A stretch of DNA of 37,610 nt, from assembly GCA_030668825.1 (NCBI GenBank), contig DAOVET010000021.1, positions 1-37,610 of the forward strand. The letters are read 5' to 3'. The position numbers and the translations under genes are program-made. This document shows positions 1-37,610 of the stretch, piece after piece (position 1 is the first letter of the stretch; each line of letters opens with the position of its first letter). The notes below the pieces were generated by a model that was not told the origin of the DNA, made no database searches, and saw only the letters and a list, made by a program, of their open reading frames with translations. This stretch comes from Candidatus Heimdallarchaeota archaeon. Its GTDB lineage: Archaea; Asgardarchaeota; Heimdallarchaeia; Heimdallarchaeales; Heimdallarchaeaceae.

Positions 1-2
1 AT

Positions 3-461
3 AAACCGTGGGAGTTATTTGAGGATCGAGGTGCTGTTATTGAGAGTCAACTCATTGAACAACTAGTCGATATTGATGTAATAAAACAAGATTTTCAAAC
101 TATCAACAAAGAGGAAGGGCAAATTGAATTCATGCTCAATGAAGAACTAATTGAATCAGTTGAAGAATTCCTTCTAATTCATGGTTCGAAAGCATTTCGT
201 TATCGTATTGATAAAGGTGAAAAAGAGAAATGCAGCATAATCCGCTTTGATAGAACTACCATAAAGGAAGAAATAGTCCTTTTCTTTACAGATAAACACA
301 TAATTCTCAATCGAGAAGATGATGAAGGAAATACACATCAAAGAGCGATGAAATATATGAATAGAACGATCGTAGGCTGGTATTATGAAGGTCTTCTTCG
401 GATAAAACGGTTAAAAGATAAACAGAAAGTTTATACGAACAAAGTGTCAAAAAATCAGTAA
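3..461 (+). CDS. Hypothetical protein, 5'-truncated by the window edge
   Basis: The frame of ORF 132..461 stays open back to position 3 (KPWELFEDRGAVIESQLIEQLVDIDVIKQDFQTINKEEGQIEF-MLNEE...), so the true start probably lies outside the window. No family recognised. Confidence 0.7.
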   Translation, partial: KPWELFEDRGAVIESQLIEQLVDIDVIKQDFQTINKEEGQIEFMLNEELIESVEEFLLIHGSKAFRYRIDKGEKEKCSIIRFDRTTIKEEIVLFFTDKHIILNREDDEGNTHQRAMKYMNRTIVGWYYEGLLRIKRLKDKQKVYTNKVSKNQ

Positions 462-599
462 AAGTGGTGTTCATATATAAATAATTTATAAAGAAATCAT
501 ATCCTCCACATATCCCTCTATATAATACTTGTTTTTTAATTAAATCTAGAATATTTTGTATTAGAAATTTAGCATCAGGAGTTATAAGAAGGTGATAAA

Positions 600-866
600 A
601 TGTTATATGAGATAAATTCAGTATATTGCTCAAGATGCAAGGAATTTATGCAAATCTTCGATGCCGTTAATCTCAATTTCTCATCAACAGAAATTATTTG
701 CTCAAATTGCGGAAAGATATTACTTGTTATGAAAACAAAGATGCAGACAAGATTCGATAGTACTTTCGATTCTAAAAAACTGGATAGCTACATTAAAAAG
801 GAAAATCAAAAAACAGCAAAAAATCTTAGTGTGGATAGAATAATTGTTGAAACAAATACTGCTTAA
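600..866 (+). CDS. Small zinc-ribbon protein of unknown function
   Basis: Two CxxC pairs (CSRC, CSNC) about 20 aa apart; GGTGA Shine-Dalgarno motif just upstream of the ATG. Confidence 0.7.
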   Translation: MLYEINSVYCSRCKEFMQIFDAVNLNFSSTEIICSNCGKILLVMKTKMQTRFDSTFDSKKLDSYIKKENQKTAKNLSVDRIIVETNTA

Positions 867-942
867 GATTCAAATACATTTAACTTCACAACTCTCTAAC
901 CATATAATTTTTCAATAATGTTCTTTAACCTATCTTAAAGCC

Positions 943-2175
943 ATGAGAGAAACAGATATTGTTGTAATAGGCGGAGGACCATCTGGATTAATAGCTGCTA
1001 GAACAGCTGCTGAAAAAGGGAAGGATGTTGTCCTATATGAATCTAAAGATCAGATTGGAGTACATGAACACTGTGCTGGCTTATTAAGTATAGATGGATT
1101 AGAACAACTACAACTAAGTCATTTACCTCCTGAAGTAGTTCAAAATGCGCAAGTTAAAGGGACAATAATTTTTTCACCTTCAGGTCAGACTCTATTTGTT
1201 TCAAAGAAAAAACCTACAGCTTTAGTTGTTAATCGGGCAAGGTTCAATCAGTTTCTGTTTCAAGAAGCACTTGACAAAGGTGTTTCTGTTGAAACCTCAT
1301 CCCGTATCATGGCTATTCATAGAGAGACCAATTCTATTGTTCTGAAAATGGGTAAAAAAGCTACATCTCAAGGTATCAAATGCAATATCACAATACTTGC
1401 AGAGGGAAGATTTCCAAGACTAAACAAGCAAGTTAACCTTCCTGTACCCTCAAGGAAATCAATTGTGTTTTCATCTATGTATGTAATGAAAAATTTGAGG
1501 GATATAGATCCAGAGTTTGTAGAGGTCTATCAAGATCAGAAATATGCGCCTGGTTTTTTTTCTTGGATTATCCCTTTGAATGACAGAATCGCTAAGGTAG
1601 GATTAGCTTCTAACACAGTTCCCTCTAGTGATTTTCTAAAATCCTTTATCAAAAATCACCCAATTGCTAAGAAGAAATTAGAAAATGCAGTAATTGACAA
1701 AAAAATGAGTGGTGCAATTCCATTAGGTTCCTACATTAGGAAAACCTATGCAGATAACGTACTTGTTGTTGGTGATGCTGCAGGTCAAATAAAACCAACA
1801 ACTGGTGGTGGGGTAATCTTTGGAGGCATCGCTGCACAAATTGCGGGGAAGGTAGCTAGTGATGCTGTTACAGCTGAGAAATATAATTCCCAATATCTTT
1901 CAAAATACCAGAAACTCTGGAAAAAAGAGTTAAAACAAAACTTGAAAGTAATGAAACTTATTCGGTCTTATATCAACTCATTATCTACTAAGGATCTTAA
2001 TCGCTTTTTCATTTTACTAAATAAACCCCGTATTAGAAATAAAATTTCAGAATCTGGTGATGTAGACAATCAAAAAACTATTGTTTTTAACCTGCTTATG
2101 AATCTAAATCTATGGCCAATTCTTTTATCAACAGGCTTAAAATTTCTCCTTAAAAACAAAGAAAAGAAAAAATGA
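943..2175 (+). CDS. Geranylgeranyl reductase family flavoprotein (digeranylgeranylglycerophospholipid reductase-like)
   Basis: N-terminal GGGPSG FAD-binding motif, HCAG, PGFFSWIIP (PxxYxWxFP-like), GDAAG and PTTGGG motifs. Confidence 0.9.
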   Translation: MRETDIVVIGGGPSGLIAARTAAEKGKDVVLYESKDQIGVHEHCAGLLSIDGLEQLQLSHLPPEVVQNAQVKGTIIFSPSGQTLFVSKKKPTALVVNRARFNQFLFQEALDKGVSVETSSRIMAIHRETNSIVLKMGKKATSQGIKCNITILAEGRFPRLNKQVNLPVPSRKSIVFSSMYVMKNLRDIDPEFVEVYQDQKYAPGFFSWIIPLNDRIAKVGLASNTVPSSDFLKSFIKNHPIAKKKLENAVIDKKMSGAIPLGSYIRKTYADNVLVVGDAAGQIKPTTGGGVIFGGIAAQIAGKVASDAVTAEKYNSQYLSKYQKLWKKELKQNLKVMKLIRSYINSLSTKDLNRFFILLNKPRIRNKISESGDVDNQKTIVFNLLMNLNLWPILLSTGLKFLLKNKEKKK

Positions 2176-2205
2176 AGAGTAATATGTTTTAGTAATAGTC
2201 TCTCA

Positions 2206-2670
2206 TTAATATCTTGTTCTTAGACCTGATATCTTCAATTTCACTTTGACTGAGTTTTGTGTAATTACCTTATAATCAGATGATCCTAAAGAAATAGCTA
2301 AATCATGATCTATGATTTTGTCATCATTCTTTCCTGGATCTCTTTCAAAAACATGAAAGGGAACTTGTGTTACTCCTCCACGTGGAGCGTCTCTAAATTC
2401 TGAATAGAGTGTTATACCCTCTGGTGGTTGAAATATTTCATTTTTCTCCAGATTCATTGTCCCTCTGTTTGGTATTCTACTACTATAATGAGGTCTCTGC
2501 CCTACCCTAAAATAGATTTCTGACTCATTACCTAAAAGATCCTTGTCTTCTAAGACCTTTATTGAAATTAGTTCTACTCTTACTAAAAATCTATCTTTAA
2601 ATTCTTTGGTGTCCCTTTGCCCTCGAGCATAAGTGTCCCTATAAACTTTTTTTACAACTCTTCTTCCCAT
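2206..2670 (-). CDS. C2-domain-like beta-sandwich protein
   Basis: VRVELISIKVLEDKDLLGNESEIYFRV and FHVFERDPGKNDDKII resemble C2 calcium-binding loops 1 and 3; AGGTGA SD upstream; no signal peptide. The CDS is secure; the fold call is by eye. Confidence 0.6.
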   Translation of the reverse strand: MGRRVVKKVYRDTYARGQRDTKEFKDRFLVRVELISIKVLEDKDLLGNESEIYFRVGQRPHYSSRIPNRGTMNLEKNEIFQPPEGITLYSEFRDAPRGGVTQVPFHVFERDPGKNDDKIIDHDLAISLGSSDYKVITQNSVKVKLKISGLRTRY

Positions 2671-2801
2671 TTAATCACCTTAAGGTTGTTTTCCGTTCTA
2701 TTCTTATATATCTTTACTAATGTCAATAAGGTGCTAAAGAAAGAATCGAAAATAAAATTATTGCATTCTAATTGGTAAATCTTTTTTGATTATAAGTATC
2801 A

Positions 2802-3956
2802 TTAATTCCTCAGAAATTCAACAAGACAAAATTTACCTCTTCTTGTAGCAGGTATTCTCTCACCAATTCTGAAATTACTCTCTGGAAGTAAAACCGTTAA
2901 GATACCTTCCCATATGTGTATAACAAAATCACATAAATCGCGTTTTCCTTCCACACATTTTTCACCAGGGGCATAAGTACAATAAGCTCTCGCTGGATAT
3001 TCAACATAAGCCACCCTTCGGGAAATACTTGAAATAATATCTGCAGGCAAATAATTTTTGAGGTCATCTGTTGCTTTTGCTTGTAAAGCTTTGGTAACAT
3101 ATTGACCAATCATTGATGAGATTTCTTTGATATCTTGCTCTGAATCACGTATGTTAATCAGAAGGAATTCAATTAAGAACAGAACATGTATATCGTTGAA
3201 TTCTTCTTTTGCTTTCTTAACATTTGAATCCTCAATATCACTAAAGAAAGTGGTTGTAATTTCTGCCAAAACTTTGTGAAATAAAGGTAAAACCATTGTT
3301 GTTGGAAATTCTTTTAGAATCGGAGAGAAGACTGTATTTAGATCAAGATCCAAACTTGCCTTAATCTCTTCCTCTTCAACTGGTGCACTTGGTTGCATTG
3401 TTACACCAGAAACACCTTCGGTTTTAGTTTGAGCTGGGGAAGTTGCCATACTTGGTTCAGTAGAAATCTCTTGAGCACGAATAGTAGGAATTTTATTGTC
3501 AACTTTTTGTATGATTATCTGTAATTGTTGAGATTCAAATTGACTTGGCATTTGTTCTACTCTAGCATCTGAATTAAACAAGAAATACCCTAATGCTTTC
3601 ATAATCCCAGAAACAATAACTAGATAGGGGTGATAGGTCGCATCAGAGGCTATGAAACGATTTGCCCCAAGTTGTATTACTGCATTATCTTCATTTTTCT
3701 CAATTCTGATGTTCTTCCATCCCAAAGATTCCATAAGAAGATCAAATTGCTCTTCAATTCCGAGATCTCTGTGGGGAGTAAAGAAATTGAACACAGCATC
3801 AGCTATTGCTGAAGTAATAGCATGTTCAGTATCTCTATTAGTAACATCAAAAGAGGCTATTATCTTCTCCAGAGAATTCATTAGAATCTTTGTTGCTTGA
3901 AGGGCTCTTAATTTGTCGCTACCTTTGTTAGTCCACGTTGGCGAGTAACCACTCAT
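2802..3956 (-). CDS. Protein with two V4R/Bet3(TRAPP)-like domains joined by a low-complexity linker
   Basis: C-terminal LCDFVIHIWEGILTVLL...GERIPATRRGKFCLVEF fits the V4R pattern. N-terminal LGWKNIRIE...IVSGIMKALGYFLFNSDARVEQ looks like a Cys-free copy. S/T/P/Q/E-rich linker in the middle. Confidence 0.6.
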   Translation of the reverse strand: MSGYSPTWTNKGSDKLRALQATKILMNSLEKIIASFDVTNRDTEHAITSAIADAVFNFFTPHRDLGIEEQFDLLMESLGWKNIRIEKNEDNAVIQLGANRFIASDATYHPYLVIVSGIMKALGYFLFNSDARVEQMPSQFESQQLQIIIQKVDNKIPTIRAQEISTEPSMATSPAQTKTEGVSGVTMQPSAPVEEEEIKASLDLDLNTVFSPILKEFPTTMVLPLFHKVLAEITTTFFSDIEDSNVKKAKEEFNDIHVLFLIEFLLINIRDSEQDIKEISSMIGQYVTKALQAKATDDLKNYLPADIISSISRRVAYVEYPARAYCTYAPGEKCVEGKRDLCDFVIHIWEGILTVLLPESNFRIGERIPATRRGKFCLVEFLRN

Positions 3957-4017
3957 CTAAATCTTCCTTTCCTTTTGGAAATATTATAAACTAAGATGGT
4001 AAAATCCTAATATAACC

Positions 4018-4040
4018 TTTATGATGGTTTCCATCGTAAA
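4018..4040. promoter_or_regulatory. Inverted repeat in a divergent promoter region (candidate operator)
   Basis: TTTATGATGG-TTT-CCATCGTAAA, with 9 of 10 arm positions complementary. It abuts the minus-strand BRE/TATA-like AAAGGTTATATT (4009-4020). Confidence 0.45.
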
Positions 4041-4203
4041 AGGCGTAATTAAATGCTTAACACGATTTTACAACTCTCAATGTGTTAATGTAAAAATCAC
4101 CATAAAATGAAAAATTTATCTAATTACAAAAATAGGCTAATTCAAAAAGCTTAAAACACCAACCTTTACGTAACCCTATAGAGAATCAATCGCGTGGTTA
4201 TAT

Positions 4204-4386
4204 ATGAGTAAAATGATTGATATGCCAAGATGCACAAGCTGCAATAAAGTCATAAGTCCTAGTGATGAAGGAGACACACGTTTTTCATGTCCAAAGTGTA
4301 ATGATGTTCTTATTATTAGATGTCCAAAATGTAGACTTTTTGGAAATGAATATATATGTCCAAAATGCAACTTTAAAGGTCCATAA
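4204..4386 (+). CDS. DUF1610 (HVO_2753-like) zinc-finger protein
   Basis: Four CxxC motifs ending CPKCNFKGP; typical archaeal position directly upstream of EF-1beta. Confidence 0.92.
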   Translation: MSKMIDMPRCTSCNKVISPSDEGDTRFSCPKCNDVLIIRCPKCRLFGNEYICPKCNFKGP

Positions 4387-4399
4387 ACGGGTGAAAATG

Positions 4400-4669
4400 A
4401 TGGGTGAAGTTTTATTAGTATATGAAATTAGACCAGAAACTACCGAAGTAACTCCTAAGAAATTAGAAGAAATTGTGAGGTTAAAGCTTCCAGAGAATGT
4501 GAAGATGCAAAATAATCCTGAGGAAAAACCACTATTCTTCGGGTTAGTTTGTATAATTGGTCAATTCATTATTCCAGAGGAAGATGGTGCTCAAGATAAT
4601 TTAGAGGATGTTCTAAATTCAATTGAAGAAATATCCTCAATTCAGATGACTTTTATCACTAGATTGTAA
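4400..4669 (+). CDS. ef1b: Translation elongation factor 1-beta
   Basis: MGEVLLVYEIRPE...EEKPLFFGL...; GGGTGA SD before the ATGs at 4397/4400; follows DUF1610. The ORF-track start at 4262 is an over-extension. Confidence 0.92.
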   Translation: MGEVLLVYEIRPETTEVTPKKLEEIVRLKLPENVKMQNNPEEKPLFFGLVCIIGQFIIPEEDGAQDNLEDVLNSIEEISSIQMTFITRL

Positions 4670-4684
4670 GTTAGTCCTCTCCCT

Positions 4685-6775
4685 TTAGTTCCCTTTTTCA
4701 TTTTCAACAAATTTTTGCATTTTGATTTTTATTGCTAACCCCTTTGTCCAGTCTTCTTTATCAATATCTTCAATAAACAAGCTGTAATCATATTTCTTAG
4801 CAATTTCATTAACAATAAGAAAACCTAGATGTTTACGGAGAGTTTCATCAAATGGTGATTCTTCAATAACTCTTTGTATTTCATCATTGAGTTCAGGTTC
4901 AATACCTTCTTTATCAAGAATCATTATCTCAAAGAATTCTTGATCATCTTCTATTATTTCTCTCCCGTTGATATCTATGTTAATCTTCCTACTTTCAGTT
5001 TTTAATATTAAGCTCTTCAAGACATAGTAGAACATATCATAAAGAAAAACCCCCCCTAGAATCTTAATAACACTAGGTAAATTAACATCTATATTTAATT
5101 CTTTTTCGCTGTGTTCTTCCTCTACCTTTTCAAGTAATCTCAAAATAGTCATCTTAAGCGGAACAAAATGAACTTCTGCTCCGCTTGAAATATCTAATAC
5201 ATTAGATAATAATCGTATATCTTGAACTATTCCTGTACCTCTTCTTACAAGAGTATTCACTCTTTCCAATATCACGTTTTCTTCAGGAGGAATGCTGCCA
5301 GTTAATAATTCGTAATAACCTGAGATTCCAAAAAGAATATTGTAAATATCATGTGTTAAAACATTTAGGTACATTTTTGATCGGTTAGAGTATTCTTCTG
5401 CAATAGATTGTAATTTTGTTGCTTCAGAAATATCAACTAAAGACAAAACAACACAATATTCCCCTGTTAGATTATTGATTGTTGGAGATAATTGCACAAA
5501 AAAGGTTCTAGAATCTCTTTTTCCCAATTGAAAAATTTCTATTTCAAGTTTCATAGTATCTTTTGCGATATTCGCTATTACATCACGGGTTTTCTGAAGC
5601 ATTTCCTTAGCTTTATCTGAATCCAGACCAAGCAAGTAATCCAATTTTAATCCAATTGATTCATCGTGAATAAAACTAAATGTTTTCTCAGCCTGTTTAT
5701 TGAGATATATGATCTCAAATCTATTGTTTACAAGCATAACAGGAAAAGAAGAAAATTCAGAAGTTTGAGTTATCTGTTGAATGTCATCAAGAAGTCTTTT
5801 TCTTTGAAGAGTTAGAAATAATTGATTAGCCATAATTCGGAGAAAATGAATATTTGATTCTGATAGTTTCTCTATTGACTCGGAAATAACAACTAGAAAT
5901 CCTAGCATTAAATTAGTGGAGCCGATAGGAAGAATTACCCCATATTGCTCTTCAAATTGTGTAAAATTAATTTCTTCAATTTTGTTAGGGGTATTATAAT
6001 AAGGTAAGCTTGATATCACAAGTTGAGGCGATTTGAAGTATTCTCTTACTTGATCACTCAACCCTATATCCTGAATTAGAGAAATTTCCGCAATATCTTT
6101 GATAAACACACCTAATCCTTCAATCTCAGTTTTTGACTTAATTTTTGGTAAAATTCGATCAAGTATAAGTTGTATTTCAGTAGTTTCAAGAGTAAGGGTT
6201 GACATCTCTACAATTAAATCCGTTTGGTGCAATTTTAAACCAGAACTATATTGACCATACCAAAATGAAAGCATATCTGTTATTAACAATGATATTTCTT
6301 TTATTACAGACAAATATCTTTCTTGATTGTGTTTTACTGTATCTGGATGGAGAAAAACACTTATTGCACCAATAGTAATGTCCCCTAAATACATTGGACA
6401 TACAATAAAATCACTAATGTTCTGACTTTTTAGAAATACCTTGTAGTTGTTGCCTTCAGCGATGGCATCTGTTGGAAACCATGCTGTATCTGATTGTGCA
6501 AATACTTCAGTATAAGGATTCTCAGGATCAAAAGCATCCATCTCGATTTCTAGATTGCTCTTTGTAATTTGCTCCTCTTCGATACAAAGTGGATAAAGAA
6601 ATTGATTTTCATGATCATAATAACTAACCAAAATCAATACAGGATCTAGTGCATTTTTAATAGCTCGACTGGCTCTTTGAATCATAGAAATTTTTATTCT
6701 ACTATTAAGCAAGTCCCCATTAGCTAATAATTTAAGGAACTCTACAAGTGATTCAGTTACTAGATCTTCATCCAT
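4685..6775 (-). CDS. Soluble GAF-GAF-PAS sensor histidine kinase-like protein with a degenerate ATPase domain
   Basis: GAF-type segments (FIVCPMYLGDITIGAISV; ILPIGSTNLMLGFLVV), PAS (VMLVNNRFEIIYLNKQAEKTF), H-box LTHDIYN; N, G1 and G2 boxes are degenerate. Confidence 0.8.
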   Translation of the reverse strand: MDEDLVTESLVEFLKLLANGDLLNSRIKISMIQRASRAIKNALDPVLILVSYYDHENQFLYPLCIEEEQITKSNLEIEMDAFDPENPYTEVFAQSDTAWFPTDAIAEGNNYKVFLKSQNISDFIVCPMYLGDITIGAISVFLHPDTVKHNQERYLSVIKEISLLITDMLSFWYGQYSSGLKLHQTDLIVEMSTLTLETTEIQLILDRILPKIKSKTEIEGLGVFIKDIAEISLIQDIGLSDQVREYFKSPQLVISSLPYYNTPNKIEEINFTQFEEQYGVILPIGSTNLMLGFLVVISESIEKLSESNIHFLRIMANQLFLTLQRKRLLDDIQQITQTSEFSSFPVMLVNNRFEIIYLNKQAEKTFSFIHDESIGLKLDYLLGLDSDKAKEMLQKTRDVIANIAKDTMKLEIEIFQLGKRDSRTFFVQLSPTINNLTGEYCVVLSLVDISEATKLQSIAEEYSNRSKMYLNVLTHDIYNILFGISGYYELLTGSIPPEENVILERVNTLVRRGTGIVQDIRLLSNVLDISSGAEVHFVPLKMTILRLLEKVEEEHSEKELNIDVNLPSVIKILGGVFLYDMFYYVLKSLILKTESRKINIDINGREIIEDDQEFFEIMILDKEGIEPELNDEIQRVIEESPFDETLRKHLGFLIVNEIAKKYDYSLFIEDIDKEDWTKGLAIKIKMQKFVENEKGN

Positions 6776-7115
6776 ATTAATCCCGATTTTCTGTATTTGA
6801 TGTATTTTTGCCCTTGTTATGCTTCTTCTAATCTAATGATAAAGCGTTTCATTTAAATCCGTTTTGTATTATCTTGAGTCATCCATCCCCTTGATAATTG
6901 GTTTTACGAAGAAACTGAAACGAATTTATACGTTTCTATTGTCTTATCTATGAATGGGAAAAAAGGTATCAAGCAGATAATTCTGACAACTATTTCAGAT
7001 AAAGTAATGTTAATCAACAATGAATATATTATAGTTATTACACGAGGAGATTCAAACGACGAGGCAAACTTCGGAAATTATTGCTGAACATGCAGATACA
7101 ATTTATGCATTCTTT

Positions 7116-8039
7116 TTGGGAGATAAAGATGGTGTAATCTATAAAGAAAGTATTTTCAATGAAGAGAAATGTCCCCTTGATATCTTAACAAATCTAGTTA
7201 AAGCTTTTTGCTCTTTCACTGAAGAAACCCAAATATCTGATCGTGGAACGATAGAACTAACAAAATCAAAAATATCCTTTAGAAAGATACAAGATATAAC
7301 CTATGTTCTTAATCATGGAATAAGTGAAAGAACTAAAGCTGACGATGCTATAGATTACATTTCTAACGAATTTGAAAGCAGATCTAGGTCTAAATTCCAT
7401 AGCGCTGATCCTGGACAAGTATTTTCAGGTGCATCAGCTGTTTATAATCAGACGGTGGAAGAACTTTTTAGGGCAGTAATTTACAAAGAAAATCCAAAAC
7501 CCCGTCAGTATGCTCGAGATGCACAATTTGATTTAGAATTAGTAGATGTACCTATTAGTTTTGATGATTTGATGCTAGTTTCAAAATCTCAAGAAAAACC
7601 AGCAGAACAATCTGTAAAGGAGAAAAAATTAACTCCTGAAGAAGAACAATCCCCAGAACAAATGCTTAGTGCAGTGACGTTTAATATACTGAACTCAATA
7701 CAAGGTATAGATCATCTTGTATTTGTTGAACATGACGAAGAGCATACAGAATTGTTTTTCCAGAATGGTAGTTTAGATGAGGATTTTGTAATCAAGACTC
7801 AGAAAATATGTGAGAAATACCTTTCTAATATCCTTGAGATTATGAAAGATGAACAAACACAAAATGCAATCGATATTACCAATAAACACCAAATAATCTT
7901 TGTTAATTTGGATGATAAAAATTTCATGTACGCAATTGCATCAAAAAAAGTTGATGCTGTTATGATGGATCCTGTATTTGAGAGAATTGCCCGTAGAATA
8001 AAAGATATGGTACTTGGCTATAAAAAAGTGACTGAATAA
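7116..8039 (+). CDS. Longin-like plus roadblock/LC7-like two-domain protein (start probably upstream of 7116)
   Basis: N-half IYAFFLGDKDGVIY...LTNLVKAFCSFTEE...IELTKSKISFRKIQDITYVL fits the longin pattern. C-half NILNSIQGIDHLVFV...QIIFVNLDDKNFMYAIASKKVD plus a terminal helix fits the roadblock pattern. Confidence 0.65.
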   Translation: MGDKDGVIYKESIFNEEKCPLDILTNLVKAFCSFTEETQISDRGTIELTKSKISFRKIQDITYVLNHGISERTKADDAIDYISNEFESRSRSKFHSADPGQVFSGASAVYNQTVEELFRAVIYKENPKPRQYARDAQFDLELVDVPISFDDLMLVSKSQEKPAEQSVKEKKLTPEEEQSPEQMLSAVTFNILNSIQGIDHLVFVEHDEEHTELFFQNGSLDEDFVIKTQKICEKYLSNILEIMKDEQTQNAIDITNKHQIIFVNLDDKNFMYAIASKKVDAVMMDPVFERIARRIKDMVLGYKKVTE

Positions 8040-8068
8040 GAATATCTAATAACAAATATTGTTTTCAT

Positions 8069-9115
8069 CTAACTAATCGTGATTTTTTCTTGAAGTAGAA
8101 AACTTTTCCATTCTGTTTTACATGAACATTTGAATTCATTGTTTAAGTCTTCTAAATTTTGTGATAAAACAAATTGTTTCAAAGCCTCTGTCATTTGTTT
8201 GTCGCAGTCACCACAGTTATGTGCTCCTCTTTGAGTTCCTCCTGCAACAACATCACAAATTAATCTTAAATCGGGGTATTTTGATTTTATTTCTTTACAT
8301 AGGTGCAGTAGAGACCATAACCAAGGAGTTCTGTATTGGTTTTTCTCAAACATTATCGAAAGATAGGTTCCTCTATGTATACTGATTGCATTTATAGAAA
8401 TAGTATCAACTCCAAGTTTATTCAACTTGGACACGCTTTGCATAATATCCTTTATGGAATCATATTCAGAAACAAAAGGTGGTTTAAATAACAGATATGC
8501 CTTTACTTTTGCTCCTACATCGAAAATTCTGGTTGCAGCTTTTTCAAAGTCTTCCCAGAAAAATCCTTTATTGATAGATTTTTTCAAAATATCATCATTT
8601 GCACTTTCTAATCCGATTGCTATCTCAATTTTACTAATATCAATTGATTCTTTTATCGTTTGCATTGTCTTTTTTGTAACATACTCTGGTCTAGATTCAA
8701 GTACAATTTCGGTTATTTCCCTATATTGGGAAGCTTCTTCCAATATTTCTTTCTGTATCTCCTCAGGAATTTCAGAAATATCTAGAAAACTTCCACTAGT
8801 GAATAGTTTTAACGAATAGTTCCCTCCATCTTTGATGGAATCATGAAGTTTTTCCTTGAAAGCTTTCATCATATTCTCAAAATTAGGCTCTTGAGGATTA
8901 TCGTAGATATAGCCACAAATAGAACAACCACCACTTTTCGATAAAGCCCAAGAACAACCTTTAGTTGGGAGAATGAAAACAATTGCTTTACCTGGTCCAG
9001 AACGAAGACGGTGATCCTCAACCCAGTGAACTACTTTTCTTGAATGAGATCTTTCTCCTAATGCTTTACCTCTTATTTCTCTAATAGTATTGGCGAAATC
9101 TGGATTGATTTTCAT
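8069..9115 (-). CDS. raSEA: Archaeosine biosynthesis radical SAM enzyme RaSEA
   Basis: Long-spaced radical SAM motif GCSWALSKSGGCSICGY, TSGSFLD, ESRPEY, PWLWS, RGAHNCGDCD; immediately downstream of arcS. Confidence 0.92.
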   Translation of the reverse strand: MKINPDFANTIREIRGKALGERSHSRKVVHWVEDHRLRSGPGKAIVFILPTKGCSWALSKSGGCSICGYIYDNPQEPNFENMMKAFKEKLHDSIKDGGNYSLKLFTSGSFLDISEIPEEIQKEILEEASQYREITEIVLESRPEYVTKKTMQTIKESIDISKIEIAIGLESANDDILKKSINKGFFWEDFEKAATRIFDVGAKVKAYLLFKPPFVSEYDSIKDIMQSVSKLNKLGVDTISINAISIHRGTYLSIMFEKNQYRTPWLWSLLHLCKEIKSKYPDLRLICDVVAGGTQRGAHNCGDCDKQMTEALKQFVLSQNLEDLNNEFKCSCKTEWKSFLLQEKITIS

Positions 9116-9119
9116 TTTT

Positions 9120-11015
9120 TCACCTTTTTTTCTTTTTTATTTCTGCAACTTTACCAGATGTCATCTTGTTCATATCCTCTCCAGATACCAATGCACGTGC
9201 TGTTGCTATAACATCATTCTCAAACAGAACAAAAACTTCATCCTCAGGAAGTATGTGTGTATCTGCCTTTAGACAACCTGGGGCATAAATATTGCTCCCT
9301 GACACATAATCCGCTCCAAAATCAAGTTTGTTTAAGCTGATTTCTGAAACTTCTTTTGTATATGCAGGGAAAAGTGAAAGATAACCTGTTGATGCATGCA
9401 TAGTAGCAATATGCTTATCATCTCGGAAAATTTGAGGGCTTCTTGGATATCTGCCTTTTAGCTTTATTTTGCCGTGAAAAATTCTTTTTCCAGTTCCTGG
9501 TCCATATTGAAAATCAGCAATTGCTTGAATTTTCTTTGTATTTGAATTAACTTTCTCAGTTTGATTTAAGGAGAATCTTTCTTTGGTGTTCACCACGGCT
9601 TCTGATAGTTCTTGTAATGATTGATGACTAGTTGGTGGTGCTTTATAAGATGTATCTATTACCTCAAGGGAACTTTTTTCTCTAACTCTCTCAATGATAT
9701 CTTCATATCCTGAACCATGAAGGTGATTTATGATAATGCAGTCTTCTTGATAATGTGATAGTACATTTGAGAGAAGATTTGAAGTAATCTCTATTTCTTT
9801 TTCAGACCAACTTCCTGCTACAGGAATATCGTAGAATCTTGCGGGATAAATATTTTCAAGTTCTCGAGGAACTACAGATAATGGAGACGTGACAATTAAT
9901 TCTGATAACATTGAGAAAATGCTAGAACCAGCTTTCTTTATTGCATTTCTAAACATGATATGCGATCGAGACATTGTATATGGTTTTCTAGCTGAACATG
10001 GTAATAGTATTATGATTCTTGATGAAGAGTGCGGTCTAAATCTTTCCTTGACTCTCTCTCTAAATTCAGAAACAACTGGTCGATTTAAGGATTCTTCCCC
10101 TAAGCATTTGACTTTAGTTGATGAGATGATTGGAGTTCGTCTCCTTAATAATTCTCCAAATTTAGTATCCAAATGTCTTAGAGTTGCTGCAAAAGTGATA
10201 TTTCTGTGAATGTCCTGTTCTACTAGACTTCTTAAAGTTCCATTTCTCAGAGCAAAATTAACTCTAGCAAGAGCATTCTTTAGAACCGTTTCATTATGCC
10301 TAAAGATGTTTTTGGGCGTGGAAATGCATTGTGAGCAATAACAGGGTGGATGACTATCTATAGGGAAGACACCGTCTTCAGTAAGAAAGTAACCATTTTT
10401 TGATACTTGATAGGCTATTGAGTTATCAAAGAAGTCTATCCCAATATAAGTTAGAAAAGAGTATAAAGCTGGTGAAACAGAACCAGGTAGATAGAGACCT
10501 ATATCTGGTGATAATCTAGTTCTTAGATTAGACATTTTTTCGGCTAGTTTTCGTTGATTGGTAAATAGTTTACTTAAGTCATTAAGTATTATTAAAGAAC
10601 AATCTGTTTCAAGAATTCCATCTATTTTTTCAGATTCAAATTGATCTATTGGTAGATAAAAACTCTGTTCTCCTATTCTAGAAAGAGATAAAAACTCCTT
10701 TAGATATGTGTCATAATCTTCAATTCTTAACTTCTCAGAAGCATATGAAGGATAAAACGGTTGTAAAGAAAGCTGATTAGCTTCATGTAGAATTTTCTCT
10801 TTTTTTGCATCTGGGAGATTCCAGAGAAGTTTGATCTCTGATGAGTCATAAGATGAATAGTTAGGTACAAGCGTGGAATCAAAATGAGCTGAGTATCCTT
10901 CTAAAGATTCAGGTTTTTCAATTGATATGAGTCCTGGTGATAAAGGATAATGAGTCCGAGTCTCAGCTAAGATGCGTCCGAATCCAAATTGCGATAAGGG
11001 TTGGAAAAATCTCAT
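9120..11015 (-). CDS. arcS: Archaeosine synthase subunit alpha (ArcS)
   Basis: TGT-like region (YIGIDFFD, CYCSQC...RHN), LLPCSARKPYTMSRSH, TSPLSVVPRELE, YDIPVAGSWS and a C-terminal PUA domain. Confidence 0.92.
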   Translation of the reverse strand: MRFFQPLSQFGFGRILAETRTHYPLSPGLISIEKPESLEGYSAHFDSTLVPNYSSYDSSEIKLLWNLPDAKKEKILHEANQLSLQPFYPSYASEKLRIEDYDTYLKEFLSLSRIGEQSFYLPIDQFESEKIDGILETDCSLIILNDLSKLFTNQRKLAEKMSNLRTRLSPDIGLYLPGSVSPALYSFLTYIGIDFFDNSIAYQVSKNGYFLTEDGVFPIDSHPPCYCSQCISTPKNIFRHNETVLKNALARVNFALRNGTLRSLVEQDIHRNITFAATLRHLDTKFGELLRRRTPIISSTKVKCLGEESLNRPVVSEFRERVKERFRPHSSSRIIILLPCSARKPYTMSRSHIMFRNAIKKAGSSIFSMLSELIVTSPLSVVPRELENIYPARFYDIPVAGSWSEKEIEITSNLLSNVLSHYQEDCIIINHLHGSGYEDIIERVREKSSLEVIDTSYKAPPTSHQSLQELSEAVVNTKERFSLNQTEKVNSNTKKIQAIADFQYGPGTGKRIFHGKIKLKGRYPRSPQIFRDDKHIATMHASTGYLSLFPAYTKEVSEISLNKLDFGADYVSGSNIYAPGCLKADTHILPEDEVFVLFENDVIATARALVSGEDMNKMTSGKVAEIKKKKR

Positions 11016-11144
11016 TTCTATCCCGGATGTTATCTATGCAAAAAGGAAAGACAAACAGAATAAAAAGAATCTGGTAAATCAGAAAATTCATTCGATTACT
11101 GAGATAGACTAAAAAGGAGATAAAACAACTGTATTCTGAATCCA

Positions 11145-12302
11145 ATGATTGACCATATGCTTCAAGAAATTCATGAGCAACCTGCTTTTCTTCGAGAACT
11201 TATTAACACCAATAAAGAAAAGATATACGAAACAATTAATCGAATTAGGAAGAGAAATAGTATAAAGCGAATAATCTTGACAGGTTGTGGAGATTCTTTA
11301 TGTGCTGCTTTAACAAGTGAGTATGCTTTTAATACAAAGAACTTATCAACAATGGCTCTTCCTCCCATGGAATTTTCAGGATATAAGTATAAATTCTATG
11401 ATCTTTTAGATGATGAAACACTTCTAGTACCTATATCTGTTAGTGGAAGGACTCCCAGAGTAGTTGAAAGTATTCACGCAGCAAAAAGTAAGAATTGTTC
11501 AGTTTTAGCAATTACTAACAATCCAGATAGCCAAGTAGCTGAAATGTCTGATGAGTTCATTTACGCAAAATCTTCTCAAATAGATTCTCTGAAATCAAGT
11601 TCATATGAAGGAGAAGTAAGTAGTAAGTATGTTGGTTATGAACATGATATTCCACAAACGAAGAGCTATACAGCAGTTCAAATGGCTTTGTTACTTCTAG
11701 CTGAGAGTTTTGAGAAAAATCCTGATTATTCTGAATTAGAAATCATACCTGATATCATTGAAAAAATAATAGGAAATCCTCTAATCAAGGAATTAGGTAC
11801 TTGCCATTCTAGCGCTTCTAGACATATCTATTCTGCATCTGGTCCAAATTATGGAAATGCATTGTTTGGGGAATTTAAAATGTATGAATTTTCACTAGTT
11901 GGATTCAGTAAGGAAATTGAAGAATACTGTCATACAGCATATTTCATTACAGAAGAAAATACACCAGTAGTATTCATAGCTCCTCAGGACATTTCTTACC
12001 AAAGGACATCAGAGATTGCGCCCGTGCTTAAGAAAATTATTGGTGCGGTTCCAATAATTCTATCAGAAGTTCAACCAGATTTTGATTATTCTGAATGGAT
12101 AGAAGTACCTTATTTTGGTTCAGAGGAGAATTCAGTAATACCTTATGGAGTATTTGCTCCACTCTTTGCTTACTGGGTTGCCAAAGAAAGAGGGCTAAAT
12201 ACTAATACCTTTCGAGGTGGAGTAGAACAAGAGAAATATGTTGAAGGATCTTATTATACAATTAGACAAAGTAAGATAAAAAAAGAGTATAAGGATCAGT
12301 AA
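11145..12302 (+). CDS. Double SIS-domain sugar-phosphate isomerase/deaminase/deglycase (GlmS C-terminal-like, no glutaminase domain)
   Basis: MLQEIHEQP, TGCGDS, ISVSGRT, AITNNPDS, TKSY, FKMYE and EEYCH motifs. Confidence 0.85.
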   Translation: MIDHMLQEIHEQPAFLRELINTNKEKIYETINRIRKRNSIKRIILTGCGDSLCAALTSEYAFNTKNLSTMALPPMEFSGYKYKFYDLLDDETLLVPISVSGRTPRVVESIHAAKSKNCSVLAITNNPDSQVAEMSDEFIYAKSSQIDSLKSSSYEGEVSSKYVGYEHDIPQTKSYTAVQMALLLLAESFEKNPDYSELEIIPDIIEKIIGNPLIKELGTCHSSASRHIYSASGPNYGNALFGEFKMYEFSLVGFSKEIEEYCHTAYFITEENTPVVFIAPQDISYQRTSEIAPVLKKIIGAVPIILSEVQPDFDYSEWIEVPYFGSEENSVIPYGVFAPLFAYWVAKERGLNTNTFRGGVEQEKYVEGSYYTIRQSKIKKEYKDQ

Positions 12303-12352
12303 ATTTAATAGAAACACTTATATAATCTCAAAATGACGATATATTGATATAT

Positions 12353-13249
12353 ATGTCTTCGAATAAATGTGTTGCGAGAATGAGTATATATTTGGTTATC
12401 ATTCTTGTTTCTATACCAATACCTAAATCTCCGTCTTCATTTATTGCTAATGGTCGAGTTGAAGCTCCTCAAAATGTCTGGTTATGGGATTTGTATCCAG
12501 AGGGATTGAGCTCAAATCTCACAGTAGAGAAGATATACATTCATTTTACCATTGATGCGACTAATCACAAAGAAGCACTGAAAATTCAAATACAATCAGA
12601 GTATGAGATTTTGAATCAGAATGATACATCTGAGATACAACTAGTATTGCCCATTATACTTTACTTAACAAATTTAACTTCACCATATATATTTGATGAA
12701 GGCTCTGGGAATCAAACTTCATTTATTGACTATTCTTGGTGGGAACTTGATCCTTTTGATGAATATCCTAGTATGGTTATCTTAACAAATGTAACCTTCC
12801 AAGGATATTCAACTACTAGTATCAATTATGAATTGAATTTGATTATGAATATTGAAACTGGCACTAATTCAATTACTATCAGACACTTCTTAGAAGCACT
12901 AAGTTTGTGGGGGAAAGGTGTGAATAAGACCGTTATATTTGATGTTTTGGGAAAACAACCTTCTAGTTTTGCTGAATTTTGTCTCTCCTGTTCTGCACCT
13001 TGTAATGTAGATTTAGTAAAAGATCCAGAAATATCAAGAATTGATGGAGGGAAAAGTTACGAATGGGATATTATTGATGAATTTAAAAATGAAAACCATT
13101 GTCGAATATCGATTTATTTTGACTTAGATCCACATGATGATTTGCCCCTTATAGTAATAATTTTACCAATAGTCATAGCTTTGGTGGGTTCTGCAGCGAT
13201 TGTTTTTATTATAATAATTGTAAGATCTCGTATAAAAATGAAAAAATAA
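12353..13249 (+). CDS. Secreted, C-terminally membrane-anchored putative glycoprotein
   Basis: N-terminal hydrophobic signal-like stretch, six N-x-T sequons, C-terminal transmembrane helix followed by RSRIKMKK. The start could be 12344, 12353 or 12380. Confidence 0.75.
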   Translation: MSSNKCVARMSIYLVIILVSIPIPKSPSSFIANGRVEAPQNVWLWDLYPEGLSSNLTVEKIYIHFTIDATNHKEALKIQIQSEYEILNQNDTSEIQLVLPIILYLTNLTSPYIFDEGSGNQTSFIDYSWWELDPFDEYPSMVILTNVTFQGYSTTSINYELNLIMNIETGTNSITIRHFLEALSLWGKGVNKTVIFDVLGKQPSSFAEFCLSCSAPCNVDLVKDPEISRIDGGKSYEWDIIDEFKNENHCRISIYFDLDPHDDLPLIVIILPIVIALVGSAAIVFIIIIVRSRIKMKK

Positions 13250-13295
13250 CCAAAAAATATGGCATTGAAATAGAACGATGATATATAGTTACTAA

Positions 13296-14051
13296 CTATT
13301 GGGGATTATTAAACTCAATAGATTCAACCTTGAATTTTACATACTCAAAGTCTCCTTCTGTAAGGTGCCAAACACCAACAAAGTACGTGGGGATCATGAA
13401 ATTCTCAAATTTTTTGTATTCCTCATAATATCCACCCCATTTATCAAAAGAAGGTCCTGATTTGGTTGTTCTAGCTCTCACACTCTCAAATCTGGTGATC
13501 TCACCTTTCTCGTTAAAAGTAAAAACACCATTTGCTTTGATTCCTTTATCTTTAATAAAAATTCGAGCAGCAGTAGAATCAATTTCCTCCCATTTCAAAT
13601 AATCAGCAGTCAAAAAGACAGAAGGAAACATTGGTAATTCAGAAAGAAATCTCAGAAGCGATGCTTGGTTCACCTCATTTCCTGAACTTTTAGCAATTGG
13701 AATGAAAGAGTTAAGCTTAATCTTAACTTGTCCTTTTCCTTCATAATAATAATCTCTAGCAGAAATAGAAAGAATTGGTAAAGGTTTAATTTTTCCTTTC
13801 CAATAAAAAGCAGGTTTGTCTACCAAATAGTGATAATGACCTTTAATTTCAAACCAAGGTTTATTTTGATCAGTTTTGAACCCTCCTCCATGATGCATTT
13901 CTGCATAGAAAGTTGGTACAATCCCCTCAGTCAAAACAAGTCGAAGATATCGTTGAACAGGTTCAGGGAATTTATTTATTTCTTGAAATGAAATAGTACT
14001 TGTTTTCTTGTTTAATTGATTTAAAGCATTTTTTAAGATTGCCTTTTTCAT
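13296..14051 (-). CDS. DUF6544-like protein
   Basis: PEPVQRYL, FYWKGKI, RDYYYEGKG and LLRFLSEL...LKWEEID pattern recalled from this family. Confidence 0.7.
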   Translation of the reverse strand: MKKAILKNALNQLNKKTSTISFQEINKFPEPVQRYLRLVLTEGIVPTFYAEMHHGGGFKTDQNKPWFEIKGHYHYLVDKPAFYWKGKIKPLPILSISARDYYYEGKGQVKIKLNSFIPIAKSSGNEVNQASLLRFLSELPMFPSVFLTADYLKWEEIDSTAARIFIKDKGIKANGVFTFNEKGEITRFESVRARTTKSGPSFDKWGGYYEEYKKFENFMIPTYFVGVWHLTEGDFEYVKFKVESIEFNNPQ

Positions 14052-14103
14052 TAACTAGAAAGAACAAAGATTTTGTTAAAAGGATTTTTAAAAGGATACA
14101 AAA

Positions 14104-14180
14104 TGGTGAGCTAGAGGAGATTTGAACTCCTGACCGTCAGGTTAAAAGCCTGCTGCTCTACCTAGCTGAGCTACTAGCCC
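14104..14180 (-). tRNA. tRNA-Lys(UUU), CCA encoded, no intron
   Basis: Reverse complement folds as GGGCTAG TA GCTC AGCTAGGTA GAGC A GCAGG CTTTTAA CCTGA CGGTC AGGAG TTCAAAT CTCCT CTAGCTC ACCA (77 nt). Confidence 0.97.
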
Positions 14181-14205
14181 ATTACGTTTTGTTTTGATGA
14201 TATTC

Positions 14206-14224
14206 TTTTAATAAAACTTTCGTT
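14206..14224 (-). promoter_or_regulatory. BRE/TATA promoter of tRNA-Lys(UUU)
   Basis: AACGAAAGTTTTATTAAAA on the minus strand, 25 nt before the tRNA 5' end; identical copy at 28680-28698. Confidence 0.8.
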
Positions 14225-14230
14225 CAACAT

Positions 14231-14926
14231 CTAAATGTTTCGAAAAACTAAACAATAACTATGATCATAACCGTATCCATATATCCCATCATTCGTTTCT
14301 GTACTTGCATTTTCCCATTTTATTACTATTTCTCCTTCAAAATGCAAAACTTTGGAGATTTCTTTGGCAACATCCCAAGCTAAAGTTGTAACCTCACCTT
14401 GGTTTTTTATATTCGACAATTCTACAACAATGGTTGAGTTTGGCTTCATTACTTGTTTTACCTGTTTGTAGATTATCCCATAATCTAGTAAATACTGCTC
14501 ATAGCTTCCTTGCGTTGAAAAAGCAATGAAAGGATTTTCAACATCATCTTTAGGCATATACGGTGGGGAAGTTAAACAGAAATCACATTTTGGAATGTTA
14601 TATTCAAGTAATTTCAAAGTATCTCCATTAATTATATTCTCTTCATGTTCAAGATTCTCTCTAATGTATTTACATTTTTGTTCATCATACTCTATTCCAT
14701 ACGGAATTCTTTCCATATCTTCTGCTACAAATAGAGTTGTTCCTAATCCCGCAAATACATCTAATACAATATCTCCCTTTCTTGTATACTCTTCAAGGAA
14801 ATACTCTACAAGTGTCTCAGAGAACCTATTGTCGTCTCTTCTGAATCTCTCCGGTATTTCTCTTCTTTGGACTTTAGATAATGTTATAATAGTTTTCATT
14901 GTTTTGCACAAATTAGTTTTAGACAA
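14231..14926 (-). CDS. Orphan N6-adenine/N4-cytosine (amino) methyltransferase
   Basis: SAM-binding motif I VLDVFAGLGTT followed by catalytic motif IV TSPPY; no restriction enzyme nearby. The start may be 14899. Confidence 0.8.
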   Translation of the reverse strand: MSKTNLCKTMKTIITLSKVQRREIPERFRRDDNRFSETLVEYFLEEYTRKGDIVLDVFAGLGTTLFVAEDMERIPYGIEYDEQKCKYIRENLEHEENIINGDTLKLLEYNIPKCDFCLTSPPYMPKDDVENPFIAFSTQGSYEQYLLDYGIIYKQVKQVMKPNSTIVVELSNIKNQGEVTTLAWDVAKEISKVLHFEGEIVIKWENASTETNDGIYGYGYDHSYCLVFRNI

Positions 14927-15494
14927 AGTTAATCATACTTGCCTTAGTCAAAGTTACCCTTCTTCTTGTTCCTGGCGCATTCATTAAATGCCAGACAGCA
15001 TATTGTTCTTCATAAGGATAGGTTGATGATATTGCATCTACAGGGACAATAGTATCTAATCCTCTTGCAGCTGCTCCTGTGGTAGTATGTAGAACAGCTC
15101 CGTTTGCTGAGGTTCCAATGATAATGACCGTTTTAATTTTATTATTTTCGAGAATATTTTCTAATTCTGTATTATAGAATTTGTCAACACCTGATTTTAT
15201 AATAACTTCATCTTTTTTTGGAAAGACTTCTCTTCTGATATCATTTCTCGATGCTGCACTTGTTAAACTATAAATGATTAACATTTCACTATTTCTAGCT
15301 TTCTCCAGAATTAACTGAACGTGATGCAATCTCTTCAAACACCTTAATCTTCTGTCTTCATTGCAGTTATTATTTTGGATATCTAAAACTAGAAGTGCAG
15401 TTTCTTTGAGTTTTAGCTTAACTTCTGTTAGTTCTGGTGCACTTGGAGCTCTTACTCTTTCCCATTCTTCAATTATTGTTTGTTCAAGAGCCAT
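14919..15494 (-). CDS. Isochorismatase (cysteine hydrolase) family protein lacking the catalytic Cys
   Basis: TALLVLDIQ, KSGVDKFYNTELE and IKTVIIIGTSANGAVLHT, with Ala where GxxTxxCV has Cys. ATG at 15494 preferred over TTG at 15515. Confidence 0.8.
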   Translation of the reverse strand: MALEQTIIEEWERVRAPSAPELTEVKLKLKETALLVLDIQNNNCNEDRRLRCLKRLHHVQLILEKARNSEMLIIYSLTSAASRNDIRREVFPKKDEVIIKSGVDKFYNTELENILENNKIKTVIIIGTSANGAVLHTTTGAAARGLDTIVPVDAISSTYPYEEQYAVWHLMNAPGTRRRVTLTKASMINFV

Positions 15495-15545
15495 AATTTT
15501 GGTTAAGAGCAACAATATAAAATATTAACTGAATCAAATTTTTGT

Positions 15546-15561
15546 TACTCATTTTTGAATG
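15546..15561. promoter_or_regulatory. Imperfect palindrome upstream of ribK, candidate RbkR operator
   Basis: TACTCA-TTTT-TGAATG (a perfect right arm would be TGAGTA), just upstream of the BRE/TATA-like GAAAAATTTAAGTA. Confidence 0.35.
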
Positions 15562-15624
15562 ACGTATTGAAAAATTTAAGTATCCCTCCTTTTTTACGTA
15601 TAACAGTTCAGAAGAGGCGTTAGT

Positions 15625-16371
15625 GTGAACAGCAGTAGAGAAAGCAAAGAGAGTGTGAATATACTTGATCTCTCAACTAAAAACTCTATCTTTAGAGAAA
15701 TAGCAATTTTAATTTATTTAGCTCAGAGAAGAGCAGCTGAGAAAATAATAGAAGTAACTACTACTCAACTAGCTAACTACTTTTCCATCTCTCAACAAAC
15801 TGCATCAAGATGTTTACAAGAGCTTGATAAGAAGAAGATCGTGACTTGGAAATCTACACCTAAAGGCTCTTTGGTTAAACTAACCCCCATTGGTATTTCA
15901 ATTCTTGAAAAACTTCGTTTTGAACTTGAAAAAGCACTTCATCCAGATTTATCTTTTATTAAACTAAAAGGAAAAATTGTAACAGGTACTGGGCAGGGAA
16001 AATATTACATTTCTCGACCATCGTATCTTAAATCATTCAAAACTAAATTAGGTTTCACACCTTATTATGGAACATTAAATGTTAGAATAGATGCTGCTGA
16101 TAAGGATAGATTGGATTTGATTAGAGGTTCTTGGCCAACGATTATTACTGGGTTTGAAGGTGAAGAGCGAGAATTTGGGGATGTTTTATGCTATCCACTT
16201 GAAGTCATCAAGCTTGATGCTAAAGCTGCAGGAATTAAACCTAGGAGAACCCACCATGGCGAGAACATTCTTGAAATCATAAGTGATGTATGTATTAGAG
16301 ATACAATGAATCTCGAAGATGGTGATGAAATAATTATTAAGTTTTCACTAGAACAAAACGAGCGTGGTTAG
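15625..16371 (+). CDS. ribK: CTP-dependent riboflavin kinase with N-terminal winged HTH (RbkR type)
   Basis: TTTQLANYFSISQQTASRCLQEL HTH; GKIVTGTGQGKYY, LGFTPYYGTLN, PRRTHH and LEIIS motifs. Confidence 0.93.
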   Translation: MNSSRESKESVNILDLSTKNSIFREIAILIYLAQRRAAEKIIEVTTTQLANYFSISQQTASRCLQELDKKKIVTWKSTPKGSLVKLTPIGISILEKLRFELEKALHPDLSFIKLKGKIVTGTGQGKYYISRPSYLKSFKTKLGFTPYYGTLNVRIDAADKDRLDLIRGSWPTIITGFEGEEREFGDVLCYPLEVIKLDAKAAGIKPRRTHHGENILEIISDVCIRDTMNLEDGDEIIIKFSLEQNERG

Positions 16372-16373
16372 GT

Positions 16374-17009
16374 ATGTCAAGTATAGAAGATAAACTTGTA
16401 ATCAAACAAATCTATATAAATTCCCTAAAAGATATCAAAAGTTCTTTCACAAGTGTCTCACGACAATTAGGGTTTTCTTTAGAATATGTAAATACTTCTG
16501 TTGAATCTTTAATCGAAAAGGGGTCGATAGAAGTTGATTATCAAAACAATTATCATTTAACAGAACTAGGACGTAAGCAAATTTCTGTAATTTTAACAGG
16601 TGGGACTTTTGACATACTTCATGTTGGGCATCTCTTTACATTTAATCAATCTAAGCTCTTAGGAGATGTTCTTGTAGTAATTGTAGCAACTGACAAAAAC
16701 GTTGAGAAATTAAAGAACCACCCTCCAACAAACTCTCAAAAAGATAGAACTGAAATAGTTGACTATGTAAAAGGCGTTGATGCCGCAATATTGGGGGATG
16801 AGACTGACTATATGAAGATGATTGATATTGTAAATCCAGATATAATCGCATTGGGATATAATCAGAAACATGATGAAAAAGAGCTTTACAAAGCTATATC
16901 AGCGAGGGGATATCCCCATGTAAAAATTATCAGACTTCAAAAACATGTTTCGGGAAAATCAACATCTAAGATTGTTCAAGAAATAATAAAACACAATTAT
17001 CGAGAATGA
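16374..17009 (+). CDS. ribL: FAD synthase (cytidylyltransferase fold) with an N-terminal winged-helix extension
   Basis: GGTFDILHVGH, VIVATD, PDIIALGYNQ and STSKI motifs; 2 nt downstream of ribK; the first 65 or so aa end in wing-like GSIEVDYQNNYHLTELG. Confidence 0.85.
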   Translation: MSSIEDKLVIKQIYINSLKDIKSSFTSVSRQLGFSLEYVNTSVESLIEKGSIEVDYQNNYHLTELGRKQISVILTGGTFDILHVGHLFTFNQSKLLGDVLVVIVATDKNVEKLKNHPPTNSQKDRTEIVDYVKGVDAAILGDETDYMKMIDIVNPDIIALGYNQKHDEKELYKAISARGYPHVKIIRLQKHVSGKSTSKIVQEIIKHNYRE

Positions 17010-17075
17010 GCAATCTAACAAGTTGTCAAAATAACTTAGAAACCTTCTTAAAATTTCTAGACTTAATCAAATTGT

Positions 17076-18467
17076 ATGTTTGTCCAGAATAGATCCTCAA
17101 TAGTTAGACTATCGAGGAACTTCTCTGAGGAAAAGATCCTAACTTCCTTAGTAGATATTGTAGAATTTATTCTTGAACAAGCACAACCAAAAAATTTATT
17201 GTCTTCATTCATTTCATTCAGTGATGATAAATTAGTAATAAAAAATGACTGTTACGATTTAAATTCCTATGAGAACTTTTACTTGATTTCTTTTGGAAAA
17301 GCTTCTCAAACCATGTCTAAATGGTTTCTAGAACGTTTCCCAAGGTCTTTTTCTCGTATTATTCTCGTATCACCAGATAATCAAATATCAGATTTACCTG
17401 CGCTTGATAATTTTCATTTTCATAAAACAGGTCACCCTAAACCAGATCAAGATAGCCTTAATGCTGCTGAAAAAGTTATTTCTTTACTGGAAGAAAGTAC
17501 CTCTAAAGATTTGTGCATATTCCTTATTTCTGGTGGTGGTAGTTCTCTTCTTGAATATCCTGATTTTGGTTTATCTCTTGAAGAATACTCAAGATTAGTG
17601 GAAATTTTGTTATCTTGTGGGGCTTCAATTTCTGAGCTTAACACAATAAGAAAACATTATTCAAAAATTAAAGGTGGTAAGCTTGCTGCATTATCAGATG
17701 CCTTAATTGTAACATTAGTTATTTCTGATGTTGTAGGTAATGATCTTTCAACCATAGCTTCTGGTCCAACTGTTACCGATAATACAACCTGGAAAGATTG
17801 TGCAGATATTTTTGAAAAGTATTCTCTTAATTCTTCTCTTTCTGACTCAATCAGAAAAATATTGAAAAGAGGATTAGATAGCTCAATAGAAGAAATTTCT
17901 TCTGATTTAGTAGATTTTTCTCATGTGAAAAACTATCTTGTTGGAGATAATCTTGGTCTCCTTGAACTGTTGAACACAAAACTTAAACTTAATGCAATTT
18001 CTGAAATTATTGATCACAGAATCCAGGGTGAAGCAAAAGAAATGGGAGTAAGATTTGCTAGTATAGCTGGTACATTTTTAGCAAATTTAAAAGAAGACAA
18101 AAGAAGAACCGTTCAATATTTACTGTTTGGAGGTGAAACTACTGTAAAGCTATCTTCGTTAAGAGGTAGAGGGGGAAGAAATCAGGAATTAGCAATGTCT
18201 TTTGCCTTATCTACCAAAGATACTGAAGAGATCTATTTTCTTAGTTTAGGAACTGATGGTATTGATGGAAATTCTAGTGCAGCTGGGGCTATAGTTGGTC
18301 CATTTACAATCTCAGATAAAGAAAAAAAAAGAGAAGCGGAAAGGACATTAGCTGAAAATAATACCAACTTCTTCTTCAAAAAATATGGAGGAGAACTCAT
18401 AACTGGTTATACTGGAACTAATCTTATGGATATTGGTGTAATTTGCATAGTAATAGACAAAGATTAA
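17076..18467 (+). CDS. gck: Glycerate 2-kinase (DUF4147/MOFRL family)
   Basis: FGKAS, GHPKPD, LISGGGSSL, ISDVVGNDLSTIASGPT, GGETTV, GGRNQE, TDGIDG and TGTNLMD motifs. Confidence 0.93.
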   Translation: MFVQNRSSIVRLSRNFSEEKILTSLVDIVEFILEQAQPKNLLSSFISFSDDKLVIKNDCYDLNSYENFYLISFGKASQTMSKWFLERFPRSFSRIILVSPDNQISDLPALDNFHFHKTGHPKPDQDSLNAAEKVISLLEESTSKDLCIFLISGGGSSLLEYPDFGLSLEEYSRLVEILLSCGASISELNTIRKHYSKIKGGKLAALSDALIVTLVISDVVGNDLSTIASGPTVTDNTTWKDCADIFEKYSLNSSLSDSIRKILKRGLDSSIEEISSDLVDFSHVKNYLVGDNLGLLELLNTKLKLNAISEIIDHRIQGEAKEMGVRFASIAGTFLANLKEDKRRTVQYLLFGGETTVKLSSLRGRGGRNQELAMSFALSTKDTEEIYFLSLGTDGIDGNSSAAGAIVGPFTISDKEKKREAERTLAENNTNFFFKKYGGELITGYTGTNLMDIGVICIVIDKD

Positions 18468-19105
18468 TCTTTGCTCTTTTCATCCAATCTCTTTTCTAAG
18501 TTTCTGCTTTGCTGTGCAACGAAGAGGTCTGATAATGTTCTTTCAACTAGTACTCGTGCTGTGTCCTTTTTCCTTCGTAATTCTGGTATAAGATTCTTAC
18601 CAAATTCAATTTGTAGAAAAGTTCCATATAGTTCTTTCATTATGCCATAGAAGTATTTTGCAGTATCAATATCTCCTTCTACTAGGTTTTCTAAAATAAA
18701 CCTCCTAAGCTCACCTATGAGATCTGCTATACCTAATAAATACGATGAGTCTGTAACTTCAAGATCCTCTACAGGAGTAAATTTCTTATTTTCTATCAAA
18801 TCATAAAATAATCGGGCTTCTGTGTATTCTTGCATAGCTACACCAATGATACCAAGGTTATATGGTGCAGGATTTTCCTTCAGAATCTTGTTAACTCGGG
18901 ACAATTCATTTTTTGCTTCTTCCAACTTCTCTTTAGCTTGAAGTATTTGACCTCGGTGGAAATTTTCTATACTTTGCCCAGAATATTTAATTATTATTCT
19001 TGATAATTTAAGTAATTCTTCTCTTATGATGTCATTTTTTAGAAGCCTTTCCTCTATTTTTGTTGCACTATCTTGAAAATCTGTTGTGTCAACCATCTTA
19101 TTCAA
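18464..19105 (-). CDS. Translin/TRAX family protein
   Basis: MQEYTEA, YLLGIADLIGELRR and LRRKKD motifs; overlaps the convergent glycerate kinase stop by 4 nt. Confidence 0.92.
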   Translation of the reverse strand: MNKMVDTTDFQDSATKIEERLLKNDIIREELLKLSRIIIKYSGQSIENFHRGQILQAKEKLEEAKNELSRVNKILKENPAPYNLGIIGVAMQEYTEARLFYDLIENKKFTPVEDLEVTDSSYLLGIADLIGELRRFILENLVEGDIDTAKYFYGIMKELYGTFLQIEFGKNLIPELRRKKDTARVLVERTLSDLFVAQQSRNLEKRLDEKSKD

Positions 19106-19223
19106 TTAAACTCTTTTTTTTGGTATTTCAAATATTTTGTGCTTGATATCTATACTAACACAAAGAACAAAAATTTAATAGTGGCACTCTTTCTGTAATC
19201 AGACAGACTCTAGGACGATCATT

Positions 19224-20297
19224 ATGTTTCTTTCTTACTATGCTAATTTGGTGAAACAAATTGATGCTTCTTTAAAAGAATTCATGTACAAAAATGCCAA
19301 AGCAATAGATAACAACGATTTTTTACAATTTTACTATGATGAGATAGAACGGTTTCTTTTCTCTGGTGGAAAGAGAGTTAGACCAATTCTAATGGTTACA
19401 TCAGGAGCAGCAATTAATCCAGATATAAATGAAAATGGAATAATAAAAGCCTCTCTTTCTCTTGAGTTGTTACATAATGCAAGTCTTATACATGATGATA
19501 TCATGGACAATGCTGAAACTAGAAGAGGTAAAAAAGCCCTTCATAAAGTTCTAACTCTATATTCTAAGCAGAATTATAGTGATACCATCCAGAACCACGA
19601 AGATTTTGGTGTTTCAATGGGTATATTGGGTGGCGACTTTGCTTATAACATGGCTTATAAGGCCATTCATGTTAATGAATTCCCTCCAGAAACGGTTTTG
19701 AAGGCATCTTTAGAATTTAATGAAGGGTTCTTTAAAGTAGTTCGTGGAGTTATAGTTGAAACAGATCTCATGGGAAGATCCAGTGTATCAGAAAAAGATT
19801 ATCTAGAAATGGTTGAAGGTAAAACAGCTGCATTGTTTGATACAGCTACCAAGATGGGTGCAATCTTAGCAAATGCTACAGAATCTCAAATAGATAATCT
19901 GGGATTTTTTGGTAAAAATGCAGGAATAGCATTCCAAATTGTGGATGATATAATTGGATCATTTGGAAATGTTAAAAAAACTGGAAAACCCATTGATAGT
20001 GATATTAAAGAGGGGAAGAAAACTCTATTACTTATTAAAACTCTTGAATTTGCAGATGATTCAGAAAGAGAAACTCTGGGAGGAATAGTAGGAAATAGAA
20101 ATGCTAGTAATGATAATATAGAATCTGTCAGAGAGATTTTCAGAACTACAGGTGCTCTGAAATACTCAAAAAACAAAGCTGATGAATTATATAAATTAAG
20201 TCTGCAGTATCTAGAGAAAGCTGAACCAGCACTAGATCAGAAACATAAGCACTATCTCATTGAAATTGCAAAAAAAGCTGTAAATCGAGATAGTTAG
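19224..20297 (+). CDS. Polyprenyl diphosphate synthase (GGPP synthase-like)
   Basis: GGKRVRP, first Asp-rich motif LIHDDIMDNAETRRG, KTA, second motif FQIVDDII and DIKEGKKT. Confidence 0.93.
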   Translation: MFLSYYANLVKQIDASLKEFMYKNAKAIDNNDFLQFYYDEIERFLFSGGKRVRPILMVTSGAAINPDINENGIIKASLSLELLHNASLIHDDIMDNAETRRGKKALHKVLTLYSKQNYSDTIQNHEDFGVSMGILGGDFAYNMAYKAIHVNEFPPETVLKASLEFNEGFFKVVRGVIVETDLMGRSSVSEKDYLEMVEGKTAALFDTATKMGAILANATESQIDNLGFFGKNAGIAFQIVDDIIGSFGNVKKTGKPIDSDIKEGKKTLLLIKTLEFADDSERETLGGIVGNRNASNDNIESVREIFRTTGALKYSKNKADELYKLSLQYLEKAEPALDQKHKHYLIEIAKKAVNRDS

Positions 20298-20309
20298 TAG
20301 GGATTCTTG

Positions 20310-21101
20310 ATGGATTTGCCAACAGCTGAAATTGTTTGTTTAGGAAATGAACTATTAATAGGTGTAACTATTAATACAAATGCTACATTCATCGGTGAAC
20401 AAATTACGAGACTAGGAATAGAAGTTAGACGAGTTACAAGTATACGAGATGATTTGGAATTAGCTGTGGAATTCTTTCTTGAATTATTCGAAAGAAAACC
20501 TGATATTGTTATTGTATCAGGAGGTCTTGGTCCAACATATGATGATATCCAATTAGAAGTTCTTTCAAAAGCGACAAGTATTGAATTGATAAAAAATTCT
20601 AAAGCTCTTAAACAAATAAAGGATTTTTATGAATTGAGAAACTTATCTCTAACTGAGGATAGAGTGAAAATGGCTTATCTTCCAGTTAATGCGATAGCTT
20701 TTGATAATGATGTCGGAAGTGCTCCCGGATGCTATTTCAAATATAAAGAAATGAACATCTATTGTTTACCAGGGGTACCAACTGAGATGAAAGATATTAT
20801 GAATAGACATGTCATTCCTCAGTTAAAGGAATTGAATCGAAGTGAACTATTCGAGAAGAAGTTTCAGATTTTTGGTTGCGCAGAGAGTCAACTTGCTCCT
20901 TTCATTAAAGATCTAAAGGATGAATTTGAGAACCTATACATAAAATCTCATCCTGCTTATAAGGATAAACAAGGGATTGTTATTCATATATCAGGAGTAG
21001 GAGATAAAGCTAAACCCCTGGTCAAGACAGCGATAAAGAAATTAAAAGAATGTTTTGAAGACAATTTTACTGAAGCTAGAATAATGGATTTGGAAGAGTA
21101 G
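20310..21101 (+). CDS. CinA N-terminal / molybdopterin-binding-like (COG1058) protein
   Basis: GNELLIG...NTN, SGGLGPTYDD, GSAPG and LPGVPTEM motifs; no C-terminal PncC domain. Confidence 0.88.
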   Translation: MDLPTAEIVCLGNELLIGVTINTNATFIGEQITRLGIEVRRVTSIRDDLELAVEFFLELFERKPDIVIVSGGLGPTYDDIQLEVLSKATSIELIKNSKALKQIKDFYELRNLSLTEDRVKMAYLPVNAIAFDNDVGSAPGCYFKYKEMNIYCLPGVPTEMKDIMNRHVIPQLKELNRSELFEKKFQIFGCAESQLAPFIKDLKDEFENLYIKSHPAYKDKQGIVIHISGVGDKAKPLVKTAIKKLKECFEDNFTEARIMDLEE

Positions 21102-21106
21102 ATAAA

Positions 21107-21886
21107 ATGGCAAAAAGATATTATACAATTTTTATGTTAGGTACCGCTGGTAGCGGAAAAACAGTTTTAACAAGGACCCTTCTTGATTGGTTCAACGAAA
21201 AAAAATTAGATGTTATTACACTTAATCTTGATGCAGGAGTCAGACGATTACCCTACAACCCCGATATAGATGCAAGAGATATTGTAAATATAGATCACTT
21301 GACTGATAAACTAGATTTGGGACCAAATGGTGCTATGATTGCCAGTATGGACCTTATTGCAACAAAAGTTGATACTATTCGAGATGAGATTGATTATATT
21401 AAGCCCGAATACTTACTTATAGATACACCAGGTCAAATTGAGTTATTTGCTTACAGAAGCAGTGGAAGGTTAATTTCCTCAGTTATAGCTGAAGGTAGTC
21501 AACCAGCTTCTATCTTTTTAATTGATCCTTCTCTTGCTTTAAGACCAGAAGGATTTTCTAGTATTTTATTACTCAGTGTTTCAGTTGCATTTCAATTGGC
21601 TTTACCTCAAATAACTGCTATATCAAAGTCTGATATAATTGAAAAAGCTCAAATGGAAAATCTCGATAACTGGATTGATTCTCCAGAATCATTAGTTACC
21701 GATTTACAGAGCAGTGGTAAAGTTTCCTTATCTCAACAACTGGGTATGAGCATTATAGACATTTTGCAGCAGTTTAAATCCACAGGTGATTTGCTTCCTA
21801 TTAGTTCAAATACAGGTCACAACATTGACACACTAATCGCGTTGTTAGAGCGAGATTGGGGTCAAAGAGATGATTTCTATGAATAA
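21107..21886 (+). CDS. GPN-loop GTPase
   Basis: GTAGSGKT, NLD, LGPNGA, DTPGQIELF and SKSD motifs. Confidence 0.95.
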   Translation: MAKRYYTIFMLGTAGSGKTVLTRTLLDWFNEKKLDVITLNLDAGVRRLPYNPDIDARDIVNIDHLTDKLDLGPNGAMIASMDLIATKVDTIRDEIDYIKPEYLLIDTPGQIELFAYRSSGRLISSVIAEGSQPASIFLIDPSLALRPEGFSSILLLSVSVAFQLALPQITAISKSDIIEKAQMENLDNWIDSPESLVTDLQSSGKVSLSQQLGMSIIDILQQFKSTGDLLPISSNTGHNIDTLIALLERDWGQRDDFYE

Positions 21887-21899
21887 AACCATAGCAAAA

Positions 21900-22670
21900 T
21901 TAAGTCCCATATCTTCTCTGTCTTCTTTGATATGTTCTAATTGCTCTCCACAAATCTATTTTTCTAAAAAGTGGCCAATGAACCTCTGCAAAATAATATT
22001 CAGAAAATGCTGATTGCCATAAAAGAAATCCTGACAATCTTTCTTCTCCCGACGTTCTAATGATTAAATCAGGATCTGGGATACCGTCAGTGTATAAGTG
22101 ATTACTGATTAATTCTTCATCAACATCATCAAAGTTAATGCTCCCCTCTTTCATTTTATCTAATATCTGTCTCAATGCGTCTACAATTTCTGCACGACCT
22201 CCATAAGCCATACAAAGATTGAGAACATATTTATCGTGATTTTTGGTTGCATCTTCTGTTAATTTTATCTCTTCTTGTACATTTTTAGGTAGTAGGTTTA
22301 ATCTTCCTAGAACATTTACTTTTACTTTATTTTTAGCTATACGTTTGTCCTCTCTGATTCTTCTCAAATTTTCAACTGCAAGTTTCATAATGGTTTCTAC
22401 TTGCTTCTTAGGTCGCGAAAAATTTTCCGTTGAAAATACCCAACAGGTAATTACCTCTACCTCTAATTCCCAACACCAATTAAGAACCGCTTCAAGTTTT
22501 TCAGCACCAAGTTCATAACCCGTTTTATAATCAATACCCATCATTTTACTAGCTCTTCTATTTCCATCTAAGATAATTCCAATATGTTTTGGAATAGGTT
22601 TGTTTTTTATTTCAGCAAAAAGTCTTTTCGCATATATTTTATAGATGAATTTGGGTATTTGTAATCGCAT
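21900..22670 (-). CDS. uppS: cis-prenyltransferase (undecaprenyl diphosphate synthase family)
   Basis: PKHIGIILDGNRR, FSTENFSR, YGGRAEI, PDLIIRTSGEERLSGFLLWQ and C-terminal RRYG motifs. Confidence 0.96.
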   Translation of the reverse strand: MRLQIPKFIYKIYAKRLFAEIKNKPIPKHIGIILDGNRRASKMMGIDYKTGYELGAEKLEAVLNWCWELEVEVITCWVFSTENFSRPKKQVETIMKLAVENLRRIREDKRIAKNKVKVNVLGRLNLLPKNVQEEIKLTEDATKNHDKYVLNLCMAYGGRAEIVDALRQILDKMKEGSINFDDVDEELISNHLYTDGIPDPDLIIRTSGEERLSGFLLWQSAFSEYYFAEVHWPLFRKIDLWRAIRTYQRRQRRYGT

Positions 22671-22798
22671 AAAATAAACCTACTTGAGATTTTTCACATT
22701 TTCAAATGATTGTTGATGATTTTAGGAATAGCTCTTTATTAATCCTTTTTTTGGTTACTTTTTCCAAAATTAACTTAATAGATACAAGATTGTCTATT

Positions 22799-23707
22799 TC
22801 AGATCATTCCATTTTCTACTAGCAATCTAAACTCATCAAGAGATAGATTTTCTCCATTTTCATATTTCTCGAATGCTTTATCAACACTTTCTTGTATATT
22901 AGATTTGATTCTTTCTCTAATCTTTTTTCTGTGCTCGTTTTGAGCTTCCTTGAGTTGCTTCTTTAGCTCATTTTTTTCGGTAACCTTTGAAAGAAAATCT
23001 TTATGATAATTATCTGCTTTTTTCTTGTTATTCAAGAAATCCTTATGATAGTCATTTGCTTTTTTTCTCAAAGCATTAACTTGTTGAAAATGTTGATTCA
23101 TTAGATTGTGATAAATTTGGGATTCTTTTGCATAATCAACTATTTGAGAATGTAATTTATTGATTTGTTTTTGGGAGGATGAAATTTTTTTCCATAATTC
23201 GGTTTGATGAGTTGTGATGTGAACTTCTTCTGCTAATCTATTTAGACTTTCAGAGAGTTTTTCCAAAATCTGAATCATCTCTTTCTCTTCTTCAGGTTTC
23301 AGAACACTTGTTTGCAAATCCCATTCCAATTTGTCTATCTTGCTGCTAAGATTGCTCATACTTCTTCTTTTTTTTTGAATATCCCCTTTATCTAGGAGTT
23401 TCTCTTTCTCAACAATTTCTTCTAGGGCCTCCTTATTAACATGTAAACCTTCAAACAATTCTTTTTGTTTTAGCTTTAATTGCTTAACTTGAGTGTTTAA
23501 ATCATCACGTTTAACTGTATATTCTTTAGCTTTTTCCAATAATTGATGAATCTCTTCATTAATCTCATTTCTTAATCCAAGAGAATCTTTTGTGAGCTGG
23601 TTAAATTCGTTTCTTTGATTCTTAAGAACAGTAATGTTTTCCTCTAATTTGCTTAGTTTTACTACTAAATCATCGCCTGCAAATTGTTCGTTAGTTAATT
23701 CTCCCAT
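22799..23707 (-). CDS. Archaeal coiled-coil protein (COG1340-like)
   Basis: Heptad-rich throughout (RNEFN...RNEIN...RDDLN), LEWDLQT and terminal AFEKYENGENLSLDEFRLL. Confidence 0.78.
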   Translation of the reverse strand: MGELTNEQFAGDDLVVKLSKLEENITVLKNQRNEFNQLTKDSLGLRNEINEEIHQLLEKAKEYTVKRDDLNTQVKQLKLKQKELFEGLHVNKEALEEIVEKEKLLDKGDIQKKRRSMSNLSSKIDKLEWDLQTSVLKPEEEKEMIQILEKLSESLNRLAEEVHITTHQTELWKKISSSQKQINKLHSQIVDYAKESQIYHNLMNQHFQQVNALRKKANDYHKDFLNNKKKADNYHKDFLSKVTEKNELKKQLKEAQNEHRKKIRERIKSNIQESVDKAFEKYENGENLSLDEFRLLVENGMI

Positions 23708-23832
23708 TTGTTCAGCTCAAATTCTGAAAAGTGATTGTTTTTAAAGGTTTTTCGTAAGATGACAATAGTTTTCGTTGTAAAAATAAATATTATTAGTTTG
23801 TACTGAATGAAATAAAATGGAGAAAAGTAAAG

Positions 23833-24222
23833 TCAGCTAAGTTGTCGTTCAACTTCTTGAGCTGCTCTAGCCATATCCAGAAATACTAAACCTAATTTTG
23901 CTTCCTTTCTAGCTGAAACAGTTAGTACAGCATTTTGTCCAGCAGCTAAAGTAATAATGTATCCGTAAGCGCCTTCAATGAAGATTTTTTCTAATTCTCC
24001 TCTTTGCATCTCCTGAGCTACCCTTTCCCCTAGAGAAAGCATTGCGGCAGTCATTGCAGCTAAACGTGCTTCTTCAATTTCTTGTGGTAGTACTGAAGCT
24101 ATAGGTAATCCTTCTATTGATACAATTGCTGCGCTCTCAATTTCAGGAACTTTAATTTTCAGATCACTTAATGTAGTCTTTAATTCATTTGTTTTATTTT
24201 CGAATGTTATTCCAAAAGCCAT
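23833..24222 (-). CDS. Roadblock/LC7 protein, MglB type
   Basis: IESAAIVSIEGLPIASVLP, RLAAMTAAMLSLGER, IFIEGAYGYII and AKLGLVFLDM with a C-terminal helix. Confidence 0.93.
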   Translation of the reverse strand: MAFGITFENKTNELKTTLSDLKIKVPEIESAAIVSIEGLPIASVLPQEIEEARLAAMTAAMLSLGERVAQEMQRGELEKIFIEGAYGYIITLAAGQNAVLTVSARKEAKLGLVFLDMARAAQEVERQLS

Positions 24223-24506
24223 CTGGATTACCTGCTTTTTGATTGCTTAGCTTTGCTTTATAAATTCAGCTATTACTTGTACGCTTATCTCAACATTGCT
24301 TTTAAACTTATTTGGTTGGGCAAGAGACTGCTCTAGATTAAAGCTCTTCTAGTTTTTCTTTTTGTTATAAAACATATTCTCGTATCTCTTCTGTTGTTAG
24401 AAGTTTTGCTATAATTTTTCCGATATCCATTATTTTTTTAAGCATTTTAGTTAGTTTTATTACATAAGATTAACACAATATTTCTTCCTTGTAAAAATGC
24501 TCAATT

Positions 24507-25721
24507 TTAGAATACCAGTTTCATTTTCTTACCAGTGAACTCAGCAATTCTCTCTTCAACAGATTTAGAAATAGATGCAATTTTATCATCAATTTCTTCC
24601 TTTTCTCTTCTAAGTGAGAGTGTTATACGGTTTCTATCAATTGTAAGATTATCAATCTCTTGTTCAAATTTTTTTATCTTAACAAAAAGTTGCATATCTT
24701 CAAATTTGTGATTTATAGCTTCATTTTGTTTTATAATGTATTGAGCTCTCTTCTGATTTTCTAACAGCTCATCATTAACTATTTCATCAATATTATCAAA
24801 TGCTCTTTGAAGTTTTTCTTTCTTCATCTGAATTGAAGGGTCAAGACTTATTTCTTTTAGAGTCTGAAGAGCTGCTTTAACTTCTCGATATCCTTCTGAT
24901 TCTTTAATGAAAAGACCTAAAGGATCTTTTATCAAACCCTTCATTATATCTTTATCATAATTATCTAAAATTATTTTCTTATTATCTGATGCTCTAAGTA
25001 CCTTATTGCAGAGTTTTTTAATTTCAGAAACTTTATTGGAAATTGAAATTTCTATGTGTTCTAGTTCCTTTTTATTATTTTCCGATTGAATGAAACCTGG
25101 ATGATTTTTCAATTCATTTAGCTTTTTCTTTTGCTTGTCGATTTCCTTAGTTAACTTCTCTACTTCATTTGCATGTGAGTTTATTTCCTCTTCTAGTTCA
25201 TTGTCCCTTTGTACTAAATGAGTAAGATTTTCAATGTCATCGAGCACCTTCTCTTTTGGAACAATCTCTGAATAATTAACCATAGTTTTTGTTTCAAAGT
25301 GATGTATTTCTTCTTTAAGTCTTGTAAGAGTTCTATCCAAGCTCTTGACTTTATCTTTGTAAGATCTATCTCTTTTCAACCAAGATAAGTACTTTGCAAG
25401 AAAACTCATGTATGAATTTAATTTATTCTTTAGAACAGCTGCAAAATTCTCAAGGTTATTGTAAGTAATGTTTTCTGGAATTTCTATATCATCAAATAAC
25501 TCGTTAGTTTTGATATAGATCGTTGTAGCATAATTTTGGTAAACATCAGGATCTTTTATATCAGAGTAATCAAAACGATGTGCAGAACTTTTTAATTCCT
25601 CAACTTTATCATTAATAGATCTAATTTGTTTTGATGCACTATTTCTATAACCAGAAAAAGATGAAGATACTCGACTATTAAACCATTCAAAGGCTTTCTC
25701 TAAAGTTAATTCTTGGGACAT
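24507..25721 (-). CDS. Long alpha-helical coiled-coil protein of unknown function
   Basis: 404-aa ORF rich in E/K/L heptads; no Walker motifs or transmembrane segment. Confidence 0.75.
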   Translation of the reverse strand: MSQELTLEKAFEWFNSRVSSSFSGYRNSASKQIRSINDKVEELKSSAHRFDYSDIKDPDVYQNYATTIYIKTNELFDDIEIPENITYNNLENFAAVLKNKLNSYMSFLAKYLSWLKRDRSYKDKVKSLDRTLTRLKEEIHHFETKTMVNYSEIVPKEKVLDDIENLTHLVQRDNELEEEINSHANEVEKLTKEIDKQKKKLNELKNHPGFIQSENNKKELEHIEISISNKVSEIKKLCNKVLRASDNKKIILDNYDKDIMKGLIKDPLGLFIKESEGYREVKAALQTLKEISLDPSIQMKKEKLQRAFDNIDEIVNDELLENQKRAQYIIKQNEAINHKFEDMQLFVKIKKFEQEIDNLTIDRNRITLSLRREKEEIDDKIASISKSVEERIAEFTGKKMKLVF

Positions 25722-25875
25722 AGATGTCTACCTACGACAGATTTGAGCATATATAATTATAACGTTATCTAATTGGAAGATGGTGTATTTTAAATTATTT
25801 GCAGAAACAATGTTATTTCTATTGATTATTCACCTTAAGCGAAATTTTGTTAAGTAATCTTCTGAATCTCTCTTA

Positions 25876-26298
25876 ATGAAGCCTGTATCTTTTATTTGTT
25901 GTGGTCACAAGAACATCATCTCTACTCACAAATCCACAATGGAATTTACTACTGATTCATTTTTATCACTTAAGGGTGATTGCATTGTTGGGGTAAATTC
26001 ATCTCTTAGTCTGAAGAATCTGCCAGAAGAATTCAAAGAGAAAATAAGAAGAGAAAATAGTCAAATCAAAATTGTTCTTCAAATAGGGGAGAATATAGAA
26101 GAAATTTTAGGACATGGCAATCCAAATTTACAATTATCTGATTCTAGGGCAATCATTGTAAGAAAAAGCTCGTATACTTGCCCCAAGACTTTAGCAATTA
26201 AAGCTAATAAAGCAGCTTGCAATATTTCTAAGGATATTGTTGAAAAGCTAAAAGATTCTGATTCTCTGCTTAAAGTTACTATTTATGTTGAGGAGTAA
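25876..26298 (+). CDS. DUF371 family protein
   Basis: GHKNIISTHKSTMEFT, GDCIVGV, IVRKS and TLAIKANKAA motifs. Confidence 0.9.
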   Translation: MKPVSFICCGHKNIISTHKSTMEFTTDSFLSLKGDCIVGVNSSLSLKNLPEEFKEKIRRENSQIKIVLQIGENIEEILGHGNPNLQLSDSRAIIVRKSSYTCPKTLAIKANKAACNISKDIVEKLKDSDSLLKVTIYVEE

Positions 26299-27352
26299 TT
26301 GATGCTTCTAAGCACGCATGAATCTCCCTTGGAGCGCTCTCTCTTATCTTTTCAAAACTTATAATCTCCTCAATAATCCAATTCTGCTCATTTAGTTTCT
26401 CTTCTAGTATCTTCTTCATTTCCTCTAAAGGTTTTAAATCAGAAACAAATTGATAGAAGTATATAATACTACCAGGACTTGCTACATTACATGCCACATC
26501 AATATATTCGTGAGCTTTACCGGGTAAATTCAATATAATTCTATCTGCTTTGGGCAATGTATCTTTTACATGCCTACAATCACCGTGAGTTAGTATTATC
26601 ATCCCTTTAGGCTTATTATTTTTAATTGATTTTTCTAAACACTTCAATGCATCTTTATTAATATCAATTGCATGCACGGTTATAGTTTTGCTCTTAGCTA
26701 TGTGTAATGGAAAAGAGCCTACTCCTGTAAAAAGATCTATGATGATTTCTCCTTCTTTACACTTATCAGCTACTCTCTTATGTTCATGCCCTAGTCGAGG
26801 ACTAAAATATGCTCTACAAACATTAACAATAATTTTTATTCCATGTTCAGTATGAGCCGTTACACATTTCTTTTCTCCAGATAAATATTCTATCTCTCTT
26901 ATTCTCAATTCACCAGAGACTGCTGAAGCTTTTCGATAAACAGTTTTTATAGAGGGAAATAAAGAAAGAAGAGCTTTACCAAATTCAGGTTTATAAGATA
27001 GAATTTCTTCTGGAATATCAATAATAACAATATCTCCAATAATATCATATGCTTTAGGAATATACTCTTGCAGATTTTCAGGGATGGCATCTTTAACGGC
27101 TTCAAATAAATTCTTGGGTTGTTTTGCCTTTTCAATAAAAGCAAAAACATCAACACTGTAATCAAAATCTATAGCTGCTGATTCTAGTAAACTTCTGAGA
27201 TTATCATCAGTAATGTTAACTGGGATTATTATAGTTTTATCCTTTCTGATAAACTCTAAATCTACGTTAATGATTCGATGTTTCCTAAGAATACTTAAAA
27301 TGTTCTCGGCTTTAGAATACAGTATTTGAATACCAAGTGAAGTATATTTCAT
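26279..27352 (-). CDS. trm5: tRNA (guanine37-N1) methyltransferase, Trm5/Met-10+ family
   Basis: YDIIGDIVI, GELRIR, EHG, AYFSPRLGHEHKR, DLFTGVGSF and ADRIILNLP motifs. The Trm5a/b/c subtype cannot be resolved by eye. Confidence 0.85.
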   Translation of the reverse strand: MKYTSLGIQILYSKAENILSILRKHRIINVDLEFIRKDKTIIIPVNITDDNLRSLLESAAIDFDYSVDVFAFIEKAKQPKNLFEAVKDAIPENLQEYIPKAYDIIGDIVIIDIPEEILSYKPEFGKALLSLFPSIKTVYRKASAVSGELRIREIEYLSGEKKCVTAHTEHGIKIIVNVCRAYFSPRLGHEHKRVADKCKEGEIIIDLFTGVGSFPLHIAKSKTITVHAIDINKDALKCLEKSIKNNKPKGMIILTHGDCRHVKDTLPKADRIILNLPGKAHEYIDVACNVASPGSIIYFYQFVSDLKPLEEMKKILEEKLNEQNWIIEEIISFEKIRESAPREIHACLEASITPQHK

Positions 27353-27444
27353 TATCTTTTTCCCTTAAAGAAAGCTTTTAAGACTTATTTCTATCTGTTG
27401 AAGGTATACTCGATTACCGATATATTAGTTTAGCGTGATTTAGG

Positions 27445-28377
27445 TTGGTTAAAGCGGTTCTTGTACTGAAAACTTCAGGTTCATGTAGATACTACAGAAT
27501 CTATGATTCCCAATGGGCGTCTGAAGAGAAGAATGTAGAGGTAATCAGTTACATTACTGCAGTAACATCAATTATAAGTGAGTTTGGTGAAAAGTCTCCT
27601 AAACTAATTGAATTTGGTAATAACGAGATTGTTTGTGAAGCAAAAGGGGACTATATTCTCACTATTGTAAAAGAGAAAGGAACTTACGAATCCTTAGTAA
27701 ATAGAGTAAAGAAGAATTTTCAGGATAATTTTCAACCTTTAGAGATAATCAAAGAAAGTAGTCCATGGATTGAAGATGAAGAATTTCTAGAGAAGGAAAG
27801 AGAAGGAATTTATTATTTCATGCGAAATCTGAATTTGATCATCAATAGACGAACAATCAACTCAAAGAAAAATAAAGCTGTTATTGTTGAAGTTGAAGAT
27901 GATTTAGAAGAACCCCTGCTTATACAAGATGTAGATATGTTAATAACCTTAGAATCAGGACAGCCTGTTTTTCTTATGTTGACTTTATCTTTACCCTATG
28001 ATGCAACACTCATAACTGCCTTTATGTCAGCTGTTCTAGATTTAGGTAAATCAATTGGATTAGGGGAACTAAAACTCCTTGAGAGCGAGAATATAATTAT
28101 TTATGTTCAAAAAATTGAGAAAGCGTTCACTGTAGTTATATCTCAGAAGAAAGAATATCGTGCAGTTTATAAAAGGTTTGCAGAATTTGTAGCTGATCTT
28201 TGTAATGATTGGCTTTACAAGCAAGGAATTGAAATAGATGAAGCTTTTCAGATTTTTGAAGAGAAAAAACATTTTGAGGAAATAATTAAGATATTAATTG
28301 ACACAGATACTTGGGAGAAGCATCTTATCAAAGAGTGGGAGAGAGATTATGCTGAACAATTAAGAATAGAAAACTGA
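27445..28377 (+). CDS. Tandem (double) longin-like domain protein
   Basis: Two repeats of the longin pattern: VKAVLVLKTSGSCRY...ISYITAVTSIISEFG...IEFGNNEIV and DMLITLESGQPVF...LITAFMSAVLDLGKSIG...LESENIIIYV. Confidence 0.7.
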   Translation: MVKAVLVLKTSGSCRYYRIYDSQWASEEKNVEVISYITAVTSIISEFGEKSPKLIEFGNNEIVCEAKGDYILTIVKEKGTYESLVNRVKKNFQDNFQPLEIIKESSPWIEDEEFLEKEREGIYYFMRNLNLIINRRTINSKKNKAVIVEVEDDLEEPLLIQDVDMLITLESGQPVFLMLTLSLPYDATLITAFMSAVLDLGKSIGLGELKLLESENIIIYVQKIEKAFTVVISQKKEYRAVYKRFAEFVADLCNDWLYKQGIEIDEAFQIFEEKKHFEEIIKILIDTDTWEKHLIKEWERDYAEQLRIEN

Positions 28378-28441
28378 ATTTGTAAAAGCTAAATATGTAG
28401 TCTTCTTGATATGTTGTTGCTATTAAAAAGAGGAGAGAAAT

Positions 28442-28570
28442 GTGATTAAGGTCAATAAGAAGGCTGTCTTGTTTATCCTAGTATCTTTAGTCCTTCTTCT
28501 ATATCCAACTCATTTACAATCAGAAAATCAAAGTGTAGAAGAAAAGTGTGGCGAGCCTGGTCGGATTTGA
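28442..28570 (+). pseudogene. 42-codon signal-peptide-like ORF running into the 3' end of tRNA-Lys(CUU); gene remnant or microprotein
   Basis: GAGGAG SD (28430-28435), GTG start, then MIKVNKKAVLFILVSLVLLLYPTHLQSENQSVEEKCGEPGRI*. The last 22 nt are antisense to the tRNA. Confidence 0.45.
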
Positions 28571-28625
28571 ACCGACGACCACCGGATTAAGAGTCCGACG
28601 CTCTACCTAACTGAGCCACAGGCCC
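28549..28625 (-). tRNA. tRNA-Lys(CUU), CCA encoded, no intron
   Basis: Reverse complement folds as GGGCCTG TG GCTC AGTTAGGTA GAGC G TCGGA CTCTTAA TCCGG TGGTC GTCGG TTCAAAT CCGAC CAGGCTC GCCA (77 nt). Confidence 0.97.
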
Positions 28626-28679
28626 CAAAGAAAGAAAAGGATTGGTTGTTACTTCTCTTCGTTTCCTTCCTAATCTCTT

Positions 28680-28698
28680 TTTTAATAAAACTTTCGTT
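28680..28698 (-). promoter_or_regulatory. BRE/TATA promoter of tRNA-Lys(CUU)
   Basis: AACGAAAGTTTTATTAAAA, identical to 14206-14224, 54 nt before the tRNA 5' end. Confidence 0.75.
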
Positions 28699-28780
28699 TA
28701 CTCTCCATTTGTTCAAGTTTTAGTTAATAATAATTGGTTTTTGTCCTCCAAATAAATTTTTAAACTAGTCTTGATCAATT

Positions 28781-30124
28781 CTAGAAGGAAACATCAAAAT
28801 CTCTAGAGATTCGGATTATTTTTTGAGAGATATCTCCTTCCAATTTTGTTTTAAAAATAACTTCGATTTTTGGTGTTTTACAATTATGTTTTCTAAACAC
28901 CTGTTGGATTTTCTCTTCTATACTCTTTGAAATAGTTCCTTTATCTGCATTAGTTTCTGGAATAACATGAATTACAACTTTACTATAGTTTTTCTGAATA
29001 GCTTGATATTCTTCAATTTCCTCAGAGCTGCTAATAATAGCACGTCTAATGAAGTCAGGAAAGATAAATTGCATCTCTCCATTATCGTTTCTTTGTGCCC
29101 AAAACAAATCATCTGATCTACCTAGAACTTGCTCAATCACTCTAAATGAAGAACCACACTCACATTTATATGGACTTGTTATGATTAAGTCGTTTAACTC
29201 ATAGCGAATTATTGGTTGTGCAGTTCGATGCAAATCAGTGATTATCATTTTAAAACAAGGTTCTCCTGGGGGTGTTGGTGTTCCATCTGAATTTAAGGTC
29301 TGAACATATATCAAATCCTCATTAATGTGTAAAGAACCATGTTTACAAGACATAGCTATTGATCCCTCACTTGCTTGATATATTTGATGGATTTTACTAC
29401 CATATATTTGTTCAAGCTTTTCTTCAATTTCTGGATAGAGTATTTCAGCATAAGAAATTACTCTCTTGGGGGAGATATTCAATCTGCCTTCGTTTATCTC
29501 GTCTGCAAGCATTTCAAGCATTGAAGGAGGAGCTGAAAGCACGTTTGGTTGAAGTTCTTTTAATTGATGTTTTATTTCATCTATTGTGTTTAATTGACTA
29601 ATGTGAGTAAGTTTTTGTCCGAATTTGTCAATCTGAAAAGCAGGAGTTGTCACACGTAGAATAAATGCAATATTTAATCGTAAAGTTCGAGGAAAACTGA
29701 AACGTGAAAAAAAAGCAGCACGTAAATATTTTTCCTCAGAAGGACTAGTGATAACAACCCCCTTGTTACCGCTTGTTCCCGAAGACATTGCAACATTGTA
29801 CTTTCCATATCGTTTATCATAATTTTGAGTTTCTTCATTCCTTAAACAAAAATCAATTAATTCCTGTTTTTTTAAACCAACTGTGTTATAAGTGGTTAAA
29901 TTCTCCATCATTATTTTCTTATTAACAGTAGGGAGATTCCAGACATCTTTTGAATCCAACTTTCTGTAGTATTCTTTAAAAAAATCTGAACTATTTGTAG
30001 CGTATTGAACAATATTTTGAGATTTCTTTAATTGGTATTTCTCAAGTTTCTCTTTAGACATTGATTTTATACGCCTTCTGCATGCAATAAAGAAGTAGAG
30101 AAATGATTTTGTTTCAAAATCCAC
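28781..30124 (-). CDS. Adenylate-forming enzyme, F390 synthetase/PaaK-related family
   Basis: LPTVNKKIMMEN, SSGTSGNKG, QIYQASEG, LHINED, ITDL, QPIIRYELND, CECGS and GRSDD motifs. GTG at 30124 is preferred as start; the frame is open to TTG at 30205. Confidence 0.85.
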   Translation of the reverse strand: MDFETKSFLYFFIACRRRIKSMSKEKLEKYQLKKSQNIVQYATNSSDFFKEYYRKLDSKDVWNLPTVNKKIMMENLTTYNTVGLKKQELIDFCLRNEETQNYDKRYGKYNVAMSSGTSGNKGVVITSPSEEKYLRAAFFSRFSFPRTLRLNIAFILRVTTPAFQIDKFGQKLTHISQLNTIDEIKHQLKELQPNVLSAPPSMLEMLADEINEGRLNISPKRVISYAEILYPEIEEKLEQIYGSKIHQIYQASEGSIAMSCKHGSLHINEDLIYVQTLNSDGTPTPPGEPCFKMIITDLHRTAQPIIRYELNDLIITSPYKCECGSSFRVIEQVLGRSDDLFWAQRNDNGEMQFIFPDFIRRAIISSSEEIEEYQAIQKNYSKVVIHVIPETNADKGTISKSIEEKIQQVFRKHNCKTPKIEVIFKTKLEGDISQKIIRISRDFDVSF

Positions 30125-30308
30125 TATTATACCAACTGTATATATTATAGGTTGTAATAAATCAATAATAATAATAACTGTTTTGAATGGTCGAAGATGT
30201 TGCAAAAACAGTACGTTTCATTATTGACCAAGATGAAACCTCAAACATTGATCATATCCTCTTGTTGCCAGGTAAACAATAAGTGGAAATATCCTCTCCC
30301 TTTTTTGA

Positions 30309-30875
30309 TTAAACCGCGTATAATTTTTTGAGAAGAACTTCTCTAGATAGGGATTGAAATGCTCTTTTTACTCCAATACCTTCAATGGCTATTGTTTCAT
30401 AAACAGGTATATTTGCCCCCAAATTAAGAGAATCTACTAATTCTTTTTTTGGCATTGCATCAGGGACATCTCTCTTGTTAAGTGCAATAACAATGGGGGT
30501 TTCTGTTCCAATTTTATCTCCCAGTTCATTTTTCAGTTCCTCAGCAGATTCTATATTATCCGCTAACATTGCTCGAGATGAGTCTGCTACAAATAGTAAC
30601 CCATCCACTCCCTTTAACACCAGAGACCTTTGATGCCTATGTCTTCTTTGTCCTGCTACTGTGTATATGTCTAGTATCACTGAAGATGTTGCCATAAAAG
30701 GACTGAAATCAAAATAGATAGTTCTTCCTGATGGATCTTCTATACTATTCAGTCCCCCCTTCTTTATACCAGTAACATCGGTGTGAAGTTTCTTCAGTAG
30801 TGTAGTCTTGCCAGCTAAGCTTGGTCCTACAAAGACCAACTTAAAATGCATTTTTCCTGATGCGTCTTTTCTCAT
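30309..30875 (-). CDS. Small GTPase, MglA family
   Basis: G1 GPSLAGKTT, G2 GRTIYFDF, G3 YTVAGQ (no Asp, as in MglA), GVDGLLFVADS, G4 NKRD and G5 ETIA. Confidence 0.92.
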   Translation of the reverse strand: MRKDASGKMHFKLVFVGPSLAGKTTLLKKLHTDVTGIKKGGLNSIEDPSGRTIYFDFSPFMATSSVILDIYTVAGQRRHRHQRSLVLKGVDGLLFVADSSRAMLADNIESAEELKNELGDKIGTETPIVIALNKRDVPDAMPKKELVDSLNLGANIPVYETIAIEGIGVKRAFQSLSREVLLKKLYAV

Positions 30876-30922
30876 CTTTTCCTCATCAACTTTTCAATGA
30901 TGTCTCCGTGTTTAAGGCCTTC

Positions 30923-31222
30923 TTAACTTTTTTCTCTCAATACAATTAAAACATAATCATTTTCAGGAGCTACTAAAATTTCTCCATGACTTGTATCTAG
31001 GGTGAAGAAATTCAATTCTCCTTCATTTAGCTCAGTAACAACTGCCTTTGCCCTACCTACAAGTGATGCAACTAAAGCTGACACATTTTCTCTCATTTCC
31101 ATGCTAAGATTTTGTGTGCTAGAGATTGGCAGTCCATCATTACTAGTGATTATTACTCCTCTTACTCCCGGATGTGACTCTAAGGATTTTAAAGTCTCTT
31201 CAAATTGTTTTTGTGATATCAT
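30923..31222 (-). CDS. Roadblock/LC7 protein resembling dynein light chain roadblock
   Basis: [29 protein letters not shown]...[14 protein letters not shown]; 99 aa, ending at the last strand with no MglB-type C-terminal helix. Confidence 0.9.
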
Positions 31223-31458
31223 TCGATAATCTCCTTTAATTTGGTACCAATTTAATTAATTTTCTCTCAAGATATTAATTCTATTATATACATACTATGA
31301 ATCATTTTTAAAAACTTATGATAGTTTTCAGTGTCAAGAAATGTTTTTCTGGTTAGTTCTTATAGTTTTTTAAATGTGAAAAATAACAATTCACCAAAAT
31401 ATACATTAAGGTTAAGAAATTCTAGAAATTAATCGAATCATTACTCATGTTGGTTCTA

Positions 31459-32139
31459 ATGACAGTTGATGAAAACATAATCGAAGAGAAGAAAAAGGTT
31501 CTCTCTAAACTTCGTTTTCACGATATTTCTTTTACAAATAGAATGATAGATGCCTTCATGAATGTTCCTCGAGAAGAATTTGTATTAGAAAAACATAGAA
31601 ACAGAGCTTACATGGACACCCCTCTACCTATTCTCTCAGGGCAAACAATTAGTGCAATTCACATGGTTATGATTTATATTTCTCCTAAATGTACTGATCC
31701 AAAAGTAGGAGATAAAATCCTTGAAGTTGGGGCTGGAAGTGGATATAATGCTGCCATGTTCGCAGAAATGGTAGCCCCAAAAAATACCCCTGATCCTGGT
31801 CATGTTTATGCTAGTGAGATAATTCCTGAACTTGCTGAGTTTGCTAAAAAAAATATTGAAACAACAGGTTATTCTGATCGCGTAACAATTATTCAATCAG
31901 ACGGTGGATTGGGTTATCTCGAAGAAGCTCCTTATGATATTATCTCTGTTGCAGCAGCTAGTAAAAGAATACCTCCACCTTTGTTAGAGCAGCTGAAAGT
32001 AGGTGGAATCCTTGTTTTACCTCTTGGAAGAACGTTTTACCAAGAACTGGTTATAATAAAAAGAGAATCTGAAGACAATTATTCGGAGAAAAAAATGGGT
32101 GGAGTTGCATTTGTACCCTTAACAGGGAAATTTGGCTAA
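31459..32139 (+). CDS. pcm: Protein-L-isoaspartate O-methyltransferase
   Basis: VPREEFV, AYMDTPLPI, GQTISAIHM, ILEVGAGSGY, APYD, LLEQLKVGG and FVPL motifs. Start is 31447 or 31459. Confidence 0.95.
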   Translation: MTVDENIIEEKKKVLSKLRFHDISFTNRMIDAFMNVPREEFVLEKHRNRAYMDTPLPILSGQTISAIHMVMIYISPKCTDPKVGDKILEVGAGSGYNAAMFAEMVAPKNTPDPGHVYASEIIPELAEFAKKNIETTGYSDRVTIIQSDGGLGYLEEAPYDIISVAAASKRIPPPLLEQLKVGGILVLPLGRTFYQELVIIKRESEDNYSEKKMGGVAFVPLTGKFG

Positions 32140-32201
32140 TTTCTTCTTTTAGGCAAGTTTTTTAACTAAAATATAGAAATTAACATGCTAGGTGAACACT
32201 T

Positions 32202-33239
32202 ATGGGTGTTAAAAAAATAAGCGATCTTTTTCAAGGAACCCCCATCGATTTAGACCAACTGAGACAAAAGAAGTTAGCAGTGGATGCTTACAATATAATC
32301 TATCAGTTTCTAGCTTCTATACGTGGATATGATGGAGGTCTCTTAACAGATTCAGAAGGAGTGGTAACTAGTCATCTATCTGGTCTGTTGTACAGAAATG
32401 CAAGATTGATTGAAAAAGGAATTCAGCTAGTTTATGTTTTTGATGGAAAACCATCCCAACTAAAGAGAGAGGAAATTAAAAGAAGAGCTGCAGTAAAACA
32501 AAAAGCTAGAGAAGAACTTGAAGAAGCATTGGAAAGGGGTGATATGGAAAGAGCTCGTACAGTAGCCCAAAGAACTAGTAAACTTACAAAACCTATGGTT
32601 GAGGATAGTAAGAAGCTTCTATCCCTAATGGGAATTCCTGTAGTTGAATCACCTCAAGAAGGTGAGTCACAAGCTGCTTATTTAGTAAGAAAAAACAAAG
32701 TTTATGCTGTTGCATCTCAGGACTATGACAGTTTACTTTTCGGTTCTCCTATATTGATAAGAAACCTGACTTTATCTGGAAGAAGAAAACTTCCTCGATC
32801 TAATAGGTTCACTACCATAAATGTTGAACTCTACAATCAAAGAGATTTACTTCAAGCTCTTGAAATCACAAGAGAACAGCTTATTGATTTATCCATTTTA
32901 ATTGGTACAGACTTCAATCCAGATGGTGTCAAAGGAGTTGGCCCCAAAACAGCTTACAAATATATTAAACAACATGGAAACTTAGAAACAGTTCTGGAAA
33001 ATGAAACCAGAATAGAATTAGATGCTGATTATGAAGCAATAAGAGACATTTTTCTTAATCCTCCACTAGTTAAAGACGTTAACCTAAAATTCAAATCGAT
33101 AGATGTTGAAGGAACAGTTGAGTTTCTATGTGAAGAGCGCGGATTTGCAAAAGAAAGAGTAATTAATACTCTCCAAAGAGCAAAGAAAGGGCAAGAAACT
33201 GCTTTGAAGCAGAAAAGTCTTGACGCATTTTTTGGTTGA
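32202..33239 (+). CDS. fen: Flap endonuclease 1
   Basis: MGV, VDAYNIIYQFL, TSHLSGL, VFDGKP, EGESQAA, SQDYD, GTDFN, GVGPKTA and C-terminal PIP box QKSLDAFF. Confidence 0.97.
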   Translation: MGVKKISDLFQGTPIDLDQLRQKKLAVDAYNIIYQFLASIRGYDGGLLTDSEGVVTSHLSGLLYRNARLIEKGIQLVYVFDGKPSQLKREEIKRRAAVKQKAREELEEALERGDMERARTVAQRTSKLTKPMVEDSKKLLSLMGIPVVESPQEGESQAAYLVRKNKVYAVASQDYDSLLFGSPILIRNLTLSGRRKLPRSNRFTTINVELYNQRDLLQALEITREQLIDLSILIGTDFNPDGVKGVGPKTAYKYIKQHGNLETVLENETRIELDADYEAIRDIFLNPPLVKDVNLKFKSIDVEGTVEFLCEERGFAKERVINTLQRAKKGQETALKQKSLDAFFG

Positions 33240-34513
33240 TGATTCAAATGTCTTCTAAATACACAATTTTTGTTAAACTTGGTTCTAACAAAGCCTTATC
33301 AAAATTGGAGTTATCTGTTTTGCTAAAAAAATTAGGTGTAGAAGATGTTGCTTTCACTGAATGGATGGATTATATTTTATTGAAGCTAAACAGAAATACT
33401 TTTACTAAATTCTTTAAAATTCTTGACTATACGGGGAGCATAATAAAAGCAGGATACCTGAATTCTGAAGTGAATATTGATAAGGAAGACATCTGGAAAC
33501 TGAAACTAAAAGATCATTTGATTATGAACATAGAAAAATTTTCATTTGAGAAAAATAAATTATTAAAAATTGCTTTGGATATTCAAGCAAAAAATATCGA
33601 GTTACGTAATAGGATTATCAATTACATCAGAACAACTATCAAAAACTATTCAAAAGAAGTGAAGATTCAAACAAAGATTATTGGAATGAAAAAAACCTAT
33701 TCAGAGTTAACACCTTTTCAGTTTTACAAGGAGAATTTTCCTAAGAGAGGATTGGAAGTAATAAGTTTCAGCGTAAAGTCCAAACTTATCTTTGGTATAA
33801 CAAAATGGGTTACTAATCCTTTACTAGATATAAAACAAGATGAAAGGCGTCAAACAAGACTTTTTACTCATGGAACATCAATTAAACTAGCTCGAACGCT
33901 TGTCTTTCTCTCTGAGGTTTCTAATGATGGATTATTACTAGATCCCTTCTGTGGAACAGGTACTATACTTATTGAAGCACTTAAACAAAAAATGCAGACA
34001 ATAGGGGTGGATAAAGATCCTAAATGCTTCAGAGCATCTAAGGATAATCTCAATGCTTTCAGTCTTCAATACCCTGCAAGAGCAAAAATGAAGGACAAAT
34101 GGAAAGTTTATAGTCAAGATTCTAGAGATTTGGGGAAAATTTTGAAAGAGAAAAGTCTTGACGCTATTGTTACCGAACCATATCTTGGACCTTTCTTGAA
34201 GCAATTACCTTCAATTGAAGAAGCTAGAGAAACTATGAAAACTCTCGAAAAGTTATACATCAGAGTGCTGAGAGAAGGTTCCAATCTTCTAATGGATACT
34301 GGGAAAATTATATTCATACTTCCAGTGTATCACTACTCAGATAAACTTGAAGTGCATCCCGATATAGAAAGAATAGCTAGTCAGTGTTCCTTAATCAATC
34401 AAGAATCAAGTAAATTTTTCCATGTTTCTCTCCCTTTACAAATAGGAAGAAAACACAATATCATTAATAGATATCTAACTATTTTCACAAAACAGTTGAA
34501 CGAAACAAGATGA
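33239..34513 (+). CDS. Trm11/TrmG10-like (UPF0020) RNA methyltransferase
   Basis: KLARTLV, LLDPFCGTGTILIEA and DAIVTEPYLG motifs; TGATG stop/start overlap with fen. Confidence 0.8.
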   Translation: MIQMSSKYTIFVKLGSNKALSKLELSVLLKKLGVEDVAFTEWMDYILLKLNRNTFTKFFKILDYTGSIIKAGYLNSEVNIDKEDIWKLKLKDHLIMNIEKFSFEKNKLLKIALDIQAKNIELRNRIINYIRTTIKNYSKEVKIQTKIIGMKKTYSELTPFQFYKENFPKRGLEVISFSVKSKLIFGITKWVTNPLLDIKQDERRQTRLFTHGTSIKLARTLVFLSEVSNDGLLLDPFCGTGTILIEALKQKMQTIGVDKDPKCFRASKDNLNAFSLQYPARAKMKDKWKVYSQDSRDLGKILKEKSLDAIVTEPYLGPFLKQLPSIEEARETMKTLEKLYIRVLREGSNLLMDTGKIIFILPVYHYSDKLEVHPDIERIASQCSLINQESSKFFHVSLPLQIGRKHNIINRYLTIFTKQLNETR

Positions 34514-34538
34514 AATCCTCATATTCTATTTTGTTATT

Positions 34539-34820
34539 TTAGTCTTCTCCAACAGCCAAAAAGTGCATGTCTTTGGTCATTGATTGAATTCTACGTTTAG
34601 TTTTTGATATCCAACCAACATGGATCAAGCCTTGATTTTCGAGTGTCATTAAAGCTTTATTGAGTTCACTATCTGAAAAGTCTCCATACATATCTTTTAA
34701 TGAATTTTCTAAATCGTTTTCTATAATTACTCCTCCTCTTTTCTCAAGGACTGCTAAAATACACGATTTAAGTGGTGTAACCTTCCACATGTCGTTTTTG
34801 TTCATGAAATATATTTTCAT
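34539..34820 (-). CDS. Small winged-helix protein
   Basis: ILAVLEKRGGVIIENDLENSL...SDSELNKALMTLENQGLIHV winged-helix pattern. The start could be any of three Met codons. Confidence 0.78.
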   Translation of the reverse strand: MKIYFMNKNDMWKVTPLKSCILAVLEKRGGVIIENDLENSLKDMYGDFSDSELNKALMTLENQGLIHVGWISKTKRRIQSMTKDMHFLAVGED

Positions 34821-34967
34821 GTATCTGTTTAAATGCCTTGTGATTGAGAAAAAAACTGTTCTTAGTATTCCCTTTTATTATTGGGGAAATTTTTTGTAAT
34901 CCTAAAAAAAGACTTCACGTAAAGCAAAATTTTTAATAGGTGTAATTTTTGACCTCTTCAAGTCATC

Positions 34968-35150
34968 ATGAATACAAGAAATAGGATATACCTGATATTC
35001 TTTTTGGCTATAGGAATTATTTTATTTATTATTGCTATAGTCCAAGGTCAAATTTTGAGGTACGAAGCAATCAGTTCATTTACTGATTTTGTAATGAAAG
35101 ATTTCTTGAGTGCATATGTAACTGGTTTTCCAAATCCAATAACAGGATAG
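34968..35150 (+). CDS. Small single-pass membrane protein, partner of the downstream Fe-S membrane protein
   Basis: Basic N-terminus, hydrophobic helix IYLIFFLAIGIILFIIAIV; 15 nt upstream of the next gene; TATA-like TTTTAATA upstream. Confidence 0.65.
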   Translation: MNTRNRIYLIFFLAIGIILFIIAIVQGQILRYEAISSFTDFVMKDFLSAYVTGFPNPITG

Positions 35151-35165
35151 GATAAGTGATTAGAA

Positions 35166-36089
35166 ATGGCTACAAAGCAAATAAAACCAATACTTTCGAC
35201 CATATTTAGGCCTATTCAAGATCATAGAATTAGGGTTATTAGAACAATTGTACAGATTATAATGTTTGGACTTCTTAATGGTTTAATCTTCGGAATAGGA
35301 AGACTTCCAATCCTCCTTCCAATAGCTTATCCAACTGGTGGTCCTTTCTCCACAGTTTGGAATGCCTTTGAAGCACTACAATATCTTCTTACAGCATGGG
35401 TATTCCCATATCTAGCACTTTCTGTATTCTTACTATTTGGATCAATTTTTGGAAAAACTACCTGTGGGTGGGTTTGTCCATTTGGTTTCTTTCAAGATTT
35501 ATTTAGACTGATTCCTATTAAGAAAAAGCGCGTATCCCGTCCAACTAACAAGAATTTAAGTAAAATTGGAACAACAATTCTTGTTTTTATCTTAATAATG
35601 TCTTTCGTAATCGGTATCACATTCAATAATAGCGGTGTAAAGACAACATTTGGAGCGGGTAAGGATATGCCTTTTAGCACCATCGATCCTTCCTCAACAC
35701 TTTTTGCAACTCTGTATTATTACCTATATTGGGGGATGCAAAATGCTTCTTTTGGAGCAGAAATAGGTCAATGGAAATTCTTATTCTTCTTACGTATAAT
35801 TATTTTCATTATTGTGCTTGGATTAATCACAGTATATCCAAGAGCTTATTGTAGATGGCTATGTCCAACAGGTGTGCTTCTAGGACTTTTCAGTCGATTT
35901 AGTATATTTGGTCTGAGAATAAACAAGAACAGGTGTATAAGTGGTTGTGATAGTTGTGAAAAAGCATGTCCAATTCAAGTCCCTATCCTGACGTATGATA
36001 AAGATGTTACGGATAAGATGTGCATCAATTGTGGTGAGTGTATTGATGCATGTAAAGAAGGGGCATTAAAACTAACATTTAGAATCTAG
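35166..36089 (+). CDS. Membrane 4Fe-4S protein, NapH/MauN/FixG-like family
   Basis: Several transmembrane helices, two CxxxCP motifs (CGWVCP, CRWLCP) and C-terminal ferredoxin motifs CISGCDSCEKACP and CINCGECIDAC. Confidence 0.9.
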   Translation: MATKQIKPILSTIFRPIQDHRIRVIRTIVQIIMFGLLNGLIFGIGRLPILLPIAYPTGGPFSTVWNAFEALQYLLTAWVFPYLALSVFLLFGSIFGKTTCGWVCPFGFFQDLFRLIPIKKKRVSRPTNKNLSKIGTTILVFILIMSFVIGITFNNSGVKTTFGAGKDMPFSTIDPSSTLFATLYYYLYWGMQNASFGAEIGQWKFLFFLRIIIFIIVLGLITVYPRAYCRWLCPTGVLLGLFSRFSIFGLRINKNRCISGCDSCEKACPIQVPILTYDKDVTDKMCINCGECIDACKEGALKLTFRI

Positions 36090-36275
36090 TTTTAACCATC
36101 AAGCCTCCTTTTTTATCTATTTTTGCTTGATTTTTGTTTCATTAAAAGATTCTATGGTTATATATAGTTAATTAACTATATTTTATTGCTAACTAGGAAG
36201 AAAACAAACCATTATATAGTTACAATCTAACCAAAAAATAGATTATAATATAATCCACAGTCTGAGGAATTATCG

Positions 36276-37610
36276 ATGGTTGAAAAAGAAATTACCCTTA
36301 GGGTGGCTGAAGCTAAACAAAGAGATGTTGGACGAGGGAAGGTTAGATTAGACAGCATGGCTATGTCCAAAATTGGTGTTTCCACAGGAGATATTGTAGA
36401 AATAGTCGGAAAACGTTCAACAACTGCTGTAGCGTGGCCTTCATATCCTGAAGATCTCAAAAAAGAGATAATTAGATGTGATGGTGTTATTCGTAGAAAT
36501 GCAGGAGTTTCTCTTGGTGATAAAGTAGTCGTCAAGAAAGCAAAAGTTAGTGTTGCTAGACAAGTAACTCTTGCTCCTGAACAAATGTCAGTCAATATTG
36601 ATTTTAGCTTTGAAAATTTTGTTAAAAGAAAATTGTTAGGTCAACCATTATCAAGAAAAGATACTGTACTAATTCCAATCCTCGGAAGAGCAATACCTTT
36701 TAACGTAGTTAGTACTGTACCTTCCGGAATAGTTGTAGTAACAGAAGGTACTCAACTCAAAGTAGCTGAAAAACCATTAGTTGAAGGCGCAAAAACTGCC
36801 CCAAGTATTTCTTATGAAGACATAGGGGGGCTTCATCAAGAAATTCAAAAAATACGTGAAATGGTAGAGCTTCCACTTAAATTTCCTCAATTATTCGAAA
36901 AACTAGGAATTGATCCCCCCAAAGGTGTGTTGCTGCACGGACCTCCTGGTTGTGGAAAAACATTGATCGCAAGAGCAGTAGCTAACGAATCAGAAGCTCA
37001 TTTTATAGTGATAAACGGTCCAGAGATTATGTCCAAATTTTATGGTGAATCAGAACAGCGTCTGAGAAGTATTTTCAAAGATGCGGAAGATAATTCACCA
37101 AGTATAGTTTTCATAGATGAGTTAGATGCTATTGCACCAAAACGAGAAGATGTTACTGGTGAAGTTGAACGACGAGTAGTTGCTCAATTGCTAGCTCTAA
37201 TGGATGGGCTCATTGCTCGAGGACAAGTTATTGTGATAGGGGCTACTAATCGACCAAACGCGGTTGATCCTGCACTGAGAAGACCTGGAAGATTTGATAG
37301 AGAAATAGAAATCCATGTTCCTGATAGAGATAGTAGAGAAGAGATTTTACTCATCCATACAAGAGGTATGCCTCTCGCACAAGATGTTGAATTAAAAAAA
37401 CTTTCTGATGTAACTCACGGTTACGTTGGAGCTGATTTGGAAGCTTTAAGCAGAGAAGCCGCTATGAAGACTCTAAGAAGAGTTCTACCATCGGTTAATC
37501 TTGAAGAAGAAAGTATACCTTCAGAAGTCTTAGATCAACTTGAAGTAACACATGAAGATTTTGTTCTAGCTTTCAAAGAGATTACTCCAACAGCTATAAG
37601 AGAAGTTTTC
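36276..37610 (+). CDS. cdc48: CDC48/VCP family AAA+ ATPase, 3'-truncated by the window edge
   Basis: Missing from the ORF track because it has no stop in the window. Reads [26 protein letters not shown]..., YEDIGGL, Walker A GPPGCGKT, Walker B IVFIDELD, and [21 protein letters not shown]. Confidence 0.97.

Follow-up and report, generated by a model that had tools for sequence, protein, structure and literature searches.

A stand-alone Asgard archaeal protein with a predicted C2 fold and candidate calcium-binding loops

Known C2 domains and the protein at this locus

Calcium-switched docking of soluble proteins on membranes is usually regarded as a eukaryotic invention. In eukaryotes, calcium-responsive membrane docking is the task of C2 domains. 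These belong to the most widely distributed modules for membrane targeting and are present in synaptotagmins, PKC, cPLA2, ferlins, E-Syts and PTEN. Two topologies, type I and type II, are defined in the C2 literature; the C2 domains of synaptotagmin have the type I strand order. The ligand set of the cPLA2 C2 domain consists of Asp, Asn and backbone groups.

The protein described here comprises 154 aa and is encoded in a stretch of archaeal DNA of 37,610 nucleotides, which is called the window below. Its predicted structure matched best, over the whole domain, with the C2 domain of cPLA2 (PDB 1cjy, 1rlw and 6iej) and with other type II C2 domains, such as those of PKC-epsilon (1gmi) and perforin (4y1s). 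The strand order is the same: an 'L-x-V-x-V' strand comes first, and the second acidic loop is followed by three strands. The acidic loops are in equivalent positions; however, the sequence identity is only 9–13%. Whereas the cPLA2 C2 domain sits in a multidomain lipase, the 154-aa protein is the domain alone with a basic tail of 26 residues, and its acidic pattern is, unlike that of cPLA2, of the five-carboxylate synaptotagmin/PKC-alpha type with two Glu. Nothing comparable to the invariant R65-x-P67-x-x-G70 of the family is conserved in the C2 alignment.

The C2 domains of E-Syt, myoferlin and otoferlin also resembled the model (structural Z 10.0–10.4), and in the comparison with synaptotagmin, E-Syt and ferlin C2 domains the five acidic positions and Y53 pair with the ligand aspartates and the Tyr of SDPY. 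In contrast to these domains, the family stays below the Pfam thresholds, has Glu at two ligand positions and has a loop 1 that is one residue longer. It further differs from the synaptotagmin type by its archaeal host, by its type II strand order and by being neither tandem nor fused. Plant single-C2 proteins (Arabidopsis 1wfj, rice OsGAP1 4rj9) are likewise small, with little beyond one C2 domain, but are recognised by Pfam C2. The family profile picked only one C2 sequence in the PDB, 1wfj, in two collinear halves at E ~1, which is therefore not significant alone; this match was borne out structurally (VIA-align Z 8.0), and 4rj9 matched at Z 8.4.

The open reading frame has an ATG start, 154 codons and a stop codon at 2206–2208 (Table 1). 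All strings that the original prediction had quoted (MGRRVVKKVYR, EDKDLLGNESEIYF and VFERDPGKNDDKI) are present in the translation. Close homologues included 27 full-length proteins with 62–86% identity, labelled Heimdallarchaeota or Heimdallarchaeaceae, in line with the earlier assignment of the genome to an Asgard type. The median dN/dS was 0.084 (109 of 276 pairs with usable dS), indicating strong purifying selection. Most of the 24 listed regions upstream of orthologues have a GGTGA/GTGAT-like motif at the Shine-Dalgarno position, and the TATA-like box was kept in orthologous loci as gatatataag, ttttaag or atttat. The 27 full-length homologues, the dN/dS value and these conserved upstream signals show that the gene is real. 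The presence of the TATA-like box upstream suggests that it is driven by its own promoter. When the region was scanned for Rfam families, repeats, promoters/terminators and composition, nothing relevant emerged.

Table 1. Position of the gene, its upstream signals, the protein features and the neighbouring genes in the window
Feature	Position	Strand	Basis
Gene for stand-alone C2-fold protein (154 aa)	2206..2670	-	ORF, translation, homologues, dN/dS, AF2 model, fold matches
Shine-Dalgarno GGTGAT	2674..2679	-	4–9 nt upstream of ATG
TATA-like box aaagatatataag, A/T-rich	2703..2715	-	33–45 nt upstream of ATG
Polybasic N-terminal tail, residues 1–26	2593..2670	-	Conserved; without regular structure in model, pLDDT ~56
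Predicted C2 beta-sandwich core, residues 27–151	2218..2592	-	DSSP of AF2 model, structural alignments, hhalign
Core strands, residues 27–39, 50–56, 64–74, 86–94, 99–109, 117–128, 131–138, 141–151			DSSP of model
Loop 1 (calcium-binding region 1 equivalent), residues 40–51, D44 and E51	2518..2553	-	Conservation, C2 alignment
Family-specific R65-x-P67-x-x-G70 motif, residues 65–70	2461..2478	-	Invariance
Loop 3 (calcium-binding region 3 equivalent), residues 109–117, E109-R-D111-P-G-K114-N-D116-D117	2320..2346	-	Conservation, C2 alignment
384-aa two-domain protein, putative Bet3/V4R/H-NOX fold class, upstream same-strand neighbour	2802..3956	-	AF2, Foldseek
Geranylgeranyl reductase (GGR)-family flavoprotein, convergent downstream neighbour	943..2175	+	Pfam FAD_binding_3, GGR_cat, others

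The protein is strongly basic (pI 9.63) and lacks Cys. The basic nature of the N-terminal tail, noted originally, was confirmed by 10 K/R versus 4 D/E in residues 1–27; within the tail A15 was nearly invariant phylum-wide, as was G17 in one of two alignments. Three lysines (K142, K144 and K146) form a ladder on the last strand. The most hydrophobic 19-residue window scored 0.86 (Kyte-Doolittle), so that a TM helix is absent, and the hydrophilic N-terminus does not, by inspection, resemble a signal peptide; on both points the first reading was right. Being small, soluble and cysteine-free, the protein should be easy to express.

Predicted fold and acidic loops

The AF2 model was made with an alignment of 32 sequences and did not use templates. 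It was all-beta (pLDDT 83.8, pTM 0.75) with residues 1–26 unstructured, and DSSP broke the strand of residues 64–74 into 64–66 and 72–74. The alternating beta-strand pattern that had been read from the sequence was visible in the family alignment as 8–9 segments of alternating hydrophobicity. Three strands follow the second acidic loop and none precedes the first strand of the modelled core, which indicates a type II topology.

Foldseek comparison of the model to the PDB gave 63 matches at E<=0.001 (best 5.3e-6), and the matches listed were C2 domains, of cPLA2, E-Syt, Trichomonas C2 proteins, Itch, perforin, PKC-epsilon, Munc13, ferlins and Jagged. VIA-align, an all-against-all comparison over 48,161 chains that is independent of Foldseek seeding, agreed: the best match was the cPLA2 C2 domain (Z 11.9, rmsd 2.9 Å over 118 residues), and 40 chains were found at Z>=8, the best 31 of which were all C2-domain proteins, with model residues 25–153 covered. 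The C2-like identity proposed originally was thus upheld by both programs. AF2 has been trained on the C2 domains in the PDB, and a fold assignment from a shallow alignment therefore carries some risk; even so, judged from the model the protein very probably has a C2 fold.

In the model the two acidic loops are the beta1-beta2 loop (40–49) and the beta5-beta6 loop (110–116). In a profile alignment, the five aspartates that C2 domains carry in loops 1 and 3 were paired with D44, E51, E109, D111 and D116/117: D44 was aligned with the loop-1 Asp, E51 and Y53 with the Asp and Tyr of SDPY, and E109, D111 and D116 with the D-x-D...D loop of verified C2 domains. The earlier observation that two canonical Asp positions appear as Glu could thereby be assigned to E51 and E109. 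Among 56 homologues, D44 was conserved in 49, E51 in 55 and E109, D111 and D116 in 54 each, and so the acidic residues are far from poorly conserved across the phylum. The set of residues quoted at first had to be revised, as the conservation of E41, E49 and D117 did not extend beyond the close family; the set kept throughout the phylum consists of D44, E51, E109, D111 and D116. K114 was conserved in 51 of the 56 homologues, and R65, P67 and G70 were invariant in all 56 and in three further family alignments.

The order of the eight strands and the collinear alignments to C2 structures and profiles suggest that the two acidic loops are equivalent to calcium-binding regions 1 and 3 and lie together at one end of the predicted fold, not at opposite ends. 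By topology, the five carboxylates would cluster in space.

It is expected from this arrangement that D44 and E51 of loop 1, together with E109, D111 and D116 of loop 3, would form a divalent-cation (Ca2+) site at the tip of the sandwich, like the sites of the synaptotagmin, PKC-alpha and cPLA2 C2 domains. Binding of the cation would neutralise the tip, and the neutralised tip, the basic tail and the lysine ladder would together allow reversible docking on anionic archaeal lipids, from the cytoplasmic side of the membrane. By analogy with known C2 domains, Ca2+ binding, lipid binding and a location at the inner face of the membrane, as originally proposed, may be attributed to the protein. As a whole explanation of the locus, a soluble single-domain type II C2 protein with a polybasic tail that docks on membranes through a Ca2+ site is plausible, with the balance about even. 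Cation-dependent membrane binding as such we rate as possible and slightly more doubtful.

The protein could also have a C2 fold and work without Ca2+, as a constitutive lipid- or protein-binding adaptor comparable to the C2 domains of novel PKC, PTEN, Smurf and the KIBRA type. On this reading, an internal network of salt bridges or a pocket for a protein or phospho-ligand would be built from D44, E51, R65, E109, D111, K114 and D116. Type II C2 domains that work without Ca2+ (those of PKC-epsilon, Itch, Smurf2, Nedd4 and CEP120) rank among the best structural matches. According to a preprint, many C2 domains, type II included, are Ca2+-independent, bind proteins or lipids in other modes and reach anionic membranes via basic faces (bioRxiv 10.1101/2020.10.30.361964). 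The Trichomonas C2 domains that matched the model were crystallised with pyrophosphate, sulfate or malonate, and the high pI of the protein also fits a Ca2+-independent role. Because two positions are strictly Glu and because the invariant R65, P67 and G70 and the near-invariant K114, with R65 and K114 beside the acidic residues, are lacking in typical C2 domains, the candidate pocket of five carboxylates may be salt-bridged or may bind something other than Ca2+. Against this stands that all five carboxylates were kept across the classes of the phylum and were aligned with the Ca2+ ligands of the synaptotagmin type, whereas known Ca2+-independent C2 domains have usually lost most of the five acidic positions. 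We regard a Ca2+-free adaptor as rather unlikely.

Sequence comparison and relationship to C2 domains

The Pfam C2 cut-off (PF00168, gathering score 22 bits) was reached by none of the 50 family members scanned, and 48 of these had no C2 match even at E<=10; the other two had sub-threshold matches (P0039, 12.6 bits, E 0.17; P0063, 12.9 bits, E 0.13). No other Pfam family came over threshold at E<=10 for the 154-aa protein and the 49 further members either. An NCBIfam search gave no match, and phmmer against the PDB gave LRR noise only. PF00168 had no match over the cut-off in the source genome, and in the 400 Asgard genomes searched a single one exceeded it, by a frame of 59 aa with two internal stops. 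A homologue search at relaxed threshold yielded 114 hits, all of which were family members and none of which was annotated as C2.

Profile-profile comparison (hhalign) was performed with 30 C2 segments, all of which had been confirmed as C2 by Pfam. P values ranged from 3e-4 to 4e-3 across runs, with for the family a probability of 22.4% (P 9.3e-4, score 26.2) over 86 collinear columns. With a profile of 133 sequences the probability was 10% (P 0.0032), and residues 26–148 were aligned with C2 columns 1–124. The register of the middle region (beta3-beta4) shifted between runs. In split samples, C2 was the best match in all 6 subset combinations, at probabilities of 1.4–41%, which is below the usual level of proof. 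Two reversed profiles scored 13.0 and 14.9 and none of 200 block-permuted profiles reached 26.2, while six control families scored 10–16 at <=0.6%; C2 was thus the top of seven families tested and above all 202 decoys. The sequence similarity of the family to genuine C2 domains therefore appears specific, if weak.

The widest family profile also hit 316 near-identical GFP chains in the PDB (E 0.035–0.3). As GFP hairpins, at E 0.035, scored better than any C2 sequence, weak hits are non-specific for this beta-rich protein. The GFP similarity itself was rejected as a chance likeness of hairpins, since only 48 residues were covered and a GFP barrel would require a larger protein than the query. 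Thg1 was a PDB profile hit at E 0.12. In the ESM Atlas the nearest clusters were unnamed, and a cluster with C2 on 30% of its members ranked 25th (score 0.89), which serves as a lead only. The Atlas search also hinted at clusters from Gemmatimonadota.

Taken as a family, the proteins are probably true homologues of eukaryotic C2 domains. The likeness could instead be convergent or very ancient, in which case the family would be an archaeal beta-sandwich that shares no descent with eukaryotic C2 domains and would have a job other than membrane docking, for example binding of RNA, DNA or ribonucleoproteins via the basic tail and the lysine ladder. No C2-clan model gave a significant sequence-to-profile match, the profile-profile probabilities are as low as cited above, and the protein is, like many nucleic-acid-binding proteins, small and very basic, with high conservation and usually one copy per genome. 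In addition, the genes near it in the window include those for aEF-1beta, an HVO_2753-type zinc finger and archaeosine TGT; however, these translation-related neighbours were not conserved outside Heimdallarchaeaceae. The C2 similarity is moreover collinear, anchored on the functional loops and better than the decoys and control families, and the structural Z over the whole domain was 10–12, versus 7–8 as is typical for models lacking a true match. We consider this reading improbable.

One orthologue, of Lokiarchaeum ossiferum (UniRef100_A0ABY6HYZ7), is named 'CYTH domain-containing protein', and CYTH proteins (triphosphate-tunnel metalloenzymes) are likewise small and all-beta, with conserved acidic and basic residues on their strands, but this identity is effectively refuted and its probability is negligible: Pfam CYTH (PF01928) matched none of 50 family members at E<=10, whereas in 8 of 21 related genomes it detected genuine CYTH genes located elsewhere (E 1e-15 to 1e-33); hhalign gave 0.6% and 0.4% with genuine CYTH proteins; the ExExK start (E2, E4 and K6 in the CYTH alignment) has no counterpart in the family; and C2 domains match the model, which is a sandwich. 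No CYTH entry, with its closed beta-barrel tunnel, is among the Foldseek or VIA-align matches listed, although absence from such lists does not by itself exclude a family. The name in UniRef is a probable mis-annotation. A 2192-aa DUF7507 repeat protein (P0036), which matched residues 51–89 in 11 stretches, was rejected as a sum of weak repeat hits; hhalign of the family against its DUF7507 repeats gave 0.3% (close subset 3.2%).

Gene neighbourhood, distribution and significance

The genes for the 384-aa protein and the GGR-family flavoprotein each adjoined the C2-fold gene in all 26 Heimdallarchaeaceae loci. The AF2 model of the 384-aa protein (pLDDT 74.2, pTM 0.50) suggested two alpha/beta domains (residues 12–152 and 207–383) with a two-layer architecture like the one described for Thor-TRAPPC3 (about four helices and a four-stranded sheet). 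Foldseek gave no match for this model at E<=0.001; its highest-ranking rows (E 0.004–0.03) were H-NOX/sGC, BcsD, TRAPP subunits (3cue_B, 2bjn_B and 2j3t_B) and MopR, a set that the Thor-TRAPPC3 study itself gives as similar to that protein (Tran et al. 2024, PMC10933270). Four cysteines (C326, C334, C342 and C377) were invariant in 14 orthologues; they belong to the C-terminal half of the domain and make up a candidate Zn site. The same study describes a four-Cys Zn site for Thor-TRAPPC3 and PoxR (PMC10933270). Pfam had no hit on the 384-aa protein at E<=10, V4R (PF02830) included, and a genome-wide V4R search pointed to three other places in the source genome, the 384-aa gene not being among them. 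With 10 genuine V4R segments, hhalign gave 0.25%, the profile of the 384-aa family being shallow (Neff 1.9).

The gene for the 384-aa protein was present in 55 of 400 Asgard genomes, and outside Heimdallarchaeaceae it was found on other contigs than the C2-fold gene; it was beside the C2-fold gene in none of the 23 distant loci, and family f7 carries it without the C2-fold gene. A GGR-like flavoprotein adjoined the C2-fold gene in 2 of 3 complete Loki-type genomes; this linkage was given little weight, because the protein was not the reciprocal best hit of the GGR encoded in the window and its Pfam match is a weak FAD/Rossmann signal. The pairing of the C2-fold gene with the V4R-like gene and GGR is thus confined to Heimdallarchaeaceae. 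A functional partnership with the 384-aa neighbour was rejected, and, as this gene is absent or unlinked outside Heimdallarchaeaceae, no binding is claimed. The neighbours of the C2-fold gene vary by lineage, and among them there was no consistent link to a membrane process.

A survey for orthologues, as had been suggested, found the family in 180 of 400 Asgard genomes (~45%), mostly in one copy, and including the cultured Lokiarchaeum ossiferum (NEF87_005031). It was nearly always a single stand-alone gene, without tandem copies. The claim that the protein stands alone was supported by open frames of 153–199 aa across genomes and by the lack of longer fused forms at E<=0.01 among 8000 candidates, although the latter is weak evidence.

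In the searchable literature no publication was found that mentions a C2-like protein from Asgard archaea. The main texts of two structure-based surveys of Asgard proteins do not contain one (PMC12962969; bioRxiv 10.64898/2026.10.28.762692); their supplementary tables may list one.

While C2 domains that Pfam can detect are all but missing from the 400 Asgard genomes searched, a cryptic C2-fold family is present in almost half of them, and makes a candidate eukaryotic signature protein beside small GTPases, longin/roadblock, TRAPP-like, ESCRT and lipid-transfer proteins. Of the last group, the StarAsg proteins have been localised in yeast together with a PS sensor (bioRxiv 10.1101/2025.05.16.653879). 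The question of whether calcium-regulated peripheral membrane binding existed before eukaryotes thereby becomes testable, and the localisation of the Lokiarchaeum ossiferum orthologue is open to study in a cultured organism. Tentatively, and with more doubt than confidence, the family might be a true archaeal relative of the C2 superfamily that was already present in the Asgard ancestor, so that Ca2+-switched docking would predate eukaryogenesis. If so, the Asgard protein would sense Ca2+ and would either report on the membrane or remodel it, for instance where the cell protrudes or is damaged, and in Heimdallarchaeaceae it might work jointly with a lipid-ligand-binding protein of the Bet3/V4R type.

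The gene and its family

The C2-like gene (see the table) encodes a protein with a pI of 9.63 and without cysteine, and all strings quoted in the original prediction were present in the translation. The basic N-terminal tail was recovered (residues 1-27 hold 10 K/R vs 4 D/E) and, as had been claimed, a TM helix is absent, the top 19-residue hydrophobicity window being 0.86, far under TM level. The Shine-Dalgarno sequence and the TATA-like box both recur at orthologous loci; judging from sequence, the gene probably has its own promoter. Among the window gene and 23 orthologues, compared pairwise, the median dN/dS was 0.084 (range 0.028-0.231; 109 of 276 pairs with usable dS). This is a real gene under constraint.

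A word-indexed search returned 28 relatives at 62-86% identity, of which all those named were from Heimdallarchaeota; with the exception of one chimeric fragment, none of the 28 contained a Pfam domain. Exhaustive phmmer against 1.84 billion representatives gave 25 matches, with identity down to ~30%. By profile search the family was present in 180 of 400 Asgard-phylum genomes (43 of the 90 of high quality), usually in one copy, with open frames of 153-199 aa. It was found in 26/30, 16/22 and 107/135 genomes of the families labelled f1, f5 and f20, respectively, and not in f7 (0/12) or f12 (0/19). Source labels of the members are Heimdall-, Loki-, Thor- and Helarchaeota, and the cultured Lokiarchaeum ossiferum (NEF87_005031) and Harpocratesius are included. 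Apart from one automatic UniRef name, annotation is 'hypothetical protein' throughout. No longer fused form was found, which is weak evidence.

Genes around the C2-like gene

In 26 of 26 Heimdallarchaeaceae loci a gene for a 384-aa protein lies upstream on the same strand, and a convergent gene of the geranylgeranyl reductase (GGR) family lies downstream. This arrangement is kept in Heimdallarchaeum, though the remaining synteny is lost there; at that distance identity is 60-62% for the C2-like protein vs 49-51% for both neighbours. None of 23 distant loci had the 384-aa gene, and one had a GGR homologue, ~3 kb off. The 384-aa gene occurs in only 55 of the 400 genomes, part of the class; in f2-f4 it is on a different contig from the C2-like gene, and in f7 it is present without it. 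We conclude that the pairing is lineage-specific and does not speak for an obligatory complex. In family f5 a ~190-aa gene lies directly 3' of the C2-like gene on the same strand at 5/5 loci (L060, L061, L062, L072, L073); its product has hydrophobic membrane-like segments and no Pfam match. Of three complete Loki-type genomes, two have a GGR-like FAD oxidoreductase next to the C2-like gene, once convergent and once divergent, and the third has one within 5 kb. This oxidoreductase and the window GGR are not reciprocal best matches, and the Pfam signal of the former is weak; although the adjacency echoes that in Heimdallarchaeaceae, the oxidoreductase is probably a different paralogue.

The 384-aa protein gave no Pfam match, V4R included, and hhalign against genuine V4R segments reached 0.25%. 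Its AlphaFold2 model (pLDDT 74.2) has two alpha/beta domains, probably of the Bet3/V4R/H-NOX class, with a disordered, acidic/Ser-Thr linker between them (residues 160-195), and four invariant cysteines are in the C-terminal domain. Weak Foldseek matches (E 0.004-0.03) were to H-NOX, BcsD, TRAPP subunits and MopR, the same set that Tran et al. 2024 (PMC10933270) name around Thor-TRAPPC3. We conclude that this is probably a Bet3/V4R-class protein.

GC content is flat along the whole window (0.30-0.34) and gives no hint of a foreign island. Three isoprenoid-lipid genes are present (GGR, polyprenyl synthase and cis-prenyltransferase). The first longin domain of FUZ/MON1/HPS1 matched a 310-aa protein just sub-threshold (E 2.4e-5, 25.0 bits vs a cut-off of 26.1); this protein may be a tri-longin-type GEF relative, and Roadblock/LC7 and GPN-loop GTPase genes lie near it. 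The aEF-1beta frame as called runs into the zinc-finger gene; because its EF1_GNE match begins at residue 52, the called start probably lies too far upstream.

Features in the window and at two Loki-type loci
Feature	Position	Strand	Remarks
GGR-family gene	943-2175	+	
C2-like gene	2206-2670	-	ATG start, 154 codons
Shine-Dalgarno sequence	4-9 nt 5' of the C2-like ATG		GGTGAT
TATA-like box	33-45 nt upstream of the C2-like ATG		A/T-rich
384-aa gene	2802-3956	-	
Zinc-finger gene	4204-4386	+	60 aa, HVO_2753-type, four Cys
aEF-1beta	4262-4669	+	GTG start, 135 aa
tRNA-Lys (two genes)	14104-14180; 28549-28625	-	Anticodons TTT and CTT
Translin-family gene	18464-19105	-	E 1.6e-13
Polyprenyl synthase	19224-20297		
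GPN-loop GTPase	21107-21886		
cis-Prenyltransferase	21900-22670		
Roadblock/LC7	23833-24222		
Longin-like gene	27445-28377	+	310 aa
GGR-like FAD oxidoreductase	L268 4723-6033		Lokiarchaeum ossiferum
GGR-like FAD oxidoreductase	L270 4271-5677		

Fold and relation to C2 domains

AlphaFold2 on a 32-sequence alignment gave a mean pLDDT of 83.8 and a pTM of 0.75, with strands at 27-39, 50-56, 64-66, 72-74, 86-94, 99-109, 117-128, 131-138 and 141-151 and no regular structure in residues 1-26. The predicted C2-like fold was borne out by Foldseek against the PDB (63 matches at E<=0.001, best 5.3e-6). The matches listed are C2 domains, among them those of cPLA2, plant and trypanosome E-Syt, Trichomonas C2 proteins, Itch, perforin, PKC-epsilon, CAPS, dysferlin, myoferlin, Munc13, Jagged/Delta, MCTP2, CEP120 and RasGAP. 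VIA-align, run independently of Foldseek against each of 48,161 representative chains, also placed cPLA2 first (Z 11.9, rmsd 2.9 A, 118 residues), with seven other C2 domains at Z 10.0-11.0. In total 40 chains scored Z>=8, covering model residues 25-153; the best 31 rows were C2-domain proteins without exception, and the plant C2 domain 1wfj was at Z 8.0. These values are higher than Z 7-8, the level VIA-align gives as typical of models without a true match. Counting 64-74 as a single, bent strand brings the total to the canonical eight and would place loops 40-49, 75-85 and 110-116 at the same end of the sandwich. The model has no strand ahead of the first 'L-x-V' strand and three after the second acidic loop, which is the type II order also seen in cPLA2 and novel PKCs.

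Sequence libraries were silent on the protein itself: neither Pfam (E<=10) nor NCBIfam gave a match, and 0/50 family members passed the Pfam threshold, two having sub-threshold C2 matches (E 0.13 and 0.17). Searched against PDB sequences, family profiles twice picked 1wfj at E ~1 in two collinear halves, and the most diverse profile picked GFP hairpins at E 0.035, showing that weak matches lack specificity for a protein so rich in beta structure. Canonical Pfam C2 (PF00168) was found in one of the 400 genomes, in a 59-aa frame with two internal stops, and its best match in the organism's own genome was far under the cut-off (12.8 bits, E 0.26); it is effectively absent from the phylum.

For profile-profile comparison, metagenome contigs were scanned with a short C2 loop-1 motif, yielding 119 loci. 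From these and one viral-contig locus 54 in-frame open segments were taken, and 30 diverse intact ones formed the C2 reference alignment (Pfam confirms 30/30, best E 9e-33). The 32-sequence family profile matched it in hhalign with a probability of 22.4% (P 9.3e-4, score 26.2) over 86 collinear columns, residues 28-128 vs C2 columns 2-90. Reversed profiles scored 13.0 and 14.9, and 200 block-permuted decoys had means of 14.0 and 14.1 and maxima of 23.8 and 25.9, none reaching 26.2. Genuine CYTH, HSP20, CARDB, PKD, DUF7507 and V4R families scored 10.2-16.1 (probability <=0.6%). A 133-sequence profile gave 10% (P 0.0032) in unchanged register, 2.7% in global mode, and with relaxed extension aligned residues 26-148 with C2 columns 1-124. 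When the samples were split, probabilities for the 28 Heimdallarchaeaceae sequences were 8.7% with all C2 segments and 2.2% and 1.4% with each half of them; the 105 distant sequences reached 25.5%, 41.3% and 2.9% in the same order. The top control was DUF7507 vs the close subset (3.2% over 37 columns). The beta3-beta4 register shifts between runs. The profile signal is reproducible and specific, but modest.

The candidate cation site and its reading

In the 22.4% alignment D44 pairs with the loop-1 Asp, E51-x-Y53 with D-P-Y of SDPY, E109-x-D111 with D-x-D of loop 3, and D116/D117 with the last loop-3 Asp. Conservation was counted over 56 homologues (28 close, 28 distant). S36, R65, P67 and G70 are invariant; E51 is kept in 55 (plus one Asp), E109 in 54 (plus two Asp), D111 and D116 in 54 each, N77 in 53, K114 in 51 and D44 in 49. 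D44, E51, E109, D111 and D116 are widely kept; E41, E49 and D117, also counted originally, are kept in the close family only. The alignments place these five carboxylates, kept across classes of the phylum, at the five Ca2+-ligand positions of Syt/PKC-alpha-type C2 domains. Two of the five are strictly Glu, as foreseen for two canonical Asp positions. R65-x-P67-x-x-G70 and K114 are specific to this family and could shape the candidate pocket or neutralise it.

The main rival keeps the C2 fold and makes the protein a Ca2+-independent adaptor, the conserved charged cluster binding something else; this is a real but lesser possibility. A convergent beta-sandwich with a non-membrane role is less likely still. 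The L. ossiferum orthologue P0129 is named 'CYTH domain-containing protein' (UniRef100_A0ABY6HYZ7), probably a mis-annotation. We reject the CYTH reading: Pfam CYTH was found in 0/50 members, hhalign against genuine CYTH gave 0.4-0.6%, the ExExK motif is lacking, and genuine CYTH genes sit elsewhere in related genomes. P0036, a giant DUF7507/DUF11 repeat protein (2192 aa), was rejected as a relative, its E of 1.4e-17 reflecting 11 weak repeated matches to residues 51-89 that profile-profile comparison did not support.

The literature searched yielded no account of C2 or C2-like proteins from Asgard archaea; none occurs in the main text of either of two Asgard surveys based on structure (PMC12962969; bioRxiv 10.64898/2026.10.28.762692), whose supplements may list one.

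The fold tests here give C2, the range is phylum-wide and the pairing with the 384-aa gene is limited in lineage. Of the readings, the best supported makes this a cytoplasmic C2 protein of a single domain, with predicted cation binding and anionic-membrane docking. The acidic tip would take up a divalent cation, and the cation-bound protein would then dock onto anionic membranes, aided by the basic tail and the K142/K144/K146 ladder. The fold is already known; the archaeal family that carries it here is stand-alone, divergent and invisible to Pfam, and its ligand set is modified.

Follow-up and report, generated by a model that had tools for sequence, protein, structure and literature searches.

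The locus studied here raises the question of why an archaeon should carry, directly upstream of an MglA-type GTPase gene, a short roadblock protein that resembles a eukaryotic dynein light chain, and what the two proteins might do together. The pair lies on the minus strand of the window, by which we mean the whole 37,610-nt stretch of Candidatus Heimdallarchaeota archaeon DNA that was analyzed (GenBank assembly GCA_030668825.1, contig DAOVET010000021.1). Koonin and Aravind are said to have proposed in 2000 that the roadblock light chains of dynein descend from an old protein family that regulated NTPases.

Results

Identity and kinship of the short roadblock

The upstream gene of the pair, RBLC7 (30923..31222, minus strand), encodes a 99-aa Roadblock/LC7 protein that its ORF, Pfam and PDB matches and its place in a tree mark as DYNLRB-type and free of a C-terminal helix. 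Its score against the Pfam model Robl_LC7 (PF03259; E = 5.9e-21, 74.5 bits, residues 7–95) lies above the curated cut-off of 23 and places it in the Roadblock/LC7 superfamily. When the single sequence was compared with solved structures, residues 1–96 matched the whole 94-aa chain of Odin-RBLC7 (7f8f_A, E = 1.2e-25), and DYNLRB chains followed at E values of 2e-15 to 1e-13, those of 96–97 aa aligning along their full length, again with residues 1–96. The DYNLRB-like motifs to which the initial annotation had drawn attention were recovered when RBLC7 was aligned residue by residue with Drosophila roadblock (3l7h) and with a dynein light chain roadblock (9e5c) (EETLK, GV.G, G.P..ST, F and E.(L/M)VAP..(D)Y.LIV).

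Only about 5 residues separate the last strand of RBLC7 from its C terminus, and in the alignment all 22 orthologues stop no more than about 9 residues past the last conserved strand. Read in this way, the chain ends after its fifth strand, lacks the C-terminal helix and belongs to the truncated subfamily of roadblocks. The absence of this helix had first been noted by comparison with a paralogue, MB (23833..24222, minus strand; 129 aa, assigned by ORF, Pfam, synteny and model), and it held up: RBLC7 aligned end to end with 7f8f_A, and the AlphaFold2 model of MB has a predicted C-terminal helix at residues 110–128 (mean pLDDT 89.5). NCBIfam assigned no family to either of these two roadblocks.

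By sequence, RBLC7 is the orthologue of Odin-RBLC7 (PDB 7F8F), to whose chain 7f8f_A the RBLC7 of one genome (G303, locus L043) is letter-identical. Orthologues were present in 348 of 400 genomes of the phylum. RBLC7 is an Asgard-wide short roadblock and the closest archaeal relative of eukaryotic DYNLRB. The suspicion that DYNLRB-like Asgard roadblocks might already be on record proved right, in that the Odin orthologue was described by Tran et al. (2024, PMC10933270).

We built a profile from 22 Asgard RBLC7 orthologues and ran it against the PDB. It reached DYNLRB at 1.3e-24 (about 89 bits), while the next family, other Asgard roadblocks, scored 40 bits or less, LAMTOR2 scored 21.8 bits (1.5e-3) and LAMTOR5 scored 15.5 bits (0.14). 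No bacterial MglB chain was retrieved at E ≤ 1 in PDB searches with either this profile or the single RBLC7 sequence, and RBLC7 has neither the sequence kinship nor the full-length fold with C-terminal helix by which an MglB is recognized. In an IQ-TREE tree of 86 rows by 99 columns, from which bacterial MglB and LAMTOR rows were left out, the split between RBLC7 plus DYNLRB and the other Asgard roadblocks (X, MB and UP) received support of 99/93. Eukaryotic DYNLRB formed a single clade (100/100) nested in the RBLC7 radiation, the “eukaryotic” rows numbering 25, with names checked for only 5 of them. Profile and tree agree in grouping RBLC7 with DYNLRB rather than with MglB-type roadblocks; a position within ordinary MglB clades, which the initial annotation had named as fatal to its proposal, was not seen.

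A LAMTOR-type assignment was also considered and was kept as a weak resemblance only. The LAMTOR5 model of Pfam picked up every one of the 22 orthologues (E ≤ 0.001, with 2.9e-8 for the best), but the RBLC7 of the window scored 26.7 bits against a cut-off of 27, and solved LAMTOR5 chains matched, by single sequence and by profile, only at E = 0.14–0.78. We describe RBLC7 as DYNLRB-like, and not as a dynein light chain, because dynein heavy and intermediate chains are not known from archaea and no dynein partner is expected.

The GTPase and its linkage to RBLC7

The downstream gene (30309..30875, minus strand) encodes a 188-aa, group-1-like small GTPase of MglA type with R51 and T52 in switch I, TVAGQ at G3 and an NKRD motif. 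Its best solved relatives are the MglA proteins of T. thermophilus (E = 5.1e-31, 111 bits) and M. xanthus (1.4e-28, 103 bits), while its best Arf match, Arf5, reached only 2.9e-10 (43.5 bits); the protein is nearer to characterized MglA than to Arf, Rab or Ras. Pfam, from which an MglA model is absent, gives it as Arf (57 bits). Group 1 MglA proteins carry an intrinsic Arg by the G2 Thr and a G3 Thr replacing Asp, as in TVPGQ (PMC4316618). Both features are present here, with Ala where TVPGQ has Pro: GRTIYFDF occupies residues 50–57 and TVAGQ residues 72–76, and among 21 orthologues at least 90% retain R51 and all share T72, A74, G75 and Q76. ORFs, Pfam and PDB matches thus agree with the arrangement as first described, a 99-aa roadblock 47 nt upstream of an MglA-type GTPase with these two motifs.

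The spacer between the two genes (30876..30922, minus strand; 47 nt) is purine-rich, has no T-run and carries GAGGA, an SD-like element, right before the ATG of the GTPase. A promoter-like leader, its function predicted from sequence and from conservation across genus loci, precedes the pair (31231..31325, minus strand) and comprises, on the same strand, a conserved A/T-rich motif (31305..31325), a TATA-like element (31284..31291) and a Shine-Dalgarno-like AAAGGAG (31231..31237). A conserved promoter-like leader was seen upstream of RBLC7 only, and within the family the spacer varies in length and sequence while the region upstream of RBLC7 is conserved.

RBLC7 and the GTPase share a strand in all 29 loci of the window's family (f1), with tblastn gaps of 32–89 nt, and this recurrence argues that the pair is not a product of chance. 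Of 28 named Heimdallarchaeota loci, 24 have the same-strand pair and the remaining 4 are cut by contig ends; in families f2 and f3, too, RBLC7 is the gene immediately upstream of the GTPase. The short roadblock is therefore encoded, as an MglB would be, within a few genes of its mglA-like neighbor, and it is most likely co-transcribed with the GTPase gene that follows it. In family f4 the two genes are in divergent orientation, so that co-transcription is not universal even within the order to which the window belongs, and TATA-like runs in the spacer of some relatives make an internal promoter possible. Two Logan contigs fall in this region, one of 317 nt (X18, a run of guessed RNA status) that spans the spacer at 30784..31100 and one of 203 nt (X19, a run recorded as RNA) that falls wholly within the GTPase gene and is about 97% identical to it; we did not count them for co-transcription, because a contig is no proof of a transcript and such runs may contain DNA.

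Gene order across Asgard archaea

For the linkage survey we sampled 25 other families and read flanks of 3–5 kb around RBLC7. The usual order in most of the other sampled Asgard lineages is UP, then RBLC7, X, an MglA-like GTPase, a full-length roadblock and UppS. An MglA-like gene lay inside the RBLC7 flanks in 14 of the 25 families, spread across many Asgard classes, X adjoined RBLC7 in 15, and at least one other roadblock paralogue was present at the RBLC7 locus in every one of the 25. The remaining 11 families keep the roadblock neighbors of RBLC7 and have the MglA-like gene outside these flanks; in four of those lineages that were checked it lies elsewhere in the genome (141 kb away in Odin). 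From these 11 families we concluded that the linkage of RBLC7 with other roadblocks is closer than its linkage with the GTPase.

Direct adjacency of RBLC7 and the GTPase was restricted to the window's order. In the window's own genome X is on another contig (C44, 20803..21327), and MB and UppS lie 6 kb from the pair. Direct adjacency is a derived state of this one order, X mostly standing between the two genes elsewhere, and the pair is a remnant of an older Asgard cluster with several roadblock genes. The picture, drawn in the initial annotation, of a snapshot of a dynein light chain ancestor still serving its GTPase finds no support as worded, given the derived adjacency, the MglB-like character of X (see below) and the 11 families with no MglA-like gene in the flanks read.

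Where the MglA-like gene beside RBLC7 was replaced, its replacements were always small GTPases or roadblocks. One genome of family f19 has two Ras-family GTPases after RBLC7, and family f5 has two tandem RBLC7-like genes near a Rab-like GTPase; other neighbors of RBLC7 were UP (families f17, f19, f20 and f21) and X alone (f7 and f29). Within the window's order itself we distinguished three arrangements, each of which keeps RBLC7, the GTPase, MB and a coiled-coil gene within a few kb.

This turnover bears on the reading that the two genes are neighbors only because an old gene order has lingered, with no direct functional tie, RBLC7 being a general helix-binding dimerization adaptor for other complexes (roadblocks, Rab-like GTPases, cytoskeletal or membrane proteins) and the GTPase being regulated only by full-length roadblocks. 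A near-universal RBLC7 whose neighbors change is what such a reading would predict, and the helix-binding scaffold proposed by Tran et al. (2024, PMC10933270) likewise does without any GTPase. However, the 14 families noted above have kept RBLC7 linked to one and the same GTPase family, this linkage outlived rearrangement in the three arrangements of the window's order, and wherever the MglA-like gene has given way, another small GTPase or a roadblock stands in its place, for which reasons we hold this reading to be unlikely.

No account of this cluster turned up in the literature searched; the supplements of Liu et al. (2021) and Tran et al. (2024), outside the scope of that search, may list it. 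The operon described in the bioRxiv version of Liu et al. (2021) is a different one, composed of roadblock, Rab-like and DENN genes.

The remaining members of the cluster

Orthologues of X matched Pfam Robl_LC7 in 14 of 14 cases and MAPKK1_Int in 13 of 14. The top PDB match of the X profile was M. xanthus MglB (34 bits), and no LAMTOR3 chain was retrieved at E ≤ 1 in that search. The predicted structure of X comprises a full roadblock, a linker and a helix at residues 153–173, and its C-terminal motif is near-invariant among orthologues. X is thus a roadblock of MglB-like type whose C-terminal helix is conserved, and the MglB-like architecture in the cluster belongs to X and not to RBLC7. The copy in the window's genome is strongly diverged (end branch about 1.0, versus ≤0.25 for other X rows; 136 bits against the X profile) and retains the C-terminal motif.

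MB, one of two MB-type roadblocks in this genome, corresponds by orthology and synteny to the gene that other Asgard clusters have next after the GTPase. Thor-RB (7F8M) and MK-D1 Roadblock3 (9JUE) are orthologues of MB, with PDB profile scores of 114 and 101 bits. Neither tblastn nor a profile built from 12 UP sequences turned up a UP-type roadblock in the window's genome, the assembly being 90.6% complete.

Three further genes of the window belong to this setting. The first encodes a 404-aa coiled-coil protein of no known family (24507..25721, minus strand), a candidate further component, for which there was no Pfam match and for which Protein Atlas returned only unnamed archaeal hypothetical-protein clusters. 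Within the window's order, three families have its gene next to RBLC7, the GTPase or MB; homologues stand beside RBLC7 at loci L026–L028, L075, L076, L078 and L133 and also in genomes G054 and G010. The second, between MB and UppS, encodes a 302-aa DUF7121 coiled-coil protein (22799..23707, minus strand; Pfam DUF7121, 75.2 bits), homologues of which occur near the cluster in 20 loci of Hermod-, Atabey- and Heimdall-type. The third is UppS itself, a prenyltransferase of undecaprenyl-diphosphate-synthase type (21900..22670, minus strand; Pfam Prenyltransf, 259 bits), which comes after MB in many Asgard loci; it is the conserved end of the ancestral cluster, and we treat it as context and do not claim it as a functional partner.

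Discussion

MglA has its cognate GAP in the roadblock MglB, a dimer of which binds MglA-GTP and stimulates hydrolysis. RBLC7 could be the equivalent of MglB in this lineage, having taken the mglB slot after X left and directly stimulating hydrolysis (or exchange) by positioning the Arg and Gln of the GTPase. Its place directly upstream of the GTPase, in all 29 family loci and in families f2 and f3, fits this proposal, as does the strong divergence of X in the window's genome. The GTPase moreover keeps the intrinsic Arg, so that a GAP need only be a platform (Wuichet and Sogaard-Andersen 2014, PMC4316618). What makes us judge the proposal improbable is that searches with RBLC7 bring up no bacterial MglB at E ≤ 1, that the genome still encodes X with its C-terminal motif as well as two MB-type roadblocks, and that RBLC7 is retained in lineages whose GTPase lies elsewhere.

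The family to which RBLC7 belongs, its orthologues, its kinship with DYNLRB and its genomic linkage being established, we instead favor, at a probability of roughly 60%, the reading that the RBLC7-GTPase pair is a reduced form of the Asgard cluster, in which an RBLC7 dimer would serve as a platform or adaptor subunit of a roadblock set that regulates or positions the GTPase. According to this reduced-cluster reading, X would have left the cluster in the window's order and the gene for the 404-aa coiled-coil protein would have joined it. RBLC7 of the window's species would dimerize, by analogy with the Odin orthologue in its crystal, and the dimer would form one platform or adaptor subunit of the set. 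The two-helix face of the dimer would be available for a predicted contact with the GTPase, and the groove left by the absent C-terminal helix may accept a partner helix, putatively from the tail of X or from a coiled-coil protein. X and MB, as full-length roadblocks, would be the likelier GAP-type regulators.

A C-helix-less, dynein-light-chain-like Asgard roadblock was already known; what we add are the limits of its adjacency to the GTPase, the order of the wider cluster and the nature of X. In many Asgard classes, the gene for the archaeal protein nearest to DYNLRB lies in physical linkage with those for an MglA-type GTPase and for roadblock paralogues. Through this linkage the older idea of NTPase regulators becomes one about defined proteins, open to binding, GTPase-regulation and helix-docking assays. 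The pair is also one of few predictable matches of GTPase and regulator in Asgard archaea, and in MK-D1 GTPase genes generally lie outside operons with roadblock genes (Tran et al. 2024, PMC10933270).

Comparison with known systems

Odin-RBLC7, solved by Tran et al. (2024, PMC10933270) as a homodimer in the crystal and noted there for its likeness to DLRB1, shares about 55% identity with the RBLC7 of the window; both are short, lack the C-terminal helix and take first position in a roadblock cluster. The same authors suggested that a site able to bind helices arises where the C-terminal helix is missing, a proposal that does not involve a GTPase, and the accessible portion of their paper makes no mention of the gene neighborhood. 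The Odin locus consists of UP, RBLC7, X and MB without a GTPase, whereas in the window the GTPase follows RBLC7 directly.

Eukaryotic DYNLRB (DYNLRB1/2, LC7, Drosophila robl; 1z09, 3l7h, 2hz5) is the nearest family to RBLC7 outside Asgard archaea, with the same length and truncated fold class, shared motifs that run along the whole chain and about 33–43% identity. DYNLRB binds helices of the dynein intermediate chain (Tran et al. 2024, PMC10933270); unlike this dynein role, the gene context of RBLC7 is a small GTPase and other roadblocks.

With bacterial MglA (Thermus 3T12/3T1Q; Myxococcus 6IZW), the GTPase of the window shares the intrinsic Arg and the G3 Thr, and its G1–G2 spacing equals that of Thermus MglA without a gap, but its G3 motif reads TVAGQ where bacterial MglA has TVPGQ. 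As in mglBA, the gene immediately upstream of the GTPase gene encodes a roadblock, yet here that roadblock is not MglB-like in sequence and lacks the C-terminal helix. The Asgard cluster also differs from MglA-MglB in grouping up to four roadblock paralogues around one GTPase.

Ragulator (LAMTOR1–5) with the Rag GTPases likewise combines full-length and truncated roadblocks with a GTPase, and, at weak scores, RBLC7 orthologues match Pfam LAMTOR5 and X orthologues MAPKK1_Int (MP1/LAMTOR3). No LAMTOR1-like wrapping subunit was identified for the Asgard cluster, and the GTPase of Ragulator is Rag-type while that of the window is MglA-type. If the Asgard roadblocks assemble on one GTPase, they would form a prokaryotic analogue of Ragulator-type platforms. 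A further step, which we put forward tentatively and grant somewhat more than the two alternatives above though well short of an even chance, is that an Asgard-wide platform of this kind predates eukaryotes and joins one MglA-type GTPase to a truncated DYNLRB/LAMTOR5-like roadblock, an MglB/LAMTOR3-like roadblock with a docking helix, a full-length roadblock and a fourth, divergent one. DYNLRB would then descend directly from the truncated subunit and would have been recruited to dynein later, its helix-binding groove kept.

A roadblock gene and an MglA-type GTPase gene in tandem

The gene pair named in the initial annotation, a 99-aa roadblock and an MglA-type GTPase with an intrinsic arginine, was correctly described in all checkable details, since the ORFs, the spacer, the Pfam and PDB matches and the motifs agree. 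The roadblock, RBLC7 (99-aa ORF, 30923..31222, minus strand), matched the Pfam family Robl_LC7 with an E-value of 5.9e-21 (74.5 bits, cut-off 23); the LAMTOR5 model reached 26.7 bits, just below its cut-off of 27, and NCBIfam returned no family. Its top PDB match, end to end, was 7f8f_A (E 1.2e-25), a 94-aa "Robl_LC7 domain-containing protein" that is letter-identical to the RBLC7 of genome G303 (locus L043), and the arrangement of this locus was also found in a named Odinarchaeota locus. Odin-RBLC7 is a homodimer without a C-terminal helix; its structure was solved by molecular replacement with dynein DLRB1, it most closely resembles MglB and DLRB1, and a helix-binding site on it has been proposed (Tran et al., 2024, PMC10933270). 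The earlier suspicion that DYNLRB-like Asgard roadblocks might already be reported was thus well placed, as the family, its fold and its dynein-light-chain likeness are published in that paper. RBLC7 was near-universal, being detected at E ≤ 1e-10 in 348 of 400 genomes of the phylum, mostly in single copy.

For the GTPase (188-aa ORF, 30309..30875, minus strand), the closest solved relatives were MglA of T. thermophilus (5.1e-31, 111 bits) and M. xanthus (~1e-28), followed by Arf proteins (2.9e-10). Switch I reads G-R51-T52 and G3 reads T72-V-A-G-Q76, and the stretch from G1 to G2 aligned with Thermus MglA without gaps; group-1 MglA proteins are defined by the intrinsic arginine and TVPGQ (Wuichet and Sogaard-Andersen, PMC4316618). 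MglA-like GTPases of Asgard archaea have already been published (Tran et al., 2024, PMC10933270), and PMC13408092 refers to a Thorarchaeota MglA-MglB pair modelled with AF3. At two Borrarchaeota-type loci (L032 5050-5637, L086 4144-4728) the MglA-like GTPase lacks the switch-I arginine (G-F-T and G-L-T), which was present in all other orthologues aligned.

The two genes are separated by a 47-nt spacer of unconserved length and sequence, with GAGGA right before the ATG. No T-run was found in the window's spacer, and TATA-like runs in that of some more distant relatives make an internal promoter possible. Across the genus, RBLC7 is preceded by shared signals: a promoter-like A/T-rich motif and a TATA-like element (together 31284..31325, minus strand), ~60-100 nt from the start, and AAAGGAG ahead of the ATG. 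The position of the first two implies a leader some tens of nucleotides long. Contigs, the sole form in which public RNA data were found, were left out of this assessment.

Linkage across Asgard archaea

A truncated roadblock of the DYNLRB type and a group-1-like MglA GTPase are joined by a conserved linkage, within a wider roadblock cluster. Among loci of the window's own family (f1), the GTPase lay on the strand of RBLC7 in 29 of 29 fetched, with tblastn gaps of 32-89 nt (51 in the window, corresponding to the 47-nt spacer). The pair was also found at 24 of 28 named Heimdallarchaeota loci, including AB_125, Heimdallarchaeum aukensis and endolithica, and the remaining four end too soon. We then surveyed at least one locus from each of 25 further families. 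An MglA-like GTPase was present within the 3-5 kb flanks of RBLC7 in 14 of these, another roadblock paralogue, X, adjoined RBLC7 in 15, and some other roadblock paralogue occurred at the RBLC7 locus in all 25. As to conservation of the operon across Asgard classes, raised in the initial annotation, linkage held in 14 of the 25 families, whereas direct adjacency did not extend beyond the window's order, where it was confined to f1, f2 and f3; in f4 the two genes are divergently oriented.

The full or nearly full order, UP (a roadblock on the opposite strand), then RBLC7, X, the GTPase, MB (a full-length roadblock) and in some cases UppS (an undecaprenyl-diphosphate-synthase-type prenyltransferase), was found in f9-f14, f28 and f30-f33 and at named Borr-, Jord-, Frey-, Hermod- and Atabeyarchaeia loci. 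RBLC7, X and MB occurred without the GTPase in Odin and in a "Hodarchaeota"-labelled MAG, RBLC7 with X only in Sif and f7, and RBLC7 with UP and/or MB at Helarchaeota-labelled loci and in f15-f17 and f19-f21. Most parsimoniously, the X-containing cluster would be ancestral and the window's arrangement derived.

That the adjacency of RBLC7 and the GTPase carries no direct functional meaning seems to us unlikely; set against it is the recurrence of the linkage across families. The four lineages checked in which the cluster lacks the GTPase encode an orthologue (44-59% identical) at another place in the genome, away from roadblock neighbours.

Several loci depart from these patterns. In one f19 genome (G133, L050 4001-5587), two Ras-family (Rab-like) GTPase genes follow 48 nt after RBLC7, replacing the MglA-type gene. 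In f5 (G066, L159 5248-5931; G074, L163 4913-5594), two tandem, diverged RBLC7-like genes, their ORFs ~20 nt apart, stand ~1 kb downstream of a Rab-like GTPase gene of the Ras family and could encode a heterodimeric pair of short roadblocks. At L034 (f33), RBLC7 and X are parted by an insertion of transposase-like ORFs, ~2.3 kb in all, and at L037 and L102 X is split into two ORFs.

In the literature searched on Asgard roadblocks, MglA, MglB, dynein light chains and GTPases, we saw neither the RBLC7 - X - MglA - roadblock cluster nor RBLC7 next to MglA described, although supplements may list the cluster. The parts of Tran et al. (2024, PMC10933270) consulted make no mention of the neighbourhood of RBLC7, and state that MK-D1 GTPase genes generally lie outside operons with roadblock genes. 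Liu et al. (bioRxiv 10.1101/2020.10.19.343400) include three roadblock/longin families in the Asgard core gene set, along with two GTPase families, and the operon reported there differs from this one (roadblock/Rab-like/DENN). A 2026 study (PMC12962969) classes four roadblock clusters as eukaryote-enriched and gives no gene context.

Kinship with DYNLRB

Searched singly against the PDB, RBLC7 matched many DYNLRB chains at 2e-15 to 1e-13. A profile built from 22 aligned Asgard RBLC7 orthologues found DYNLRB at 1.3e-24 (89 bits), other Asgard roadblocks at no more than 40 bits, LAMTOR2 at 1.5e-3 and LAMTOR5 at 0.14; no bacterial MglB chain in the PDB matched it at E ≤ 1. Among 1.84 billion representative proteins, RBLC7 gave 364 matches at E ≤ 0.001, and the 150 listed comprised Asgard-like short roadblocks, then DYNLRB-type sequences. 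Names were looked up for 10 representatives: four were eukaryotic (rotifer, Trypanosoma, macaque, diplonemid), one was source-labelled "dynein light chain roadblock-type", and one cluster held Thor- and Heimdallarchaeota proteins.

For phylogeny, 117 of the 150 passed a filter for a single full-length domain; the 102 DYNLRB-like ones were thinned at 60% identity to 48, from which 25 were picked for IQ-TREE, together with 22 Asgard RBLC7, 15 archaeal-like representatives and eight each of X, MB and UP. In this tree of 86 rows and 99 columns, which holds neither bacterial MglB nor LAMTOR, RBLC7, the archaeal representatives and DYNLRB were split from X, MB and UP with support of 99/93, in keeping with the DYNLRB likeness noted originally. 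DYNLRB formed a single clade (100/100) within the RBLC7 radiation, and support was weak at the nodes that bear on its sister group (87/45, 80/24). A quick tree of 122 rows gave the same picture, with supports of 96 and 100.

Further genes of the window

MB (23833..24222, minus strand) is orthologous to the gene located just after the GTPase at other loci (61% to the Freyarchaeota copy), and to Thor-RB 7F8M (114 bits) and MK-D1 Roadblock3 9JUE (101 bits); bacterial MglB scored only 25 bits with its profile. The C-terminal helix attributed to this paralogue was present in its predicted model. Downstream lie a DUF7121 coiled-coil gene (22799..23707, minus strand) and then UppS. DUF7121 homologues were found at 20 loci, ~1 kb past UppS in Hermod-/Atabey-type loci (for example L104 8224-9093 and L113 8501-9403) and near RBLC7 in Heimdallarchaeum.

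Upstream of MB lies the gene for a 404-aa coiled-coil protein that belongs to no known family (24507..25721, minus strand). In further genera and families of the window's order its homologues immediately adjoin RBLC7, and through three arrangements in f1, f2 and f4 the gene keeps its place next to RBLC7, the GTPase or MB (L075 3564-4829, L160 3722-4945, L161 6106-7335). It may be a lineage-specific component. It occurs in exactly the order that the cluster copy of X has left.

Between the GTPase and MB, a 310-aa ORF (27445..28377, plus strand) weakly matched the FUZ/MON1/HPS1 model for the first longin domain (25.0 bits, below the cut-off of 26.1), with homologues at the equivalent place in eight f1 loci. 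The gene after the GTPase encodes an AMP-binding (adenylate-forming) enzyme (28781..30205, minus strand); the start listed for it, a TTG, probably lies too far upstream.

A proposed roadblock set around the GTPase

We favour, with a probability of about 0.6 for the joint reading, a scheme in which RBLC7 would dimerise as its Odin orthologue does and act as a platform or adaptor subunit in a roadblock set around the MglA-type GTPase, and the groove vacated by the absent helix would be open to one from a partner. X, and perhaps MB, would be the likelier GAP-type regulators. It is also conceivable, if improbable, that RBLC7 has itself turned GAP in the window's order, where it directly adjoins the GTPase and X has left the cluster; the genome nevertheless keeps an X of its own (174 aa, contig C44 20803..21327, minus strand; L131 6804-7328), strongly diverged yet with its C-terminal helix motif retained. 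This gene lies 384 nt from the contig end, upstream of KaiC-like and coiled-coil genes, with a Rab-like GTPase nearby on the opposite strand.

The adaptor reading leaves GAP-type regulation mainly to X, a protein of typically ~155-165 aa. Pfam assigned Robl_LC7 to 14 of 14 X sequences and MAPKK1_Int, the MP1/LAMTOR3 model, to 13 of 14. In the PDB, the X profile matched M. xanthus MglB best (1.4e-7, 34 bits), ahead of Asgard roadblocks and LAMTOR2. In the AlphaFold2 model of the genome's own X (mean pLDDT 79), the roadblock is complete and has a third helix, and a linker of low confidence leads on to the last helix, at 153-173; Foldseek grouped this model with MK-D1 Roadblock3, MglB and LAMTOR2. 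Across X proteins the last helix, after a variable linker, carries a near-invariant motif (ELKAALxELEKF-like). In architecture X corresponds to Myxococcus MglB, C-terminal helix included; what that helix does there is treated in PMC6785124 and PMC13408092.
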